Positions 1 to 64,000 are shown, counted from the first letter of the stretch. The stretch: 64,000 nt of DNA from a candidate division WWE3 bacterium (GCA_052035175.1 JBPOHV010000001.1:523338-587337), one strand, 5' to 3'. Numbers and translations: made by a program. The notes: generated by a model from the letters alone, not told the origin.

Positions 1-72
1 AGAACCTAAATTCGCAAGAGGAATTAAAATCTATCGATAATGAAGTTTCTTTTTCGCTGGATTAAACCAGTT

Positions 73-110
73 CAAAATAAACAAAAGAGGCCTTAACAAG
101 TTAAGGCCTC
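73..110 (-). terminator. Intrinsic terminator downstream of the RelA/SpoT-family gene
   Basis: 10-bp perfect stem gaggccttaa/ttaaggcctc (87-96/101-110) with loop CAAG. On the minus strand it is followed by a T-rich run (73-86). A second hairpin with the same CAAG loop lies at 116-140. Confidence 0.5.
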
Positions 111-204
111 ATTAGTGTGAGCGATACAAGTATCACTCACATAGTTAATATACAAAACTCTTAGTTATTTGTCAACTATTTATTCATGCAGATCTGTAGA
201 AGGT

Positions 205-1578
205 TTATGGCAAAAGTTTCCGAATTTCAGATTTTGCCTTTCTTGTTTTAACAAAGCCTAACCAATCTATATTAGCATTGATTTTCTTTTGACGCTCAAT
301 CCTGACATAATCACCAGTTTTGAGTTTATGCGACAAAGAAACATAGTGATTATTAACATATCCACCACAACAATGATTTCCCATATCGGTATGAAGTTCA
401 TAAGCAAAATCGACAATACAAGCTCCAAAAGGCAATTGGACAATATCGCCTTTGGGAGTAAATACATAAATATACTTCGAGAAAGGTGTAATTACTTTTA
501 CTGTCTTAGTATCCAATGCTAACTCACCAATATTTAAATCTTTAAACCAAAAGTTGTCTTGTTTTGTATATTTTATAAACTTGTCGTATGCAGCAGACGT
601 TGTGCCTTTATCACCTAGCTTATATAACAGATGAGATGCTGGGCCGTATTCATTGTACTCGTGCATTTTATGCGTGCGTATTTGTATCTCGATATTTAAA
701 TTGTGACTTATTCTAAAGATATTATGCAACGACTGATATCCAGATTTCCTTGGAGTACTAATATAATCGTCTCTCAATTCTGGGTAATTCTGCCATATAG
801 ACTTTAAAATATCTTCGACGATATAGCATTCTTCTGTTGTATTAACAAGTATTCTAGCGGCTACTAAATCATCTGGTTTGGCGTTTCGATAACTTATTTT
901 CTTATAAATGCTGTATATACCCTTTAACCTATAATACATATCGCATTTAATGTTATTTTCTTCTAAAATCGCTTTTACAAACTGTATAACATCGTCCATT
1001 GTTATTCTCAGATAGTCTTTTTCCGTATTTATTTCGGTATTGATCTTGTGATATTGAAAGGGATCGAGAATTTTAAAGCCGTTATCTTCCAAAAGTGTAG
1101 AAAGCTTTCCTAATCCTAGCATTTTTGCCAATGGGCTATAAAAAGAAACAGCTCTAGCTGCTGTATCAATCCTTTTATCCGGCTCCAAAGCAACTGCAGT
1201 CTTTATATTATCCAACCGTTCGAACAATCTTAAAGTAAGCGCTCGCATATCATCCGAGGCGTTTATATAGGTCTGAATGGCGTAAGCTTCGTTGCTGAGC
1301 TTATTAGATTGTATATGTATCTTTTTAAATTTGTTATAGGCCTTATTGAGCTCGATAACTGTAGGTGAAAAGTTTAAATTTTTAGCATGATCTGACGTGC
1401 AATGTTCCACGTCGTGTATTAAGGCTGCATTTAAAATATCGTCTGATGTGATTTTGAAATTTACTAATGTATCGTATAACCGCAAAGAGTGGTCGTAATA
1501 AGAGTCACCATATGCACGAGGCTTATGTGCTAAGTGTTTGTGTGCGTATTTTTTGTATAAATCTATATTTTTTGGCAT
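205..1578 (-). CDS. RelA/SpoT-homolog (p)ppGpp synthetase/hydrolase, short form (HD + synthetase + TGS, no ACT)
   Basis: 457 aa. N-terminal HD motif (HDVEHCT). Synthetase-like region (YQSLHNIF). C-terminal TGS domain (VFTPKGDIVQLPFGACIVDFAYELHTDMGNHCCGGYVN...LKTGDYVRI). Confidence 0.8.
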   Translation of the reverse strand: MPKNIDLYKKYAHKHLAHKPRAYGDSYYDHSLRLYDTLVNFKITSDDILNAALIHDVEHCTSDHAKNLNFSPTVIELNKAYNKFKKIHIQSNKLSNEAYAIQTYINASDDMRALTLRLFERLDNIKTAVALEPDKRIDTAARAVSFYSPLAKMLGLGKLSTLLEDNGFKILDPFQYHKINTEINTEKDYLRITMDDVIQFVKAILEENNIKCDMYYRLKGIYSIYKKISYRNAKPDDLVAARILVNTTEECYIVEDILKSIWQNYPELRDDYISTPRKSGYQSLHNIFRISHNLNIEIQIRTHKMHEYNEYGPASHLLYKLGDKGTTSAAYDKFIKYTKQDNFWFKDLNIGELALDTKTVKVITPFSKYIYVFTPKGDIVQLPFGACIVDFAYELHTDMGNHCCGGYVNNHYVSLSHKLKTGDYVRIERQKKINANIDWLGFVKTRKAKSEIRKLLP

Positions 1579-1706
1579 AAAAAAACCCCGTCTTTGCGGG
1601 GTAATCAGTTTTTATTAAATTTAATACCCCAAATTCTATATACGCCTTCTTGCAAAGTTAATAATAAGTGTTTGGGACATATTTGTGCTAGTTCTAGTGG
1701 CTAGTT

Positions 1707-4364
1707 GTGCCATATGTACTGATTTTATGGTCTTTGCTTTATATAGTCAACATGTATTCATTCTATTTAATTCGGCAATCTGCTACCATTTATACAATGG
1801 ACAATACTAGACAATTGAAACATCTTATTTACTGGATATCAGTGGGTTGCGCTGTAGAGCTATCTACATTGATGTTTAGGTTAGTCAAAGTCTTAAATGG
1901 TCAATTTGATTTTACGCTCAATTTAAGACTGCTTTTTACTCCTTTATTTGGTGATTATACTTTTATAGGCAGATTAATAGGTTTTTTTACAAGAATTGTA
2001 TTTATAATTTTTGGTTTGATCTTTGTTGGTGTTGTTTCTGTAGTAGCTTTATTATTACCTATAGTTTGGTATGTTTTACCGCTAATTTTAATAAAAGTAT
2101 TAGGGTTTTTGCTGACATTTTGTCTTTACGCAGTTATTTTCCTTATAAAGTACTTAAGTTTTAAAAATCTTCCAGCTAAAAGAATTTCTAAAGTTACTAA
2201 TCTAAGTTGTGCGCAAGCTTTTCGACCAGCGGCTTTGGACATATCAAATGGTATACAAGCCAATTATCTAAATGCTCTCGAAATGATGCATAAAAGTTCT
2301 CAAATTAAAGAATTGTTGTTATTGGCCGAATTGAGTATAGAAGATATCTTTTCAAAACTGAGAGATATGCATATTGATGTTGTAGATATACGATCAAAAG
2401 CTTATGCATACGCAACAAATAATAAGTCACGCTTTATCGAGTTAGAACATGTTTTTGTTTCATTGATATCTTGTATTCCAAATACAAATGTTTTTTTGTC
2501 TGTCTTTGGAATAAAGCTAGAAACTTTGGAAAATGCTGCTTCGTGGTTGGTCGACCAACGTGAACAATTGGCAAAAGTTTATATATGGCAGTCTGATTTT
2601 GAAATGCCTAGATCTGCCGGCTTTGGCCATGGAATGACCGGTAGAGTTACACATCACCTTGATGATATATCTGAAGATTTTACCCAAATGGCCAAAGCCG
2701 GCATGTTTAAACGAATTGTTGGTAGAGAAGATGAAATTAAAAAAGTAGCCGATCTTATGGGAGGCAAAAATATTAATATACTGCTTATGGGCGAACCTGG
2801 CAGCGGCAAAACTACTATAGTGAAAGGAATAGCGCATAAAATAGTATACGGTCTTGATTATGATACTTTGAAAAATAAGCGCATAGTAAGTGTAGAATTT
2901 AGCGGTTTATTATCCGGTGCAAAAACATCTGGTGATATTGCAGAAAAATTGCGTCTTGCTTTTGATGATATCCGCAAATCAAAAGATATTATTGTGTTTA
3001 TAGACGAAATTCATACTTTAGCGGCTGGCGTTTCAAATGACGGTTCCGGTGCTTCTAGTGTGTTTGCTATGCTTGAACCTTATCTTTCTGCAGGAGATAT
3101 TCAGTTTATTGGAGCTACCAATGTTTCAAATTATCGAAAGTTTATAGAGCCAAATGGTGCTTTTGCACGTCTTTTTGAAACTGTTGAAATACCACAATCA
3201 AGTTATCAAGACACAATAGATATTCTCAAAGTAAGCGCACACGAATATGCAGCTGAATTCAATATACATATTACATACCTTGCTCTAGAAAAGATTGTTT
3301 CGTTGAGCGAACGCCTCATTCATGAGCGTGTTTTACCAGATAAGGCCTTGGATATTTTGAATAGAAGTTGTGTTGAGGTTAGTAAAACTACAAAGTATCT
3401 AGATTCGAAAACTGTAGAAAGTGTTATAGCCGATTTTACGCACATCCCTGTAGATGCATTAGACGAAGACGAATCAAAAAAGCTTTTAGCTCTTGAAGAT
3501 GAAATGAAAAAAAGAGTAATTGGTCAAGACCATGCAATTACACAGATAGTGGCAGCTCTTAAAAGAGCCCGTTTGGGGATACGTGACGCGAATAAGCCAA
3601 TTGCAAGCTTTTTATTTGTAGGTACAACTGGCGTAGGTAAAACTGAAACAGCAAAAACTCTTAGTGAGACTTTCTTTGGTGGAGCTAATGCGATGATTCG
3701 CTTTGATATGAGCGAATATCAAACGCCAGATAGTATTAATAAACTAATAGGAAATTCTGATGGTAGCACTACAGGCATTTTGACCGATCAAGTAAGGTCC
3801 AAACCCTTTTCGTTAATATTATTAGATGAAATAGAAAAAGCCCATTCCGAAATACTTCTTACGTTTTTACAAGTTTTAGATGATGGTCGTATAACAGACT
3901 CAACTGGCAGAGTCATTGATTTTACAAATAGCATAATAATTGCAACCAGCAACACTGGTACTAGAGAAATCCAAACTGTCTTTGATAAAAACGGAACTTT
4001 TGATGAAATGCAAAATGCGGCCATGTCTAGTGTGAGAGAACATTTTGCTCCAGAGTTTTTAAATCGGTTCACAAGCATTATTGTATTCAACCCATTAAGT
4101 ATAGAAAATGTTAAAAAGATTGCTCTTTTGATGCTAAACAAGGTTAAGAAGTTGGCAGATGCAAAAAACATAACTTTAACTTTTTCAAATGACTTGTTAG
4201 ATGAAATTATAAAGCGCGGCTACAATCCTCAATGGGGTGCAAGACCTTTAGCTAGAGTTATCGAGGACACTGTCGAAACATATATAGCAGATAAACTGCT
4301 ACGCAACGAAATGAAACCCGGAGATGTCATCGAATTAACAGGGACAGTCCTAAAGAGTCCCTAA
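1707..4364 (+). CDS. clpC: ClpC/ClpB-family AAA+ chaperone ATPase (two NBDs, Clp_N repeats) with an unusual hydrophobic N-terminal extension
   Basis: 885 aa. Clp_N repeat. Walker A in NBD1 (GEPGSGKTT) and NBD2 (GTTGVGKTE). Sensor and ClpB_D2-small region. The first ~160 aa contain 2-3 predicted TM helices; the true start may be internal (M31). Confidence 0.8.
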   Translation: MPYVLILWSLLYIVNMYSFYLIRQSATIYTMDNTRQLKHLIYWISVGCAVELSTLMFRLVKVLNGQFDFTLNLRLLFTPLFGDYTFIGRLIGFFTRIVFIIFGLIFVGVVSVVALLLPIVWYVLPLILIKVLGFLLTFCLYAVIFLIKYLSFKNLPAKRISKVTNLSCAQAFRPAALDISNGIQANYLNALEMMHKSSQIKELLLLAELSIEDIFSKLRDMHIDVVDIRSKAYAYATNNKSRFIELEHVFVSLISCIPNTNVFLSVFGIKLETLENAASWLVDQREQLAKVYIWQSDFEMPRSAGFGHGMTGRVTHHLDDISEDFTQMAKAGMFKRIVGREDEIKKVADLMGGKNINILLMGEPGSGKTTIVKGIAHKIVYGLDYDTLKNKRIVSVEFSGLLSGAKTSGDIAEKLRLAFDDIRKSKDIIVFIDEIHTLAAGVSNDGSGASSVFAMLEPYLSAGDIQFIGATNVSNYRKFIEPNGAFARLFETVEIPQSSYQDTIDILKVSAHEYAAEFNIHITYLALEKIVSLSERLIHERVLPDKALDILNRSCVEVSKTTKYLDSKTVESVIADFTHIPVDALDEDESKKLLALEDEMKKRVIGQDHAITQIVAALKRARLGIRDANKPIASFLFVGTTGVGKTETAKTLSETFFGGANAMIRFDMSEYQTPDSINKLIGNSDGSTTGILTDQVRSKPFSLILLDEIEKAHSEILLTFLQVLDDGRITDSTGRVIDFTNSIIIATSNTGTREIQTVFDKNGTFDEMQNAAMSSVREHFAPEFLNRFTSIIVFNPLSIENVKKIALLMLNKVKKLADAKNITLTFSNDLLDEIIKRGYNPQWGARPLARVIEDTVETYIADKLLRNEMKPGDVIELTGTVLKSP

Positions 4365-4545
4365 CCCAACGCTTTTCCTTTAGTAGAAGGACTTCGTTTT
4401 GTTGTATTACCAAACTATGTACCTGAGGACACTTGTTTGCACTTGGTTTAGTTTATTCTAAAAGCTTTTTTCGAAGGACAGTCCTCAAATTCCAACATTT
4501 TCATGGATAACCATTGTACCTAGAGGGTCCGTTTAGGACTGTCCC
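4341..4545. repeat. Repeat family A copies at the clpC–dinB junction (4341-4362, 4476-4484, 4525-4545)
   Basis: GGGACAGTCCTAAAGAGTCCC overlaps the clpC stop. AAGGACAGTCCTCAAA. GGGTCCGTTTAGGACTGTCCC. The core GGAC(A/T)GTCC is palindromic. Confidence 0.6.
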
Positions 4546-4556
4546 TTTATACCTTC

Positions 4557-4826
4557 GTGTTTTCTTCGGTGTATAATGAGCACATGTACACCAATCTGAA
4601 TGATGCAGTAGATGTAATATGCTCAGGTGCAAAGTTAACCCCGATTGGAATAATTTGGAAAACTCAAAAGTACAAAATCACAAAAATAGGTTATCACCAT
4701 ACATTTACAAATGGAAACACCTTGTATCACACATTTTCTGTTGTTTCTAACAAAATATTTTTCAAATTAGTATTTAATAGCAAAACACTTATCTGGACGT
4801 TGGAAAGTACTTATGAAGAACTTTAA
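4557..4826 (+). CDS. Hypothetical small protein (doubtful)
   Basis: 89-aa ORF immediately after the repeat-A copy at 4525-4545. No recognisable motifs. It may be non-coding leader sequence. Confidence 0.15.
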   Translation: MFSSVYNEHMYTNLNDAVDVICSGAKLTPIGIIWKTQKYKITKIGYHHTFTNGNTLYHTFSVVSNKIFFKLVFNSKTLIWTLESTYEEL

Positions 4827-6039
4827 TCAGGCAATTCCAAGAAAAATGCATATCGATATAAATTCGTGTTTTGCTACGATCGAGCAACAAGCAAATCCTC
4901 TTTTACGAGATCGGCCTATAGCAGTAGCTGCAAGAAATTACTCTTACGGTACAATTGTAGCTTCTTCTTATGAAGCTAAAAAACTTGGTATTAAAGTAGG
5001 TACAAAAGTTAACGAAGCCAAAAAGCTTTGCCCTAAAATAGTAATAGTCGAACCAGATCCTGCTAAATACCGTGATGTACATATAAAAATCAAAGCTTTA
5101 TTAGGTAGGTATACTGATAAAGTAATTCCAAAGTCTATTGACGAATTTGTTTTAGACTTTTCTCATAAATCATTTGATAAGCTTGATCTTTTTGAAATTG
5201 GTAAGCAAGTAAAAGCTGATATACGGGCAAAAGTAGGCGAATATATTAGTGTATCTATCGGTATTGGGACAAATAGGTTCTTGGCAAAGACAGCGTCAAA
5301 TCTTAAAAAGCCTGATGGATTAGAATTTATCGACCATACAAATGCTACAAGTGTATATCAAAAACTGTCACTTATTGATTTACACGGGATAAACAAAGGA
5401 TTTGCTTCACGTTTGGCTGGAATAGGTATATTTAATGCATACGACTTTTTGTTGGCAAGTCCACAAGCTTTGAACTCAGCTTTCAGGTCTATAAATTCTT
5501 ATCAATGGTATTTGCGCTTACGCGGATGGGAAACCGACGAATCAGATTATTCTAGAAAAAGTTTTAGTAATTCTTATGTTTTACCAAAATCAACTAAAGA
5601 TATTACTGAGATATCTGCAATATTGATGAAGTTAGTTTTCAACACAACTCAACGACTGCGCGCTCATAAATTTAGAGCAAAAGGTATCCATTTGGGAATT
5701 TTGTTTGGAGATAAGTCTTATTGGCATAAAGGTACTATTTTGACATCCGATTTATCTGACACTAGTGCTCTGTATAAAGTGTTTTTTAGATTAATGTACG
5801 CATGCCCTGATATACATACAAAACCAGTCAAACAGATTTCTGAGGCATGTTTTTATCTAACACCGGCGAGCACATTACAATTGGAGTTGTTTCAAAATAA
5901 ACCAAAGCAAGAAAATATTACAAAAGCTATGGATAGTATAAATAATACTTGGGGAGATTTTACACTTGTACCTGCGAGAATGGTACATACCAAAGATCAC
6001 GCCAAAGATACTATCGCATTTGGTAACGTACGAGCATAA
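4813..6039 (+). CDS. dinB: Y-family DNA polymerase IV (DinB)
   Basis: 408 aa. N-terminus RKMHIDINSCFATIEQ...RDRPIAVA matches the DinB/UmuC catalytic core (HVDMDCFFA...PV-V). Confidence 0.85.
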   Translation: MKNFNQAIPRKMHIDINSCFATIEQQANPLLRDRPIAVAARNYSYGTIVASSYEAKKLGIKVGTKVNEAKKLCPKIVIVEPDPAKYRDVHIKIKALLGRYTDKVIPKSIDEFVLDFSHKSFDKLDLFEIGKQVKADIRAKVGEYISVSIGIGTNRFLAKTASNLKKPDGLEFIDHTNATSVYQKLSLIDLHGINKGFASRLAGIGIFNAYDFLLASPQALNSAFRSINSYQWYLRLRGWETDESDYSRKSFSNSYVLPKSTKDITEISAILMKLVFNTTQRLRAHKFRAKGIHLGILFGDKSYWHKGTILTSDLSDTSALYKVFFRLMYACPDIHTKPVKQISEACFYLTPASTLQLELFQNKPKQENITKAMDSINNTWGDFTLVPARMVHTKDHAKDTIAFGNVRA

Positions 6040-6563
6040 GCTACTAAGTCTTTGCAAAAATACATTCCGTGGACGCCTGGTTCTCGTTCGTCTTCGATAG
6101 TTTTATAAAGAGTAAAATCAAACTTTTGCCAAAGTCTCAAAGACGCTGCATTAGTCGACCATGTCGTAAGACTTACTTTTTCAGAGTTTTGTTCAACCAA
6201 TTCTGTCAAAACTTCATTTACTAATCTTGTACCTACACCTTTACGCCATGTATTTGGAGATACCATTATGCAAACAAAGTAAGCTCCGTCAAAAGGTTCG
6301 AAATAGCCAAAACCAGCCGCGAAACCAATAATTGAGTTATCGTCTGGATCAACCGCTACAAAAGCAAATGGCAATTTGGGTTCAAAAGCTTTACCATACT
6401 TTTTCTGTATATAATCTGGGTTGTTACCGGTAGCGTAGTTGTAATAACCTTCCAATGAGGTACGCGAGTCTAATGGAGGGACAAAATAATTGCCAACGTC
6501 TTGAAACAATTTTATGATGCCTTCTTTATCTTGATCAACTATTTTTCTAACAAGCATAAGCAC
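5997..6563 (-). CDS. GNAT family N-acetyltransferase
   Basis: 188 aa. Acetyl-CoA binding motif RKGVGTRLV and a GNAT-like beta-alpha core. Convergent 43-bp overlap with the dinB end. Confidence 0.55.
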   Translation of the reverse strand: MLMLVRKIVDQDKEGIIKLFQDVGNYFVPPLDSRTSLEGYYNYATGNNPDYIQKKYGKAFEPKLPFAFVAVDPDDNSIIGFAAGFGYFEPFDGAYFVCIMVSPNTWRKGVGTRLVNEVLTELVEQNSEKVSLTTWSTNAASLRLWQKFDFTLYKTIEDEREPGVHGMYFCKDLVAYARTLPNAIVSLA

Positions 6564-6628
6564 CTTTATACATAATATTTTCTGTAAGTTCCATATTTCT
6601 TTCCTCCAAATATTATAGTATACTATTC

Positions 6629-7282
6629 GTGTTATCTACAGAGGCAGTGGAAACAATGAAACAGACAGAAACATATATTAAAACCGCATATTTCGTGGCA
6701 TCAGTACAAGGAAAAGAAAATTGGGATTCCCAGTATCAATTAATTGCAAATATTCTAGCCAAACTAAAGTGTGATGTGAGCACTACAATGCTCGAACTTA
6801 CCCAAAAAGATATCGAAAAAATGAATGATGAGCAGTTCAAATCGCATTTACTAGATAGTCAAAGGTATATCAAAGATAATGACATATTTATTGCAGAAGT
6901 TAGCAGCTCAAGTTCTCATGTGGGTTATGAAGTAGGCTATGCAGTAGCACACGCAAAACCAGTTTTGCTCTTGAGACACGATACTGCATCTCATCACACA
7001 GCACCAGCTTTCAGAGGTAATCCATCAAAACTGGTGACTCTTTCTATGTACAATGAAAAAAATCTAGAAAGCAAAATCAAAGCATTTTTGCGAAAAGCAG
7101 AAAAAGGTATTTTTGTAAAAAGACTTCCAATCGAATTCACTCAAGGACAAGTCGAATACGTGCAATATCGTCAAGGTATTGGTGCACGTAAATCTTTTAA
7201 CGCTACAATAAGACAACTCATCGAAGAAGCCATGGCCAAAGACAAAGTTTATAAAGACTTCAGAACTCTAGAAGAAGAGTAA
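6629..7282 (+). CDS. Nucleoside 2-deoxyribosyltransferase-like protein
   Basis: 217 aa. Motif SSSHVGYEVGYAVAHAKPVLLL resembles the NDT/Rcl-family G-x-x-x-E-x-G-x-A nucleophile region. A start at M10 is possible. Confidence 0.4.
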   Translation: MLSTEAVETMKQTETYIKTAYFVASVQGKENWDSQYQLIANILAKLKCDVSTTMLELTQKDIEKMNDEQFKSHLLDSQRYIKDNDIFIAEVSSSSSHVGYEVGYAVAHAKPVLLLRHDTASHHTAPAFRGNPSKLVTLSMYNEKNLESKIKAFLRKAEKGIFVKRLPIEFTQGQVEYVQYRQGIGARKSFNATIRQLIEEAMAKDKVYKDFRTLEEE

Positions 7283-7312
7283 TCCTTTTTTACATTTGAA
7301 TGCATTAGCTTA

Positions 7313-7358
7313 GTTCTCGCAGCGCAGGATGATATGCAGCCGTCCAAGCGAGAAAACT
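7313..7358. repeat. Hairpin with conserved 20-nt loop motif AGGATGATATGCAGCCGTCC (copy 1)
   Basis: Stem ttctcgc/gcgagaa flanks the 20-mer at 7326-7345. An identical 20-mer occurs at 9846-9865. Sits between convergent genes. Confidence 0.6.
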
Positions 7359-7384
7359 TAGATAATGCAGAACACAACATGAAT

Positions 7385-8149
7385 CTATAATTTAGTTAAT
7401 ATTTCATAACCTTCTTTAGTCACCAAAACAGTATGTTCAACTTGAACAAAATCAGATTTATCTAAAGTTTCTGTTTCCCAATAACCCTTGTGCTTGAGCC
7501 TATAACTACCTTCAGTAATCAAGGGTTCTATACATACAGTCATACCTGTGTGAAGTGTTGGACCTTGCTTTATATTGCCATAACAAGGAATAGTAGGGTC
7601 CTCATGCATTTCTTTGCCAATACCATGCCCTGCATAATCGCGTAAGACTCCATAACCCGCTGACTCTGCGATAGTTTGCATAGTATTTGAAAGTAATCCA
7701 ACTTTGACACCATCTTTGATTTCAGAAATAGTCGACATTAGAGCTTGCTCAGCAACTTGTATCAATTTCTTCCGTTTTGCAGAAATCTCACCAATAGGAA
7801 CCACAATTGCGCTATCTAAATAAAAACCTTTGTAATTTATAACTGTATCCAATTTCAAGATATCTCCAGATTTCAGTTTTATTTTTTTTGTGGGGAAATT
7901 GTGTAATGCTTGATTATTGACGCCTACACATAATCCAGCAGGGTATGGAGGATAACCATAAGGAGCATAACCTTTACATGCGGGCTTTACTCCAAAGTCT
8001 TTGCACAAATTCAAAAACATCACCTCTAAATCCCAAGTGGTTAGTCCAACTTCAGCCTTTTGGCTTAAGATCTGATATATTTGTGCTAGTATTTTGCCCC
8101 CCAAGCGCATTTCTGCGATTTCGGTAGGTGTTTTGATTAGTGAGGTCAT
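7385..8149 (-). CDS. map: Type I methionine aminopeptidase
   Basis: 254 aa. Pita-bread fold motifs including GHGIG, EPL and a metal-binding D/D/H/E/E pattern (FVQVEHTVLVT). Confidence 0.85.
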   Translation of the reverse strand: MTSLIKTPTEIAEMRLGGKILAQIYQILSQKAEVGLTTWDLEVMFLNLCKDFGVKPACKGYAPYGYPPYPAGLCVGVNNQALHNFPTKKIKLKSGDILKLDTVINYKGFYLDSAIVVPIGEISAKRKKLIQVAEQALMSTISEIKDGVKVGLLSNTMQTIAESAGYGVLRDYAGHGIGKEMHEDPTIPCYGNIKQGPTLHTGMTVCIEPLITEGSYRLKHKGYWETETLDKSDFVQVEHTVLVTKEGYEILTKL

Positions 8150-8176
8150 TTAGATATATAGTAACATTTAGTTGAA

Positions 8177-8737
8177 ATGATTGATAAATCTCAATTAACC
8201 AAGGTTAGTACTGGTACGTATGCTAATGTTTTTGTAAACAGTACACTTACGTACATCTTAAAAGAATATAGCTTAAACATAGATGTGAATAGCACTATGA
8301 AATTACTTGAAGACTACCTTTTGGCAAAAAATTTATTTAATCGACTTAACAGCAGTGCTTTTCAGATACCGCAAACTTATAATTTCTGTATTAAGTCAAA
8401 CCCTGTTGCTACAACACTATCACTTATAGAAGATTACTGTGGTACCAACATAAGAACTCTGTATAAGCAAAACCAGCTGAAATATCAAGAAAAAACTGAA
8501 AATATAAAAAAACTGATTATGCAATTGCCGGAGAATATGCCGATTGAAACTCACCCTGGAAATATCTGTGTTTTTAGGGATTCATACTACATAGTAGATT
8601 TTTTTCCCCCTTTCCCACACTTTGGTTTTTATGCTTTTGAAAATAGCTTTTATGAAGAGGCAAGACTCCTAAGAAAACTTTCACGATATTACAATAATAA
8701 CTTGCGGGTACAGAAGTTTGAATTCTATCTAAACTAA
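8177..8737 (+). CDS. Hypothetical protein
   Basis: 186-aa ORF with no recognisable motifs. Confidence 0.3.
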   Translation: MIDKSQLTKVSTGTYANVFVNSTLTYILKEYSLNIDVNSTMKLLEDYLLAKNLFNRLNSSAFQIPQTYNFCIKSNPVATTLSLIEDYCGTNIRTLYKQNQLKYQEKTENIKKLIMQLPENMPIETHPGNICVFRDSYYIVDFFPPFPHFGFYAFENSFYEEARLLRKLSRYYNNNLRVQKFEFYLN

Positions 8738-8804
8738 TTCCTATAGCCTTTATATGACTGTTCTTATACATTTAGACTTTTTAGTATTAATCTTTAACCT
8801 GCTA

Positions 8805-8895
8805 GGTTCGTTTAGGTCTGTCCCTTTTAACCTATGTAAAAGTACGCTATTTGCAGTCAACTAAATAAAAACAAAGGACAGTCCCTATCTAAACC
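8805..8895. repeat. Repeat family A pair (GGTTCGTTTAGGTCTGTCCC ... GGACAGTCCCTATCTAAACC), inverted orientation
   Basis: Copies at 8805-8824 and 8876-8895 in the 5' region of the SLT-like gene. Related to the copies at 4341, 4476, 4525, 12371 and 12431. Confidence 0.6.
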
Positions 8896-8904
8896 TGTAT
8901 AATT

Positions 8905-9627
8905 TTGCTAATGCAACTGTCTGTCGATGAACTCAAAAAACAAAAAGAACAGCTTATACACACACTTCAAACAAACTACCCAGAAGTATGCGCGTGGTTG
9001 GTAGATAATAAGTACGATCTCAATGATTTCAAAAAGCACACTATGTCATTGGCGGCTGCATTTGTTATAGCAGCTGGTGTAACTTCTACTTATCAAGTAA
9101 AAGAGTTTGGTGAATTACGCAAAGCTCAAGCGACAGTTTATAACGATAAGAAACTGAAAGAAGAACATATCGATAATCTCAAAGCCGAATATACTAGTGC
9201 TGAGGATCTTAAAGCTATAAATGTAATCGAAAACTATGGCGACTATATAAATGCCACTGCACAAAAATATGAACTAGACCCCAAAGTTATATTTGCTACT
9301 ATCATGGTCGAGTCGATGGGAAATCCCAAAGCGATACGCTATGAACCACAAATCAATGATGCAAGCTATGGATTAGGGCAAATACTTTATTCAACTGCCA
9401 AATATATCGGGTTTCAAGGCAGTACAGATCAGCTCTATGACCCTCAAACTAACATTGATCTTATTGGTAAATACCACAAAAGAACTTTGGATACTTATGG
9501 ACACGATTTATCAGATGAAAGCTTGGCAATTGCATATAATTCAGGAAATCCTTATGGTAAAGCAATTCCTGGTCATGTACAAAAATTTGATAAATGGCTA
9601 CAAAAAGCCGAGGAGTATAAATTATGA
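8905..9627 (+). CDS. Lytic transglycosylase (SLT domain) protein
   Basis: 240 aa. SLT catalytic motif (MVESMGNP, E in an ES motif) and SYGLGQIL (the GLMQ-like motif). Confidence 0.65.
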   Translation: MLMQLSVDELKKQKEQLIHTLQTNYPEVCAWLVDNKYDLNDFKKHTMSLAAAFVIAAGVTSTYQVKEFGELRKAQATVYNDKKLKEEHIDNLKAEYTSAEDLKAINVIENYGDYINATAQKYELDPKVIFATIMVESMGNPKAIRYEPQINDASYGLGQILYSTAKYIGFQGSTDQLYDPQTNIDLIGKYHKRTLDTYGHDLSDESLAIAYNSGNPYGKAIPGHVQKFDKWLQKAEEYKL

Positions 9628-9819
9628 TAGAAACTATAAATCCTGAAGTAATAACAACTCCTGCAGAAGCGTATAACGAAGTAATTGGGCTTGAAAGTTT
9701 ATTGGGATTATTAAATACTGCAAAAGCTCAAAAAGTGCCTACGAATCAAATGATTCAAATGGTCCAAGATATAATTAGTTAGCTTTGCAGAGATCTTAAT
9801 TTTTGCAGCGCATGTTAGA

Positions 9820-9893
9820 GCGATGCTAAGTGTTTTTTTGAGGTAAGGATGATATGCAGCCGTCCTTGCCGAAAAAAAATGCTTAGCGTCGCT
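9820..9893. repeat. Hairpin with conserved 20-nt loop motif AGGATGATATGCAGCCGTCC (copy 2)
   Basis: Long imperfect stem gcgatgctaagtgttttttt/aaaaaaaatgcttagcgtcgc encloses the 20-mer at 9846-9865. Sits between the convergent SLT and leuS genes. Confidence 0.6.
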
Positions 9894-9900
9894 TATGAAG

Positions 9901-12345
9901 TTATGCAACAATATTTATAATCTTACCTTTGACATAGATAAAGTTTACGATAGATTTACCATCCAAATGCTTTTGTACATTTACAGAATTTAAAGCAAGC
10001 TCTTTTATATCAGCTTCGTTTATGTTTGCATCTACTTCTATTTGGTCGCGACGTTTACCATTGATTTGAATTGGGATAATTAATTTTTCTACAGAAAACA
10101 AAGACGCGTCTACTTTTGGCCAAGATTGTAAATGTACGCTGTTTTCTTTTTTCCATTCACCAAATTTATTTGCATCTTGCCACAAGTCTTCGGCTAAGAA
10201 AGGCATAAATGGCGCAAAGATTTTTATAAATGATTTCCAAACTTCTAAAGGAATAACAGCTTCTTTTTTCAAAATATTTGTAAATTTCATAACTTCGCTT
10301 ACAGCGGTGTTCATTTTTAACCCTTCAAGCATTGGAGTTATTGCTTGAACTGTTTTATTAAAAGCGACAGATAAATGTTGCACTTGTTGGTCTTTGACTT
10401 TGTCTTTTAACTCATACAAAGATCTTGCTAGTTTGAAACACGCGTGCAAACTGCGTTCATTCCAAGGATAAGTTTCTTCGTATGGGCCTAAAAATGCAAA
10501 ACAAATACGTATTGCATCTGCACCATAATTTTCAATTACATATTCTGGATTAACTGTATACTCAGGGCGAGATTTGGACATTTTTTTATGGTCAGCACCC
10601 AAAAGCATACCTCCGCTCATTCTCCAATTAATAGGCTCTGATACAGGAATATGCCCCATATCGTGCAAAGCTTTCACCCAAAATCTAGTATAAATTAAAT
10701 GAGCAGTTGTGTGCCCAGCGTCTCCAAAATATTTATCAACAGGTAACCAATATTTCAATTTTTCTTTATCTGCAAAAGCGTTATCATTTTTGGGGTCGAT
10801 ATACCTTATGTAATACCAATTTGACCCAGCCCAAGTTGGCATCGTTTCAGTTTCTAATTTTGCGGGATTGCCTTGAGAATCTACTGTTGTATTCCATTGT
10901 GTATTTCTCGCCAAAGGGCTCACGCCTTTATCGTCTGGCAAAAAGTCTTGCATAACTGGAAGTTCTAAAGGTAATTTATCTTCTGGAAGAGCTTCTATTT
11001 CACCATTTTGTTTATGTACCAATGGAATAGGTTCACCCCAATATCTTTGGCGTGAAAATATTTGGTCTCTTATTTTATAATTAGTCTTGCGATAGCCCCA
11101 GCCTTTTTCTTCAAAATAGTCTGCAATTTTTGTTGTCGCTACGTGAATATCCATTCCATTCAAAAAATCTGAATTTACCATGGTGCCTTCAGCTTCTTGG
11201 ACTTGATCTGCATTAATTATCTCTGAAGTATCACCATCGCTAGCAACCGCAACACGCTTAATAGGTAAATCAAAAGCTTTTGCAAAAGCAAAGTCTCGTT
11301 TATCGTGGCCGGGTACTCCCATAACTGCACCTGTGCCAAATTGATTTAATACAAAATCAGAAATCCAAATTGGCAACTTTTCATTGTTTAATCTATTCAA
11401 AACATAAAAACCTGTAAACACACCTGTTTTAACTTTACCTTCGGAGAGTCTTTCTAATTCAGATTTATTTGCTGCTTGTTTAATGTACGCTTGGACTTCG
11501 GGCAATTCTGATTTTTGAGCAAATGAGTGCTCGGGTGCCAAAACTACAAAAGTAGCGCCAAAGCTAGTATCTGGCCTAGTTGTAAAACATTCAATTATTT
11601 CAGAAGTTTCAGAACCATCTTCATTTAATACTGGGTATTTGATTACTACACCTACAGATTTACCTATCCAATTGATTTGGCCCAATTTAACCGAATCCAT
11701 GTAATCAACTTGAGATAAACCTTCCAAAAGCTTTTCAGCATAGGCCGGTATATTCAAAACCCATTGTTTAAACATTTTTTTGACTACAGGATGGCTATCT
11801 CTTTCAGAAACTTTTGATCCGTCTTCTTTTGTCAAAACCTCTTCATCAGCCAAAACACCCAAAGCTTCGCACCACCATACAGGCATTTCTTTTTGATAAG
11901 CCAAGCCTTTTTCCCAAAGTTTTATAAACATCCACTGAGTCCATTTGTAATAAGAAGGGTCACATGTATTTACTTCACGACTCCAATCTATTGCATAACC
12001 CATTTTTTGCATTGCAGATTTATAATCTACAGTGGCTTTGGCAATAGCTTCTTGAGGAGTAATGTGCTCTTTTATGGCAAAAGTTTCTGCGGGCAAACCA
12101 AAGCAATCCCACCCCATAGGAAATAATACATTGTAACCTTGCATTCTCAAAAACCTCGAGTAAATCTCTGGGACCGTATATCTCATCATATGGCCAGCGT
12201 GCAGATATTTACCAGAAGGGTAGGGGAGTTCAGCCAAAATGTACTTCTTGGGTTTTTCAGAAAAATCTACTGCTTCATAGATATTGTCTTTATACCAATT
12301 GTCGCGCCATTTATCTTCGATGTTTTTATGATTGTAATCTCCCAT
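9901..12345 (-). CDS. leuS: Leucyl-tRNA synthetase
   Basis: Class I aaRS with a HIGH-type motif (HAGHMM) and KMSKS. Large CP1 editing region. The ORF extends to 12402, but MGDYNHKNIEDKW (start ~12345) matches the usual LeuRS N-terminus, and the repeat-A copy at 12371-12391 then falls in the 5'UTR. Confidence 0.9.
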   Translation of the reverse strand: MGDYNHKNIEDKWRDNWYKDNIYEAVDFSEKPKKYILAELPYPSGKYLHAGHMMRYTVPEIYSRFLRMQGYNVLFPMGWDCFGLPAETFAIKEHITPQEAIAKATVDYKSAMQKMGYAIDWSREVNTCDPSYYKWTQWMFIKLWEKGLAYQKEMPVWWCEALGVLADEEVLTKEDGSKVSERDSHPVVKKMFKQWVLNIPAYAEKLLEGLSQVDYMDSVKLGQINWIGKSVGVVIKYPVLNEDGSETSEIIECFTTRPDTSFGATFVVLAPEHSFAQKSELPEVQAYIKQAANKSELERLSEGKVKTGVFTGFYVLNRLNNEKLPIWISDFVLNQFGTGAVMGVPGHDKRDFAFAKAFDLPIKRVAVASDGDTSEIINADQVQEAEGTMVNSDFLNGMDIHVATTKIADYFEEKGWGYRKTNYKIRDQIFSRQRYWGEPIPLVHKQNGEIEALPEDKLPLELPVMQDFLPDDKGVSPLARNTQWNTTVDSQGNPAKLETETMPTWAGSNWYYIRYIDPKNDNAFADKEKLKYWLPVDKYFGDAGHTTAHLIYTRFWVKALHDMGHIPVSEPINWRMSGGMLLGADHKKMSKSRPEYTVNPEYVIENYGADAIRICFAFLGPYEETYPWNERSLHACFKLARSLYELKDKVKDQQVQHLSVAFNKTVQAITPMLEGLKMNTAVSEVMKFTNILKKEAVIPLEVWKSFIKIFAPFMPFLAEDLWQDANKFGEWKKENSVHLQSWPKVDASLFSVEKLIIPIQINGKRRDQIEVDANINEADIKELALNSVNVQKHLDGKSIVNFIYVKGKIINIVA

Positions 12346-12370
12346 AGAATGAACATATTTTAGCATACAA

Positions 12371-12451
12371 GGGACTGTCCTAAACGGACCCTCCACGTAC
12401 AAGGTTTGAACATAAAAAGTTGTACTTTAAGGTCTGTCCTAAACTGTCCCC
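12371..12451. repeat. Repeat family A pair (GGGACTGTCCTAAACGGACCC / GGTCTGTCCTAAACTGTCCCC), direct orientation
   Basis: Copies at 12371-12391 and 12431-12451 upstream of leuS. Confidence 0.6.
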
Positions 12452-12734
12452 TTGACCTCATAGGCTGTAATATCGTATAGTACGGAGCGTGGCTAAGAAA
12501 AAAGGTAATCGCATCTTAATAGGAATGAAATGCACCGAAACAGGTGTAGTGACCTATTTGACTAGAAAAAATCGTATGAATACCCAAGATAAACTTACAC
12601 TCAAGAAGTTTAATCCAAAACTTAGACGCCATGTCCTTTATAAAGAAGTCACAAAGCTTAAATAATTAGCTCCTTTTTCATCAGTACTACCAAAGATTTT
12701 ACTAGTTTGAATTTTTATATGCTAATATTTATGC

Positions 12735-13640
12735 ATGAATTATTCAAACACAAACACCGTACAAAGCTTTATTCGTGGTTTAGCATGGTTTTTAACATTG
12801 GCATTGCTAATGCTATTTTTTGGTGTGCCTGCAGCTTCACTTTCGCAAGCAGCTACAGGAACATCCTCAACCTTTTTAATACCTGTTTTTGTCTTTAGTG
12901 TTTGGGTTGCGTCAATAGTTTCTAAAATGTTTTTTATACTTCCAGAATGGGAACGTATAGTTATTTTACGTTTGGGAAAATTTGATGGAGTCAAAGGACC
13001 AGGCTATTTTGTAATACCTCCATTTGTTTATTCTGTAGCAGCTATAGTAGACACACGTATAGAAACTCACCAGGTAGAGGCTACTGCAACTTTGACAAAA
13101 GATAACGTCCCAACAAAAGTTACAGCCGCTGTTGAATTTAAATTAGAAGATCCACGAAAAGCTATTGTTGATGTTCAAAATTACCGCCAATCAGTAATAT
13201 GGCTTTCTACTGAAGCGCTCAAAAATACAATAGGTAGCTTGGATCTAAAAGATTTATTAAGCGAAAGAGATCAAATTGCAAAATCTTTACAAACACAAAT
13301 AGATGAAGGTGCTGCAGTTTATGGCATTGACGTTCGAGCCGTACGTATTACCGACATTGACACACCAGCATCATTGATTGAAGAATTAGCAGTAATCGCA
13401 AGAGCGCGCCGAGGAGCAGAAGCCAAACAAATTCAGGCAAATGCAGAAATTTTAGTTGCAGAAAAAATTGCTCAGGCAGGAAGTATATTGGCAAACTCCC
13501 CAGCAGGTATTAAACTAAGAGAGTTACAACTTTTGGCTGAAATTAGCAAAGAACAAGGATCAACCATTGTAGTTTATCCATATCAAGATGCAAACGGTAG
13601 AGAAATTGCACATTCTGCTATAAATAGAATTAAAAGTTAA
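12735..13640 (+). CDS. SPFH/band-7 (stomatin/prohibitin-like) membrane protein
   Basis: 301 aa. N-terminal TM segment. SPFH core (VDTRIETHQVEATATLTKDNV...VEFKLEDPRKA). Coiled-coil C-terminus. Confidence 0.7.
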   Translation: MNYSNTNTVQSFIRGLAWFLTLALLMLFFGVPAASLSQAATGTSSTFLIPVFVFSVWVASIVSKMFFILPEWERIVILRLGKFDGVKGPGYFVIPPFVYSVAAIVDTRIETHQVEATATLTKDNVPTKVTAAVEFKLEDPRKAIVDVQNYRQSVIWLSTEALKNTIGSLDLKDLLSERDQIAKSLQTQIDEGAAVYGIDVRAVRITDIDTPASLIEELAVIARARRGAEAKQIQANAEILVAEKIAQAGSILANSPAGIKLRELQLLAEISKEQGSTIVVYPYQDANGREIAHSAINRIKS

Positions 13641-13669
13641 ACATTTTATAAATTTTTAGAAAGATTATT

Positions 13670-14449
13670 ATGACTGACACAAACAATCAAACAGATATAC
13701 AAAAAAGACCTTTAATTTCTTGCTCACCTATAGGTGGAGTTGCAGCAATGGTTCTTATGACACTAGCTAGTTTTTCTTTGGGTGTAGTTTGGGTAAAAGG
13801 ATTCAACCCATCTATTCCATTTTTAGATAAATACACAAATACTGCAGCCGCAGGTACCCCTGCAGCAAAACCTGCAACAGCTACAGCACTCGACAATTTA
13901 ACAGATGCAGCAAAAAAAGCTGGTGTTGATACTAAAAAATTTGAAACCTGCGTAGCTAACAAAGAAGGTAAAGCAACCGTTGACGCACAAATGGCTGCAG
14001 GAACTACTTTGGGTATAAAAGGCACTCCAGGCGGTTGGTTGGTAAATGTCAAAACTAACAAAGCTGTTCAATTACGTGGCGCTGTAGATTATGCAACTTT
14101 GCAAGCTGATATCAAAGGTTTAATCGCAGGAACTACAGACACTGCAAGCTTGTATACTGGAACATTGCCAACATTAGCAAAAGAAGATCATATTACTGGT
14201 GCAAAAAATCCAACTGTTATATTATTTGAATATTCTGATTATGAATGTCCATTCTGCAGAAGATTTCATCCAACTTCAAAACAAGCTCTAGATGAATTTA
14301 AAAATGAATTCGCCTTGGTATATAGACATTTCCCACTCGAGTCTATACATCCAAAAGCACGTCCAGCTGCTGAAGCGGCAGAGTGCGTAGCAAAACTTGG
14401 TGGAGATACAGCATTTTGGAAATTTACAAATTATATATTTGAGAACTAA
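13670..14449 (+). CDS. DsbA-like thiol:disulfide oxidoreductase (thioredoxin fold, CPFC active site), membrane-anchored
   Basis: 259 aa. N-terminal TM segment. Ala/Thr-rich linker. CPFC motif in a DsbA-like context (YSDYECPFCRRFHP). Confidence 0.7.
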   Translation: MTDTNNQTDIQKRPLISCSPIGGVAAMVLMTLASFSLGVVWVKGFNPSIPFLDKYTNTAAAGTPAAKPATATALDNLTDAAKKAGVDTKKFETCVANKEGKATVDAQMAAGTTLGIKGTPGGWLVNVKTNKAVQLRGAVDYATLQADIKGLIAGTTDTASLYTGTLPTLAKEDHITGAKNPTVILFEYSDYECPFCRRFHPTSKQALDEFKNEFALVYRHFPLESIHPKARPAAEAAECVAKLGGDTAFWKFTNYIFEN

Positions 14450-14461
14450 CCTATAGATCAT

Positions 14462-14484
14462 AGGACCTGGTCTGACCAGGTCTC
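14462..14484. repeat. Repeat family B palindrome AGGACCTGGTCTGACCAGGTCTC
   Basis: Perfect 9-bp arms gacctggtc/gaccaggtc. A near-identical copy lies at 31509-31531. Half-sites occur at 14860-14869, 23191-23209 and 23316-23325. Confidence 0.6.
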
Positions 14485-14584
14485 TAAAGAAAGAGCAGGT
14501 TGAGAGCTCTTATGGTGGGTTATAGTTGCCGTTTGGCAACTGGTTAAGTGTTCTTATTTGGGATGCAGAAACACTTATCAGTTG

Positions 14585-14785
14585 TTATCGGTAACGCGTA
14601 AGTTCCGCTAAAACAGTTTCTGGGTTTTCCACACCAGCGTTTTCTAGTAAGGTGGTAACCTCACTTATCAACCGCTGACGTGTAATTGGTCCAAGGAATC
14701 CGTATGGGAAAGCGGTGCCCTTTAATTGACCAATCTTGTACCAAAAGTCACTGTTCTCGCGGAGCTCATCTGGCATTTTTTCCAT
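14585..14785 (-). CDS. Hypothetical small protein in a GC-rich islet
   Basis: 66-aa ORF. Local GC is clearly higher than the surroundings. The islet is flanked by repeat-B sites at 14462 and 14860. Confidence 0.3.
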   Translation of the reverse strand: MEKMPDELRENSDFWYKIGQLKGTAFPYGFLGPITRQRLISEVTTLLENAGVENPETVLAELTRYR

Positions 14786-14910
14786 ATAAGCCTCCTTTGT
14801 TTTCTCAACCTGCTAGTTCCAGCATTATACCCCATAGCATGTATGTTAGCAAAATACTAGACCTGGTCCTTGTAGTGAAACCCTGATATCCATGCTAGAA
14901 TCCAAGGGTC

Positions 14911-15627
14911 ATGTCACAAACTGACAATTTATCTCCAGGAACATTATATGTAGTAGCTGTACCAATAGGTAATTTTGACGATATTACATTGCGCGCACTG
15001 CAAACACTCAAAACCGTTGATTATGTCTTATGCGAAGATACGCGGACAACTAACACTTTGCTTACACATCACAATATTAAACAAACGCTGATTTCATATC
15101 GAGATCAAAACCACGACCGTATTTATTCAAAAATAATTGAAGACTTAAAAAATGGATTAAACATCGCACTAGTATCTGATAATGGAACACCAACTATTTC
15201 AGATCCAGGTTTTAGGCTTATACACGAAATAAGACAAGGTTTAACCGACCTGCCTGCGCAGACAATGATAAGCCCTATAACAATACCAGGCCCATCTGCG
15301 TTTGTAGCTGCGCTAAGTGTTAGCGGATTACCTACTGACAATGTTTTATTTTGTGGATTTCTACCCAAAACAGCGAGCAAAAGACGTAGTATAATTGAAA
15401 ATGGCGGTAATAGCGAAAGTACATTGATTTTCTATGAATCACCGTATAGAATTAATGCCTTGCTCGCAGAAGTCTACAAAATACTGGGTGATCGCAAAGC
15501 CTTTATAATAAAAGATATAACTAAATCTTTTGAAACTGCTATTTATGGACAGTTATCAGAAATAACACAACAAAAACTAAAAGAAAAAGGCGAGTATACT
15601 GTATTGATAGCAAAGAAAGGATTTTAA
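14911..15627 (+). CDS. rsmI: 16S rRNA (cytidine1402-2'-O)-methyltransferase RsmI (tetrapyrrole methylase family)
   Basis: 238 aa. N-terminus LYVVAVPIGNFDDITLRALQTLKTVDYVLCEDTR is typical of RsmI/YraL. Confidence 0.8.
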   Translation: MSQTDNLSPGTLYVVAVPIGNFDDITLRALQTLKTVDYVLCEDTRTTNTLLTHHNIKQTLISYRDQNHDRIYSKIIEDLKNGLNIALVSDNGTPTISDPGFRLIHEIRQGLTDLPAQTMISPITIPGPSAFVAALSVSGLPTDNVLFCGFLPKTASKRRSIIENGGNSESTLIFYESPYRINALLAEVYKILGDRKAFIIKDITKSFETAIYGQLSEITQQKLKEKGEYTVLIAKKGF

Positions 15628-17684
15628 TGGATACACAAACACTAAACGAAGAAAAACAACATTTAGCAAATACGCTTACAAAAATAATAGAGTCAAAAAC
15701 ATATCTTGAAAAATCTATAGATGCTTTGGGGAGTAATACTTTAGAAACTTTAAAAGAATTAAAAGAAAGCTCCCAATCGGGCGATCTAGAAGACTTTATG
15801 GCGCGTATGTCTGCAGAACATTCAGCTTACAATATTTATGATAAGTATACTCAATTAAGCGAGTTTGAAAGCATGATCCAACAACCATATTTCGCTAGAA
15901 TAGATGTAACCGATGTATCTAACGAAAACTCAACTTCGCTTTCTGCTATTACATCTCATTATATTGGTAAATTTGGTTTTTCTTATAATACACAGCCTAC
16001 AATACTAGACTGGAGAGCAAAAGTTGCATCAATTTACTATAGATACAGATACCCTCAAAAGAATGTTAAATACGATACTCCAGACGGTGAAGTAACTAAA
16101 GACTTAAAGCTCAAAAGAACATACGAAATAGATAACAGTGAATTGGTTAAGTATTATAATAACGACATTCAATTTGATGAATCTGCAGTAATCTCTGAAA
16201 AGATTTCTACTCGTACGGGAGGTGTACTTGAGGATATCGTCGAAACTATTCAAGAAAAACAATTAGATATTATTGAATCTGATCCACGCCGTGTCTGTAT
16301 TGTCCAGGGTTGTGTAGGTAGTGGTAAAAGTACTGTAGCTATTCATAAACTTTCTCATATCTTTTTTAATTTCCCGCAATTGATCAAACCAGAAAGAGCA
16401 CTTTTAGTTGCTAAAAACCAAATTTTAATTGGGTATTTATCTACACTTTTTCCAAAGCTAGGCATTTTCAATATTAGCTATAAGACTCTTCGCGATTTGA
16501 TAATAAACATAATCTTTAGAGAAAAAATACGTGTCAGCGTAGATTTAGACTTGGATCAAGACACATCTCAAATAGATATGACCTATTTAGATAATTTACA
16601 AAAACTAGTCGATAGTGTCGCAATCAAAATAGACAACGAAATTAAAGATTTATTCTCAGATCCAGAATATGCAGCGTTTTCGGGAGCCAAGTACAGTTAT
16701 AACCAAACACCTTATGAAAATATATCAGACATAATCTCAGACATAGAAGAAGAGCTGGATATGCAAAAAGAAAATCTCAAAGAAAACCCTGAATCTCTTC
16801 GCGCCTGGCTTTTTAAAGACAATATTAAAGTACTTCGTAAGCTTATTACCAAACTAAAGAAACTTCAGACTTCTATAGAAGAAGATTATATGACCAGTTT
16901 GGTAAAACAGCTGAAAATTAATACAAAAGAAAAACTAGGTTATAAAGATATATTGCTTTATATTTCTCTACATATCGGCATCATCGGCTTTAAAGATTTT
17001 ATGAAGTATGAATACTGCGTTGTCGACGAGGGTCAAGATTTTAGTTTATTAGAATATCAAGTTCTTGGAAATCTAATTGTTAATGGAAGATTCTCGATAC
17101 TAGGAGATTTGAATCAGGGTTATAAAGAAGAGGGGATTGCATCTTGGGATGACATACAAAAAGTTATAAAAGCTGCGAAAGAAGCTGACGTATTTGAATT
17201 GGATACCAACTATAGAAGCACCAAACCTATTATAGATTTCGCAAATAGTATTTTGGGAAAATACACACAAACCTACCTACCAAAGCCAATAAACCGTAAC
17301 GGTGCCGACCCAGAAATTATACGAACCAATTCATCGGCAGAGCTGTTAACAAAATTTGAACAAGCCATAAGCGCCGATGCCCAAGACCTTAACAAGAGTA
17401 TTGGTATCATTGTTTACGACACGTCGCTGATGGAAGACGTCAATACAATAGTAAATAAGCTTGATATCCAAAAAGACTTGCTTATCAAATTAAATGCTAA
17501 AACACGAATTATTTACCATCCAAAAGCAATTTACCTAACAGACTTTGATGATTGTAAAGGCTTAGAATTTTCTAAAGTCTATGTTTTGGGATTAAATGTA
17601 GATGCAATAAAGACGAGAAAAGAAGCAAAAAGTGCTTTTGTCGCAGTTACTAGAGCCATGAGTCAACTTTCTGTATACTATTAA
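15627..17684 (+). CDS. UvrD/Rep-superfamily DNA helicase (HelD-like)
   Basis: 685 aa. Walker A (GCVGSGKST). DEGQD box (VVDEGQDFS). C-terminal motif VI (VAVTRAMSQL). Long N-terminal accessory region as in helicase IV. Confidence 0.6.
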   Translation: MDTQTLNEEKQHLANTLTKIIESKTYLEKSIDALGSNTLETLKELKESSQSGDLEDFMARMSAEHSAYNIYDKYTQLSEFESMIQQPYFARIDVTDVSNENSTSLSAITSHYIGKFGFSYNTQPTILDWRAKVASIYYRYRYPQKNVKYDTPDGEVTKDLKLKRTYEIDNSELVKYYNNDIQFDESAVISEKISTRTGGVLEDIVETIQEKQLDIIESDPRRVCIVQGCVGSGKSTVAIHKLSHIFFNFPQLIKPERALLVAKNQILIGYLSTLFPKLGIFNISYKTLRDLIINIIFREKIRVSVDLDLDQDTSQIDMTYLDNLQKLVDSVAIKIDNEIKDLFSDPEYAAFSGAKYSYNQTPYENISDIISDIEEELDMQKENLKENPESLRAWLFKDNIKVLRKLITKLKKLQTSIEEDYMTSLVKQLKINTKEKLGYKDILLYISLHIGIIGFKDFMKYEYCVVDEGQDFSLLEYQVLGNLIVNGRFSILGDLNQGYKEEGIASWDDIQKVIKAAKEADVFELDTNYRSTKPIIDFANSILGKYTQTYLPKPINRNGADPEIIRTNSSAELLTKFEQAISADAQDLNKSIGIIVYDTSLMEDVNTIVNKLDIQKDLLIKLNAKTRIIYHPKAIYLTDFDDCKGLEFSKVYVLGLNVDAIKTRKEAKSAFVAVTRAMSQLSVYY

Positions 17685-17689
17685 GCATC

Positions 17690-19225
17690 ATGAAAAAATA
17701 TTCCTTAGCTATTTTAATGGGGTTAACTATACTTTTGCGTATTATCAACCTAGGGTACTCTGATTTTCAAGGTGATGAAATAAAAGCTTTGTATATACCT
17801 GACAATGGCACAAATTTTTCAAATTATCTATTAGATCAACGAAAAGGTCCGACACAATTTTTTGTAACTGCACTGGTCAAGTTGGTTGACGCTGATTATC
17901 AAAATAGGTTTTTGGTAAGACTGCCTTTTGCATTAGCTGGAATTGCGGCAGTTTACTTCTTTTATAAATTTATTGAGATCTATTTTGGAGATCAAATTGC
18001 GTTGATCTCTGCATTTTTCTTTTCTACAAATGGCTTTTTGGTAGCATTTTCACGTATAGTGCAATATCAATCATTTGTTATTTTGTTCATGATTATGGCG
18101 CTATACTTTTTTTCATTGAGTCTATATAGAGAAAAGTGGAGTATAAGCGGACTTTACTTGGGTTTCATTTGTTGGGCGTTATCATTTTTGTCTCATTACG
18201 ATGGCTTATTTATTTTTCCTTTTGTTTTATTTATTCTTGGAAAGAAGTTGTCTCAAGTAAAAACAAGCACTGGTATAGGCTTAGGAGAATTAAAGCATTT
18301 ATTTGGATCAGCCGGTATATTTTTGTTGATAGTATCAGCTTTTTATCTCCCATTCGTACTAAACATAACTCAGGCTACAAAAGATTATTGGTTCGGACGT
18401 ATTACAGGTGGTGTCTCCACAAAAAATTCCAGTTCTAGATATTTGTTTAGCGTATATCAACCAATATATGTATTACACATATATACTTTACTAGGCATCA
18501 CAGGCCTGGTTTCATTTTTTTATAAAAAAAGCGCATCGGTCAGAGGATTTCTTGTAGATAACCAATATTTATTGGCGACTCTTTTTTGGGCAATAATACC
18601 TTTAATTGTTATGGAAGTTTTGATTTCAGTACCAGGTACACATATTTATACATATTTAATTCCTTCTATCGTAATAATGGCATATGGTCTAAATACTCTA
18701 TTCAGTATCGAATTAAAACCTATATGGACAGGAAAGGTCAAAAGCTTATTAAGTATTACAGGCGTATTAACGCTTGCAATCTTTGTTTATGCACAGTCAT
18801 ATGCAATTTATGTAGATAATAAAAGTGAATATCCTTGGGAAGAAGAAAAGTTTGCGATTTGGACATTTCCAAAACCAACACCAAGTTACCATCTGAGCTT
18901 ATTTGGATTTCCTTATTACAGATTTTGGGATGAGGTTGGAGATATAGTAAATTCTGACATGTCACTTGAAGCATATGGAACTAATGAACGCACCAGTATA
19001 TCTAGGTATCACGTACTTTTACCAAAAGAGACAAACATAGCGGGATATTATGTCTATATAATAAATCCGCAAAGCTTTGAAAATGACATTGCACACGAAA
19101 AAGCGGCATACTGGATCAAAAGGTATGCACCAGTCATTACTTTCCGCAAAAACAGTATGGATATTGTAAGGATATACAAAATGCCGCAAGGCGGCTTAGA
19201 GATAATAAAAGCACAAGGCTATTAG
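17690..19225 (+). CDS. GT-C fold glycosyltransferase (ArnT/PMT family 39/83-like) membrane protein
   Basis: 511 aa. More than 10 TM helices. DE motif in the first loop (FQGDEIKALY). Paralog of the gene at 47947-49275. Confidence 0.5.
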   Translation: MKKYSLAILMGLTILLRIINLGYSDFQGDEIKALYIPDNGTNFSNYLLDQRKGPTQFFVTALVKLVDADYQNRFLVRLPFALAGIAAVYFFYKFIEIYFGDQIALISAFFFSTNGFLVAFSRIVQYQSFVILFMIMALYFFSLSLYREKWSISGLYLGFICWALSFLSHYDGLFIFPFVLFILGKKLSQVKTSTGIGLGELKHLFGSAGIFLLIVSAFYLPFVLNITQATKDYWFGRITGGVSTKNSSSRYLFSVYQPIYVLHIYTLLGITGLVSFFYKKSASVRGFLVDNQYLLATLFWAIIPLIVMEVLISVPGTHIYTYLIPSIVIMAYGLNTLFSIELKPIWTGKVKSLLSITGVLTLAIFVYAQSYAIYVDNKSEYPWEEEKFAIWTFPKPTPSYHLSLFGFPYYRFWDEVGDIVNSDMSLEAYGTNERTSISRYHVLLPKETNIAGYYVYIINPQSFENDIAHEKAAYWIKRYAPVITFRKNSMDIVRIYKMPQGGLEIIKAQGY

Positions 19226-19232
19226 TAAAACT

Positions 19233-19586
19233 TTAAAAATAAGCAGAAAATATCAGCAAAAATATGCTTAATGCTGTTATAGCGGTTATCAGTACAAACC
19301 CTGCAGATACATCTTTCAAAATTTTTGCCGTAGGATGAATTTCTTTAAAAAAATGGTCTGTAAAGTTTTCTACAACTGTATTCAACAACTCTGCAGAAAG
19401 AAGTAAGCCGCTAGATATTATAAGTAACCCCCAATCAGTATGTGAAATCTCGAAAAAAAACCCAAGCCATACGGCAAACACTGTGAAAAGTAACTGAATA
19501 CGAAAGTTTACCTCATGAACTAAGGTATGAAGAACTCCTTCAAATGCATATTTAAAGCTTTTTACACGTTTGCGGATCATAAACAA
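19233..19586 (-). CDS. dgkA: Diacylglycerol/undecaprenol kinase (DgkA family)
   Basis: 117 aa with 3 TM helices. DgkA signature (SAELLNTVVENFTDHF...HPTAKILKD). Confidence 0.7.
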   Translation of the reverse strand: MFMIRKRVKSFKYAFEGVLHTLVHEVNFRIQLLFTVFAVWLGFFFEISHTDWGLLIISSGLLLSAELLNTVVENFTDHFFKEIHPTAKILKDVSAGFVLITAITALSIFLLIFSAYF

Positions 19587-19603
19587 ATTATACAGGATCT
19601 GTC

Positions 19604-19720
19604 CTTTCTAAGATATGTACCCGCTATATGATAATAAAAAGTAATGGTACATCAAAATCACCGATACGCCTTTTTTCCCTCAACTATGCGGGTACATATC
19701 TAGATGAGGACAGACCTCGA
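19604..19720. repeat. Long imperfect inverted repeat (~28-bp arms, ~60-bp spacer) in a divergent promoter region
   Basis: The arm atctgtcctttctaagatatgtacccgc (19604-19631) pairs with gcgggtacatatctagatgaggacagac (19692-19719), about 24 of 28 positions matching. Confidence 0.5.
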
Positions 19721-19743
19721 CAACGTATGGTACGATATACGCG

Positions 19744-20811
19744 ATGCTAAAGCGAAATCTAACCTTCAAAAGAATAGTTATTACAATATTTATTTTATTG
19801 GTCGCTGTATTTGTTTTCAATTTCAATAAGTCTAAATACACTTCGGCTGTTAAAAAGGTAGAAATTCAAAATAAGGTTGTCGAAAAAACACTTAGCGCAG
19901 ATGGACGCGTAACATCTGAAAAAGAAGCCAAACTTGCTTTTAAATCTTTAGGAACTTTGCAAACTCTGAAAGTAAAAGAAGGGCAATTTGTAAAACAAGG
20001 CGAGCTTTTGGCGATAAAAGATACAACCCAAACTTACCAAGAACTTCAAGCTCTTAAAGACACAAGAGATATTGCCATTAGAGACAAAGATATCTATATC
20101 TTGAACTATGGTGATGATAGAGGTAGTGTCGGAGGAGATGATGTTTATAACGAACAGTTAAGACGTCTAGACGAAATCATCAGCAAGGCAGAAGCAGGGT
20201 ACCAATCGGGTTTATCCAGTCTTGGCGATTTATATGTATATGCACCATTTGATGGAGTGGTAGTAGAAAAAAACTTTAATGAAGGTGAATTAGTCACAGC
20301 AGGAGCTACAGTTATAAAACTTGCAGATATCAACGAACTTTATTTTGAAATGTCTGTAGATCAAGAAGATTTCGCGAGTTTGATTAACGACATGGCAGTA
20401 AAAGTTTCTTTAGACTCTTACACAAACACAGAATTTGATGGTCAAATTTATGATTTACCACAATATATAAGCATAAATGATACAGAAAATATAAACATAA
20501 AGGTAAAGTTTAACGCCAATGAGAAAAAGCCACTTTACGGTATGACCGGTGAAGGTGCGTTAATTTTATATACATCTGGTAAAGAAGTGAATGCATTGGC
20601 TTATGATGAAATAAACTATGACGAAGAAAATAAAGCCTATGTCTGGACAATTGATGATAAAGCAAAGATTTCTAAAACATATATAGAAACAGGATTGGAA
20701 GGAGATATATTTACTGAAATAAAATCTGATGTAAATCAAACTATAGTAATTCCTGCAAATGCACAATCCAAAGTCCAAGAAGATTTTACTGCAACTTTTA
20801 TAAATGAGTAA
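19744..20811 (+). CDS. Periplasmic adaptor (membrane fusion protein, HlyD/MacA-like) of an ABC efflux system
   Basis: 355 aa. N-terminal TM segment. Coiled-coil hairpin and beta-barrel/lipoyl-like segments. First gene of the MFP–ABC ATPase–FtsX-permease operon. Confidence 0.6.
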   Translation: MLKRNLTFKRIVITIFILLVAVFVFNFNKSKYTSAVKKVEIQNKVVEKTLSADGRVTSEKEAKLAFKSLGTLQTLKVKEGQFVKQGELLAIKDTTQTYQELQALKDTRDIAIRDKDIYILNYGDDRGSVGGDDVYNEQLRRLDEIISKAEAGYQSGLSSLGDLYVYAPFDGVVVEKNFNEGELVTAGATVIKLADINELYFEMSVDQEDFASLINDMAVKVSLDSYTNTEFDGQIYDLPQYISINDTENINIKVKFNANEKKPLYGMTGEGALILYTSGKEVNALAYDEINYDEENKAYVWTIDDKAKISKTYIETGLEGDIFTEIKSDVNQTIVIPANAQSKVQEDFTATFINE

Positions 20812-21514
20812 TTCATCACTTTTAAAAACTGAAAGCCTTTATAAATCGTATCTTGTCGGTTCAAAAGACGATGCTAACGCTGTGAAGATAGATGCATTAA
20901 AAAATATAAACATAGAAATTAATCAAGGAGAATTCCTTTCTATAGTAGGCAAATCTGGGTCTGGAAAATCAACGCTGATGCACATAATCGGTTTATTAGA
21001 TACGCCAACATCTGGCAATTTATTCATAAATAAAATAAATGTAACAACTATGAACGAAAAAGAGTTGGCACGAATCAGAAACAAAGAAATTGGGTTTGTT
21101 TTTCAATCTTTTAATTTATTATCTAGAGCGTCAGCTTTAGACAATGTAGTTTTACCATTAAAATATAGTACAACCCCAAAACATTTATGGGAACAAAAAG
21201 CTAATGCTTTGCTAGATTTAGTAGGATTGTCTGAAAGAAAGCTTAATAAATCAAATGAGCTATCTGGTGGACAAAAACAAAGGGTAGCAATAGCAAGAGC
21301 TTTAGTTAATGATCCCTCCATAATCTTGGCAGATGAACCTACAGGAAACTTGGATTCAAAAACTGGAAAAGAAATAATGGCACTTTTTACCGACCTACAC
21401 AAACAGGGTAAAACAATAATCATCGTAACGCATGATAACGATATAGCTATGCAAACAAACAGACAAATAGTAATTTCTGATGGTGAAATATTAGATAGTG
21501 GGGCTAAACAATGA
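20804..21514 (+). CDS. ABC transporter ATP-binding protein (MacB/LolD-type)
   Basis: 236 aa. Walker A (GKSGSGKST). Signature (LSGGQKQRVAIARAL). Walker B (ILADEPTGNLD). Confidence 0.85.
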   Translation: MSNSSLLKTESLYKSYLVGSKDDANAVKIDALKNINIEINQGEFLSIVGKSGSGKSTLMHIIGLLDTPTSGNLFINKINVTTMNEKELARIRNKEIGFVFQSFNLLSRASALDNVVLPLKYSTTPKHLWEQKANALLDLVGLSERKLNKSNELSGGQKQRVAIARALVNDPSIILADEPTGNLDSKTGKEIMALFTDLHKQGKTIIIVTHDNDIAMQTNRQIVISDGEILDSGAKQ

Positions 21515-22716
21515 CATTTATAGAAACATTTGCGACATCCTTAACAGCATTAAAAGCAAATAAAGCTAGGTCATTTTTGACAATGCTAGGCGTAATAATT
21601 GGAGTTTTTGCTGTTGTTACACTTGTATCAATAGGTATAGGATTTCAAAATTATTTAAAATCTCAATTTGATGCGTTGGGTTCTAATTTGATATTTGTTA
21701 TACCAGGAAAAGCCAACTTTGCCGATGATCCTGCAAAATCATTTACTGGAAATAAGCTCGATGAAAAACATCTGGAATTGATTGAAAAATATGCAGGCGA
21801 TTTTTTGAAACAAAGCGATACAGACGGATCATATTTGCTTAGTCCTTCTATACGTGTTGGAAAAAGTGTCGAATTTAAATCAAAAAAATATTATGGAACT
21901 TTGTCGGCTGGTAATGTAAATGCACAATATATATTTAATATCAAAGTAGCAGATGGTAGGTATTTTACAAATAATGAGATCAAAAGCAAAAGCAGAGTAG
22001 CCGTTCTTGGACCAAATGTTGTCGCAGAGTTATTCCCAAATAGATCTCCAATAGGTCAAAAGGTAAATATAGAAAATATAAAATATGATGTCATCGGAGT
22101 ACTAGAAAAGAAAAGTGCAGACTTTGATGACAATATATACGTACCTTACACAAGTGCGATGCAAGATTTTGACATTAAAAACTTTTCTAGCATTGCACTC
22201 AAGTCAAAAAATGAAAACAATGTACAAGAAACTATGCGCGAAGTGAAAACAGCTATGTTACACGATCTTAGTGATGACAGATTTAGCGTTTTGTCGCAAG
22301 AAGATGTACTTTCTTCTATTCAAAACGTATTAAAAATTGTAACTACAGGTATAGGAGCAATCGCAGGGATTTCTTTGATCGTTGGAGGTATAGGTATTAT
22401 GAATATAATGCTAGTTTCAGTTACAGAGCGTATTAAAGAGATCGGATTACGAAAAGCATTGGGTGCTACATCATACAATATTGCGTTGCAGTTTTTAATG
22501 GAATCAGTAGTTTTAAGTGTTAGCGGTGGAGGTATAGGGTTACTACTTGGGTGGCTTGCATCGCTTGCAGCACGGGTTTATGTACAAACGGCTGTTCCTT
22601 GGTGGGCCGTAGCACTCTCATTTGGATTTTCAGTGTTAGTTGGTATGATTTTTGGCACTTACCCAGCTATTCAAGCTAGCAAAAAAGATCCTATAGAGGC
22701 GTTGAGATACGAATAA
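21511..22716 (+). CDS. ABC transporter permease (MacB/FtsX family)
   Basis: 401 aa. N-terminal TM segment plus a periplasmic MacB_PCD-like domain. C-terminal FtsX 3-TM module. Overlaps the ATPase gene by 4 bp. Confidence 0.75.
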   Translation: MTFIETFATSLTALKANKARSFLTMLGVIIGVFAVVTLVSIGIGFQNYLKSQFDALGSNLIFVIPGKANFADDPAKSFTGNKLDEKHLELIEKYAGDFLKQSDTDGSYLLSPSIRVGKSVEFKSKKYYGTLSAGNVNAQYIFNIKVADGRYFTNNEIKSKSRVAVLGPNVVAELFPNRSPIGQKVNIENIKYDVIGVLEKKSADFDDNIYVPYTSAMQDFDIKNFSSIALKSKNENNVQETMREVKTAMLHDLSDDRFSVLSQEDVLSSIQNVLKIVTTGIGAIAGISLIVGGIGIMNIMLVSVTERIKEIGLRKALGATSYNIALQFLMESVVLSVSGGGIGLLLGWLASLAARVYVQTAVPWWAVALSFGFSVLVGMIFGTYPAIQASKKDPIEALRYE

Positions 22717-22721
22717 AGCGG

Positions 22722-23162
22722 TTATAGTTTGACTTGCTTGATGTTATAGATCGCATTGTTCGAGAGGTAAGTATTATTCAAAGCTTGTGTTAGATCTGTC
22801 TCGTTATAAAATACTTTCCATACATAACCTTTTGGAAGGCTTATGTTATTCACATCGTCGATTACAGTCCCATATGTATATTCTGTCTTTTCAAAAACAA
22901 ATTTTATGTTTTCATCTTCACGCAATTCATTGATAGCATCCATCACGCTATCGTTGCTTTTTTGCTCAACTTCATACATAGAATCATTTACTTTGATAGT
23001 TACTTTAACTTTTTCTATTTTTTGAGCTTTTTCTATTTCTGGGGCATCCATAACTTTGACTTCGTCTGTAGCCAACGTTAAATTTACTATAAATGCTGCG
23101 ATTATCAGCAAACCTATATAGATTGGAAAATATAATTGCTTATTTATATTAGGAATCACCAC
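22722..23162 (-). CDS. Hypothetical exported/membrane-anchored protein
   Basis: 146 aa with an N-terminal TM or signal segment. No recognisable motifs. Confidence 0.35.
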   Translation of the reverse strand: MVIPNINKQLYFPIYIGLLIIAAFIVNLTLATDEVKVMDAPEIEKAQKIEKVKVTIKVNDSMYEVEQKSNDSVMDAINELREDENIKFVFEKTEYTYGTVIDDVNNISLPKGYVWKVFYNETDLTQALNNTYLSNNAIYNIKQVKL

Positions 23163-23236
23163 TATCTAATTCTAGCAGATAATTTATAGACAGGTCAGAC
23201 TTGGTCTAGTAACCGTAGTATAATACTGTGAGTTAA

Positions 23237-23312
23237 GCTCCTGTAGCTCAGCGGATAGAGCACTCGTCTTCGGAACGAGGTGTCGGGGGTTCAAGTCCCT
23301 CCAGGAGCACCA
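23237..23312 (+). tRNA. tRNA-Arg (anticodon TCG), CCA encoded
   Basis: Cloverleaf folds cleanly: acceptor gctcctg/caggagc, D-arm tagctcagcggatagagc, anticodon stem ctcgt/acgag with loop cttcgga, T-arm ggggg-ttcaagt-ccctc. A possible -10 tataat lies at 23219-23224. Confidence 0.85.
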
Positions 23313-23350
23313 GTAGACCTGGCCAGATCGGCTCGTGTATGATCTAACAT

Positions 23351-23896
23351 ATGAAATTTTTAAAAGACTTACTAATAATAGATTTTGAAGCCACAGGTGC
23401 ACAACCTAGCATAGATCAACCTATTCAATTGGCAGCTATTCTTTTGGATAAAGAAACATTACAAGAGAAAAAGTCATTCAGTACCAAGATTAAAGCAGAT
23501 TTATCTATAACGACTGATGATGAAGTCAAAGAAATAATATCTGGGTTTTCACAAACCGACTTGGATGCAGCTCCAACAAAGGCCGAAACTGCAAAAATGT
23601 TTGTTGATACTTTTGGGCTTAATGATTATCTTTTATCTGCATGGGTAATGAATTTGGACGATAGATATATGGAAAAGGTTTTGACCGAAGGTGGTTATAA
23701 TTTTGATGAGCTTGATTACCATAAGATGGACCTTTTCCCAATTGTATATACTTATTTAGTGAAGTCAGGTTATACAGGTGGTATTAGAACCAAAAACATA
23801 TATAGCTACTTTGGTGTTGAACGTGGTGCACAACACGACGCCCTTGAAGACTGCCGCATAAGCGCAGAAATCTTGCGTAAAGTGATGCTGGCTTAA
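23351..23896 (+). CDS. DEDDh 3'-5' exonuclease (DnaQ/RNase T superfamily)
   Basis: 181 aa. Exo I motif (IIDFEATG). Exo III motif (HDALEDCRISAEI). Confidence 0.65.
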   Translation: MKFLKDLLIIDFEATGAQPSIDQPIQLAAILLDKETLQEKKSFSTKIKADLSITTDDEVKEIISGFSQTDLDAAPTKAETAKMFVDTFGLNDYLLSAWVMNLDDRYMEKVLTEGGYNFDELDYHKMDLFPIVYTYLVKSGYTGGIRTKNIYSYFGVERGAQHDALEDCRISAEILRKVMLA

Positions 23897-23926
23897 ATAT
23901 ATATAGTATAATTTGCCTGTAACTCG

Positions 23927-24001
23927 GGGGGTGTAGCTCAGTGGTAGAGCAGCGGCCTCTTAAGCCGCGTGTCGAGGGTCCGATCCCCTCCACCCTCACC
24001 A
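23927..24001 (+). tRNA. tRNA-Lys (anticodon CTT), CCA encoded; its 3' end serves as an integration site
   Basis: Acceptor gggggtg/caccctc (one G·U pair). D-arm gctcagtggtagagc. Anticodon stem gcggc/gccgc with loop ctcttaa. T-arm gaggg-tccgatc-ccctc. A -10 tataat lies at 23907-23912. Confidence 0.85.
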
Positions 24002-24018
24002 TTTAAACAAATTATTCC
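23982..24018 (+). repeat. Direct repeat DR-L (attL-like): tRNA-Lys 3' end plus 17-nt flank
   Basis: The 37-mer gatcccctccaccctcaccatttaaacaaattattcc recurs at 29658-29694 with 35 of 37 identical. Its first 20 nt also recur at 24130-24149. Confidence 0.7.
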
Positions 24019-24039
24019 GTTGTTACAATTTTATAGATG

Positions 24040-25446
24040 TTAAGTTATAGGTAAGGGATCGGATGCCGGACCCCGCTTAGCGGGGGAGGCGGGATCGACG
24101 GGCGAGCTAGCAAGCGAGAACCGGTGATCGATCCCCTCCACCCTCACCAATAGATGAGATGCGTTGTCCACGCCACCCTGCTTAAAGCGGAACAGCGTGC
24201 TTAAAGTTGGTGTTTTAAATCCCGGATATTGATAATAGAGGTTTTCAGGAAAAATAATCTTTTGTAGTTCTGTTTTTCTTTCGAACGACAGCTTTTCCCA
24301 CAGAGTTCTAGGATTTTGGTACAACCGAGAAATCTCATACTCAAATTTCGCATTTTCAAACTTTAAATTTTCGTTTTTATTTAATTTTAGATATTTACCC
24401 TTCGTGAGAAACAAAAGCGCGTTTACGGAGCTCCTAAGCGGTCTGATTTCATCTAGTAGTGACTTAAACTCAGACTCAAGAACATCTTTATGAACAGTTT
24501 TTCCTTTAGTTATGGGGTAATAGTATGGATAATGTTTTGTCTTGCCCTTGCACCAGGAACCAGTGAAGCTAGTATTAGATATTGCACACTTAACTAAAAC
24601 TCTTAATGGAAAGTCATCTTTTCTATAACTTTTGGGTTTACCAAGGGGTTTCGATGCCGCAAGTTTTTGTAATTTATCCCACTCATGGTCAGTAAACATA
24701 GCATCATGTTTTCCTTCGTAGATGTTTTCAGTCTTCTTAAATTTAATTACACCCTTGTAAAAGGGATTTCTAATAAACTTACCTACAAAATTGGAGCCTA
24801 CTTTTTTCCCACTTTTGGTTTTTATGCCACTTTCATTTAAATGTTTAGCAATTTCTTGAAAAGAGTAACTGCCTGTCAAATATAGATGGCCAGCATCCTT
24901 TAGTATCGAAAAATTTGGTTCATCTCTTATCGGCACCCTATGATCTTGACCTATATGCTCTAATCTATATCCAATTGGAGGCACGCTTACCGGATAACCT
25001 GCTTGAACGCGCTTTTTTATACCGTCACGGGCCCGCTCAGCTCTAATTGCATTATCTAGTTTGGCTTGGGCAGCAATTAACGTTTCAATAAACTCCCCCA
25101 TAGGTGTATTATCCGTAAACTCTGTAGCTGACTTAATAACTACGCCATAATCTTGTAATCGTCGTTTTATGTCTAAATAATCAATTGTGTTGCGTGATAG
25201 CCGATCTAGTCTGTACACAATCAAGTGTGTTATTTTACCTTTAGATTTTCTGCAGTACTCCAGTAGTCTTATAAGTTCTGGGCGTTCCGCAGTTGCTGCC
25301 GATTTTCCTTCATCTCGAAATATTTCAATAATTTCAAGCTCCTGTAATGCACTGTAGTTACGACAGTAATCTTCCTGATTTGATAACGAAAAATTATTTA
25401 CTTGTTCTTCACTGCTTACTCGGAGATAAGCTATAGCTTTTTTCAT
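24040..25446 (-). CDS. Large serine recombinase (resolvase/invertase catalytic domain + recombinase domain)
   Basis: 468 aa. Catalytic serine motif (AIAYLRVSSEEQ). DEGKSA, LIVYRLDRLSRN and the dimerisation helix are present. The C-terminal ~35 aa are Pro/Ser/Ala-rich and are encoded by a GC-rich segment that contains the extra att-core copy at 24130-24149. Confidence 0.8.
   Translation of the reverse strand: MKKAIAYLRVSSEEQVNNFSLSNQEDYCRNYSALQELEIIEIFRDEGKSAATAERPELIRLLEYCRKSKGKITHLIVYRLDRLSRNTIDYLDIKRRLQDYGVVIKSATEFTDNTPMGEFIETLIAAQAKLDNAIRAERARDGIKKRVQAGYPVSVPPIGYRLEHIGQDHRVPIRDEPNFSILKDAGHLYLTGSYSFQEIAKHLNESGIKTKSGKKVGSNFVGKFIRNPFYKGVIKFKKTENIYEGKHDAMFTDHEWDKLQKLAASKPLGKPKSYRKDDFPLRVLVKCAISNTSFTGSWCKGKTKHYPYYYPITKGKTVHKDVLESEFKSLLDEIRPLRSSVNALLFLTKGKYLKLNKNENLKFENAKFEYEISRLYQNPRTLWEKLSFERKTELQKIIFPENLYYQYPGFKTPTLSTLFRFKQGGVDNASHLLVRVEGIDHRFSLASSPVDPASPAKRGPASDPLPIT
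24130..24149 (+). repeat. Third copy of the 20-nt tRNA-Lys 3' end (gatcccctccaccctcacca) inside the recombinase C-terminal coding region
   Basis: Exact 20-nt match to 23982-24001. It is not part of a foldable tRNA. Confidence 0.6.
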
Positions 25447-25902
25447 AAAAACAGCCGCACTGGTAGTTGTAAACAGAACCTAAGGCACTGTTAACCAATG
25501 CGGCCATTTTAATACCCTAGACTTAACTGCTTACAACTTAATCAATTATAAACTAAGGGACTTGACACTCAAACTTCCTAACATGCTAGTATATGGCAGC
25601 TCAATTTGAGCTCGATGGCCCTACCTACACAGGGTGGCTTTAGCCAAGGGTGTAGGCCGACCGTAGCGAACGAAACGACCGACGGGTGAAAACGGGTCAG
25701 TTTATCTGACTATATGCTCTTAGGTTTTACACTTAAGAGATGAGAAACCTCAGACGAAATACTCAAAAGTTCTTAAAAGTTATTTTTTGACGAGCTTGCG
25801 AGTCGTCTAGGAGATATCCTGAGGGAGTGAGGGAAGCGAAGGGAGGACCCCCGGAGTTGTGCGTATAGGGGCGAAGGGGGTTTGGGGGATGTCGTGACAT
25901 CG
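25447..25902. other. GC-rich 455-bp non-coding region between the recombinase gene and a cargo gene; candidate structured RNA or att/regulatory region
   Basis: No ORF. Nested hairpins (cctacac...gtgtagg at 25621-25653; gacga...tcgtc at ~25790-25808). Purine-rich block GAGGGAGTGAGGGAAGCGAAGGGAGGACCCCCGGAG at 25821-25855. Confidence 0.35.
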
Positions 25903-26277
25903 TTAACTTTGATACACACCAGTTATTTTATTTAGCTCCTGGATATATTTAAGTCTAGTTAAATAGTCAGGCAATTTAACTCCACCAATAATTTGGTACG
26001 CGTATAAACCCTCGGTAACCACCTCCATGTATTTTTCCAATACATCTGATACTACCAATGCCTCAGATAAAGCTTTTCTGAAATTAAGCCTATTTAAGTT
26101 TTGTGAAGAAATAACTGCTGCGGATTTACGGTTTTTCACATTGTAAAAACGTTCAGTAGAACTGACAGGATCAAAAGGTTTCCCATCTTTCACCCTGTTT
26201 GCAATATCTTTAATTACAAGCTGTTGTTTTATACTGAGACCAAATGGATTGCTAATATTTCTAGTTACTCTAGGCAT
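25903..26277 (-). CDS. Hypothetical protein (element cargo); weak resemblance to a terminase-small-subunit-type HTH
   Basis: 124-aa ORF. The N-terminal segment LSIKQQLVIKDI is HTH-like. This is weak evidence. Confidence 0.35.
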   Translation of the reverse strand: MPRVTRNISNPFGLSIKQQLVIKDIANRVKDGKPFDPVSSTERFYNVKNRKSAAVISSQNLNRLNFRKALSEALVVSDVLEKYMEVVTEGLYAYQIIGGVKLPDYLTRLKYIQELNKITGVYQS

Positions 26278-26336
26278 TTATATATTATACAATCTAGTTT
26301 TTTACTAAAATGCCACAAAAGAGGTAATATGTTCCT

Positions 26337-27485
26337 ATGTTGGACACAAATAACTATAGAAAATCTGACAAATGGTTAAGGCTAAGGTTATTAAATAGTA
26401 ACCTTGTAAGCCTTACGACTAACACCGATATTGAGGCAGAGTACTGGGGAGTTATCGAGTATATATCTGAAATAGAAGAGGCAGGAGTTAACTTCTTAAT
26501 TAGTAGAGGATACAATCGCAAAGATGCTAAACAGAACTATAAAGTTTTAAACTCCTACGTAAGACAAGCAAAAAATTATTACCTTACCGCGAAGAGCTTG
26601 CAGTACAGGTCAGCCCCTTTGATGTACTATTACTCCTTTCTTAATCTAGCAAAAGCATTTCTGTTAGTTAACGACATACACTATAAAGAAGTAAAGATTA
26701 AACACGGTCTCATTTATAAATACCCCGGAAAGCGCGATATCAATAAACAAAATGTGATTTCCGCAGACTCAGCCAATGAAGTCTTTCCTAGACTATATAA
26801 ATTATGGTTCGGACAACCACTAGAGTTGAAATCGTTTAGTATCCTTACTTTACTGGGCTACTGTAGCGAGATAGCATACCAGTATGAAAAGGCGAAACTT
26901 GGAAATAGAAGAGTAGATCCAGCACTATATGTAGGCGTTTCAGACTCAAAATTAAAAACTTCTTGGGCATTGTTGGGCTTGTCTAACTTTGATGAACTAA
27001 AAAAGTATAAAAAGACTACTAAAACACTAACTAGTAATTTCTCTATAGTGTCGCCCCCTCAACATGTACTCAGAGAAATGTTTGATATGAATGCTTGGGA
27101 ACTAGCAAACTTTACTTTCTTGCAGTCCAATAAAACTCTCCCATGGTTATCCGATAATGTACCGGCACCTACAAATACACAAGTCTTTGGTGCTCTTAAA
27201 AATTTATATCAGGTAAACTATTTTTCGGGAAACTTCGACTTTTTCACAAGATTACCTTATCAACCTAACAATCAAAAGGATATGGATGAGAGCATGGCAA
27301 CCTATATAATATTATTTTTCTTATCAAATCTAGTTAGATACTGGCCTTCAGTTTTGGAGTCATATTTGCTGGCTAGGGATACATGGTTAATTGAAGGCTT
27401 TATACGGTCATGCCCACATACATTACTACGAGCATTTATTTCGAGGATTGTAAATGAGGATGTGGTAATAACTTCAAAAGACTAA
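26337..27485 (+). CDS. Hypothetical protein (element cargo)
   Basis: 382-aa ORF with no confidently recognisable domain. Confidence 0.45.
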   Translation: MLDTNNYRKSDKWLRLRLLNSNLVSLTTNTDIEAEYWGVIEYISEIEEAGVNFLISRGYNRKDAKQNYKVLNSYVRQAKNYYLTAKSLQYRSAPLMYYYSFLNLAKAFLLVNDIHYKEVKIKHGLIYKYPGKRDINKQNVISADSANEVFPRLYKLWFGQPLELKSFSILTLLGYCSEIAYQYEKAKLGNRRVDPALYVGVSDSKLKTSWALLGLSNFDELKKYKKTTKTLTSNFSIVSPPQHVLREMFDMNAWELANFTFLQSNKTLPWLSDNVPAPTNTQVFGALKNLYQVNYFSGNFDFFTRLPYQPNNQKDMDESMATYIILFFLSNLVRYWPSVLESYLLARDTWLIEGFIRSCPHTLLRAFISRIVNEDVVITSKD

Positions 27486-27491
27486 AAGGGA

Positions 27492-28526
27492 CTAAACCAT
27501 AAAAGTATCCCGTATAGCCGTAAACTCTGAAACCGCTTTGAAGTAGCTCTCTAATTGCATGTAACTCCTAAACCGAAAGTTTTCTTTATTTTTATAATAC
27601 GGATCTGTATTTATAAACTTCTCATATAGGTGGAAGTCCTTATTGGAAGCTATGATAAAGAGTTTTGTAGATAGCGGGCTTAGTTGACACAAGCGCTGCA
27701 TACCGCTTAATATTTTAGTGCTATGCTCAACCTCAAAGGCTGCCACAGGGACTTCGTCTCTTAACCAAATGACGTCAATTTGATTTACTAGTTTTAATAT
27801 ATCCTCACCTAGAAATCTTTTGGGCACTTCCCGTAACGAGATGTAGTCTAGTAATTTTTCTCCAAAAGCTTCTACGCTTTTATCCGGACAATATGTATCA
27901 AAGCCAAGCAGTTTACCTATTTTTAACAATAACAATTGGGCTTCAGCATGGGCACTGATATGATTTTCTTCTTCCAAGTCGCTTTCTGCAGCAGAAGTAT
28001 CAGACGAGTAATGATGCGCAAACGAGTCTAAATCACCAAATTTAGACAAAATCGCCGCAAGTCCTTGCTCGTTTATAGGCATAAAACCTTGGACAATCAT
28101 ATTTCTGCTGTATCCAGCAAAATCCGCAATATCTGTGATTGGTATATAAACAGGCTTGAGGTCGTTTAAAAAGAAAATACAAGTCCAGGGCTCTTCACCT
28201 TTCTTAGGGGGCCATAATGACACGCCCAAATCAGCACTATGTTGCTTAAAAAGCAATTTACCCGCATAGACAAGTTTTCCTTCTCGTTCTTTACCTTCTC
28301 TTCCCTTATAAAATAGAACTAAGTCTCCAGGTTCCAACTTTTCCCAGGAGCTTTTTTTAGAGTCTTTTGTACCCCACGCAAAAATTTTAGCCTCTTTTGA
28401 AAGAAGATCCTTACCCTCTCTAGTCAGATGGGGCTCGATTATAGAGTAATCGACACCGTTATCGATTGTACTTAAAAAGTTTTTATAGGAGGTTTCGTTG
28501 GATCTCGGTGCCAAAAATATGTTCAC
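27492..28526 (-). CDS. PUA-like (EVE/ASCH-type) domain protein with a possible C-terminal PD-(D/E)xK nuclease domain
   Basis: 344 aa. The N-terminal region (IFAWGT...WEKLEPGDLVLFYKG...KLVYAGKL...PVYIP) resembles the EVE GDLVLFYHS hallmark. The C-terminal segment (IDVIWLRDEVPVAAFEVEHSTK) is compatible with a restriction-endonuclease-like D...E-x-E...K core. Confidence 0.4.
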   Translation of the reverse strand: MNIFLAPRSNETSYKNFLSTIDNGVDYSIIEPHLTREGKDLLSKEAKIFAWGTKDSKKSSWEKLEPGDLVLFYKGREGKEREGKLVYAGKLLFKQHSADLGVSLWPPKKGEEPWTCIFFLNDLKPVYIPITDIADFAGYSRNMIVQGFMPINEQGLAAILSKFGDLDSFAHHYSSDTSAAESDLEEENHISAHAEAQLLLLKIGKLLGFDTYCPDKSVEAFGEKLLDYISLREVPKRFLGEDILKLVNQIDVIWLRDEVPVAAFEVEHSTKILSGMQRLCQLSPLSTKLFIIASNKDFHLYEKFINTDPYYKNKENFRFRSYMQLESYFKAVSEFTAIRDTFMV

Positions 28527-28688
28527 AAAGCTATTTTACCACTATAGCCTCGAAAATGAGCGATTTTAAAAAATATTGTAAATTTAGGAGTGCGGTTTTA
28601 GCCAGTTGTATTTCTTGTAGGGACAAGTACACACATGCCCCCCTATAGTTAGTTATAGAAGGAGAAACCAACGTTATATAATAGATTT

Positions 28689-29558
28689 ATGGGAAAGCTA
28701 ACCCCTTTAAGTACAGAAGATCAAAAAATGATAGAGAGTCTTGCGGAGTTTGTCGATGATGTCAAAAACAACTTATGTAGTAAAACAATCTACATAAATG
28801 CACTTAAGCCCAAACAATTTTTTATACTTTCTATGTATGCGGCAGTAAATAGCTATACCGAAGCTATACACGACTTATGCAAGTTAAGACGCCCTGAAGC
28901 AGCCATTGTAATACTCAGGTCCATAACAGAAGCTTGGATTAACTCAGTGTATATCTTAAGTTCCACAAATGACCGGGCACTACATCATTATGCTCTGGAA
29001 GGATCGTATAATAAGAAGTCTCTAGTACAACAATTTAGGGAGTTTTACGAGAAATATCCAAAACTTAGAACAGCTGTTCTAACGGATGAAGCCTTAATGA
29101 AAATGGAGGCTATCGCAATGCAAGAACTGCAAAATTATAAAGTAAAAATTAATATAGATTATGCAAACAAGAACGAGTTTAAAGATGTATGGGGCGACTT
29201 GTATAAAAGATCTGTTTGGTCTGACACCCGCTTGAAAAAACGCCAGAAAGATAAAGCCGGAGGTATAGAACATACTTATATGCTTGTATATAGATATTTG
29301 TCTGACTATACCCATTTATCTGTAACTGGTTTGGAGCATTTTTGGACAAAGGATACACATGGTAGTCGTTACCTTACACTGGACAAAAACCCGGAAAAAT
29401 TAGATATGATACTCGCCACAAATTACAGTTTATACCTCTACTTTGCAGCAAAACTGAAGCAATATAATCTGATTGATAGTTCTTTGTCTAAATACACAAA
29501 TTTCTTCGATAAAAACATTTTGAAGAAAAACAAACAAACAGCGCCTGATATTACATAA
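28689..29558 (+). CDS. Hypothetical protein (element cargo); possible HEPN-like Rx6H motif near the C-terminus
   Basis: 289-aa ORF. RYLSDYTH fits the Rx4-6H pattern. Otherwise there are no motifs. Confidence 0.4.
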   Translation: MGKLTPLSTEDQKMIESLAEFVDDVKNNLCSKTIYINALKPKQFFILSMYAAVNSYTEAIHDLCKLRRPEAAIVILRSITEAWINSVYILSSTNDRALHHYALEGSYNKKSLVQQFREFYEKYPKLRTAVLTDEALMKMEAIAMQELQNYKVKINIDYANKNEFKDVWGDLYKRSVWSDTRLKKRQKDKAGGIEHTYMLVYRYLSDYTHLSVTGLEHFWTKDTHGSRYLTLDKNPEKLDMILATNYSLYLYFAAKLKQYNLIDSSLSKYTNFFDKNILKKNKQTAPDIT

Positions 29559-29624
29559 CTTACTTGTACTAATATCCAACCACTAAATTATGAGTTCAAG
29601 GATCATTTCTGATAGCAGGTCTAG

Positions 29625-29897
29625 GCTGTCGAAATCACCTCTACCCGAGAGAGCTTCGATCCCCACCGCCCTCACCATTTAAACAAATTATTCCATGTAC
29701 CCCGCATAAAGGCTGGGCAAAAAACCACAACATGGAGACTATTTGACGACAAAGATTTAAAAGTAAACGATGAAATTGAACTCATAAGCCGACCAGACCT
29801 TAAAACATTCGCAGTTGCAAAAATATTGGAAATTACTGAAAAACCAGAAAATACTTTGGTAAAAGTACTAAAGTTTAAAATATCAAAATTTCTATAA
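29625..29897 (+). pseudogene. ASCH/PUA-like ORF with no start codon, reading through DR-R (possible gene remnant or non-canonical start)
   Basis: Open frame ...IKAGQKTTTWRLFDDKDLKVNDEIELISRPDLKTFAVAKILEI...KFL*. The G-x-K-T-x-E-x-R...V-x-D-x-I pattern resembles the ASCH N-terminus. There is no ATG, GTG or TTG in frame after the upstream stop. Confidence 0.3.
29658..29694 (+). repeat. Direct repeat DR-R (attR-like): degenerate tRNA-Lys 3' end plus the identical 17-nt flank
   Basis: gatccccaccgccctcaccatttaaacaaattattcc differs at 2 of 37 positions from DR-L. The sequence upstream of it does not fold as a tRNA. Confidence 0.7.
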
Positions 29898-30299
29898 ATC
29901 TCTTGAAAAAGTTATTACAAAACCAGCAGCAAGTATCAATAGATTTTTAACAATGTACTGACCTGCCAAAGTCAACACCATAAAACCTGACCATGCATAT
30001 TCTGGCAGAATAATAAGAGGTAATGCAGTAGTAAAGATATGAATTAACATTAAGTAGAAAGCGTACTTTTCAGCTTTCTTAACCAAAAATAATATACCAA
30101 GAAAACATTCGAATAAAGCAAACAACAAATAAAACACATTAAAAGGCACAAGCCAAGCCAAAGTCATTGTAAACAATGCATGTACCAGTTCTTCGGCAGG
30201 GCTGAGATTTAAAACTTTCAAAAGTCCAAACCAAAAGTAAATAATAAAGAGTGAAATTTTACAAAACCACACTATATTAATATTTATTCTTTTTTCCAT
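29892..30299 (-). CDS. DoxX-like small membrane protein
   Basis: 135 aa with 4 predicted TM helices and a DoxX-like hydrophobic pattern. Confidence 0.4.
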   Translation of the reverse strand: MEKRININIVWFCKISLFIIYFWFGLLKVLNLSPAEELVHALFTMTLAWLVPFNVFYLLFALFECFLGILFLVKKAEKYAFYLMLIHIFTTALPLIILPEYAWSGFMVLTLAGQYIVKNLLILAAGFVITFSRDL

Positions 30300-30328
30300 A
30301 TATTAATTTTATATGAAAAATCAAACTA

Positions 30329-31189
30329 CTACAAAGGATTAACTTGTGGTTTTGATGCCAAATAAGTACCTACTGCAACTATGCAACAGCATACTATAAA
30401 TATGAAGCTTATACTTTCGCGTAATATGAGAATATCAAAGATCAAAGCTATCGGAAATTGAATGTATTGAGAAAGTCCAGCAAAGAATGCTGTGGTATTT
30501 GAAATGCCATATTGATAAAGTACAAAAGCGGCGATAGTGCCGCCCAATACTAAATATAGCAACGCTAAATATGCAAAAATAGGCGTACTAAATACAAATG
30601 TATGTGTAGTAGTGAGAGCATAAATTGAAAAGACTATTAAATTACCCAACATAGTCGCAAACGCCAGCTCATAAGCTGTAGAGACAAATCTTTGTTTGCG
30701 AGAATATATTATTTGGAACGAGGTGAGTAATGAGGCTATAACAATTAAACCCATTCCTAATACACTAGGATCATCAAATATCAATGATTTATCTTTTTGA
30801 AATACCAAATAAATAATTGCAGAAAAGGACATAGCCAAACCAACTATTTGAATAAAACTTATTTTTTCTTTTAGGTAACCGCTAGAAATAAAAGCAGTAA
30901 AAACTGGGGTAAGTGTTAAAAGTAATTGCACATGCGAGGCTTGAGAAATCTTGAGTCCTTGCATCAAAAAAACAAATGATAAAGCAGAAAAACCTGAAAC
31001 ATATATAGAAGACTTGATACCTGTCCATGTAAGGCGTTTATAAAATAAAATATAAAATACTAAAGTAGCGAAAAAGAATCGTAAAAACATCAATTGTGAG
31101 ATAGAAAAATAAGCCAGATTATACTTGAGAAAAACTACATTTAAAGCTAATAAAACCGATGCGAGTATAACAGCAAGCTTTCCTGACAT
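30329..31189 (-). CDS. DMT superfamily (EamA-like) transporter
   Basis: 286 aa with ~10 TM helices arranged as two repeated 5-TM halves. Confidence 0.5.
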   Translation of the reverse strand: MSGKLAVILASVLLALNVVFLKYNLAYFSISQLMFLRFFFATLVFYILFYKRLTWTGIKSSIYVSGFSALSFVFLMQGLKISQASHVQLLLTLTPVFTAFISSGYLKEKISFIQIVGLAMSFSAIIYLVFQKDKSLIFDDPSVLGMGLIVIASLLTSFQIIYSRKQRFVSTAYELAFATMLGNLIVFSIYALTTTHTFVFSTPIFAYLALLYLVLGGTIAAFVLYQYGISNTTAFFAGLSQYIQFPIALIFDILILRESISFIFIVCCCIVAVGTYLASKPQVNPL

Positions 31190-31232
31190 TTATAGAGTTT
31201 AAATAGGTTTGAAGTAATTGTATAGAAGTTTT

Positions 31233-31241
31233 TGGTACAAT
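31233..31241 (+). promoter_or_regulatory. Extended -10 element (TGgTACAAT) upstream of tRNA-Leu(CAG)
   Basis: TGn + TACAAT lies 12 nt upstream of the tRNA 5' end. Confidence 0.35.
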
Positions 31242-31252
31242 CACAATGCTCA

Positions 31253-31338
31253 GCCAGAGTGGTGAAATGGTATACACGCTGTCTTCAGGTGGCAGTCTCC
31301 GCAAGGGGGTAAGGGTTCAAGTCCCTTCTCTGGCACCA
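31253..31338 (+). tRNA. tRNA-Leu (anticodon CAG), type II, CCA encoded
   Basis: Acceptor gccagag/ctctggc. Anticodon stem ctgtc/ggcag with loop ttcaggt. Long variable arm. T-arm aaggg-ttcaagt-ccctt. Confidence 0.85.
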
Positions 31339-31397
31339 TAGTGCAATATAAGATCAACCCTTTTGTAAGCTTAGTAACCTTAAACCCTCTAATTTTA

Positions 31398-31406
31398 TGC
31401 TAAAAT
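31398..31406 (+). promoter_or_regulatory. Extended -10 element (TGcTAAAAT) upstream of tRNA-Leu(GAG)
   Basis: TGn + TAAAAT lies 11 nt upstream of the tRNA 5' end. Confidence 0.35.
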
Positions 31407-31416
31407 ACTTTCGTAT

Positions 31417-31502
31417 GGGCGAGTGGTGAAATGGTATACACGCAACCTTGAGGTGGTTGTCCTCGAAAGGGGGTGGAGGTTCAAGTCCTCTCTCGCCCAC
31501 CA
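31417..31502 (+). tRNA. tRNA-Leu (anticodon GAG), type II, CCA encoded
   Basis: Acceptor gggcgag/ctcgccc. Anticodon stem caacc/ggttg with loop ttgaggt. Long variable arm. Confidence 0.85.
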
Positions 31503-31508
31503 AAAGAC

Positions 31509-31531
31509 AGGACCTGGTCAGACCAGGTCTC
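31509..31531. repeat. Repeat family B palindrome AGGACCTGGTCAGACCAGGTCTC
   Basis: Near-identical to 14462-14484. Lies between tRNA-Leu(GAG) and tRNA-Gly together with further processing-type hairpins (cgcgagag...ctctcgc). Confidence 0.6.
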
Positions 31532-31621
31532 ATGATAAAATTAGTTAGTTCGCGAGATACAACTAGGTTGTTCTTTTCGCGAGAGGAAGCAAAGCTTGCT
31601 CTCGCACTCGCTAACGCTCGT

Positions 31622-31696
31622 GCGAGAGTAGTTCAGTGGTAGAACGCTTCCTTGCCAAGGAAGAGGTCGCGGGTTCGATCCCCGTCTCTCGCTCCA
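31622..31696 (+). tRNA. tRNA-Gly (anticodon GCC), CCA encoded
   Basis: Acceptor gcgagag/ctctcgc. Anticodon stem cttcc/ggaag with loop ttgccaa. T-loop ttcgatc. Confidence 0.85.
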
Positions 31697-31699
31697 TAT

Positions 31700-32521
31700 A
31701 TGCACAAAGCATTTGAAACAACAGCACAAAAAGTCCAAGACACAATCGACCAAGTCTTTTTTTATAAAATGGGATATGAAGATGTAGGCTCGGCAATGGG
31801 TGATATTTTTGCACACGATGGTATCCACAAAGGCGCAGCTGTCAAAGCCTGTTTGTCTTTAATATATCAACTACTACCAGATAAACAGAAAGATTTAATA
31901 ACTGCTGAGTATACAAAAAACTTCCCTTTAGCGATTCAAAACAGCAATCTTGAGGCAATAGGTAGCGGTGGCGCCAATACTGTATTTCGAAATAGTAATC
32001 TGCCAGAAGCATATATTTTTTGTGTAAATAGAAATAATTGTAACTCTACTAAAGAAGCCTTTGAAGAAGCACAAACTATAAAAAACGATTATGCGCAAAT
32101 AAAAGAAATCTATGCAGAACTACCAGACCTTATTCCGTCAGAAGACTACTTCTTGGGAGAAAACAAAAAGAGACAACCGCTGGTCATGTCCATCAGAAGG
32201 TTTGTAGATGGAGATATAAAAGATATATTTACAGATTATACACAAGTAGAGTTAAAAGCACTGCTGTCAGAAAATCCTACGCTTGCACAGCAATTAAACA
32301 AATTTGTTGAAATAACCACAAGGAATAACGCTTTCTTTATACAAAACGAAGTAGATATTATTGGCAAGAAAAACTTAAGTATCGTTACAAATGGGAACAA
32401 TGCTCCAAATTTAGTTTTTTTGGATCCACATACCGTTGCAGAAAGACATCGAAATGACCAACATAAAGAAATTATTACACAAAGACTAGAATACCTAGAA
32501 AATATTATCAAACAGAGCTAG
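31700..32521 (+). CDS. Hypothetical protein
   Basis: ORF 31652-32521 with the start moved to the first ATG after tRNA-Gly (MHKAFETTAQ...). No recognisable motifs. Confidence 0.45.
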   Translation: MHKAFETTAQKVQDTIDQVFFYKMGYEDVGSAMGDIFAHDGIHKGAAVKACLSLIYQLLPDKQKDLITAEYTKNFPLAIQNSNLEAIGSGGANTVFRNSNLPEAYIFCVNRNNCNSTKEAFEEAQTIKNDYAQIKEIYAELPDLIPSEDYFLGENKKRQPLVMSIRRFVDGDIKDIFTDYTQVELKALLSENPTLAQQLNKFVEITTRNNAFFIQNEVDIIGKKNLSIVTNGNNAPNLVFLDPHTVAERHRNDQHKEIITQRLEYLENIIKQS

Positions 32522-32840
32522 TAACTGTTATTTCCAAAAACTCGTAATCAGGGTAAGCAAACGAAAAGTATTTAATCGGCATACTCAACTCCTCAGCCAG
32601 CTTTATTTCGGCAGCCACACCATCAGAAATCTCACCAAAAACCCATAATTCGTCGCTTCTGCGAATAAGTTCGTTATTTGCTGCAATAAGCCTGGCACGT
32701 TCAACAGTATCGAGCAAAAAGTATGAGTACATCATAAAAGCACACGTAGGAGTATAGTTATTTTCTATTATGAACTTGACGATATGTTCGCGCAGGTAAA
32801 AGTTTGTTTTACTCATTGCTGCAAAAACAACTCTATTCAT
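32508..32840 (-). CDS. Nucleoside 2-deoxyribosyltransferase-like / DUF4406-like small protein
   Basis: 110 aa. Motif WVFGEISDGVAAEIKLAEELSMPI resembles the E-x-G-x-A region of the NDT-like family. A distant paralog of the gene at 6629-7282 is possible. Confidence 0.35.
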   Translation of the reverse strand: MNRVVFAAMSKTNFYLREHIVKFIIENNYTPTCAFMMYSYFLLDTVERARLIAANNELIRRSDELWVFGEISDGVAAEIKLAEELSMPIKYFSFAYPDYEFLEITVTSSV

Positions 32841-32904
32841 TCTGCGCCAATTCTATCAATTTAAAACAAGCTATGGTAGTATTTTTATGTTAATTCGACC
32901 ATGT

Positions 32905-32980
32905 GGGGCGGTAGCCAAGGTGGTCAAGGCACCGGTCTGAAAAACCGGCTATGTGGGTCCGACTCCCACCCTCCCCACCA
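32905..32980 (+). tRNA. tRNA-Phe (anticodon GAA), CCA encoded
   Basis: D-arm with G18G19. Anticodon stem ccggt/accgg with loop ctgaaaa. T-arm gtggg-tccgact-cccac. Acceptor ggggcgg/cctcccc with one C·U mismatch at 5-68. Followed by the palindrome gttgttataacaac. Confidence 0.75.
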
Positions 32981-32987
32981 ATTGTTG

Positions 32988-33692
32988 TTATAACAACGAA
33001 TAGTACTGGTTATAAAAATTAATAAAATCACTAATACTTACCGTTTTGTTTTCAAATTTTTCTCTAATATTTTCCAATCTAATTTCATACTCTTTTTCGA
33101 GAACTTTTTCTTTAGGGTACATAAAATCAATGAAATCTATTGAATTTTGAATATATTTATTGAATATCTCTGCAAATTCCCACAATTTCTTTTTATCTAA
33201 ATTCTTATATTTATCCATATAGTCATAAAAAATGAAATGAAGCATTTCGTGAGCAATTATTGTTGTTGAAATGCCCTGTTGAATCGCACCAAAGAATAAC
33301 TGAAAACTCTTTTCCTTCTTAATAAGAGTATTTATATCGATTACAGATAGATAACAATTGTAGTCTCCTTCTGGAAACGAATGTCCCTCAAACACACTCT
33401 CACACAAATCAAGAAATATAACTTCTTTCTCTTTCCATAATCTTTCTGCCTTATTTTTAGCCTCTGACAATTCTTTTGTGTAGTCACTGTGAATCTTATT
33501 AATAGTATTCACCAATAATTCTTTTTCTTTTGACTGGGCATACTTATCTAGTGCGGGGTATTGCTCAATTAATCTTTCTCTTTTTTCAAAACCTCCTGAT
33601 TTATCCGGATTGCTAAAAAAGAAATCAGTGTAAATTATATCTAGTTGTTTACACCTTTCGTTTAGTACAAAAGTTACATTAGGTTTATACAT
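32988..33692 (-). CDS. Hypothetical protein with an HExxH motif (putative zinc metallopeptidase)
   Basis: 234 aa. The motif IIAHEMLHFIF is present. There is no tyrosine-recombinase signature, so this is not an integron integrase. Confidence 0.35.
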   Translation of the reverse strand: MYKPNVTFVLNERCKQLDIIYTDFFFSNPDKSGGFEKRERLIEQYPALDKYAQSKEKELLVNTINKIHSDYTKELSEAKNKAERLWKEKEVIFLDLCESVFEGHSFPEGDYNCYLSVIDINTLIKKEKSFQLFFGAIQQGISTTIIAHEMLHFIFYDYMDKYKNLDKKKLWEFAEIFNKYIQNSIDFIDFMYPKEKVLEKEYEIRLENIREKFENKTVSISDFINFYNQYYSLL

Positions 33693-33715
33693 ATTTATAT
33701 TCTACATTAACAAAA

Positions 33716-33746
33716 AAGTTCGCAACTTCATTCACGATAGACCACC
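33716..33746 (+). repeat. Cassette-boundary repeat R1 (31-nt left arm only): AGTTCGCAACTTCATTCACGATAGACCACCA
   Basis: Matches the first 31 nt of the 100-bp repeats at 34556 and 35425. Confidence 0.7.
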
Positions 33747-33979
33747 AAAGAAAATATGCTGGTATTTTGGCCAGCAGATTTTGTTTAATGAGAGTTAGGA
33801 ATTGAACCTGGGTCGACAATTCGAATGAAATGAGAATTGCAACGTTCTCGAACGAAGTGAGGGGTTGTTATTCTCACTCTTCCCACCATAGAAGCAAACA
33901 CTCGTTTTACCCTTTTATTACAAATATTTCGATTTTGGCTATAGTAGGTGAGAAATTGTTCTACTGATATAATGAATTT

Positions 33980-34552
33980 ATGAAAAAGCTTATGGCTGTA
34001 TTTATTATGGGAATTTTACTACTAGGATTTATTTTTCATAGAAAATCAGCCAGCTTTATAAAAATACCAGAGGAAACTCTTAATTCTCTTTGTTACGGAC
34101 TAGATGAATCCAGCTGTTTGGGTACAGAAGTTTGTAGACCAAAGTATGAACATATAGATCAAAATAAATGCCCAAAAGGAGAGTTTTGTACGACAGAGTA
34201 TAAACTACCTTATAAAAAGTTTCTCTATTGCGAAAAAATACCAAGTGATGAGTTATACTCCGCTAAGACTAATAAAAAATATTGTGTTGGTGAATATGCA
34301 ACATGGTCAGAAAATGAAAAACCAGGTAGGTGCTTTTGTGGATATACTGATTTTAGCAATGAACAAAGAGAATACCATGGTTATGTCGATTTTGTCGAAG
34401 GGTATGGGTGTATCACAGCAAGAGAACTTTGCGAAAAACTAAACGGTGTATTCGAACCCGACCCAAGCAATGCTTATGAGTGGTGTAACTATCCTGATGG
34501 CACTAGGGAGCACGTATATATTCCAGAAACCTCTAAAAAACTGGAACTATAA
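33980..34552 (+). CDS. Cysteine-rich secreted protein (cassette 1)
   Basis: 190 aa. N-terminal signal or TM segment. More than 14 Cys in the mature part, with repeated C-x-x-E/K-x-C spacing. Confidence 0.5.
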   Translation: MKKLMAVFIMGILLLGFIFHRKSASFIKIPEETLNSLCYGLDESSCLGTEVCRPKYEHIDQNKCPKGEFCTTEYKLPYKKFLYCEKIPSDELYSAKTNKKYCVGEYATWSENEKPGRCFCGYTDFSNEQREYHGYVDFVEGYGCITARELCEKLNGVFEPDPSNAYEWCNYPDGTREHVYIPETSKKLEL

Positions 34553-34555
34553 AAA

Positions 34556-34655
34556 AGTTCGCAACATCGTTCACGATAGACCACCATGAAATCCTCGCTG
34601 TCCTAGCAACATAATCCAATGGTTTACAATTTGATAGTGAGTGGGAAGTTGAACT
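34556..34655 (+). repeat. Cassette-boundary repeat R2: 100-bp imperfect palindrome ending in GTTGAAC (attC-like or MITE-like)
   Basis: Left end AAAGTTCGCAAC... and right end ...GTGAGTGGGAAGTTGAACTTT form an imperfect inverted repeat with bulged bases. Its 3' 80 nt are identical to R3. It exactly fills the gap between two convergent genes. Confidence 0.75.
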
Positions 34656-34658
34656 TTT

Positions 34659-35393
34659 TTATACAGATAGCAGTTTTAAAATATCTTCTTTTGATTTGGG
34701 TTTACCCTCTGATCCCAATAACCATAAGGCTTTATCAAACTCTAACCAACTTGTGTTTGTGTTCTTACAGGCAGTACTCCATAAAATCTTTGTAGTCATA
34801 ATATTTTTTTGTGACATAGTATCACTATCAACAAATCCCATTAAATAGGCTATACGTACATCATGAACATCAACTGGTGGCAACATCTCATTAACATCAA
34901 CGTATTTAAAATTAAATGTGTTAATCATTGTTCTAATGAAAAAGTTTCCAATTTTTGGCCCAAACCCCCTAAACTCCTTTATTCTTCTCTCAACATCCTT
35001 AACAAGTTCGGTATTCATTAGTATATTTAGTGGATTACCCTCGTATTTATCTAACAATACTTTTGAATTTATTGTGTATCGACGAACTGCTTCATTAATG
35101 TAACGAGGATGCAAATGAGATTTTAGAATTTCAGATAACCTTTGTTCTGGAATGCTCAATATATTATTGGGAGTGAAAAAAACCGGTATATCTTTAACTA
35201 GACTACGAGCACCTTCATACAAACGTTGTGATTTGGTTGCATAGTCTAGTTGAGTCACATAAAACAAAAATAATGCCCTAAACAGGTCGGTTCCACTAGG
35301 AGCTAAGTCCTCTGCATTTTTGTGACTACTAAATATTCCTTCATACTTTTCATAACCATTGGTTACTATAGTTACGAACTCCTCGGGTTTCAT
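34659..35393 (-). CDS. Hypothetical protein with a possible helix-hairpin-helix motif (cassette 2)
   Basis: 244 aa. FRGFGPKIGNFFIRTMI resembles the HhH G-h-G-x-K-h-A motif of HhH-GPD-type proteins. Weak evidence. Confidence 0.35.
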   Translation of the reverse strand: MKPEEFVTIVTNGYEKYEGIFSSHKNAEDLAPSGTDLFRALFLFYVTQLDYATKSQRLYEGARSLVKDIPVFFTPNNILSIPEQRLSEILKSHLHPRYINEAVRRYTINSKVLLDKYEGNPLNILMNTELVKDVERRIKEFRGFGPKIGNFFIRTMINTFNFKYVDVNEMLPPVDVHDVRIAYLMGFVDSDTMSQKNIMTTKILWSTACKNTNTSWLEFDKALWLLGSEGKPKSKEDILKLLSV

Positions 35394-35424
35394 GTATAAA
35401 TTATAGTCTTATTTTGTATAAAAT

Positions 35425-35524
35425 AGTTCGCAACTTCATTCACTATAGACCACCATGAAATCCTCGCTGTCCTAGCAACATAATCCAATGGTTTACAATT
35501 TGATAGTGAGTGGGAAGTTGAACT
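35425..35524 (+). repeat. Cassette-boundary repeat R3: 100-bp imperfect palindrome ending in GTTGAAC
   Basis: 96% identical to R2. Stems AGTTC/GAACT, AACTTC/GAAGTT and TCACTAT/ATAGTGA, with extrahelical GC, A and CCAC. Confidence 0.75.
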
Positions 35525-35545
35525 TTTTAGAGTTATACTAATAAC

Positions 35546-35992
35546 ATGCGTAAGAATTCAGATCGAAAGTCTCGCCCTAAGGTTGTATTAGTAAATCGTG
35601 CCATTGTATTAAATGAAAATAGAGAGATATTACTACTAAAAAGAACTGAAAGTGATTCATGGATGCCAGGAAAATGGGAACTACCAGGTGGCAAGTTAGA
35701 TCCCGGACAAGATATTTCTAATGCATTAGAAAGAGAGGTCCTAGAAGAGACTGGGTTGGTAGTAATTCCAACAGATAAAACTGCCTATTGGCATAGTGAA
35801 ATTATTTCATCAGGAAAATATAAAGGCTTGCCATATATTGTTCTTGTTGGCGTAGTAAAATCGTTAGGCGGGAAAGTAAAGCTTTCCGAGGAACATGAAG
35901 AGTTTTGCTGGACCGACGAAAATGATGTTTTTGATTATGATTTAGTTCTAGAAACTAGATCAGCGCTGACTGTATTGAGGGCTAAAATTTAA
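35546..35992 (+). CDS. NUDIX hydrolase (cassette 3)
   Basis: 148 aa. Nudix box GGKLDPGQDISNALEREVLEETG. Confidence 0.75.
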   Translation: MRKNSDRKSRPKVVLVNRAIVLNENREILLLKRTESDSWMPGKWELPGGKLDPGQDISNALEREVLEETGLVVIPTDKTAYWHSEIISSGKYKGLPYIVLVGVVKSLGGKVKLSEEHEEFCWTDENDVFDYDLVLETRSALTVLRAKI

Positions 35993-36003
35993 AAAGCTGC
36001 AAT

Positions 36004-36034
36004 AGTTCGCAACTTCATACACAATAGACCACCA
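36004..36034 (+). repeat. Cassette-boundary repeat R4 (31-nt left arm only) abutting the next start codon
   Basis: AGTTCGCAACTTCATACACAATAGACCACCA ends 5 nt before the ATG at 36040. Confidence 0.7.
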
Positions 36035-36039
36035 AATTT

Positions 36040-36276
36040 ATGTTAAATAAAAATGATTACCCAATAAACGAAGCAACATTTTACCTGCACAGATTGGCTA
36101 GAGGATTTGCTTGGGTTTTTCTCGCAACAGGTGTGGCTATAGTACCGTTAACAGCAATATTTCACCCAGAAGAACTAAAGACAAACATTACGGGTATTAC
36201 TCTAGGTACTCTATTAGCACTCAGCATATCTATGTGCCTATTTTATGCAACTAAAATCTTGAGTAAATTGAAATAA
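36040..36276 (+). CDS. Small membrane protein (cassette 4)
   Basis: 78 aa with two hydrophobic helices. Confidence 0.3.
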   Translation: MLNKNDYPINEATFYLHRLARGFAWVFLATGVAIVPLTAIFHPEELKTNITGITLGTLLALSISMCLFYATKILSKLK

Positions 36277-36328
36277 CAGTTGTCCAGCGCGCTACAAACC
36301 CATCTGCCTGTTATAATACCTATCGTAT

Positions 36329-37969
36329 ATGAATCCTGGAAAAACCTTAATACAACTCAATAGCGCTTCATTCAAATATCAAGGCCAAGATTACTTATTT
36401 GAAGATGTCAAACTAACCGTCCAAGCAGGAGATAAAACAGCCATTGTGGGAGCAAACGGAAGTGGAAAAAGCACATTATTAAAGATCTTAACCGGCCAGA
36501 TAGCTCTAGAAGAAGGTACTCATACTATCGATTGTAAACCTTATTACGTTCCTCAAATCAATTTAACAATTCACCAAAAAGACCTAAAAATCTATGAATA
36601 CATATCTGAATTCTATGAAGAATGGTGGGACATAATATCTGAAGTAGAAAAGACATTTTCACTTGTCATCGACGCAGAAACCGAAACAAAAACCTTGAGT
36701 GGAGGCGAGCTTATGAAGTTAAACCTTGCTATCGCGCTCAAACATGACCCCGATGTCTTGATTCTAGACGAACCCACAAATCATTTGGATGTAAAATCGA
36801 TAAACGCTCTTATTTCATTTATAAATGAATCTAGCAAAAATAAATATTCCTACATTATTGTTTCGCACGATGTGTTTTTCTTGGATCAAGTTGTAACCAA
36901 AATCTGGGAATTAGAAAAACAAAAAATTACTACTTACGGCGGTAATTACACTTTTTATAAAGAACAAAAAGCATTGCATTTGAGAGGCATAAGAAAACAA
37001 TACGAATTGGCAAAAGAAAAATTGGAAAAAGCAAAAGATTTACAACAAGATGAAATAGAAAAAAAAGCTAAAAAAGCCAATGAAGCTAAAAGAGCGTTTA
37101 TAAAAGGCAGTATTGATAAAAGAGCTTTTAATATGGGGAAAGAAGCTGCTTCGTCTTTGCAACATGGCAAGAGTATACAGCTTGAAAGGCTTGTAGAAGA
37201 CGCAGAAAGCCAACTTGAAGACACAGATATAGAACAACGCAAACTTGCGTTTATACATATGTTAAACACCAGTTCAAATGAAAACCGTACAATCTTTGAA
37301 TTAAAAGATGCTAGTGTAGAAACAAACGATAAGCAATTAATCTCTGGTATCAATCTTAAAGTTACTTATGGAAATCGAATATCAATATCGGGAGATAACG
37401 GCACAGGTAAAAGTAGTTTGGTAAGGGGCTTGCTCAAAAGGAAAGATCCAAATACAAAATATGTACACAACCAAAACATAGAATTGAAAGGTGATATTTA
37501 TTTGGGCGAAAATATGTCTTGGGTTTATATTGACCAAAACTATAGTTTGATAAATCCAGATTTAACTTTAATACAAAATTTGACGGCGTCTCATCCGGAA
37601 TTGACTTTATCAAAAGCCAAAGAACAGTTAGGCAAACTTCAATTCAAAACCGAAAATGAATTAAAAAAGTTAGGAAAAGATTTGAGCGGCGGAGAAACAG
37701 TTAGGTTAGCAATGGCCATAGTTACAGCATTTCCAATCGACTTACTAATCCTTGATGAACCTACCAACAACCTAGATGTTGAAACAGTAAACGTTTTGGT
37801 GAAATCTATTAATATGTTTAGAGGTGCTATTATTGTTATTTCCCACAATATAGACTTTTTACACCGCATAAATATTAAAAATTCTTATATTATCAAAAAC
37901 AAAAAACTTAACCAAATGAATGTCGACCCCAGTAAAAAAGAAGCTTTTTATAAAATTTTGACGTCTTGA
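36329..37969 (+). CDS. ABC-F family ATPase (two ABC domains, no TMD)
   Basis: 546 aa. Two Walker A sites (GANGSGKST; GDNGTGKSS). Two signature/Walker B sets (LSGGELMKL...LDEPTNHLD; LSGGETVRL...LDEPTNNLD). Charged linker. Confidence 0.8.
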   Translation: MNPGKTLIQLNSASFKYQGQDYLFEDVKLTVQAGDKTAIVGANGSGKSTLLKILTGQIALEEGTHTIDCKPYYVPQINLTIHQKDLKIYEYISEFYEEWWDIISEVEKTFSLVIDAETETKTLSGGELMKLNLAIALKHDPDVLILDEPTNHLDVKSINALISFINESSKNKYSYIIVSHDVFFLDQVVTKIWELEKQKITTYGGNYTFYKEQKALHLRGIRKQYELAKEKLEKAKDLQQDEIEKKAKKANEAKRAFIKGSIDKRAFNMGKEAASSLQHGKSIQLERLVEDAESQLEDTDIEQRKLAFIHMLNTSSNENRTIFELKDASVETNDKQLISGINLKVTYGNRISISGDNGTGKSSLVRGLLKRKDPNTKYVHNQNIELKGDIYLGENMSWVYIDQNYSLINPDLTLIQNLTASHPELTLSKAKEQLGKLQFKTENELKKLGKDLSGGETVRLAMAIVTAFPIDLLILDEPTNNLDVETVNVLVKSINMFRGAIIVISHNIDFLHRINIKNSYIIKNKKLNQMNVDPSKKEAFYKILTS

Positions 37970-38652
37970 TGATAGATACTTTAAATATACGCCAGACAGA
38001 TAAAGTTTTATTTATTTACCCACATCCAGACGACGAAACATTTTTCAATGCTGCACTAATTCAAAGATTAATCAAAAATGGGACAGACATATTTATATTA
38101 TGTTTAACAAAAGGTGGCGCTAGTACTTTGACGCACTCTCTTAAATCAAAAGAACAATTAAAACAGGCGCGAACACTAGAATTTGAAAGTGTAATGAAAT
38201 ACTTGAAAGTAACAAACTATCAAATCTTCGACTTACCAGACGGGCAATTACTTCAAAACCAACAACAAACTTATGATTTGATTAAACGTAAAATCGCCGA
38301 ATTGTCTCCAAATACGATAATAACTTACGAACCATCAGGTATTTATGGGCATCCAGATCACATATTAGTTAGCGAAATAGTCACCCAATTGACCAAAACC
38401 TTAAACAAAAGGCTTATTTATTCTACAGTAGCCATAGATTACAAATCTTCAGAAAATTCTTTAAAAATGGCTACAGATATAACCAAAGTACAGCCATTAG
38501 CCCCAAACAGTGGGTTGAAACTTACAGTTGCAGAATACTTATCAAAACTTAATGCATTGCGCTTATACAAGTCGCAAGTAAGCCTTAAACATGAGTTTAG
38601 ACACAAGTTATATGGCTTATATAAAATGGTGTATGAGTATTATGTAGCATAA
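37966..38652 (+). CDS. PIG-L/LmbE family N-acetylglucosaminyl deacetylase
   Basis: 228 aa. Zinc-binding HPDDE motif (LFIYPHPDDETF). A downstream HxxH-type HPDH is present. Confidence 0.7.
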   Translation: MMIDTLNIRQTDKVLFIYPHPDDETFFNAALIQRLIKNGTDIFILCLTKGGASTLTHSLKSKEQLKQARTLEFESVMKYLKVTNYQIFDLPDGQLLQNQQQTYDLIKRKIAELSPNTIITYEPSGIYGHPDHILVSEIVTQLTKTLNKRLIYSTVAIDYKSSENSLKMATDITKVQPLAPNSGLKLTVAEYLSKLNALRLYKSQVSLKHEFRHKLYGLYKMVYEYYVA

Positions 38653-38664
38653 GAAAGCAAAGTG

Positions 38665-38693
38665 TTGACATATATCAATAGATACGATATATT
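38665..38693 (+). promoter_or_regulatory. Sigma70-like promoter (TTGACA – 17 nt – TATATT)
   Basis: -35 at 38665-38670, 17-nt spacer, -10 at 38688-38693. Followed within 70 nt by a hairpin and a terminator. Confidence 0.45.
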
Positions 38694-38734
38694 ATCTGAG
38701 TCTTAGTGAAAGCTTGCTTTCACTGGGACAATGA

Positions 38735-38761
38735 AAAGACCACCGCAAGGTGGTTTTTTCA
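38735..38761 (+). terminator. Intrinsic terminator (gaccacc-gcaa-ggtggtt + TTTTTTC)
   Basis: 7-bp stem with one G·U pair, then a U-tract. Lies about 45 nt downstream of the predicted TSS. Confidence 0.5.
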
Positions 38762-38803
38762 TTTGTAAGGCTCTTTACATAAACTGTAACTTTTAATGGC
38801 TTA

Positions 38804-39370
38804 TTGATATTTATAAAAATACCCTTCATAATTTCTATATACGAGGGGGTGATTTTCTTGAATAAAAAACAACTAACAACATTATTAACTATTCTAGGCT
38901 TATTTGCTGCAACTTATGTAGTTTTAAACTACAAAAATATGCCTAATATCGGCTTGACCAAACCTACACCAAATACTGATACAACAGTTGGCATGTCAAA
39001 AGAACCCAAAATGATGGAGCAATCTTACAAGTTTATGTTGGATATGGCTGCAATGCCAGAAAACACAACTAAATTTAAGCAAACAGGTGAAGCCGTTATA
39101 ACTCAAAAAGCAGAAGGCGTAGAAGTAAAAATAAATGTTACAGGATACACGACAACAGAGTTACAACCCGCACATATCAAAATGGGAAACTGCCCCAGCA
39201 ATGGTGCTGTAATGTACCCACTAAACCCAGTCATAAACGGTGTTTCTCTAACAATACTTCCAGAGGCTAAGATCAGTGATATGAAAGGGCAATTACCATT
39301 GTCAATTAATATACACAAATCGGCTACAGAAGTAGCAATATTTACGACCTGTAGTGATTTGATGTTCTAA
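38804..39370 (+). CDS. Hypothetical exported protein
   Basis: 188 aa with an N-terminal TM or signal segment. No recognisable catalytic motif. Confidence 0.4.
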   Translation: MIFIKIPFIISIYEGVIFLNKKQLTTLLTILGLFAATYVVLNYKNMPNIGLTKPTPNTDTTVGMSKEPKMMEQSYKFMLDMAAMPENTTKFKQTGEAVITQKAEGVEVKINVTGYTTTELQPAHIKMGNCPSNGAVMYPLNPVINGVSLTILPEAKISDMKGQLPLSINIHKSATEVAIFTTCSDLMF

Positions 39371-39378
39371 GTAAATTT

Positions 39379-39780
39379 ATGCTTAATCTAATTGTTGTAC
39401 CTACAATAGTAATACTTGCGATGGACGCTCTTTGGCTTGGAATAATTGCTAAGAAATTTTATTCTGCACAGTTGAAATCGATAATGCTGGGACAAACACA
39501 TCTTTTTTACGCTGCTATTTCATATTTTATGTTAATCACTGGATTGATAGCATACGCAATACTCCCAGCATTAGAAAAATCTTCTAAATCACATCCTTTT
39601 GTAGCTGGAGCTTTTTTGGGATTTATCATGTATGGTTTATACAACTTTACAAATCTTTCAACTGTAAAAGGGTGGTCGCTCAAAGTGGCAGTTGTTGATA
39701 CGCTCTGGGGAACTTTTTTGGGAGGTATGGGAGCATTCATAGCTTTTGTTTTGATTAAAATGTTTTTTGGTGGTATTTAA
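39379..39780 (+). CDS. Small 4-TM membrane protein, DUF2177-like (paralog of 57745-58143)
   Basis: 133 aa. Shares the motif DxxWLGxxAKxFY and an overall hydrophobic profile with the 132-aa ORF at 57745. Confidence 0.45.
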   Translation: MLNLIVVPTIVILAMDALWLGIIAKKFYSAQLKSIMLGQTHLFYAAISYFMLITGLIAYAILPALEKSSKSHPFVAGAFLGFIMYGLYNFTNLSTVKGWSLKVAVVDTLWGTFLGGMGAFIAFVLIKMFFGGI

Positions 39781-39782
39781 AC

Positions 39783-39811
39783 TTGCGTCTAACGTTATCT
39801 GCAGATACAAT
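39783..39811 (+). promoter_or_regulatory. Sigma70-like promoter for tRNA-Val (TTGCGT – 17 nt – TACAAT)
   Basis: -35 at 39783-39788, 17-nt spacer, -10 at 39806-39811. The tRNA starts 19 nt downstream. Confidence 0.4.
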
Positions 39812-39829
39812 GCAATGGCAGGCGGGCAA

Positions 39830-39906
39830 GGGCTCCTAGCTCAGTTGGTTAGAGCGTTGCATTCACATTGCAGAGGTCACAGGTTCGATCCCTGTGGGGC
39901 CCACCA
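39830..39906 (+). tRNA. tRNA-Val (anticodon CAC), CCA encoded
   Basis: Acceptor gggctcc/ggggccc (one U·G pair). D-arm gctcagttggttagagc. Anticodon stem ttgca/tgcag with loop ttcacat. T-arm acagg-ttcgatc-cctgt. Confidence 0.8.
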
Positions 39907-39976
39907 TTTAATCTTCGTTTACTGATAATTTCGTATTTACTTCGTCTAATTGTTGTTATAATATTTATTCATTAAT

Positions 39977-40498
39977 ATGGACATAAACAAAGAGGACATA
40001 ATAAAAAGGGCTGAAAATACTATATCTTCAGATGGGTCAGTAGATGTCACTAAACTTACAAATGATTTAGGCATAGAAGTATACGAATATAACTTTGGCG
40101 ATGCATTAAGCGGAGCAGTTACAAAAAACCACAATGGTGACAAGTACTCTATTTTTGTAAGCGAAAATGACCCAATTACTAGACAAAGATTTTCTATAGC
40201 ACACGAGCTAGCTCACATGATATTACACAAAGACACACTTATTAACGAAGGTATTATGCACAGAAATAAATATGACAAAAGTAAAGCCGAAGAAGAAGCA
40301 AACAAATTGGCTGAAGAAATACTAATGCCCAAAAACTTAGTACAAAATTTTCTGAGCAGCTGCAATTTAGATAGCGATTCTACAATTACTTCTAAAGTTA
40401 TTGATGTCTTAGCGACTAAATTCAAAGTATCAAAGTATGTAGCAATAATTAGACTCAGAAACCTCAATTACAATGTACCCTACATCTACTACGCCTGA
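39977..40498 (+). CDS. ImmA/IrrE-family metallopeptidase (DUF955, HExxH)
   Basis: 173 aa. FSIAHELAHMILH matches the ImmA/IrrE HEXXH region. Confidence 0.6.
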   Translation: MDINKEDIIKRAENTISSDGSVDVTKLTNDLGIEVYEYNFGDALSGAVTKNHNGDKYSIFVSENDPITRQRFSIAHELAHMILHKDTLINEGIMHRNKYDKSKAEEEANKLAEEILMPKNLVQNFLSSCNLDSDSTITSKVIDVLATKFKVSKYVAIIRLRNLNYNVPYIYYA

Positions 40499-40826
40499 AG
40501 AACAAAAACTCCCCAAACCCGAAGATGTGACTAACACAGCAATGGGGGAAAGAAAAACCTTGGATGATCAGCTGGTCGATCAAAAGAAACTAGATAATTA
40601 TAGTAGAAGCAAACATTTACAAGACCAACTAACCAGCGTAATTTCGCACATTATTAACCCAGGAGTTTATATAATTAGCGCTTGTTTATTACTTTTTAGT
40701 ATTTATTTAATTTATTCTGGGGAATATGAAACAATTGTAAATTGGCTAGAACGTGGAGCAGCCTTTATAGTGGGCGGATTTATAGTACCAATAATAATTC
40801 CTTATATTAAAAAACAGGTAAGTTAG
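40473..40826 (+). CDS. Hypothetical protein with a C-terminal TM segment
   Basis: 117-aa ORF overlapping the ImmA-like gene end by 26 bp. No motifs. Confidence 0.3.
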   Translation: MYPTSTTPEEQKLPKPEDVTNTAMGERKTLDDQLVDQKKLDNYSRSKHLQDQLTSVISHIINPGVYIISACLLLFSIYLIYSGEYETIVNWLERGAAFIVGGFIVPIIIPYIKKQVS

Positions 40827-40827
40827 A

Positions 40828-42546
40828 CTATATCAAATCTTCTATCGAAACTTCTTTGATTTCACGCAAACGATCTAGATGCGCATTGCGTAATTTTTTG
40901 TGCTTTTCTTCATCAAATTGAGCTTGAATAATCAATTCTGCTGCATAATGCGCGCCAAGGTAGTGAGGCATTATTACATGTGTAACTCCAGCTTTATATA
41001 AATCCTCAGCTTGTTTGAGAGTATCAGCTACTATAACCAGAACTGCTTTTTCGTTAACCGCACGGACTGTATGTACAATTAATTCATTAGTATCAAAATC
41101 TGGAATAGTAGAAACAACTATCTTAACTTCTGATAAAGGTAACTCTTGCAAAAATTCAATATCGTCAGCATCACCATATTCACACAAAATTCCTCGTTCT
41201 TGTAAACGCTGAACAGTAACCGGATTGAAATCAACGACTATAAAATTGCTGTTTGTTTGTTTAAAAGCGCGAGCGAATTCTGCACCTACACGTTTGTATC
41301 CAAACAAAAGAGCATCGTATACAACCAAGGGAGAACCTTTCTTTAATGTTTTTGCATTAAGAGAGTTTTTGCGAAATTCCAACTTTGATAAAAGAGGAGA
41401 AAAAAGTTTGAATAACTTCTCGGAATACGAAATGAGGTAAGTTGAAATAGCAATAGTGAGTATACCTACAAATGTAGTTATTGATGGAATGTTAATAGAA
41501 ATATGCCCAAGCTTGTAACCAAGAGTTATTAAAATAAGTGAAAATTCGCTGATTTGTGCAATACTAGTACCGGTAAAAAACCCAATGCGCTTGCTATACC
41601 CCATGAGATTCATTAAAACAAAGACTATAAGTGGTTTGATCAAAATCACAAATAAAGTGAAAACCAATGTAGGTACAATCAAAGCCTGCCAATTTGAAAG
41701 CACCATTTGATAACCCAATAAAATAAAAAATAAAATTATAAAGAAATCGCGCAAAGGTTTGAATCTAGATGATATTTCGTGAGAATAAGGTGTCATAGCC
41801 AAAGTCACGCCGGCAACCAACGCACCAATTTCTACAGATAACCCAAAGTAATGGTACAAAGCACTGATACCCATACCCCAAGCCAGAGACGACACAAACA
41901 GAAATTCTTGAGAACCGGCAATAAATTTGGTCAACCTGGGTAAGATAAAAGAAGAAATTGCCAAAAGCAACACAAGCATTATCAAACCTTTTGCCAAAAT
42001 AAAAAGTAAACTTAGCGTGATATTTGTACTATTGTGAGCTGTTCCTAGCGAAGCAATAACAACCAATAATATAGTAGCCATCAAATCTTGAACCAAAAGA
42101 AGACCGATAGCGATGCGACCATATAATTTGGTCAAATCACCTTTATCAGACAAAAGTTTCAAAATAATGATAGTGCTACTAAATGTAAAGGCAATAGAAA
42201 TGTATAAAGCCTCGGTTTTTCCAAAACCCAAAGATGTAGCTAAAAAGAATCCTAGTGCGGTTGTAATGGAAATCTGACCAAATCCTGCCAATAATGATAT
42301 CCCGCCAAGTTCTTTAAGAACTTTTGGGCTTAACCCCAAACCTACAACAAATAGTAATGCAGTAATTCCAAGCTGAGAAAATAGGGTAACAACCTCGGTA
42401 GAGCGTAGTATATTAAAAAAATATGGACCTACCAACAAACCAGTTACGATGTATCCAATTAAAAGCGGCTGGCGCAACAAACGCATAATTGCAGATACAA
42501 CTAATGTGGTAGCTAATATAAGACTAATTTCTGTAAAAACATCCAT
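40828..42546 (-). CDS. Cation:proton antiporter (CPA2, KefB/KefC-like) with a C-terminal TrkA-N/RCK domain
   Basis: 572 aa. ~12 TM helices N-terminally. C-terminal Rossmann-type RCK domain (VVDFNPVTVQRLQERGILCEYGDADD). Confidence 0.75.
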   Translation of the reverse strand: MDVFTEISLILATTLVVSAIMRLLRQPLLIGYIVTGLLVGPYFFNILRSTEVVTLFSQLGITALLFVVGLGLSPKVLKELGGISLLAGFGQISITTALGFFLATSLGFGKTEALYISIAFTFSSTIIILKLLSDKGDLTKLYGRIAIGLLLVQDLMATILLVVIASLGTAHNSTNITLSLLFILAKGLIMLVLLLAISSFILPRLTKFIAGSQEFLFVSSLAWGMGISALYHYFGLSVEIGALVAGVTLAMTPYSHEISSRFKPLRDFFIILFFILLGYQMVLSNWQALIVPTLVFTLFVILIKPLIVFVLMNLMGYSKRIGFFTGTSIAQISEFSLILITLGYKLGHISINIPSITTFVGILTIAISTYLISYSEKLFKLFSPLLSKLEFRKNSLNAKTLKKGSPLVVYDALLFGYKRVGAEFARAFKQTNSNFIVVDFNPVTVQRLQERGILCEYGDADDIEFLQELPLSEVKIVVSTIPDFDTNELIVHTVRAVNEKAVLVIVADTLKQAEDLYKAGVTHVIMPHYLGAHYAAELIIQAQFDEEKHKKLRNAHLDRLREIKEVSIEDLI

Positions 42547-42586
42547 TTGAGCAGTTTACTTAATGATTAAATGTTAACATAAACAA

Positions 42587-43552
42587 TCAAAATATTTTGC
42601 CTAGTTCGTTTGAAATCAATTTTAAATTTTCAAATGTAGTGTTCTTTGACATTATACATACAATGTATTCGTGCTCACCATAAATAATTCCGCAATCGTG
42701 CCAACTGCCAGTGGTTCCCCAACTACCTATTTTATGTGCAAAATACAAACCTTCGCGCAAATCATTGCCTACACGATCGTCAAAAGATGTATGGCTCATA
42801 GTTTCTATCAAGTATTTTTTTGAATCCCGAGACAAAAACACTTCATCTTTATATATACCTTCATATAACGCAGCTTGTTCATACGGAGTAGATAAATTTT
42901 GAACAAAATATTTTGACTTCGCTGCATCAGGTAAAAATTGCTTAAACGCCTGCTCTACATCTTTTTTGGGAATTGTACGGGTAAGCATTATCTGTGCAGA
43001 ATTGTCTGATTGCTTTAATAAATATTCAAAAACTTGGTGAAGTTGAAATTTTGTCCCATATGCAAATGTATTAATTTTTCCTGTACCTCCAAAAAAGTCG
43101 TTTGATGTATATGTCAATTGTGTTGCCCACGTAAGCACTTTGCTGTCTACGGCTTTGGCTGTCGCCAAAGCCACCGGAGTTTTATACAAAGAAGCAGCAT
43201 AAAATTCTTCGGTTTCATTGTATTTGTAAACTTTATTATTTTCTAAATCTTTTACGTAAATACCAAAAGTACCTTTTTTAGACTTTGCAAAGTCAATTAC
43301 TTCAGTAAAATCTGCGGTCAGATCTTTTGAGACTTTGAAATTCATGTTTAACAAAGGCTCAAAAACTGAACTCATAGACAGCGAGCGCGAATTAAAAGCT
43401 GGCAAAACATCGGCTTGATTTTGACTTATTGCGTATTGAAATACCAATATAGACCCCAAAAAGAGAAAACTAATGATTGCGATAGTTGTTTTAGTAAAAG
43501 CATTTTTGGGCATTATACTAATGATAATACAGTAATGGGTAGCATTTGGCAC
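42587..43552 (-). CDS. Class A beta-lactamase-related serine hydrolase (paralog of 51767-52801)
   Basis: 321 aa. N-terminal TM or signal segment. SxxK (ASLYKTP). SDN (KQSDNSAQ). KTG-equivalent HKIG. Shared HDCGIIYGE block with the paralog. Confidence 0.6.
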   Translation of the reverse strand: MPNATHYCIIISIMPKNAFTKTTIAIISFLFLGSILVFQYAISQNQADVLPAFNSRSLSMSSVFEPLLNMNFKVSKDLTADFTEVIDFAKSKKGTFGIYVKDLENNKVYKYNETEEFYAASLYKTPVALATAKAVDSKVLTWATQLTYTSNDFFGGTGKINTFAYGTKFQLHQVFEYLLKQSDNSAQIMLTRTIPKKDVEQAFKQFLPDAAKSKYFVQNLSTPYEQAALYEGIYKDEVFLSRDSKKYLIETMSHTSFDDRVGNDLREGLYFAHKIGSWGTTGSWHDCGIIYGEHEYIVCIMSKNTTFENLKLISNELGKIF

Positions 43553-43596
43553 GCTGCTTTGATATTATTCACTTTGAACTCTAGAAACTTTATTGT

Positions 43597-43673
43597 GGGC
43601 TCGTAGCTCAGCTGGTTAGAGCGCTGCGTTTACATCGCAGAGGTCCTTGGTTCGATCCCATGCGAGCCCACCA
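43597..43673 (+). tRNA. tRNA-Val (anticodon TAC), CCA encoded
   Basis: Acceptor gggctcg/cgagccc. Anticodon stem ctgcg/cgcag with loop tttacat. T-loop ttcgatc; the T-stem has one U·U mismatch. Confidence 0.8.
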
Positions 43674-44000
43674 TTTAATTTTTCAAAAAAAACATTAGGG
43701 TGGCCAACAATATACTTACCTCAGTAATCATCATATTGTTAACCACCCATAAAAAAATCAATCCCCATAGATAAAGTTACCCAATCCTCTAGATTGGGTG
43801 CTCGGGAATCACTATGCTGCAGGCAATCTAGACTATTTGTAATGAACCCATTTTAAATAGTACTGGCCTACAGGGCTACAATCCGTCGGCTTATAGGCAC
43901 GCGATAACGCGTCCGTGCGGTGGGGATTTGTCTCTAGCAATCCTTATTTGAATAATAGCATTGAAATGTTTATAAATTAAAAATACTTATACAACGACAA

Positions 44001-44050
44001 AACCCCCTTCCGGGCAGAAAAACTGTCCCAGAAGGGGGTTTTTGGTTTTG
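44001..44050. terminator. Bidirectional intrinsic terminator
   Basis: Stem ccccctt(c)...(g)aaggggg with inner structure. U-tracts on both sides (aaaa 43999-44002; tttttggttttg 44039-44050). Lies downstream of the minus-strand gene that ends at 44059. Confidence 0.55.
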
Positions 44051-44058
44051 TCTTTTTC

Positions 44059-44691
44059 TTAAGGAGCGTAATACGCATCCTTAAGTGTAAAACAGGGGAG
44101 TCTGGGAGACTCGCCCTTTGGACCATCAAAAGAGATGGTCGGTACCTGTACTTTGATGGCTGGTTGCCCAGCCACATCGTACAGAGTGTAGGTCTGCAAC
44201 AGTGCAGACCCAGGTTTCAACGTGACATTCCCTATTGTCACGTTCTCACCAACAAGTGCGGCATTAATGCCGACATAGTTGGTTGAGGAATAGATCACAG
44301 TATCCTTGGTGTCCAACACCAAGACTTCAATACTGTAGTCAATTTGCCCATTGCTTGGGCAGCGATATTCCGCGGTTTGCGAAGCATCGCGAACCGACCC
44401 CAGGTACTTGCGTACCACAATCGTGTACCCTTGACTTAACAAGGAGTCGATTGTTTCGTTGGTCACCGGGACTGACGTGGTACTGTTAATGAAGGTAGTG
44501 CCTTCTGTACCAGCCTCCGGTGTTTCGGTCGGCGCGACCGCGGTAGCGGTTGCGCTTTGTGATTGCTGGGTTACGGTCGCAGATCCCGGGAGGGGATCCA
44601 CAAAAACCGGGCGGTTAATAAAAATCCAACCACCTGACGAAATCAGCACCAGCAAAATAATGGACCAAAAAAACCGAGTCGAGCGTTTCAT
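44059..44691 (-). CDS. Hypothetical secreted/membrane-anchored protein in a GC-rich island
   Basis: ORF 44059-44739. The likely start is MKRSTRFF (44691), followed by a TM segment. Local GC is ~50% versus ~35% genome-wide. Thr/Ala/Pro-rich linker. Confidence 0.45.
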   Translation of the reverse strand: MKRSTRFFWSIILLVLISSGGWIFINRPVFVDPLPGSATVTQQSQSATATAVAPTETPEAGTEGTTFINSTTSVPVTNETIDSLLSQGYTIVVRKYLGSVRDASQTAEYRCPSNGQIDYSIEVLVLDTKDTVIYSSTNYVGINAALVGENVTIGNVTLKPGSALLQTYTLYDVAGQPAIKVQVPTISFDGPKGESPRLPCFTLKDAYYAP

Positions 44692-44933
44692 TTTTTTCTC
44701 CTTTATGAGAAGTGCTTTTAGCTTATTGGGAAGCCCCACTAAGCTAAAAAACGATTTGTTTTGATAAGAACAATTATACTATAGGATAGACATTCCGTAA
44801 AGACCTTTGTGATATAAAAGATACTACTTTATATTATAGCTACGCCATTTGTTGACTATTTGAGTAAATCAACGTAACCTATAATTAATGCCACTTTTCA
44901 TCAAATTTTCACTTTTTAAGGGGGTGAAAATAT

Positions 44934-45917
44934 ATGAATAAATACACTTTTTTTGTGTTCTCTTTACTCTTAGCAGTAACTCTAGGCCCTACAGCATACG
45001 CAACAACAGACTGTACATTCACTACACTAGGCACAATAATGACTTTGGACAACGATTGTACAACTGATGAAACACTTGTAATACCAGATGGATACACCTT
45101 AACAGGTGACCATAATACTATTACAGCTGTTGACCCAGTCGGAGGACATTTCGAAGGCGCTGTTGTTATGAATGGTGGAACTACCGCATACATAGAACGC
45201 GTTATAGTCTCTGTAAGTGGGTTGGCTGATGTCTGTGATGCTGGTGCAGAAAGATTGAGAGGCATTATGTTTGAAGGTGCTTCAGGATCTATCCTATACA
45301 CTAGGGTAATTGGAGTTAATCAAGGACCAAGTGGTTGCCAAGAAGGTAACGCAATCGAAGTACGCAATGCTCCTTTTGATGGATCTCACCCAAACACAAT
45401 GACAGTAGAAGTAGCACATAACAGAGTCGAAGATTATCAAAAGACAGGTATTCTTGCTAATGGAGATGTAAACGTAAATGTACATCACAACACAATAGGT
45501 GCTTCTGCAACTCAAGCTAATCTAGCTGCAAATTCTTTGCAATTAGGGTTTGGCGCGCTAGGTAGTGTCATGAATAATGCTATTAAAGGTAATCAATGGC
45601 TAGGTGCGAGTGACTTTGCATCCACAGCTATGCTGATTTACGCTTCAGACGTAGTAGAAGTTGCATACAATGCAATTTCTGGTAATTCTGATGTAGGAAT
45701 GTATGTGATTACAAATGATAGTTCGTTCCATGACAATACTGTATACGACCTTGGACCTGATGCAGCACACGGCGATTATGGGATTTTTGATGATGGTACA
45801 GGAAACTCTTATGTTAATAACATAATAAGAGGGTTCGTCGTGCCATTTGAAAGTTCTATGTTGTTAGTAGAAACTTTGGCTCCTACAATATCACACAATG
45901 TGATGGCGTTTGAGTAA
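44934..45917 (+). CDS. Secreted right-handed parallel beta-helix repeat protein
   Basis: 327 aa. Signal peptide. Repeated PbH1-like units (HNTITA..., AHNRVEDY..., HHNTIGAS..., YNAISGNSD...). Confidence 0.55.
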   Translation: MNKYTFFVFSLLLAVTLGPTAYATTDCTFTTLGTIMTLDNDCTTDETLVIPDGYTLTGDHNTITAVDPVGGHFEGAVVMNGGTTAYIERVIVSVSGLADVCDAGAERLRGIMFEGASGSILYTRVIGVNQGPSGCQEGNAIEVRNAPFDGSHPNTMTVEVAHNRVEDYQKTGILANGDVNVNVHHNTIGASATQANLAANSLQLGFGALGSVMNNAIKGNQWLGASDFASTAMLIYASDVVEVAYNAISGNSDVGMYVITNDSSFHDNTVYDLGPDAAHGDYGIFDDGTGNSYVNNIIRGFVVPFESSMLLVETLAPTISHNVMAFE

Positions 45918-45975
45918 GAGTACATAACAGGCATAGCTACAACCCATCTGCAGGTGGGTTGAGCTGTCTGGTAGA

Positions 45976-46677
45976 TTATTTTTGTGGAGTAGAAACAGTG
46001 AATTTTTCAAAATAGATGCATTCTGGAGAAACTCCTTTTTCGCCAAGCATTCTATCGACATCAGCAATCATCATCGGATGCCCGCACAAATAGAAAGACG
46101 CGTCATTTGTATCTATCTCTGTCAAACAATCGGTAACTCTTTTTCCTTCGTCTGATTTGCAAACTACTACTTCAAAATCTTTAAAAATAGATTTTAGATC
46201 TTTGAGCTCTGACATATAAAAAAGCTCTTCGTCATTGCGAACTCCAAAATACAATCTTACGCAGCCATCATATTTGTCGTCGGCCAATTTATAAAAATGT
46301 GAAACAAATGGAGCTACTCCTGTGCCTGTTGCAAAAAAATATGTATTTTTCTTATATGGTTCACGCAGCCAAAATCTACCCGATGGGCCTATAAAATGTG
46401 CTTCGTCACCAATTGCAAGATTTCTTATAAAATCGGCTCCAGCGCCTGTATGCTCGGCTGAAACAAGGAGTTCTATCTTGGATGCATCTTTATAGTCTGA
46501 CGCTATAGAATAGCTTCTAAACGCTTTTTCTCCTACATTTAGTGATATAAACTGACCAGGCAAAAAAGTCATGGTATTTGGCTCTTTATGTGTGAACTCT
46601 ATGCGGTAAACGCGTGAACTGATCTTTTCTTTTTTTGTAAGAATAGATGTGTGCTTTTGAGGTAGTGGTATATTCAT
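45976..46677 (-). CDS. FAD/NAD(P)-binding oxidoreductase (ferredoxin-NADP+ reductase-like)
   Basis: 233 aa. RSYSIAS (FAD-binding RxYS). GTGVAPF (NAD(P)-binding). C-terminal CG motif. Confidence 0.7.
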   Translation of the reverse strand: MNIPLPQKHTSILTKKEKISSRVYRIEFTHKEPNTMTFLPGQFISLNVGEKAFRSYSIASDYKDASKIELLVSAEHTGAGADFIRNLAIGDEAHFIGPSGRFWLREPYKKNTYFFATGTGVAPFVSHFYKLADDKYDGCVRLYFGVRNDEELFYMSELKDLKSIFKDFEVVVCKSDEGKRVTDCLTEIDTNDASFYLCGHPMMIADVDRMLGEKGVSPECIYFEKFTVSTPQK

Positions 46678-46739
46678 GGGTTTATTCTAGCAGAAGATTT
46701 GTTTTATCAGAATGTTTTGTAGGGTATAATACCCCTGCG

Positions 46740-46813
46740 TTGGGGGATCGTCTAACGGTAGGACACCGGACTTTGAATCCGTGAATTGGGGTTCGATTCC
46801 CTGTCCCCCAGCC
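46740..46813 (+). tRNA. tRNA-Gln (anticodon TTG), CCA encoded
   Basis: U1-A72 acceptor tggggga/tccccca with G73 discriminator, typical of bacterial tRNA-Gln. Anticodon loop ctttgaa. A -10 tataat lies at 46724-46729. Confidence 0.75.
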
Positions 46814-46846
46814 AAAAAGAAATAGAACTCGGGTATAATAATCCCC

Positions 46847-47416
46847 ATGAAAACAATTGTAAGTATTTACGGCCCAACGTCAGTTGGAAAAACCACCACA
46901 GTAAAAGAACTAGAGAAACGTATAGGTACTGAAAAATGCACCAGAATATCTTTGGATAAGTACCTTAAAACTAAAAATGCGTCTATAGATAGATTAGCCT
47001 TCCTTAATTCTGACCCTGTAGATTGGGATCTCGTAGAATCACAAATATCAATGCCTGCAGGAAGTTTGGTGAAAAGACCAAAATATGATCATGATACTTA
47101 TACGAGAACAGGGATAGATGAAGAATATTCTTGTACTATTCAAGAATTGATCTTAATTGACGGTGCATGGCCTTATCATAAAGCTGATTTCAAAATACAA
47201 CTTAATTTAGATCCTAACATTCGATTTAGACGTTTAATTTTACGATATTTCAACGAATGGAATAAAAAGGGAGATGTGTGGGTAAAATTTGCGACAGAAA
47301 ATTGGGATCAATTGCCCGGAGTTTATCCAGGTATTAAAGCTGACCTTACACTAGATACATCAAATGCTCTAGATAAAAATATATCGAAGATACTGAGTCA
47401 TATTAATTACTGTTAA
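46847..47416 (+). CDS. P-loop nucleoside/nucleotide kinase (uridine kinase/PRK-like)
   Basis: 189 aa. Walker A (YGPTSVGKTT). Lid-like R-rich segment (NIRFRRLILR). Confidence 0.5.
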   Translation: MKTIVSIYGPTSVGKTTTVKELEKRIGTEKCTRISLDKYLKTKNASIDRLAFLNSDPVDWDLVESQISMPAGSLVKRPKYDHDTYTRTGIDEEYSCTIQELILIDGAWPYHKADFKIQLNLDPNIRFRRLILRYFNEWNKKGDVWVKFATENWDQLPGVYPGIKADLTLDTSNALDKNISKILSHINYC

Positions 47417-47476
47417 ACAATAGATATCTCATTATTACAACAATACAAAGAGAAATTTGCGTAAATCACCAAAAAG

Positions 47477-47911
47477 TTGCGCAATGACTTAAATAAGCAT
47501 AGAGTTCTACATATGAAAGGTTTTAAAACAAATATTGAAAGTATCACAAAAGAAAATACAAATTTTCGTAAAGTACTATATACAGGAAACCACAGCCAAT
47601 TGGTTCTTATGTGTCTACAACCAAATGAAGAAATAGGACTCGAAACTCATTTTGAAAATGATCAATTTTTCCGTTTTGAATCTGGTCAAGGTAAGTGTGT
47701 TATAGACGACAATGAATATACAGTCACTGACGGAGATGCAGTCATTGTTCCTGCAGGTGCAAAACATAATATTATCAACACGTCATCAACTGATAAACTT
47801 AACTTGTATACTATTTACAGCCCAGCTCATCATAAAGACGGTATACTTCGTGTAACAAAAGCTGAAGCTATCGAGAACAACGCAGAATTTGACGGTAAAA
47901 CGACAGAATAA
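47477..47911 (+). CDS. Cupin domain protein
   Basis: 144 aa. Cupin motif region GDAVIVPAGAKHNIINTS. The start may be M13. Confidence 0.55.
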   Translation: MRNDLNKHRVLHMKGFKTNIESITKENTNFRKVLYTGNHSQLVLMCLQPNEEIGLETHFENDQFFRFESGQGKCVIDDNEYTVTDGDAVIVPAGAKHNIINTSSTDKLNLYTIYSPAHHKDGILRVTKAEAIENNAEFDGKTTE

Positions 47912-47946
47912 CACGTTTATTCTAACTCCTGTATAATGAACCTGTA

Positions 47947-49275
47947 GTGAAAAAGAACCTTTTTATACTTCTTGCGATTGTCCTTTTGGGATTTTTTTTG
48001 AGATTTCATAATGTATCAAATAAAGAGCTGTGGTATGACGAAGCTTTTAGCGCAGAAATTGTAAGCAACTCTTATACAGAACTGTATAAATTATCTGCCT
48101 TAGATGTACATCCACCGTTATATTATTTTGTTCTAAAAACATTCACACTGTTTTTTGGAAATTCTGAAGTCGCGCTGCGCTTTCCGTCTATCATATTTGG
48201 AACCGCGCTTATAATATTGACGTATTATCTTGTGGTGTATATGACGGCAAATATAAACCGTGCTCTTTTTGCAGCAATAGTAATTGCAACAAATCCATTC
48301 TTGGTGATTTACTCTCGTGAAGCAAGGTCATACGCGATGCTAGCGTTTCTCACTGTTTTAGCATTTTTCTTGGTAATACGTGCGCTGAGGGAAAACAAAT
48401 ACTATGCGGTATCTGTAGTGTTACCTTTACTTTTTTTAACACACTATATTTCTGTTTTTGTCATCTTGATTTATGCAATTATGCTTTTGATTCATGATAA
48501 AAAGACTTTATTTTATTTACTTCCACTAGCTTTAATAATATTGTTCTGGATTCCTATAATTATAGGTAGTTCTAAATCAACTGGGTTGACATGGGTTCAA
48601 CAATTTTCGGTAATGCGTATTCCAGAAAGTATACATGCATTTTTATTGGGCACTGATACAAATCAACCCAAAATAGCCCCACCGTTAAATCCGTTCCCAA
48701 TAGATACTAACGCACTATCAATATGCATATTTATATTTATTGCTATTTTTATAGGCTTATCGAAACCTACAAAAGAAGCGCAACTTTTACTCTTGTGCGG
48801 AGTCATTCCGATCATTTTAGTTGCATTTACAAGTAAGTATTTAGGGTTTAATTTTTTTGTAGAAAGATTTATGACAGGATATGGTGCGTTGATGCTTATT
48901 TATTGTGTACTTATAATGCCCAAATTATATACGCTATTACCATATGTTGTGTTTTGTATATATCTAATACTTATGCTTAAGCCTATTAATATTGGATACA
49001 GAGAACTTGCAAAGTATAAATTTGATAAACCAATAGTAATGACCGACGCAGGTGATTATATAAATGCAAAATACTATGTCAAAGATATCAAACTAAACGA
49101 AGGAGATTGGCGACAATGGGTCATTATTCACCCTGATGATATTTATAACGAACAAGGTAAAGATAGAGATTTTTATTTGGTGAATAGGGGACCGTTGGAA
49201 GAATGGAAACCAGTAAAAGTGCTAGGTGAGTTTTATTTGTATAATTGGAATGTAGATCAAAAATTAACTCAATAG
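47947..49275 (+). CDS. GT-C fold glycosyltransferase (ArnT/PMT-like) membrane protein
   Basis: 442 aa, multi-TM. DE motif in the first loop (ELWYDEAFSAEI). Paralog of 17690-19225. Confidence 0.5.
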   Translation: MKKNLFILLAIVLLGFFLRFHNVSNKELWYDEAFSAEIVSNSYTELYKLSALDVHPPLYYFVLKTFTLFFGNSEVALRFPSIIFGTALIILTYYLVVYMTANINRALFAAIVIATNPFLVIYSREARSYAMLAFLTVLAFFLVIRALRENKYYAVSVVLPLLFLTHYISVFVILIYAIMLLIHDKKTLFYLLPLALIILFWIPIIIGSSKSTGLTWVQQFSVMRIPESIHAFLLGTDTNQPKIAPPLNPFPIDTNALSICIFIFIAIFIGLSKPTKEAQLLLLCGVIPIILVAFTSKYLGFNFFVERFMTGYGALMLIYCVLIMPKLYTLLPYVVFCIYLILMLKPINIGYRELAKYKFDKPIVMTDAGDYINAKYYVKDIKLNEGDWRQWVIIHPDDIYNEQGKDRDFYLVNRGPLEEWKPVKVLGEFYLYNWNVDQKLTQ

Positions 49276-49399
49276 GTATATAATAGCAATCAATATGGAA
49301 CCACAATCACGATATAAAACTGGTCTGATAAAATACATCTATGGGTTACATGACTGAATTAAATACACTAGTAGGCCTAACTAAAAAATTTGAAAAGAG

Positions 49400-50302
49400 A
49401 TGAAAACACTTAAAGCCACTACAACTGACGGTATAATTTACACAGGATTTTTGTTCGAGCCTGAAATTAAATCTGAGACCATAATTATTCATATTCACGG
49501 CATGAGTGGGGACATGTACATAGATACTTTTCAGCTACCAATGCAAACAGAATATCCAAAACATGGCATCGCTTATCTAGCAGGTGAAAATAGGGGTACT
49601 CATAGCATTACACAATTTGAAACTCCTAGTGGACAACTAAAAAATTTGGGTAACTCATATGAAATTTTTGAAGATTGTATTCTGGATATACAAGCGTGGG
49701 TAGATAAAGCAAAAGAAATGGGATACAAAAACATATGGCTACAAGGGCATTCTTTGGGCACATCTAAAATTGCATACTATTTAGCCCAAACAAAAACACA
49801 AGATATAAAAGGGTTGATCTTACTGAGTCCTTCAGACATGTTAGGCCTAGTTCAATACGAATCAAGCGGGAAAAAAGACCATGAGATATGTGCCGCAGAA
49901 GCGCAACTACTGATTTCACAAAATAAAAATGATCAATTGCTTTCACATAATTTATGGGGAGAAATGAAACTCTCAGCTAATACGTATATGAACTTCTTTG
50001 GGGATAAATCTAGTCTAGGGATATTTAACTATAGTATTAGTGATTTGGGATGGCAGTTAGTAAATACTTTGAGTGTACCAGTTATTGCTTTTACAGGAAC
50101 TAATGATGTAGGGATCGCACCAGTGATTGACCCAGACCAAGCAATGATAATTCTTGAAAAAGAGCTAGTAAATTCTCCACAGAAAAAATCCATAGTTTTC
50201 AAAGATGGGGATCACAGTTTTACAAACCTAGGTGACCAAATTGTTGACTATACTCTTAGCTTTATAAAGCAATGCAACCTGACTATACTTACGAATAGGT
50301 AG
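49400..50302 (+). CDS. Alpha/beta hydrolase
   Basis: 300 aa. GxSxG nucleophile elbow (GHSLG). A C-terminal D/H pair is possible. Confidence 0.55.
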   Translation: MKTLKATTTDGIIYTGFLFEPEIKSETIIIHIHGMSGDMYIDTFQLPMQTEYPKHGIAYLAGENRGTHSITQFETPSGQLKNLGNSYEIFEDCILDIQAWVDKAKEMGYKNIWLQGHSLGTSKIAYYLAQTKTQDIKGLILLSPSDMLGLVQYESSGKKDHEICAAEAQLLISQNKNDQLLSHNLWGEMKLSANTYMNFFGDKSSLGIFNYSISDLGWQLVNTLSVPVIAFTGTNDVGIAPVIDPDQAMIILEKELVNSPQKKSIVFKDGDHSFTNLGDQIVDYTLSFIKQCNLTILTNR

Positions 50303-50417
50303 CACTAATGGGCATATGATAGTAGAAAAATACAAGCTTATTTCTTATTCCTAACTTTAATATACTTTTATAGCACGCTGAGCTTATGCACAAGATTAAG
50401 CCCAGCTCTTATATTCA

Positions 50418-50666
50418 TTAAAACATTCTTGCTACAAACAAAACTACCAGTGCACCTGCAACAGCTATAAGCAGCGACATTGCATTAAATCCAGTTACAT
50501 CGACACCAAAAAGTCGTTGTCCTATGAAACCACCTACAACCGCGCCTATAATCCCAAGAATTATAGATCCTACGATACCTCCACTAGAACTTGGAGAAAT
50601 AAAATTGGCAATACTTCCCGCGATCAATCCAAACACTATCCAATAAATTATAGATATATTACTCAC
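50418..50666 (-). CDS. GlsB/YeaQ/YmgE family small membrane protein
   Basis: 82 aa. Gly-rich TM helices (GSIILGIIGAVVGGFIGQRLFG). Confidence 0.6.
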   Translation of the reverse strand: MSNISIIYWIVFGLIAGSIANFISPSSSGGIVGSIILGIIGAVVGGFIGQRLFGVDVTGFNAMSLLIAVAGALVVLFVARMF

Positions 50667-50693
50667 CCCCTCTGTAAAAATTTACACAAATTA

Positions 50694-51194
50694 CTAAGCT
50701 TGTTGTTCTCCTGAGATTATACGAAGCAGTTTAACAATTCCCCATGATGCGAATCCATAAACAACTAAAGCCACCAAAGTTGCTGGCTCCAAGATAGACA
50801 CAGTCTCAATACCTTGCGATACTGCCTTGCTAAATATATCTTCAAAAGGCATTATGAATAACCCAGTTATTCCATATACGAAACCTACAAAAGCGCTTGA
50901 AGCACTTGCACCTGCTAATTTGAACAATAATCTAAAGAATAATAATATTTCTAAGAACCCAAAGAAAAAATAAATAAGATACTCTATAGTTTGTGAACTA
51001 GTAGCTGCTACTTTGACTTGAGTAGCCATGAGCGGAGTACTTTCTTTACCAGTTGGATTATTTAGTACTGCTGAAGGCGAAGATATATCACTCTGACTTG
51101 TGATTGTTTCTTTTATTACATCTGCCATAATATTCACCTCCTTATAAATGAAATAAATTAATAAAATCTTATTTACTTTCTGAAGCCATAGCAT
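50694..51194 (-). CDS. Hypothetical membrane protein
   Basis: 166 aa with TM helices in the C-terminal half. Confidence 0.35.
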   Translation of the reverse strand: MLWLQKVNKILLIYFIYKEVNIMADVIKETITSQSDISSPSAVLNNPTGKESTPLMATQVKVAATSSQTIEYLIYFFFGFLEILLFFRLLFKLAGASASSAFVGFVYGITGLFIMPFEDIFSKAVSQGIETVSILEPATLVALVVYGFASWGIVKLLRIISGEQQA

Positions 51195-51438
51195 CTTTTA
51201 CAGCATTTACTTTGTTTTCGACTTTTTCTTTACCTTCTGTAAGCTTTTCTGCTATTTCATCTTTTTTCTCTATTACACTAGCTTTTACTTCTGCTATTTT
51301 TGCTTGAGTCTTATCATCTTTAATAGCTATTACAGCAGCTGCGGCGACGACTGCGCCTACTACAGCAGCAGCTACAGGACTTATACCTGACTTTGCATCT
51401 TCTTGCTTTGTATTATTAGTATCATTCATATATCTCAC
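51169..51438 (-). CDS. Small membrane-anchored coiled-coil protein (YtxH-like?)
   Basis: 89 aa. Ala/Val TM segment followed by a Lys/Glu-rich helix. Confidence 0.3.
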   Translation of the reverse strand: MRYMNDTNNTKQEDAKSGISPVAAAVVGAVVAAAAVIAIKDDKTQAKIAEVKASVIEKKDEIAEKLTEGKEKVENKVNAVKDAMASESK

Positions 51439-51508
51439 CTACTTTCGAAAGATAAATCAATTACGCGTTAATCTTATTGTTAATGAAAATATCAGGATAT
51501 ATCTATGG

Positions 51509-51694
51509 TTAATGATCAGTATCAGCTGTAATTACAGCTTTTTTTATAACAGTTTCTTGAGGTAAATAGCTAAATAACGCCAACTCTACAAGCTCTGTTA
51601 AAGTAATTTCTTCGATTACTGCTTGTGCTTTGGCTTGCTTTACAATAGTTGGTTTCAAAAAGAGAGTCGTTCTAAGTTTGTTGTTGTGGTTCAC
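51509..51694 (-). CDS. Possible ribbon-helix-helix (CopG/Arc-like) DNA-binding protein
   Basis: 61 aa. N-terminal beta-strand (TTLFLKPTIV) followed by two helices, as in the RHH fold. No obvious toxin partner. Confidence 0.3.
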   Translation of the reverse strand: MNHNNKLRTTLFLKPTIVKQAKAQAVIEEITLTELVELALFSYLPQETVIKKAVITADTDH

Positions 51695-51766
51695 GTACTT
51701 GTCATACTGCGCTTAGTTGATACACTTGTCAACCAAGTCATACTATATGCTTAGTATATAGACAGA

Positions 51767-52801
51767 TTAATCATTTTTTACATTTCGACCAACAGCGTCA
51801 TAAGTAAGCTTTGATATTTCTTTGAGCGCATTTGATAACTGAGAAAAATCATTTCCCCGCGTCATAACACATAACAGATAAGGGTCTTTCTCAGCATAAA
51901 TAATGCCGCAGTCGTGCAATTGTTTTTCTTGTGTAGAAGCATTACTGCGTTCTCCAAACTTATGTGATACCAAAATATCATCTGGAACGCCTGCAACGAT
52001 TCCTTCTGTATAAACCACATCACTCAGCAGTTTCAAAGCTTTTTCAGAATATTGCCTGCTCAAATATGAAGAGTTGTACAACACTCTAAACAGTGACGAA
52101 TATTCAATCAAAGATAAAACTTTTTCAGTTGGATTTGTTTCGAGAGGTACAATATCTATACCCAAATCGCTAAAAACCCCGTTAAATTCGGCTATTGTTA
52201 AATTATCTTTCAAAGTTTTATAAGCGGTATTATCAGAATAAACAATCATGTGCTTTATCAACTCATCAACCGTATATTTTGAACCAACTGTCAAAGTTAC
52301 ATCAGGTTTAAATTCATCTTCTTGGCTTATATTTGGAATTGTTTCTTTTACCTCGAGTAACTGATCTAAAACTTTTGGATTAGTTTCTGCCTTTTTGTAG
52401 TAAATCATCATGATCGGAACTTTTATCAAACTAGCAGGTGTAAACAAACTCGATTGATTAATGCCAAACCAAGGGCCATTGTTTAAGTCTCTATAATACA
52501 CTGCTGCATGAGTAAACTCTTTTTTTGACAAACCACTATTTATATAACTAGTTAAGGTAGCTTTAATAGCATTAGGAAACACTGCATTATCAAATTCGGT
52601 ATCGCATTCTAGTAAAGGGTTTATAAAAGTATACTGCTCTTTTAGACGAGTTTCGTGTGACGTTGAAATGGGTTTGAAACTCTTTGTAATTAGTATGCCA
52701 AGTGTCAGACCTATAATAACAGCTATTAAAACCAAATATACAACTGTATTTTTACGAATGTATTTTTGACTATGGTCAATATCTAAATCAGACTGTAGCA
52801 C
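51767..52801 (-). CDS. Class A beta-lactamase-related serine hydrolase (paralog of 42587-43552)
   Basis: 344 aa. TM anchor. SxxK (ASLIKVP). SDN (YSDNTAY). HKFG. LHDCGIIYAE block. Confidence 0.6.
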   Translation of the reverse strand: MLQSDLDIDHSQKYIRKNTVVYLVLIAVIIGLTLGILITKSFKPISTSHETRLKEQYTFINPLLECDTEFDNAVFPNAIKATLTSYINSGLSKKEFTHAAVYYRDLNNGPWFGINQSSLFTPASLIKVPIMMIYYKKAETNPKVLDQLLEVKETIPNISQEDEFKPDVTLTVGSKYTVDELIKHMIVYSDNTAYKTLKDNLTIAEFNGVFSDLGIDIVPLETNPTEKVLSLIEYSSLFRVLYNSSYLSRQYSEKALKLLSDVVYTEGIVAGVPDDILVSHKFGERSNASTQEKQLHDCGIIYAEKDPYLLCVMTRGNDFSQLSNALKEISKLTYDAVGRNVKND

Positions 52802-52852
52802 CGCTATATTATAAATGATATCAGGGTATTTATAAAACTGTTGTAGCTTGCA

Positions 52853-53581
52853 CTAAAGCAAAAACAACAACATGTACAAAGACATAAAAAACATAGAACC
52901 ATTTTCCAAAAGGGTTACTTTAGTCATAGGTAGATTAAAAAACGTCCCCACACAAGCACATTGTATCTTTTGATTTGTTTTTAGTGAATTGTAAATACCC
53001 AGCGAACCCACAAACATAATTATTAGCGTAATTAAATTTGTAATAATAGGATAAGCGTCAAAGAAAAAAGCTAGACCAAGCAATAACTCGATAAATGGAT
53101 AAAACAAACCATAACTAACAAACCTTTTTGCTACGATATCGTATTTGCTAAAAGCTTGTGCGAAACCGTTTAAATTTATTAACTTTAATGACCCAAAAAT
53201 CATAAAAAAATAAGACATGTAAAATCTTAAAATAGTATGTATACCTAATTGTTCTTTTATAAACACAGTTGCAACAGTAAGGATAAGAACAATAGAAATA
53301 ATTAAGATTAAAGGTATAAATGTGCGAAAACGGTTTGAACTTGATACAGAAGTTGTATTTGTTGGTGCATGATATTCCACTAATTTATAATTACCTTCTA
53401 GTGAACTTAACGCATTATTAAGTGTTTCTAAAGTTATCTCTTGTGCCGAATCAAAAGTCACCAATGTATCATCGAGGCTTACTACGACATTTGAAATATT
53501 ATCAAGACTAGATATTTTTGACTTTATTTTGGATACACAATTTGCACAATGCATGCCTATAACTGAATATTTATGTTCCAT
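52853..53581 (-). CDS. Heavy-metal-associated (HMA) domain fused to a multi-TM membrane domain
   Basis: 242 aa. N-terminal GMHCANC metal-binding motif, followed by ~5 TM helices with a CAC motif. Confidence 0.55.
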   Translation of the reverse strand: MEHKYSVIGMHCANCVSKIKSKISSLDNISNVVVSLDDTLVTFDSAQEITLETLNNALSSLEGNYKLVEYHAPTNTTSVSSSNRFRTFIPLILIISIVLILTVATVFIKEQLGIHTILRFYMSYFFMIFGSLKLINLNGFAQAFSKYDIVAKRFVSYGLFYPFIELLLGLAFFFDAYPIITNLITLIIMFVGSLGIYNSLKTNQKIQCACVGTFFNLPMTKVTLLENGSMFFMSLYMLLFLL

Positions 53582-53646
53582 AGCATAATAATATCACCCG
53601 TAACAACACAGTACTGTACTAATGAACAAGTTGTTATACTAAACAC

Positions 53647-55077
53647 ATGTACAAACAAGCTACGCTTACATTACCCGAATACCCATCACTAGAAACCGGC
53701 ACACAGCTTGATAAAGCAACTATTGAAGCCGCATTGGGTACTACGGCAGTTAGGAGTATAAATGCACAACTGCAAATGAATACTGAAGTTATGGTTATTG
53801 GTAGCACAGCGCTTGTTGCCACTGTTAATGCAATCCCAACAGATATCACGCGCACACGTTTGCCTGAAACCGAAGCAGATACCGATATATATACATCAGG
53901 TATCGACATACTTACGCCAGATGCGCATTCTCTAGCTGAGCTTCGTGAGTATAGGGCTGCAGCACTTAGTGACTTACAAACTACAGGCATTAATATGCCA
54001 GAAGAGGTCGACGATATAATCGACAGGTTGATTCAAATGCAGCATGAGGTCAACCTCCAAGATTTTTGCCGTACAGAATTTCTTTTTGCACATGAAACAC
54101 CTGCCTTAATAGTACAAAAAGATATACAAGGTGAAACCAACTATCATTGTTTTGATCCGCTAAACGTACTTTCACAAACCCAAGCGCATAATTTACAATT
54201 TACACATACACACAACATGCCTTTACTGCAAACAAACACACAAAGCATTAAGTTTGCCTACTTGAAAACCTTAGCTTGCAATCATAAATTTCAAGCACAT
54301 ACTATGGCTGCTTTGTGGGCGTTAGAATCAATTCCTAGAAGTATAAAAGCACAGGCAGAATTAAACCTTACACCAGATTTTGATGATCCAAGAATTTTAC
54401 CAAGCCAAATTCTAGCCAATCGGATAGCCAATGGCGATAATGTCGTGGCAACCACGCTTCACATTAACGACAAAACAAAAAACATAGACACGTACTTGTG
54501 GTTTAAACAAAGAGTCTTGCGCAATTATGGACAGGCGTGCGCGACCGATCCTGCTACGGCGTTCAAAATGTTTGTCGACTATCCACTATTGGGCATGCTA
54601 TCTCAAGATGCTTTAGCAGAATTACCAGACCTAGGACCAGTTCACATCGATACTAATGATGCCCCAATAAACACAATAGAACTTGCAAATACCATCAGCA
54701 AAAAAACTGATAAAACCTTGCTAAAATATCGAAAACTAATTAATTATTATTACGGTGGAAAGTATATAGATATCAATAATGCTACAGGAAATACCATAAC
54801 CAAGACCTACAGTCGCGAAACACATCCTACGTCTATCAATGAACCCATTGCGCTGCTAATTGTAGCTTTGGGTTGGGATACTAATAATACTGAAGATATG
54901 GATAAAGTGAATCGCCTTGTGCAAAACTGGCAACAAACAGTTGGTACACATACATACGATACTTTTTGGAAAAATGAGAAACGAAGTTTTGATCTAACAA
55001 TGGACAGTACCTCAATAGTAGAGCTAGTTAATGATATCAAGCAAAACCCTGATAAATATTTACAAGAAGTCATATGA
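53647..55077 (+). CDS. Hypothetical protein (476 aa), first gene of a two-gene module
   Basis: No recognisable domain and no TM segment. Overlaps the downstream ORF by 4 bp. Confidence 0.5.
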   Translation: MYKQATLTLPEYPSLETGTQLDKATIEAALGTTAVRSINAQLQMNTEVMVIGSTALVATVNAIPTDITRTRLPETEADTDIYTSGIDILTPDAHSLAELREYRAAALSDLQTTGINMPEEVDDIIDRLIQMQHEVNLQDFCRTEFLFAHETPALIVQKDIQGETNYHCFDPLNVLSQTQAHNLQFTHTHNMPLLQTNTQSIKFAYLKTLACNHKFQAHTMAALWALESIPRSIKAQAELNLTPDFDDPRILPSQILANRIANGDNVVATTLHINDKTKNIDTYLWFKQRVLRNYGQACATDPATAFKMFVDYPLLGMLSQDALAELPDLGPVHIDTNDAPINTIELANTISKKTDKTLLKYRKLINYYYGGKYIDINNATGNTITKTYSRETHPTSINEPIALLIVALGWDTNNTEDMDKVNRLVQNWQQTVGTHTYDTFWKNEKRSFDLTMDSTSIVELVNDIKQNPDKYLQEVI

Positions 55078-56300
55078 AGTTAATAACCAAACCTTTTTCT
55101 GAAAATAAAATAGCAGAGTTCAAAAATAAAATCTTGACACGATCTGCACAACTTCAAAACGTTACACTAAACTTTATACCAGGTACGGGTGTTACATCTA
55201 TCTTGAGTTACTTATTAAGAGAAAGACAGAATATAGGAGAGTACACTCAAAATCATCTCTTTATCTTAATTAATGTTAATAAATTCAATATCAACTCAGA
55301 TCAAGAAATACAGCGAGCTGTAAGCATCATACAAAATATGTACAGTAATGACATTGCATTTCGCTTGGACTTATCTGTATATAACGTAAATGATCTAAAT
55401 GCATTTAAGAACCTTATTCATGAGCTTACTTTTAAACATAAATATGAACTAACGTTTATGTTTACTGAAGCTGCTTCTTTATTTTTTTCAAAGTCAACGA
55501 CACTGCATGAGTTATACGAGATATTGAAAATCAACCCCATGCTAACATCTGGGGTATTTTTTAATATATTTGAGTACGATGATGCTGATATCAATAGGCT
55601 AGGGGAGTTGGCATCATTTTTTATACAAAATATTGAGTACTACAATGCAACTGATACATACTCACTAAATGCATACGTTCAAAATCAAGTAGCCTTCTTA
55701 TCCAAAACCTACAATAAGACGTTTATTAATAAATTAATTGATCTTTGCGATACAGATGCAAAGACTTTTAAACATGCTATAGATTTAGCAAATACCGAAG
55801 ATGACTTTGACAATAAATTCCTGAACTCAACTAATGTATACCACTTGCTCAACCCAGACTGGCTTAATACTAGATTTCAAGCAATTGTAAAAAACTTAAA
55901 ACCAGCATCCAAATCATGGTTGCAAACTGGTAAAACTAACCCAACAAAATTTTTACTCAAAACAAACTTTGTTACACCGATTAATTCAACATATCAGCGT
56001 TTTAATAAATTGTTTGAAGAATTTATAAAAAATGCCGATCTGGAAACAACAACCCGTAATGTAGCTGATACACAGCTTAGTGGTATTGAACAACTGGTCT
56101 TGGAATTTTTACTAAAGAATGAAGGCCAAATTGTATCCAAAACCGATATAGCCAAAATTTTATGGCAAAACTCTTGGGAAGAAAAGTATTCGGAATGGGC
56201 GATTGATAAGTTTTTATCACGGCTTAGATCTTCATTGTCGTCAATTAATTACAAAAAGGCGTTAAAAACTGTAAAAGGTAAAGGCGTTATTTTGGCCTAG
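55074..56300 (+). CDS. Hypothetical protein with a C-terminal OmpR/PhoB-type winged-helix DNA-binding domain
   Basis: 408 aa. C-terminus LSGIEQLVLEFLLKNEGQIVSKTDIAKILWQNSWEEKYSEWAIDKFLSRLRSSL...LKTVKGKGVIL matches the Trans_reg_C pattern. N-terminal GTGVTS may be a degenerate P-loop. Confidence 0.5.
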   Translation: MKLITKPFSENKIAEFKNKILTRSAQLQNVTLNFIPGTGVTSILSYLLRERQNIGEYTQNHLFILINVNKFNINSDQEIQRAVSIIQNMYSNDIAFRLDLSVYNVNDLNAFKNLIHELTFKHKYELTFMFTEAASLFFSKSTTLHELYEILKINPMLTSGVFFNIFEYDDADINRLGELASFFIQNIEYYNATDTYSLNAYVQNQVAFLSKTYNKTFINKLIDLCDTDAKTFKHAIDLANTEDDFDNKFLNSTNVYHLLNPDWLNTRFQAIVKNLKPASKSWLQTGKTNPTKFLLKTNFVTPINSTYQRFNKLFEEFIKNADLETTTRNVADTQLSGIEQLVLEFLLKNEGQIVSKTDIAKILWQNSWEEKYSEWAIDKFLSRLRSSLSSINYKKALKTVKGKGVILA

Positions 56301-56428
56301 ATAAAGCATAAACTGCCCACATGTCAGGAATAGTCAAATGGGAAATACCCTATAGTATTATTATTTTCTTATCAATTTAAACAACTCCCGCTACGGCGGG
56401 AATCAATGTTCATTAAAGGAGTTAATCG

Positions 56429-56779
56429 ATGAACGGAATTCATATTGGAGATGTAGTCTCAGTTGCAAGACAGGAGGACTTTGTCCGCTTAAATGTGGAC
56501 AAGATTTATCTGCTACTTGCACCTAAAAGCTTGACTGGAAAGTTTTATTCAGAAACCTCTGTGGTTTCTGTAGAAGACATTCAGACGGCTGGGAGACAAA
56601 AAGTCGATGATCACTTTCAGATTGAAGCCATTGAAGTTAGTGGTGAATATCTGTTTTGTGTTTATTACGAGTATGAAGACACACCAATTTCTATGGTTGC
56701 ATTGTCTCGTGATCAGGTGCACAACCTGTTTCTCACACTGCAACTGCAGCTGATCTTTCTCGCAGGAGGTGCGAAATGA
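56429..56779 (+). CDS. Hypothetical protein (GC-rich islet)
   Basis: 116-aa ORF. Local GC is well above the genome average. Confidence 0.35.
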   Translation: MNGIHIGDVVSVARQEDFVRLNVDKIYLLLAPKSLTGKFYSETSVVSVEDIQTAGRQKVDDHFQIEAIEVSGEYLFCVYYEYEDTPISMVALSRDQVHNLFLTLQLQLIFLAGGAK

Positions 56780-57243
56780 TTGCAAAACTGAAAGAAAACA
56801 AAGGCGAGCTCCTGCTCGCTGCTGCTTTTCTCGTGCTGGTAGGGGTTGTTGTATGGCTGAGTTTTCAACTCTACATTTTGTCCCCATCAACAGAGGCGTG
56901 CAGTCAGTCGAGAGGGCTCGGTTATGTCTCTTCATCTGCTTTCCGCGATGGAAAGCAGGTATATGAGATTGAATTCCTAGATGCTGATGAAGCAATCAGC
57001 ATCAACGCTGTTACCAACAACGGTATTCCCCAAGAATACTGGTTTGGTAGCACCAAACGATTTGTAGTCAACGAACAGGACACAGTTGTAACTGTCGTTG
57101 TCAAAACTCCAAATCGTTGCCGGGATGGAGTCCAAAGCACTACGTACGTTTTTGTCCCTCGGGAAGAGAGCACACCGTGGCGCTTGGCGTTCATGATTTG
57201 GGACGATGCTTCCAATCAAATGCCCCCGATGATTGTTCGGTAG
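56776..57243 (+). CDS. Hypothetical membrane-anchored protein (GC-rich islet)
   Basis: 155 aa with an N-terminal TM helix. GC ~50%. Overlaps the previous ORF by 4 bp. Confidence 0.35.
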   Translation: MIAKLKENKGELLLAAAFLVLVGVVVWLSFQLYILSPSTEACSQSRGLGYVSSSAFRDGKQVYEIEFLDADEAISINAVTNNGIPQEYWFGSTKRFVVNEQDTVVTVVVKTPNRCRDGVQSTTYVFVPREESTPWRLAFMIWDDASNQMPPMIVR

Positions 57244-57340
57244 CTCCTTTGTCCACACGTCTGGCTATATGCCAAATGCTAAATCCAGACTTTGTCTGCG
57301 TGTGGAACTCATATTTATAATATATAATCACTGTAATAAC

Positions 57341-57742
57341 ATGAACGACTCTTACACATGGTACTCAACACTAATCAAACCATCTTGGGCACCACCCAGT
57401 TGGGTATTTGGTCCAGTTTGGACATTTTTATACATCATAATCGCAATAACATTTGGACTAATCTTTTATAAATGGCTTGTAGGAAAGCTAGCCTGGCAAG
57501 TAGCTTTACCATTTGTTTTAAATATACTCTTTAACTTTGCATTTACACCCATTCAATTTGGTCTCAAAAACAATATGTTAGCGGCAGCAGACATCACGTT
57601 GGTTTTAGTCACACTAGTTTGGGGATTGATTAGCATTTCGAAATATATGCGCTGGATCGTATTTGCAAACTTACCTTACTTAGCATGGGTGCTTTTTGCA
57701 ACAATACTACAATTTTCAATTACTTATTTAAATAAAGGATAA
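57341..57742 (+). CDS. tspO: TspO/MBR family tryptophan-rich sensory protein
   Basis: ORF 57233-57742 with the start moved to MNDSYTW. Signature W..LxKPxWxPPxWVFGPVWTxLY. Confidence 0.7.
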   Translation: MNDSYTWYSTLIKPSWAPPSWVFGPVWTFLYIIIAITFGLIFYKWLVGKLAWQVALPFVLNILFNFAFTPIQFGLKNNMLAAADITLVLVTLVWGLISISKYMRWIVFANLPYLAWVLFATILQFSITYLNKG

Positions 57743-57744
57743 TT

Positions 57745-58143
57745 ATGTTTATTAAAATATATTTAATTGCGTTACCTGTATTTCTTCTTGTAGATATGAT
57801 TTGGCTTGGAGTTGTCGCCAAAACTTTTTATGCAAAACACATTGGTTTCTTGATGAAGTCAGATGTAAATTGGAGTGCTGCTCTAATTTTCTACTTATTG
57901 TTTATTTTGGGATTAGTGTTATTTGTCCTAGCGCCTGCACTACAACAACAATCATGGCTATATGCTTTAGCAATGGGTGCATTGTTTGGGTTGATAACTT
58001 ATGCAACATACGACTTGACTAACTTGGCTACTTTAAAAGACTGGCCACTTATAGTAACTGTAGTAGATTTATTATGGGGTACTACTTTGGCTGCAATTGT
58101 GTCTGTAATTAGCTTTTTGATTTCTACAAAGATCGGTATATGA
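57745..58143 (+). CDS. Small 4-TM membrane protein, DUF2177-like (paralog of 39379-39780)
   Basis: 132 aa. DMIWLGVVAKTFY motif shared with the ORF at 39379. Confidence 0.45.
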   Translation: MFIKIYLIALPVFLLVDMIWLGVVAKTFYAKHIGFLMKSDVNWSAALIFYLLFILGLVLFVLAPALQQQSWLYALAMGALFGLITYATYDLTNLATLKDWPLIVTVVDLLWGTTLAAIVSVISFLISTKIGI

Positions 58144-58901
58144 ATGTATATCTTGATTTAGGATTAATATTGGCAGGTTACGCAGTATGCTGGTTTCTTT
58201 TCTCAATAATACTCAAGCGTATGGATATAGCAGATATTGCTTGGGGACTAGGCTTTATTTTAATAAACTGGTATATATTTTTCATTAGCGGAAGTAGCAT
58301 AAAAGGGCTCGTTGTTAATATATTGATCTCTATTTGGGGCGGAAGATTGGCATTTCATATTTACAAAAGAAATCACAACAAACAAGAAGATGCGCGTTAT
58401 GCAGAATGGAGAAAATCGTGGAAACATTTTTATTTACGAAGCTTTTTGCAAGTTTTCTTGCTTCAAAGTTTTTTGATCTATATCATTTCACTTCCAGCTA
58501 TTTTTATTAATTTGAATAATTCTGTTGTAGACATATTTTTAGTCTCTGGAGTAATAGTTTGGATAGCGGGGTTTTATTTTGAAACAGTAGGCGATAAGCA
58601 ATTAGCAACTTTTATAAAGAATCCAGAAAATAAAGATAAAATTATGACTAGTGGACTTTGGAGATATACAAGGCACCCAAATTATTTTGGCGAAGTAGTA
58701 ATGTGGTGGGGAATATTTGTATGCAGTTTGGGGATACCAAATGCTATTTTTACTATAATCGGGCCTTTAACCATTACGTATCTCATTCTCTTTGTTTCGG
58801 GAATTCCGCTTTTGGAAAAAAGATATACCGGCAATACCGAATACGAATTATATAAAAAAAGAACCAGTGCCTTTATACCATTACCTCCAAAATCTGTATG
58901 A
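58140..58901 (+). CDS. DUF1295 / steroid-5alpha-reductase–ICMT-like membrane protein
   Basis: 253 aa, multi-TM. Hallmark GLWRYTRHPNYFGE. Confidence 0.6.
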   Translation: MNVYLDLGLILAGYAVCWFLFSIILKRMDIADIAWGLGFILINWYIFFISGSSIKGLVVNILISIWGGRLAFHIYKRNHNKQEDARYAEWRKSWKHFYLRSFLQVFLLQSFLIYIISLPAIFINLNNSVVDIFLVSGVIVWIAGFYFETVGDKQLATFIKNPENKDKIMTSGLWRYTRHPNYFGEVVMWWGIFVCSLGIPNAIFTIIGPLTITYLILFVSGIPLLEKRYTGNTEYELYKKRTSAFIPLPPKSV

Positions 58902-59407
58902 AAAAGAAAATCGTATTTGTAAATGATTTGATGCAAAATGACTATTCATATGAACTAGTAGAACCCATTGGTAAAAACTTTGACCCATTGTTTAAACCAG
59001 AACTATCACCACAAGAAATGCTTGAACTAGGCGTATTTGGTGGTAAATATATGACTGATTGTATAGACGAATTTCCAAGAGCATGGTTTCAAAATGCCAA
59101 ACTATGTCGTGAATTTCATAACCCCAATTTAAATTACTTTGAGATTAATGCATCACAACCTTTGAGTGTGTGGCGTAAAATGGGATGGATATACGACGAA
59201 GACCCACGTGGATGGTTTCAGTGGTATTGTAGATACTATTTTGGTCGAAGAATTCCACCTGAAGACACAAGGCAAATCAAAAGATGGCGTGCAATAAAAA
59301 GACATATTATTCAGTTACAAAAGAATTGTTTGCCAAAAGATTTAGCGTGTAGAAAAAAGCAGCAACAAGCAATTTTGCATTGGGCTTATGATAGTAGAAA
59401 AATATGA
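58898..59407 (+). CDS. Hypothetical protein
   Basis: 169 aa, Trp/Arg-rich C-terminus. No recognised motif. Confidence 0.4.
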   Translation: MKKKIVFVNDLMQNDYSYELVEPIGKNFDPLFKPELSPQEMLELGVFGGKYMTDCIDEFPRAWFQNAKLCREFHNPNLNYFEINASQPLSVWRKMGWIYDEDPRGWFQWYCRYYFGRRIPPEDTRQIKRWRAIKRHIIQLQKNCLPKDLACRKKQQQAILHWAYDSRKI

Positions 59408-59468
59408 AATCAAAATATTTGGTGATAATATATTATCCAATTAATATAGTTTTTATATCTATAATCAA

Positions 59469-60272
59469 ATGAGGCTTTTAACATATTTACATGATCCTGA
59501 TGATTTATACATACCTTTACTTACAAATCTTGTAATACCTGAGGAACTTAAAGATTCAATTATTGCGATATCACCAACAACTACCGATAAAGTTCGTAAA
59601 CTAGTCAACACGTTAAGTCTCAAAGAAATTGAAGGTGGTACTTACGGGACTGCGCGCATAAATTTACTAAACGAGCATATAAAGTCAAAAGAAGCTGGGG
59701 ATGCATTTGTGTGTGATTTTGACAAAGTAATACACTGGCTTAATACAAATAAAAGCGAATTTTTGCAAACTTTCAATCAACAGTACACTGTTGATTTAAC
59801 TATAGTTGGAAGATCTGTCAAAGCTACAGCAACCTATCCACATTCTTGGATTGATACAGAAAGTATTGCTACGCGCATACTCGCTAAAATTATAAGGCAA
59901 AACCTCGACTTTATGAATGGACCAAGTATATTGAGCAATAAAGCTGCAAATATATTTGCCAAAAATGCAAATGAAACTGGAGTAGGATCATGCGTAGAAT
60001 TTTGCCTGTTGGCACATACAAATAACCTATCAATAAATACTATAGAGGTAGATGGATTAACATGGGAAGACCCTGATAGATATAAAGAAATGATACAACA
60101 AGCTTTAACATATGAAGATTGGAAATATGATGTGTACGACTCTTTATATGAATGGCGAAAACGGGTTGAATTTTTGAATAAACAAGTCGAAGTAATGATT
60201 AGATACTCAGAAGAGCCAACAAATCCAAAATACCCACTCGTTCATAACAAAACAATAGAAAATACTAGATAG
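59469..60272 (+). CDS. Hypothetical protein
   Basis: 267-aa ORF with no recognised motif. Confidence 0.4.
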   Translation: MRLLTYLHDPDDLYIPLLTNLVIPEELKDSIIAISPTTTDKVRKLVNTLSLKEIEGGTYGTARINLLNEHIKSKEAGDAFVCDFDKVIHWLNTNKSEFLQTFNQQYTVDLTIVGRSVKATATYPHSWIDTESIATRILAKIIRQNLDFMNGPSILSNKAANIFAKNANETGVGSCVEFCLLAHTNNLSINTIEVDGLTWEDPDRYKEMIQQALTYEDWKYDVYDSLYEWRKRVEFLNKQVEVMIRYSEEPTNPKYPLVHNKTIENTR

Positions 60273-60283
60273 AAATTTCAAAA

Positions 60284-62035
60284 TTATTCTGATTGACTCG
60301 ACGTAAGATTTCTTTTATTTTTTGGTATACGATTATTTTCGCGATATACACTAATATCATCTCGAACCCACCCAGGAATAACTGCAACACGCACAACATC
60401 GTTACCGTCTTCAGTTTTACCTTTACCAGTATACAAATAGCTAAAACTGTTAACTGTTGATTTAATTAATGGCTTCTCAATAGGTGCAGTGTCGGGGTCG
60501 TCTAAACTTGTAGCAAGCTCTAATATACTACTCATTCTCAAAGACCCATCATCTTTAATACCATACCCAGAATTATGTCCCCATTCACCCGGCCAAGTAT
60601 AGTTATAATGCTTAGCCAAACCCGCACCCAATGACATAGCACGTACCCACAATTGTCTAAATTTTGAACTTCCCTCAGAAGCTTTACCGTGTTGTGTTTC
60701 TAGATAAGCTTGACCATAAGCACCAGTTTGTTCCAAAAACTGTTTTTCTCGAAAAGCAGGACTTGAAAAATCGTTGGCACTAAAATAAAAGCACTCACTT
60801 TTTATTTGTTCTGCCATTCGATCAACGACAAACCCAGGTAAAGCACCAGCAGTGTAAGACGTCATACCAAGCAATGTGGTGTCATATAAATCAAAGTCTT
60901 CACCAAAGGCTGTCTTTAGTACAGCTAATTGAGACTCAGTCATGGGTTGTGTTACATCACTTTCAACGAATGCGTACTTACCAGTGATCCATGGGTACTT
61001 TTTTTCCATCTCTTTATATTTTACTTTACCACCTTCTAATTGACCGACATTTATATCTCTAACAACGACCCGAAAGTTATCAATCATTTTTTGTCTTCTA
61101 ACAGGGTCATCTATAGTATCGATTTGTTCAATCATCGCGGCAGCAGAATTACCCACACCCCCAGCATAATCAATAATTGTGATTTGAGAATCAGGAGTTT
61201 CATCTAATACCATTTCAACATTGCTCATTAACCGTTTAGCCAGCTCAATTCTTCCCACTTGGTCTTGTGATATCCAATATTCTTTCGGCTCAAGCATAGT
61301 CTTATCTAGTAAAACAGTGTTATACAAACCAAGATATTTCTTATTATAAACTGTACCTGTAACAGCAATTGGACCTTCTACTGCTACATCCTGGGATTGA
61401 TTCATAAGTTCTGACATATCTGTCCCAACCAAATCTTCTGGAATAAACCCAACCATTTGAGCATGATATGCCTCATAACCAGATTGTAGCGCCTTGTATA
61501 AATCAACTCCAGGAACCCAATCGTTTAGAAAAGCTCTCCATGATAACTCTACTTGACTATTTGCACCGTGTCTCAAAACAATACCTTCGTTTTTCATAGC
61601 CCAACTAGAGATCTTCAAAGCAGCTAAAGTCATGTACTTTTTAACTATATCTTTTGCTTCTGTAAAAAACACACCTTTTATTTCATTTAAAAGTTTTGTA
61701 TTTAATAAAGCAGCAGCTTGTTCTTCCAACTGTTCACCAGTAATTCTTTGTTGTCTTAATTCAGCAGGTATATCATTCTCAGTAATAAAAAGCGCGGAGT
61801 CGAGAGTTATTGGATGATCTCGTGTAGTACCTTCATCAACATTTGCAGAATGACGCTGTCTACTTAAACGGCCATCTAACAAACTCTTTACGGTAGCCTC
61901 AGAGAATATTTCTGTAGCTGGTACTTGTCCACGTTCGATGTTTAAAGGAGCAAAACCAGCATGAATAAGTGATCGATAAGAGTCTAATGGATCTGGACCT
62001 TCTTGGTTATGAAGTTCTATAGTTGTTTCTACCAT
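60284..62035 (-). CDS. Large hypothetical protein with a class I SAM-methyltransferase-like motif I
   Basis: 583 aa. IIDYAGGVGNSAA resembles MTase motif I (hhDhGxGxG) embedded in large flanking regions. Confidence 0.4.
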   Translation of the reverse strand: MVETTIELHNQEGPDPLDSYRSLIHAGFAPLNIERGQVPATEIFSEATVKSLLDGRLSRQRHSANVDEGTTRDHPITLDSALFITENDIPAELRQQRITGEQLEEQAAALLNTKLLNEIKGVFFTEAKDIVKKYMTLAALKISSWAMKNEGIVLRHGANSQVELSWRAFLNDWVPGVDLYKALQSGYEAYHAQMVGFIPEDLVGTDMSELMNQSQDVAVEGPIAVTGTVYNKKYLGLYNTVLLDKTMLEPKEYWISQDQVGRIELAKRLMSNVEMVLDETPDSQITIIDYAGGVGNSAAAMIEQIDTIDDPVRRQKMIDNFRVVVRDINVGQLEGGKVKYKEMEKKYPWITGKYAFVESDVTQPMTESQLAVLKTAFGEDFDLYDTTLLGMTSYTAGALPGFVVDRMAEQIKSECFYFSANDFSSPAFREKQFLEQTGAYGQAYLETQHGKASEGSSKFRQLWVRAMSLGAGLAKHYNYTWPGEWGHNSGYGIKDDGSLRMSSILELATSLDDPDTAPIEKPLIKSTVNSFSYLYTGKGKTEDGNDVVRVAVIPGWVRDDISVYRENNRIPKNKRNLTSSQSE

Positions 62036-62083
62036 GCTTAAATTTTATCATAAAGTTATACTTGTCTCCTGTATAATCTTAGT

Positions 62084-63187
62084 ATGAAGTACATAGCCTT
62101 GATTGCACTAATTTTTGTATTAGGCATATCTATACCAACAGTACATGCGCAAAGCATTGAACCACAACAAAAGACTTATCACGGCGTAATCAAAGAAATA
62201 AACAAGCAATCCGAATATGAACAAAACATAACAATCGAGATAACTAACAAAGACATGAAAGGATTGCGTGTAGACACAATGCTAGTTTCTACGACACAGA
62301 CTACTAACGAATACACAGTGAATGACAAAGTTTTGTTACTAAGCGTGCTTGATAAAACATCTAATACAACATCTTTTTATATAACAGATTTTGACCGTTC
62401 TGGTGCACTTGTATGGTTATTCATTTTGTTTGCGTTGGTTGTTTTAATTGTGAGCAAAAAATGGGGGCTATACTCACTCATTGGAATGGGTTATTCATTT
62501 TTTATAATTTTTAAATTTATACTTCCGCAATTGCTCAATGGTTACAACCCATTATTAATAGCAATAATAGGCGCATTGCTGATTTCACCTGTTACATTTT
62601 ATTTGTCACATGGCGTCAACAAAAAAACTTCTGTTGCTTTGATTAGTACTATCACCGCATTATTTATCACAGGCACACTATCGATGATATTTATAAATCT
62701 GGCTAAACTAACTGGATTTGGCACTGATGAAGCTTTCTTTTTGCAAATAGCAAAAGGAGGATCTGTAAATATAAAAGGTATATATTTGGCTGGAATTATA
62801 ATTGGAACTTTGGGAATACTAGACGATGTCACTATTTCACAAGCGTCAATTGTTTATCAACTAAAAAAGTCACTCAACAAGATCAGTGACGTAGAACTAT
62901 ATAAGAAAGCTATGGATATAGGACACGATCATATAGCATCAACGGTTAATACACTCGTGCTTGTTTATACAGGCGCGGCGTTGCCTTTGTTACTGTTGTT
63001 TATTAATTCTTCAAACACTTTTTCAGAAGCTATTAATGCAGAAATAATTGCCGATGAAATTGTAAGGACTTTGGTAGGTAGCATAGGGCTTGTTTTGGCT
63101 GTACCAATAAGCACATTACTTTCTGTACTTTTGATAAATGAATCAGATATTGATATGGTAGATGACTCACACAAACATAATCATTAA
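62084..63187 (+). CDS. YibE/F-like multi-TM membrane protein
   Basis: 367 aa. Signal sequence, extracellular N-domain, then ~7 TM helices with a GILDDVTIS-type segment. Confidence 0.5.
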   Translation: MKYIALIALIFVLGISIPTVHAQSIEPQQKTYHGVIKEINKQSEYEQNITIEITNKDMKGLRVDTMLVSTTQTTNEYTVNDKVLLLSVLDKTSNTTSFYITDFDRSGALVWLFILFALVVLIVSKKWGLYSLIGMGYSFFIIFKFILPQLLNGYNPLLIAIIGALLISPVTFYLSHGVNKKTSVALISTITALFITGTLSMIFINLAKLTGFGTDEAFFLQIAKGGSVNIKGIYLAGIIIGTLGILDDVTISQASIVYQLKKSLNKISDVELYKKAMDIGHDHIASTVNTLVLVYTGAALPLLLLFINSSNTFSEAINAEIIADEIVRTLVGSIGLVLAVPISTLLSVLLINESDIDMVDDSHKHNH

Positions 63188-63227
63188 GATAAAAGTAAAT
63201 CAATAAAATTTGATAGAATTATCAGAT

Positions 63228-64000
63228 ATGATTCTCATTGTACTTTGGTTTTTGCTAGCATTCTCTTTATTATGGATAGGGTCTGGACTTGCAGTCAAAA
63301 CAATCTCTCATATATCACATACTTTACGTACCTCATCTTTTTTTATTTCATTTTTTATACTAGGAATACTCACATCGATTACAGAGATTACTATTGGAAT
63401 TAATGCTTATATTGAAAACACACCAGAGATATTTGTGGGTAATCTACTGGGCAGTTCAGTGGTTGTGTACTTATTAATTATACCTATCCTTGCGTTGCTT
63501 AATAACCCAATAAAACTCAATCATACGTTGAATTTCAAAAGTATCGCGACTGCAATTTTGGTTGGGGGGTTTCCAGCATTACTAACTTTGGATAATAATT
63601 TTAGTGTAATAGATGGCTTTATCTGCATACTACTTTATATATATTTTGTCTTAATGCTCGACAAAAGCAGTGGACTACTAAATAAACTATTTCATAAAAA
63701 GTTAACTTATAAAGAAATTTTCACAACTGCTATAAAATTAATCTTTGCAATCATATTAGTTTTTGCGGGCAGCCATATACTTGTCGAACAAACACCAATA
63801 CTGGGTAAGCTCCTTGGTGTATCACCTTTTATCATAAGCGTGTTACTGCTCTCAATAGGCACAAATATTCCAGAAATTGCAATCGCAATACGATCAGTTT
63901 TTGCAAAGCACAAAGAAATCGCCTTTGGAAATTATTTGGGATCTGCATCACTCAACACTTTGGAAATTGGTTTATTAACTTTATTAGGAAAATCTTCAGT
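63228..64000 (+). CDS. Na+/Ca2+ exchanger (CaCA/YrbG family) protein, 3'-truncated by the window edge
   Basis: Alpha-1 repeat GNLLGSSVVVYL and alpha-2 repeat GTNIPEIAIAI. Continues beyond 64000. Confidence 0.7.
   Translation, partial: MILIVLWFLLAFSLLWIGSGLAVKTISHISHTLRTSSFFISFFILGILTSITEITIGINAYIENTPEIFVGNLLGSSVVVYLLIIPILALLNNPIKLNHTLNFKSIATAILVGGFPALLTLDNNFSVIDGFICILLYIYFVLMLDKSSGLLNKLFHKKLTYKEIFTTAIKLIFAIILVFAGSHILVEQTPILGKLLGVSPFIISVLLLSIGTNIPEIAIAIRSVFAKHKEIAFGNYLGSASLNTLEIGLLTLLGKSS

What the first reader, a model, noticed from the sequence alone, without database searches (positions are those of the whole stretch)
53647..57243. Uncharacterised two-gene module (476 aa + 408 aa with C-terminal OmpR-type winged helix) followed by two GC-rich small ORFs
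- The two large ORFs overlap by 4 bp, so they are translationally coupled.
- Neither has a recognisable catalytic domain. The second ends in a clear OmpR/PhoB-type wHTH. That position is unusual, since it is not preceded by a receiver domain, and it may have a degenerate P-loop N-terminally.
- They are followed by two overlapping small ORFs in a ~50% GC segment (56.4-57.3 kb) that looks foreign.

This could be a novel regulatory or defence cassette.
Basis: partly seen in the sequence, partly recalled or inferred. Interest (0 to 1): 0.55.

Follow-up and report, generated by a model that had tools for sequence, protein, structure and literature searches.

The report
Conserved nucleotidyltransferase–regulator gene pair in CPR bacteria
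The two large genes form a previously undescribed pair that always occurs together in ultra-small (CPR) bacteria: a likely RNA-tailing enzyme distantly related to the one that finishes tRNA ends, next to a DNA-binding switch protein whose ATPase motor is degenerate in this genome. The two small GC-rich genes behind them are unrelated neighbours.

Summary
P1 (53647-55077, 476 aa) and P2 (55074-56300, 408 aa) overlap by ATGA, and P2 ends in an OmpR-type wHTH (Pfam 38 bits).

Neither protein is an orphan. Exhaustive HMMER found 14 P1 relatives and 41 P2 relatives. The pairing is conserved in 11 of 11 distinct loci, examined from both sides.

P1 founds a family with no Pfam match. D78, D80 and E150 are invariant in 15/15 members, after a G-S motif. 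Its model matches only class II tRNA nucleotidyltransferases, and weakly. It is probably an active Polβ-fold nucleotidyltransferase.

P2 is a STAND/ORC-like AAA+ module (2qen, Orc/Cdc6, CED-4) plus wHTH, with no sensor repeats. Walker A, Walker B and GxP are all degenerate in this genome.

No defence family, defence island, phage or plasmid link was found.

S3 and S4 are real genes with atypical GC and Shine-Dalgarno sites. They are absent from other P1-P2 loci but present in a related strain, where S4's ectodomain is hypervariable.

The most likely mechanism, which is inferred, is an RNA 3'-end nucleotidyltransferase held in check and regulated by its DNA-binding partner. This is AbiE/MenAT-like in logic but not in homology.

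The parts
53601..53646 (+). Candidate promoter and operator of the P1-P2 operon. Inverted repeat TAACAAC (53601-07) / GTTGTTA (53630-36) enclosing the palindrome ACAGTACTGT (53608-17). -10-like TATACT at 53635-40, 6 nt before the ATG, implying a leaderless mRNA.
   Evidence: Read from the sequence and the inverted-repeat scan. Most genes in the window have a TATAAT-like box directly before the start codon and no SD. No motif is shared with other loci above chance, so the operator role is only a candidate.
53647..55077 (+). P1, 476 aa: founding member of an unannotated nucleotidyltransferase-like family.
   Evidence: ORF. No Pfam, NCBIfam, PADLOC or PHROG hit. 14 distant relatives by exhaustive phmmer. 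AF2 model pLDDT 77.7, pTM 0.81. The top 12 Foldseek PDB hits are all class II tRNA NTases, best E=0.03, prob 0.98.
53800..53892 (+). P1 NTase motif A: G52-S53 after strand 47-51, a ~24-residue insertion, then D78-T-D80 at the start of strand 80-83.
   Evidence: D78 and D80 are invariant in 15/15 members. G-S is kept in 12/14. hhalign puts this segment in register with GGxVRD of CCA enzymes, P=0.034-0.054. Secondary structure.
54094..54096 (+). P1 E150, the putative third catalytic carboxylate (motif h-E-[TAG]-h-x-h-x-h-x-[RK]) at the start of strand 153-158.
   Evidence: Invariant in 15/15 members. Position relative to the strand.
54325..54363 (+). P1 helix ESIPRSIKAQAEL, resembling the motif D region (EDxxRxLRAxRF) of class II NTases.
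   Evidence: R231 is conserved in 14/15. The second hhalign alignment matches RMIKAxAEL to RAIRxAxEL, P=0.13, colinear with the motif A match. This is weak evidence.
54829..55074 (+). P1 conserved C-terminal alpha/beta domain (MSEVMA...GWD...NW.P.G...WK...F). Function unknown; a candidate RNA- or P2-binding domain.
   Evidence: W428, W441 and F448 are invariant in 15/15. pLDDT >90 over 390-440.
55074..55077 (+). ATGA overlap of the P1 stop and the P2 start (translational coupling).
   Evidence: Coordinates. The same 4-bp overlap occurs in L038/L039 and L042. Other co-directional loci have 3-20 bp gaps or a 44-bp overlap.
55074..56300 (+). P2, 408 aa: STAND/ORC-like AAA+ module (NBD, helical domain, winged helix) fused to a C-terminal OmpR-type wHTH.
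   Evidence: AF2 model pLDDT 90.5. Foldseek: 2qen E=8e-8; Aeropyrum ORC1/2, Cdc6, ORC4, CED-4, Dark, MuB, DnaA at 1e-5 to 1e-7. Family members hit AAA_22, NPHP3_N, ATPase_2, NACHT, AAA_16 and nSTAND1.
55182..55199 (+). P2 degenerate Walker A, G37-T-G-V-T-S42 (Lys replaced by Val).
   Evidence: Family consensus is F-[PR]-G-[SA]-G-K-[TS]. Lys is present in 23/39 and the canonical motif in 14/39.
55455..55472 (+). P2 degenerate Walker B, F-M-F-T-E-A (acidic residue replaced by Thr).
   Evidence: Family consensus is hhhh-[DE]-N-F, with D/E in 26/39.
55752..55760 (+). P2 position of the STAND 'GxP' motif. T-D-A here against G-D-P in the family.
   Evidence: D in 37/39 and P in 36/39 family members; the window protein is one of the exceptions.
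56070..56297 (+). P2 OmpR/PhoB-type winged helix (aa 333-408). Recognition helix YSEWAIDKFLSRLRSSL at 56187-56237.
   Evidence: Pfam PF00486 at 38.1 bits. NCBIfam response-regulator C-termini. PDB PcoR, ArlR and others. 39/39 family members carry it.
56382..56405 (.). GC-rich hairpin (CCCGC-TACG-GCGGG core) in the 128-bp P2-S3 spacer. It probably separates the P1-P2 unit from S3-S4.
   Evidence: Terminator-like scan and sequence. It is conserved in L049. There is no U-tract on the + strand, so terminator function is uncertain.
56429..56779 (+). S3, 116 aa: small cytoplasmic protein with a strong SD (AAGGAG). A neighbour, NOT part of the conserved module.
   Evidence: ORF and SD. Its 90%-identity cluster has 3 members. 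Absent from all other P1-P2 loci.
56776..57243 (+). S4, 155 aa: N-terminal membrane anchor plus a two-cysteine ectodomain, SD GGAGG, 48% GC. A neighbour, NOT part of the module. The ectodomain is hypervariable between strains.
   Evidence: In L049 the first 36 aa are identical and overall identity is 50%, while the flanking DNA is 95-98% identical.

Best explanation
Window 53647-56300 is a conserved, chromosomal two-gene cassette. So far it has been found only in Patescibacteria/CPR-type genomes and unclassified metagenome contigs.

Shown:
- P1 belongs to an unannotated protein family whose only absolutely conserved polar residues are D-x-D and a downstream Glu, preceded by G-S. Its predicted fold matches only class II tRNA nucleotidyltransferases (A-adding, CCA-adding, PAP type).
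- P2 is a sensor-less STAND/ORC-like AAA+ module (nucleotide-binding domain, GxP helical domain, winged helix) fused to a C-terminal OmpR-type DNA-binding winged helix.
- In this genome Walker A, Walker B and GxP are all degenerate.
- Every P1 relative examined sits next to a close P2 relative, and every close P2 relative examined sits next to a P1 relative.

Inferred:
- P1 is an active, template-independent nucleotidyltransferase that extends RNA 3' ends. tRNA acceptor ends are the most likely substrate, given its nearest structural relatives.
- P2 is made in fixed proportion to P1 through the ATGA overlap. It binds DNA through the wHTH to set expression of the operon, and it binds or gates P1. 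Its decayed nucleotide pocket acts as a binding module or scaffold and not as a motor.
- The logic is that of nucleotidyltransferase-toxin / wHTH-antitoxin modules (AbiE, MenAT). In those, a tRNA-modifying NTase is restrained by a DNA-binding partner and released under stress or infection. The proteins here are not homologous to those families.

The small genes S3 and S4 are unrelated neighbours.

The confidence given is for the whole statement including the inferred mechanism. The anatomy alone (conserved pair; P1 a Polβ-fold NTase; P2 a STAND/ORC-like module plus wHTH) I would put at about 0.8.
For: Pairing:
- P1-side look-ups covered P0050, P0003, P0032, P0037, P0046 and P0025, confirmed by hmmsearch.
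- P2-side look-ups covered P0004, P0005, P0006 and P0009, confirmed.
- With the window, that is 11/11 distinct loci. Nine are co-directional P1>P2; three of those have a 4-bp overlap.

P1 as an enzyme:
- D78, D80 and E150 are invariant in 15/15 members at ~23% mean identity.
- The motif sits at the same N-terminal position in all 12 full-length members of the first alignment.
- The model shows the alpha-beta-[GS]-alpha-beta[DxD] layout.
- The Foldseek PDB top 12 are all class II tRNA NTases (prob up to 0.98), whereas the viral library gives nothing above prob 0.35.
- Two colinear hhalign matches fall on motif A and the motif D helix of a CCA/A-adding profile.
- The P1 triad stays intact even where the partner's P-loop is dead (window K>V; L037 partner K>E). 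So P1 activity does not depend on P2 hydrolysis.

P2:
- Structural and domain evidence.

Accessory, self-contained nature:
- Flanking genes differ in every locus.
- L048 carries two P1 paralogs.
- The family is rare: 57 clusters among 1.84 billion representatives.

Precedent:
- NTase toxins acting on tRNA 3' ends with wHTH partners are described in PMC7450476, PMC10435456 and PMC3985639.
- Patescibacteria already have canonical CCA enzymes (L013). P1 is therefore an extra enzyme.
Against: - There is no biochemical data. The class II NTase link is weak (Foldseek E=0.03, TM 0.35; hhalign P=0.03-0.13; no HMM hit to PDB or Pfam).
- P1 lacks the RRD motif and the Asp of EDxxR, so neither the substrate nor the nucleotide can be inferred.
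- Against a toxin-antitoxin reading: P1 is large (476-640 aa); the putative toxin gene comes first; 2/11 loci are convergent (L037, L048), which is unusual for TA operons; there are no PADLOC hits for proteins, family members or neighbours; there is no mobile-element association.
- Against simple autoregulation: the recognition helix is almost invariant across the family, yet no shared upstream motif was found.
- The mirror-tree correlation is not significant (r=0.32, p=0.12).
- The low inter-member identity is not clearly faster than that of housekeeping proteins between CPR lineages (27-45%).
Confidence: 0.45

Rival explanations
1. A dedicated regulator plus an accessory RNA-tailing or RNA-repair enzyme. 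P1 is a non-toxic poly(N)/3'-end-tailing enzyme (PAP-like) used in RNA turnover or repair. P2 is simply its transcription factor, in the way RtcR controls rtcBA. No protein-protein restraint is involved.
For: P1's nearest structural relatives include poly(A) polymerases and A-adding enzymes. The context is chromosomal and housekeeping-type, with no defence or mobile-element signal. Convergent arrangements in L037 and L048 are compatible with a regulator-target pair.
Against: A 4-bp overlap or very tight spacing in 9/11 loci suggests stoichiometric co-production, which is not typical for a regulator and its enzyme. Distribution is rare and patchy for a useful RNA-metabolism function. No shared operator was found. 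An AAA+/STAND scaffold of ~320 aa is a lot of protein if only a DNA-binding domain is needed.
Confidence: 0.25
2. A nucleotide-signal pair. P1 synthesises a nucleotide-derived signal (as CD-NTases/cGAS do). The decayed nucleotide pocket of P2 is its receptor, converting the signal into a transcriptional response through the wHTH.
For: The G-S...D-x-D...E triad is shared with signalling NTases. The P2 pocket repeatedly loses its catalytic residues while the GxP and overall fold are kept, as expected for a ligand sensor. P2 has no other sensor domain.
Against: No CD-NTase, SMODS or cGAS-like structure appears among the Foldseek hits, and there is no PADLOC CBASS hit. The window P2 has lost even the P-loop Lys and the GxP, which argues against any nucleotide-type ligand binding.
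Confidence: 0.12
3. A STAND-type anti-phage sensor. P2 recognises a phage component, oligomerises like Avs/NLR proteins and activates P1 as an abortive-infection effector.
For: P2 resembles CED-4, Dark and NRC2 and hits NACHT and nSTAND models. The cassette is accessory, context-independent and duplicated in L048.
Against: There are no C-terminal sensor repeats. The NTPase motifs are degenerate in most members, which is incompatible with ATP-driven oligomerisation. A DNA-binding wHTH is not a feature of Avs/NLR sensors. No defence-island context and no PADLOC hits.
Confidence: 0.08
4. P1 is not an enzyme. The G-S/D-x-D/E pattern and the fold match are coincidental, and the pair is a structural or regulatory complex without catalysis.
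For: All links to known NTases are statistically weak: Foldseek E>=0.03 and TM ~0.35, hhalign P>=0.03, and no HMM-level hit.
Against: Three acidic residues being the only invariant polar positions across 15 proteins at ~23% identity is hard to explain without catalysis or metal binding. They also sit at the strand positions expected in a Polβ fold. The PDB hits are coherent (12/12 from one enzyme class), unlike the viral-library control.
Confidence: 0.08

Closest known systems
Class II tRNA nucleotidyltransferases / poly(A) polymerases (PF01743: CCA-adding, A-adding, PAP I; PDB 3wfo-3wfs, 1miv, 4x4w)
   Same: They are the only coherent structural matches to the P1 model. P1 has an N-terminal helix-strand-G[GS]-helix-strand-DxD core with a further carboxylate. 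It has a helix resembling the one after motif D. It is a large, mostly helical protein of similar size.
   Different: No HMM-level similarity. A ~15-residue insertion lies between G-S and D-x-D. There is no RRD motif, no Asp of EDxxR and no HD domain. The C-terminal Trp-rich alpha/beta domain is distinct. P1 is always paired with a wHTH protein. The host lineage already has a canonical CCA enzyme.
AbiE and MenAT nucleotidyltransferase toxin-antitoxin systems (DUF1814 toxin; AbiEi/MenA partner)
   Same: A two-gene module of a Polβ-fold NTase plus a partner with a winged-helix DNA-binding domain. The known toxins modify tRNA 3' ends. The genes are tightly coupled.
   Different: No DUF1814, AbiEi or PADLOC match. 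P1 is about twice the size. The gene order is reversed. The partner is an AAA+/STAND-wHTH of ~410-450 aa with the wHTH at the C-terminus. Two loci are convergent.
STAND-family transcription regulators (MalT/LAL; AfsR/SARP-type with OmpR wHTH + BTAD + NB-ARC + TPR)
   Same: A STAND-type nucleotide-binding oligomerisation module is combined with a DNA-binding domain. AfsR-type proteins also use an OmpR-family wHTH.
   Different: In P2 the wHTH is at the C-terminus, not the N-terminus. There is no BTAD and there are no TPR/SUPR sensor repeats. The NTPase motifs are decayed in most members. P2 is restricted to CPR genomes.
Archaeal Orc1/Cdc6 and the PF01637 'archaeal ATPase' (2qen)
   Same: These are the best structural matches to P2 (E 1e-6 to 8e-8). 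The order is the same: AAA+ base, helical lid, winged-helix DNA-binding end.
   Different: P2 has a GxP (STAND-type) motif instead of the sensor-2 GDAR motif. It has an additional OmpR-type wHTH after the internal winged helix. It has no role or context suggesting replication initiation.
OmpR/PhoB response regulators
   Same: The C-terminal Trans_reg_C domain is above the Pfam threshold.
   Different: No receiver domain, no phospho-acceptor Asp and no cognate histidine kinase nearby.

Membership tests
Polβ-superfamily nucleotidyltransferase fold | h-G-[GS] motif followed by [DE]-h-[DE]-h on the next strand | tested here: met
   VIGS(52-53)...DTDI(78-81). D78 and D80 are invariant in 15/15; G-S is kept in 12/14.
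Polβ-superfamily nucleotidyltransferase fold | Third catalytic carboxylate on a following beta-strand | tested here: met
   E150 is invariant in 15/15 and sits at the start of predicted strand 153-158. The catalytic role itself is inferred.
Polβ-superfamily nucleotidyltransferase fold | Structural superposition on a solved NTase core | tested here: inconclusive
Polβ-superfamily nucleotidyltransferase fold | Nucleotidyl-transfer activity | not testable with these tools
   Needs biochemistry.
Class II CCA-adding / poly(A) polymerase family (PF01743) | Pfam PolyA_pol match at or above the gathering score | tested here: not met
   No PF01743 hit at E<=1 in any of 15 members. The family profile finds no PDB sequence at E<=10.
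Class II CCA-adding / poly(A) polymerase family (PF01743) | Motif A GGxVRD...DxD with a short spacer | tested here: inconclusive
   hhalign aligns the GS segment in register (P=0.034-0.054). However, the R-D is absent and the spacer is ~24 residues.
Class II CCA-adding / poly(A) polymerase family (PF01743) | Motif B RRD and motif D EDxxR | tested here: not met
   No conserved RRD in the alignment. The motif D-like helix keeps R231 (14/15), but the Glu is variable and the Asp is absent.
AbiE / MenAT NTase toxin-antitoxin | DUF1814 (AbiEii/MenT) toxin domain | tested here: not met
   No Pfam or PADLOC hit for P1 or any family member.
AbiE / MenAT NTase toxin-antitoxin | AbiEi/MenA-type antitoxin encoded upstream of the toxin | tested here: not met
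   The partner is an AAA+/STAND-wHTH encoded downstream of, or convergent with, P1.
AbiE / MenAT NTase toxin-antitoxin | Toxin inhibits growth; partner neutralises it | not testable with these tools
   Needs expression experiments.
STAND NTPases | P-loop NTPase domain with Walker A and Walker B | tested here: inconclusive
   The family consensus has both. The window protein has K>V and D>T. Only 14/39 members keep a canonical Walker A.
STAND NTPases | Helical GxP module followed by a winged helix | tested here: met
   G-D-P is nearly invariant in the family (D 37/39, P 36/39); it is T-D-A in the window protein. The model has a helical domain at 195-272 and then a helix/hairpin unit at 277-320. 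Foldseek hits CED-4, Dark and NRC2.
STAND NTPases | C-terminal sensor repeats (TPR, WD40, LRR) | tested here: not met
   The protein ends with the wHTH at residue 408, and no repeat domains are found in Pfam or in the model.
OmpR/PhoB response regulators | N-terminal receiver domain with phospho-acceptor Asp | tested here: not met
   Only the C-terminal ~80 residues match response-regulator models. The N-terminal part is AAA+-like.
OmpR/PhoB response regulators | Trans_reg_C winged helix | tested here: met
   PF00486 at 38.1 bits against a cut-off of 26.2, present in 39/39 family members.
Known anti-phage defence systems (PADLOC-DB v2) | Match of any component to a defence-system model, or a defence-island context | tested here: not met
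   No hits for the four window proteins, for 15 P1-family members (best E=0.013, one member each) or for 10 neighbours in other loci.

The most novel reading that the evidence does not exclude
P1-P2 is a new, CPR-specific conflict or stress module. A nucleotidyltransferase descended from the tRNA CCA/A-adding enzyme lineage has been recruited to modify tRNA or RNA 3' ends. It is controlled by a sensor-less pseudo-STAND protein that also binds DNA. It may be one branch of a wider, fast-evolving 'AAA+-wHTH plus NTase-like partner' class in Patescibacteria. Distant P2 paralogs in 35 CPR genomes are typically followed by large unannotated genes, and at least four of those carry a G-[GS]...D-x-D motif.
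Probability: 0.3. Interest if true: 0.75.

Novelty: new variant of a known kind. Interest (0 to 1): 0.6.

Why it matters
- CPR/Patescibacteria are a large share of bacterial diversity, have very few recognisable regulators, and cannot be cultured alone.
- This work gives a lineage-specific, strictly paired enzyme-plus-DNA-binding module with a concrete, testable catalytic hypothesis: three invariant carboxylates.
- If P1 tails tRNA or RNA 3' ends, it would be a second, independent recruitment of a nucleotidyltransferase for translation control. The first is the DUF1814 toxin group. P1 would come instead from the CCA-enzyme lineage.
- The P2 family shows repeated decay of a STAND ATPase into a pseudo-NTPase while it stays coupled to a wHTH. 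That bears on how NLR-like switches evolve into simple regulators.
- Both families currently lack any Pfam, NCBIfam or PADLOC model. The alignments made here could seed such models.

Tried and rejected
- Word-indexed homolog searches found only the query proteins. A profile search recovered only P0050.
- The P1 profile against PDB sequences gave nothing at E<=10.
- Two metagenome scans for P1 relatives and one viral-contig scan for P2 relatives produced pattern matches, but none was confirmed by tblastn.
- The GC-rich segment has no DNA match in plasmids or phages. P1 has no tblastn match in phages or plasmids.
- No direct or inverted repeats mark an island boundary around 52.5-58.5 kb.
- Defence hypothesis: PADLOC was negative for the proteins, the family and the neighbours.
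- S3 and S4 as module components: rejected, because they are absent from all other loci.
- S3-S4 as a unique recent insertion: rejected, because the same arrangement, with its flanks, is present in L049.
- Shared operator: k-mer enrichment upstream of 10 operons is not above shuffled controls, and the inverted or direct repeats are locus-specific.
- Co-evolution by mirror tree: r=0.32, Mantel p=0.12, so inconclusive.
- Taxonomic placement of the window genome by best hits to named CPR loci: identities of 27-45% are too low for a phylum call.
- One apparent P1-like hit among the paralog partners (L007) is an ABC ATPase and was discarded.

Full report
**Observation**

- P1 is 53647-55077 (476 aa) and P2 is 55074-56300 (408 aa). 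They share an ATGA stop/start overlap.
- S3 is 56429-56779 (116 aa) and S4 is 56776-57243 (155 aa), also with a 4-bp overlap.
- The only direct database hit is P2 residues 333-404 to Pfam Trans_reg_C (38.1 bits, cut-off 26.2). NCBIfam response-regulator C-termini and PDB wHTH domains support it.
- PADLOC, NCBIfam and PHROGs give nothing else.
- GC rises to 0.45-0.485 at 56.6-57.2 kb against 0.355 for the window.

**Host and context**

The window is a small-genome bacterial chromosome.
- It carries nine tRNAs, RelA/SpoT, a ClpB-type chaperone, LeuRS, an ABC-F protein and a Na+/H+ exchanger.
- The proteins occur on a 925-kb NCBI contig.
- Most genes have a TATAAT-like box 5-12 nt before the start codon and no Shine-Dalgarno. 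P1 follows this pattern, with TATACT 6 nt before the ATG.
- S3 and S4 instead have AAGGAG and GGAGG sites.
- All named relatives of P2 come from Patescibacteria MAGs. The window genome is therefore probably a CPR bacterium, but this is an inference. Best hits to named CPR loci are only 27-45% identical.

**Neither protein is an orphan**

Word-indexed searches returned only the queries themselves. One exhaustive phmmer job, using P1 concatenated to P2 residues 1-324, found 57 proteins. These were 14 relatives of P1 (227-624 aa) and 41 relatives of the P2 N-terminal region (most 410-460 aa), plus the two queries.

**The pairing is conserved**

- A genome scan with a P2 sub-alignment returned 35 CPR loci, and none had a P1-family gene within 10 kb. 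These loci score only 45-163 bits against the close-family profile, so they are distant paralogs.
- From the P1 side, every relative looked up lies next to a close P2-family gene. This covers P0050, P0003, P0032, P0037, P0046 and P0025, with partner scores of 160-517 bits.
- From the P2 side, the four closest relatives of the window P2 (P0004, P0005, P0006, P0009) each have an adjacent P1-family gene at 110-478 bits. L048 has two.
- Counting the window, that is 11 of 11 distinct loci.
- Nine loci are co-directional P1>P2: a 4-bp overlap in three, a 44-bp overlap in one, and 3-20 bp gaps in the others. Two loci are convergent (L037, L048).
- Flanking genes differ in every locus.

**P1**

- No member of the family hits any Pfam model.
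- In an alignment of 15 full-length members (mean identity 23%), the invariant residues are D78, D80, E150, W428, W441 and F448. The G52-S53 that precedes them is kept in 12 of 14 members.
- The AF2 model (pLDDT 77.7, pTM 0.81) places G-S at the end of strand 47-51 before a helix. D-x-D sits at the start of strand 80-83, and E150 at the start of strand 153-158. This is the Polβ nucleotidyltransferase core layout.
- In Foldseek against the PDB, the top 12 hits are all chains of the Aquifex A-adding enzyme entries 3wfo-3wfs, a class II tRNA nucleotidyltransferase. The best has E=0.03, prob 0.98 and TM 0.35. The human CCA enzyme also appears. The viral library gives nothing above prob 0.35.
- I built a class II reference profile from a genuine CPR CCA enzyme (L013) and three PDB sequences. 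hhalign gives two colinear local matches. One is on motif A (P=0.054; P=0.034 against the single sequence). The other is on the helix after motif D (P=0.13). A control against the P2 family gives P=0.74 in an irrelevant region.
- Each link is weak on its own, and there is no HMM-level similarity.
- P1 lacks RRD and the Asp of EDxxR, so it is not a member of PF01743.
- My reading is that P1 is an active Polβ-fold NTase (about 0.8) whose nearest relatives are class II tRNA NTases (about 0.55).
- Patescibacteria have canonical CCA enzymes, so P1 is an additional activity.

**P2**

- The AF2 model is confident (pLDDT 90.5).
- It matches the Pyrococcus Walker-type ATPase 2qen (E=8e-8), archaeal Orc1/Orc2/Cdc6, ORC4, CED-4, the Drosophila apoptosome, MuB and DnaA.
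- Family members hit AAA_22, NPHP3_N, ATPase_2, NACHT, AAA_16 and nSTAND1, and all 39 carry Trans_reg_C.
- The domain order is: nucleotide-binding domain, helical domain with a near-invariant G-D-P, an internal winged helix, then the OmpR-type wHTH. There are no sensor repeats.
- NTPase motifs decay repeatedly in the family. Canonical GxGK[TS] is kept in 14/39 and an acidic Walker B residue in 26/39.
- The window protein is degenerate at Walker A (K>V), Walker B (D>T) and GxP (T-D-A). It is almost certainly a pseudo-NTPase.
- The P1 triad stays intact regardless of the state of the partner's P-loop.

**What it is not**

- It is not a known defence system and does not sit in a defence island.
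- It is not found on phages, plasmids or viral contigs.
- It is not an AbiE/MenAT member, because there is no DUF1814 or AbiEi.
- It is not a response regulator, because there is no receiver domain.
- The searchable literature describes neither this architecture nor this pairing.

**Mechanism (inferred)**

- An active RNA 3'-end nucleotidyltransferase is co-produced with a DNA-binding pseudo-STAND partner. That partner sets operon expression and probably binds or gates the enzyme. This is the logic of AbiE/MenAT modules, in which tRNA-modifying NTases are restrained by wHTH partners (PMC3985639, PMC7450476, PMC10435456).
- Several things count against a strict toxin-antitoxin reading: P1's size, the gene order, the two convergent loci and the lack of any defence signal.
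- Against simple autoregulation, the recognition helix is nearly invariant, yet no shared upstream motif was detected.
- The window has a locus-specific candidate operator, TAACAAC-N22-GTTGTTA with the central palindrome ACAGTACTGT, overlapping the -10 box.
- The mirror-tree test was inconclusive.
- The rival explanations, each listed with its own test, are a plain regulator plus RNA-tailing enzyme, a nucleotide-signal pair, an Avs-like sensor, and a non-enzymatic P1.

**The small ORFs**

- S3 and S4 are real genes with strong SD sites and atypical GC.
- They are absent from all other P1-P2 loci, and a hairpin-containing 128-bp spacer separates them from P2.
- A 1,260-bp contig from another metagenome (L049) matches window 56302-57566 at 95-98% identity, including the start of TspO. 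The exception is ~340 bp inside S4.
- The two S4 proteins share an identical 36-residue membrane anchor and both cysteines. They are only 50% identical overall.
- S3-S4 is therefore a resident feature of this lineage, with a hypervariable surface ectodomain. It is unrelated to the module.

**Wider lead**

- In the 35 paralog loci, the P2-like gene is usually followed on the same strand by a 450-700 aa gene. These genes have no Pfam match and little mutual similarity.
- At least four of them (L002, L005, L024, L035) carry a G-[GS/D]...D-x-D motif. Several also give weak hhalign matches to the motif A region.
- An 'AAA+-wHTH plus NTase-like partner' theme may be general in CPR bacteria. The support is weak.

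**Verdict**

- This is a conserved, undescribed two-gene module built from known superfamilies in a new combination.
- The catalytic hypothesis is clear, but the biological role is open.

Noticed in passing
window, genome-wide (e.g. 47947, 59469, 62084, 36329, 46847, 53647): Most genes have a TATAAT-like box 5-12 nt upstream of the start codon and no Shine-Dalgarno. This suggests predominantly leaderless mRNAs in this genome. The few genes with strong SD sites (S3, S4, 44934-45917) are also the GC-atypical ones.
   Followed up: partly
window 56776-57243 (S4) vs L049:476-937: S4 is a small membrane-anchored protein. Between two strains, its 36-residue anchor and two cysteines are identical, while its ectodomain is only ~35% identical. 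The flanking DNA is 95-98% identical. This looks like a sharply bounded hypervariable surface protein, from diversifying selection or cassette replacement. It is not DGR-like, because the whole ectodomain differs.
   Followed up: partly
window 44059-44739 (-) and 44934-45917 (+): There is a 226-aa ORF at 50% GC (GC3 0.54), far above the 35% background. It has no Pfam or PHROG hit, and its exact sequence is absent from the protein collection. Next to it is a 40%-GC beta-helix protein with an SD site. This may be another foreign or mis-called segment.
   Followed up: partly
window 23927-25446: A large serine recombinase (Resolvase + Recombinase domains, 468 aa, minus strand, 24040-25446) lies directly beside tRNA-Lys (23927-24001). 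This is the typical signature of an integrated element at a tRNA gene. The element's extent was not determined.
   Followed up: no
L002-L036 (e.g. L002:11077-12162, L005:10222-11832, L024:6507-7973, L035:8269-9681): Distant P2 paralogs in 35 CPR genomes are usually followed by a large unannotated gene on the same strand. At least four of these carry a G-[GS/D]...D-x-D nucleotidyltransferase-like motif. This may be a wider class of AAA+-wHTH/NTase pairs with reversed gene order.
   Followed up: partly
L048:4217-6139 (-) and L048:7393-9186 (-): One locus carries two P1-family paralogs (640 and 597 aa) next to a single P2 gene, both convergent with it. The pair has therefore been duplicated and rearranged.
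   Followed up: partly
window 60284-62035 (-), 58898-59407 (+), 59469-60272 (+): Three further proteins of 583, 169 and 267 aa lie just downstream of the region and have no Pfam or PHROG match. The 583-aa protein is a singleton cluster in the 15-billion-protein collection.
   Followed up: no
window 53634-53990 (-): A 118-aa antisense ORF lies inside the 5' part of P1. It is most likely a by-product of the Ala/Thr/Ser-rich, higher-GC composition there, and it has no independent support.
   Followed up: no
window 57341-57742 and L047:147-623: A TspO/MBR gene lies within a few kb of the P1-P2 pair both in the window and in L047. This is probably coincidence, because it is not seen in the other loci.
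   Followed up: no
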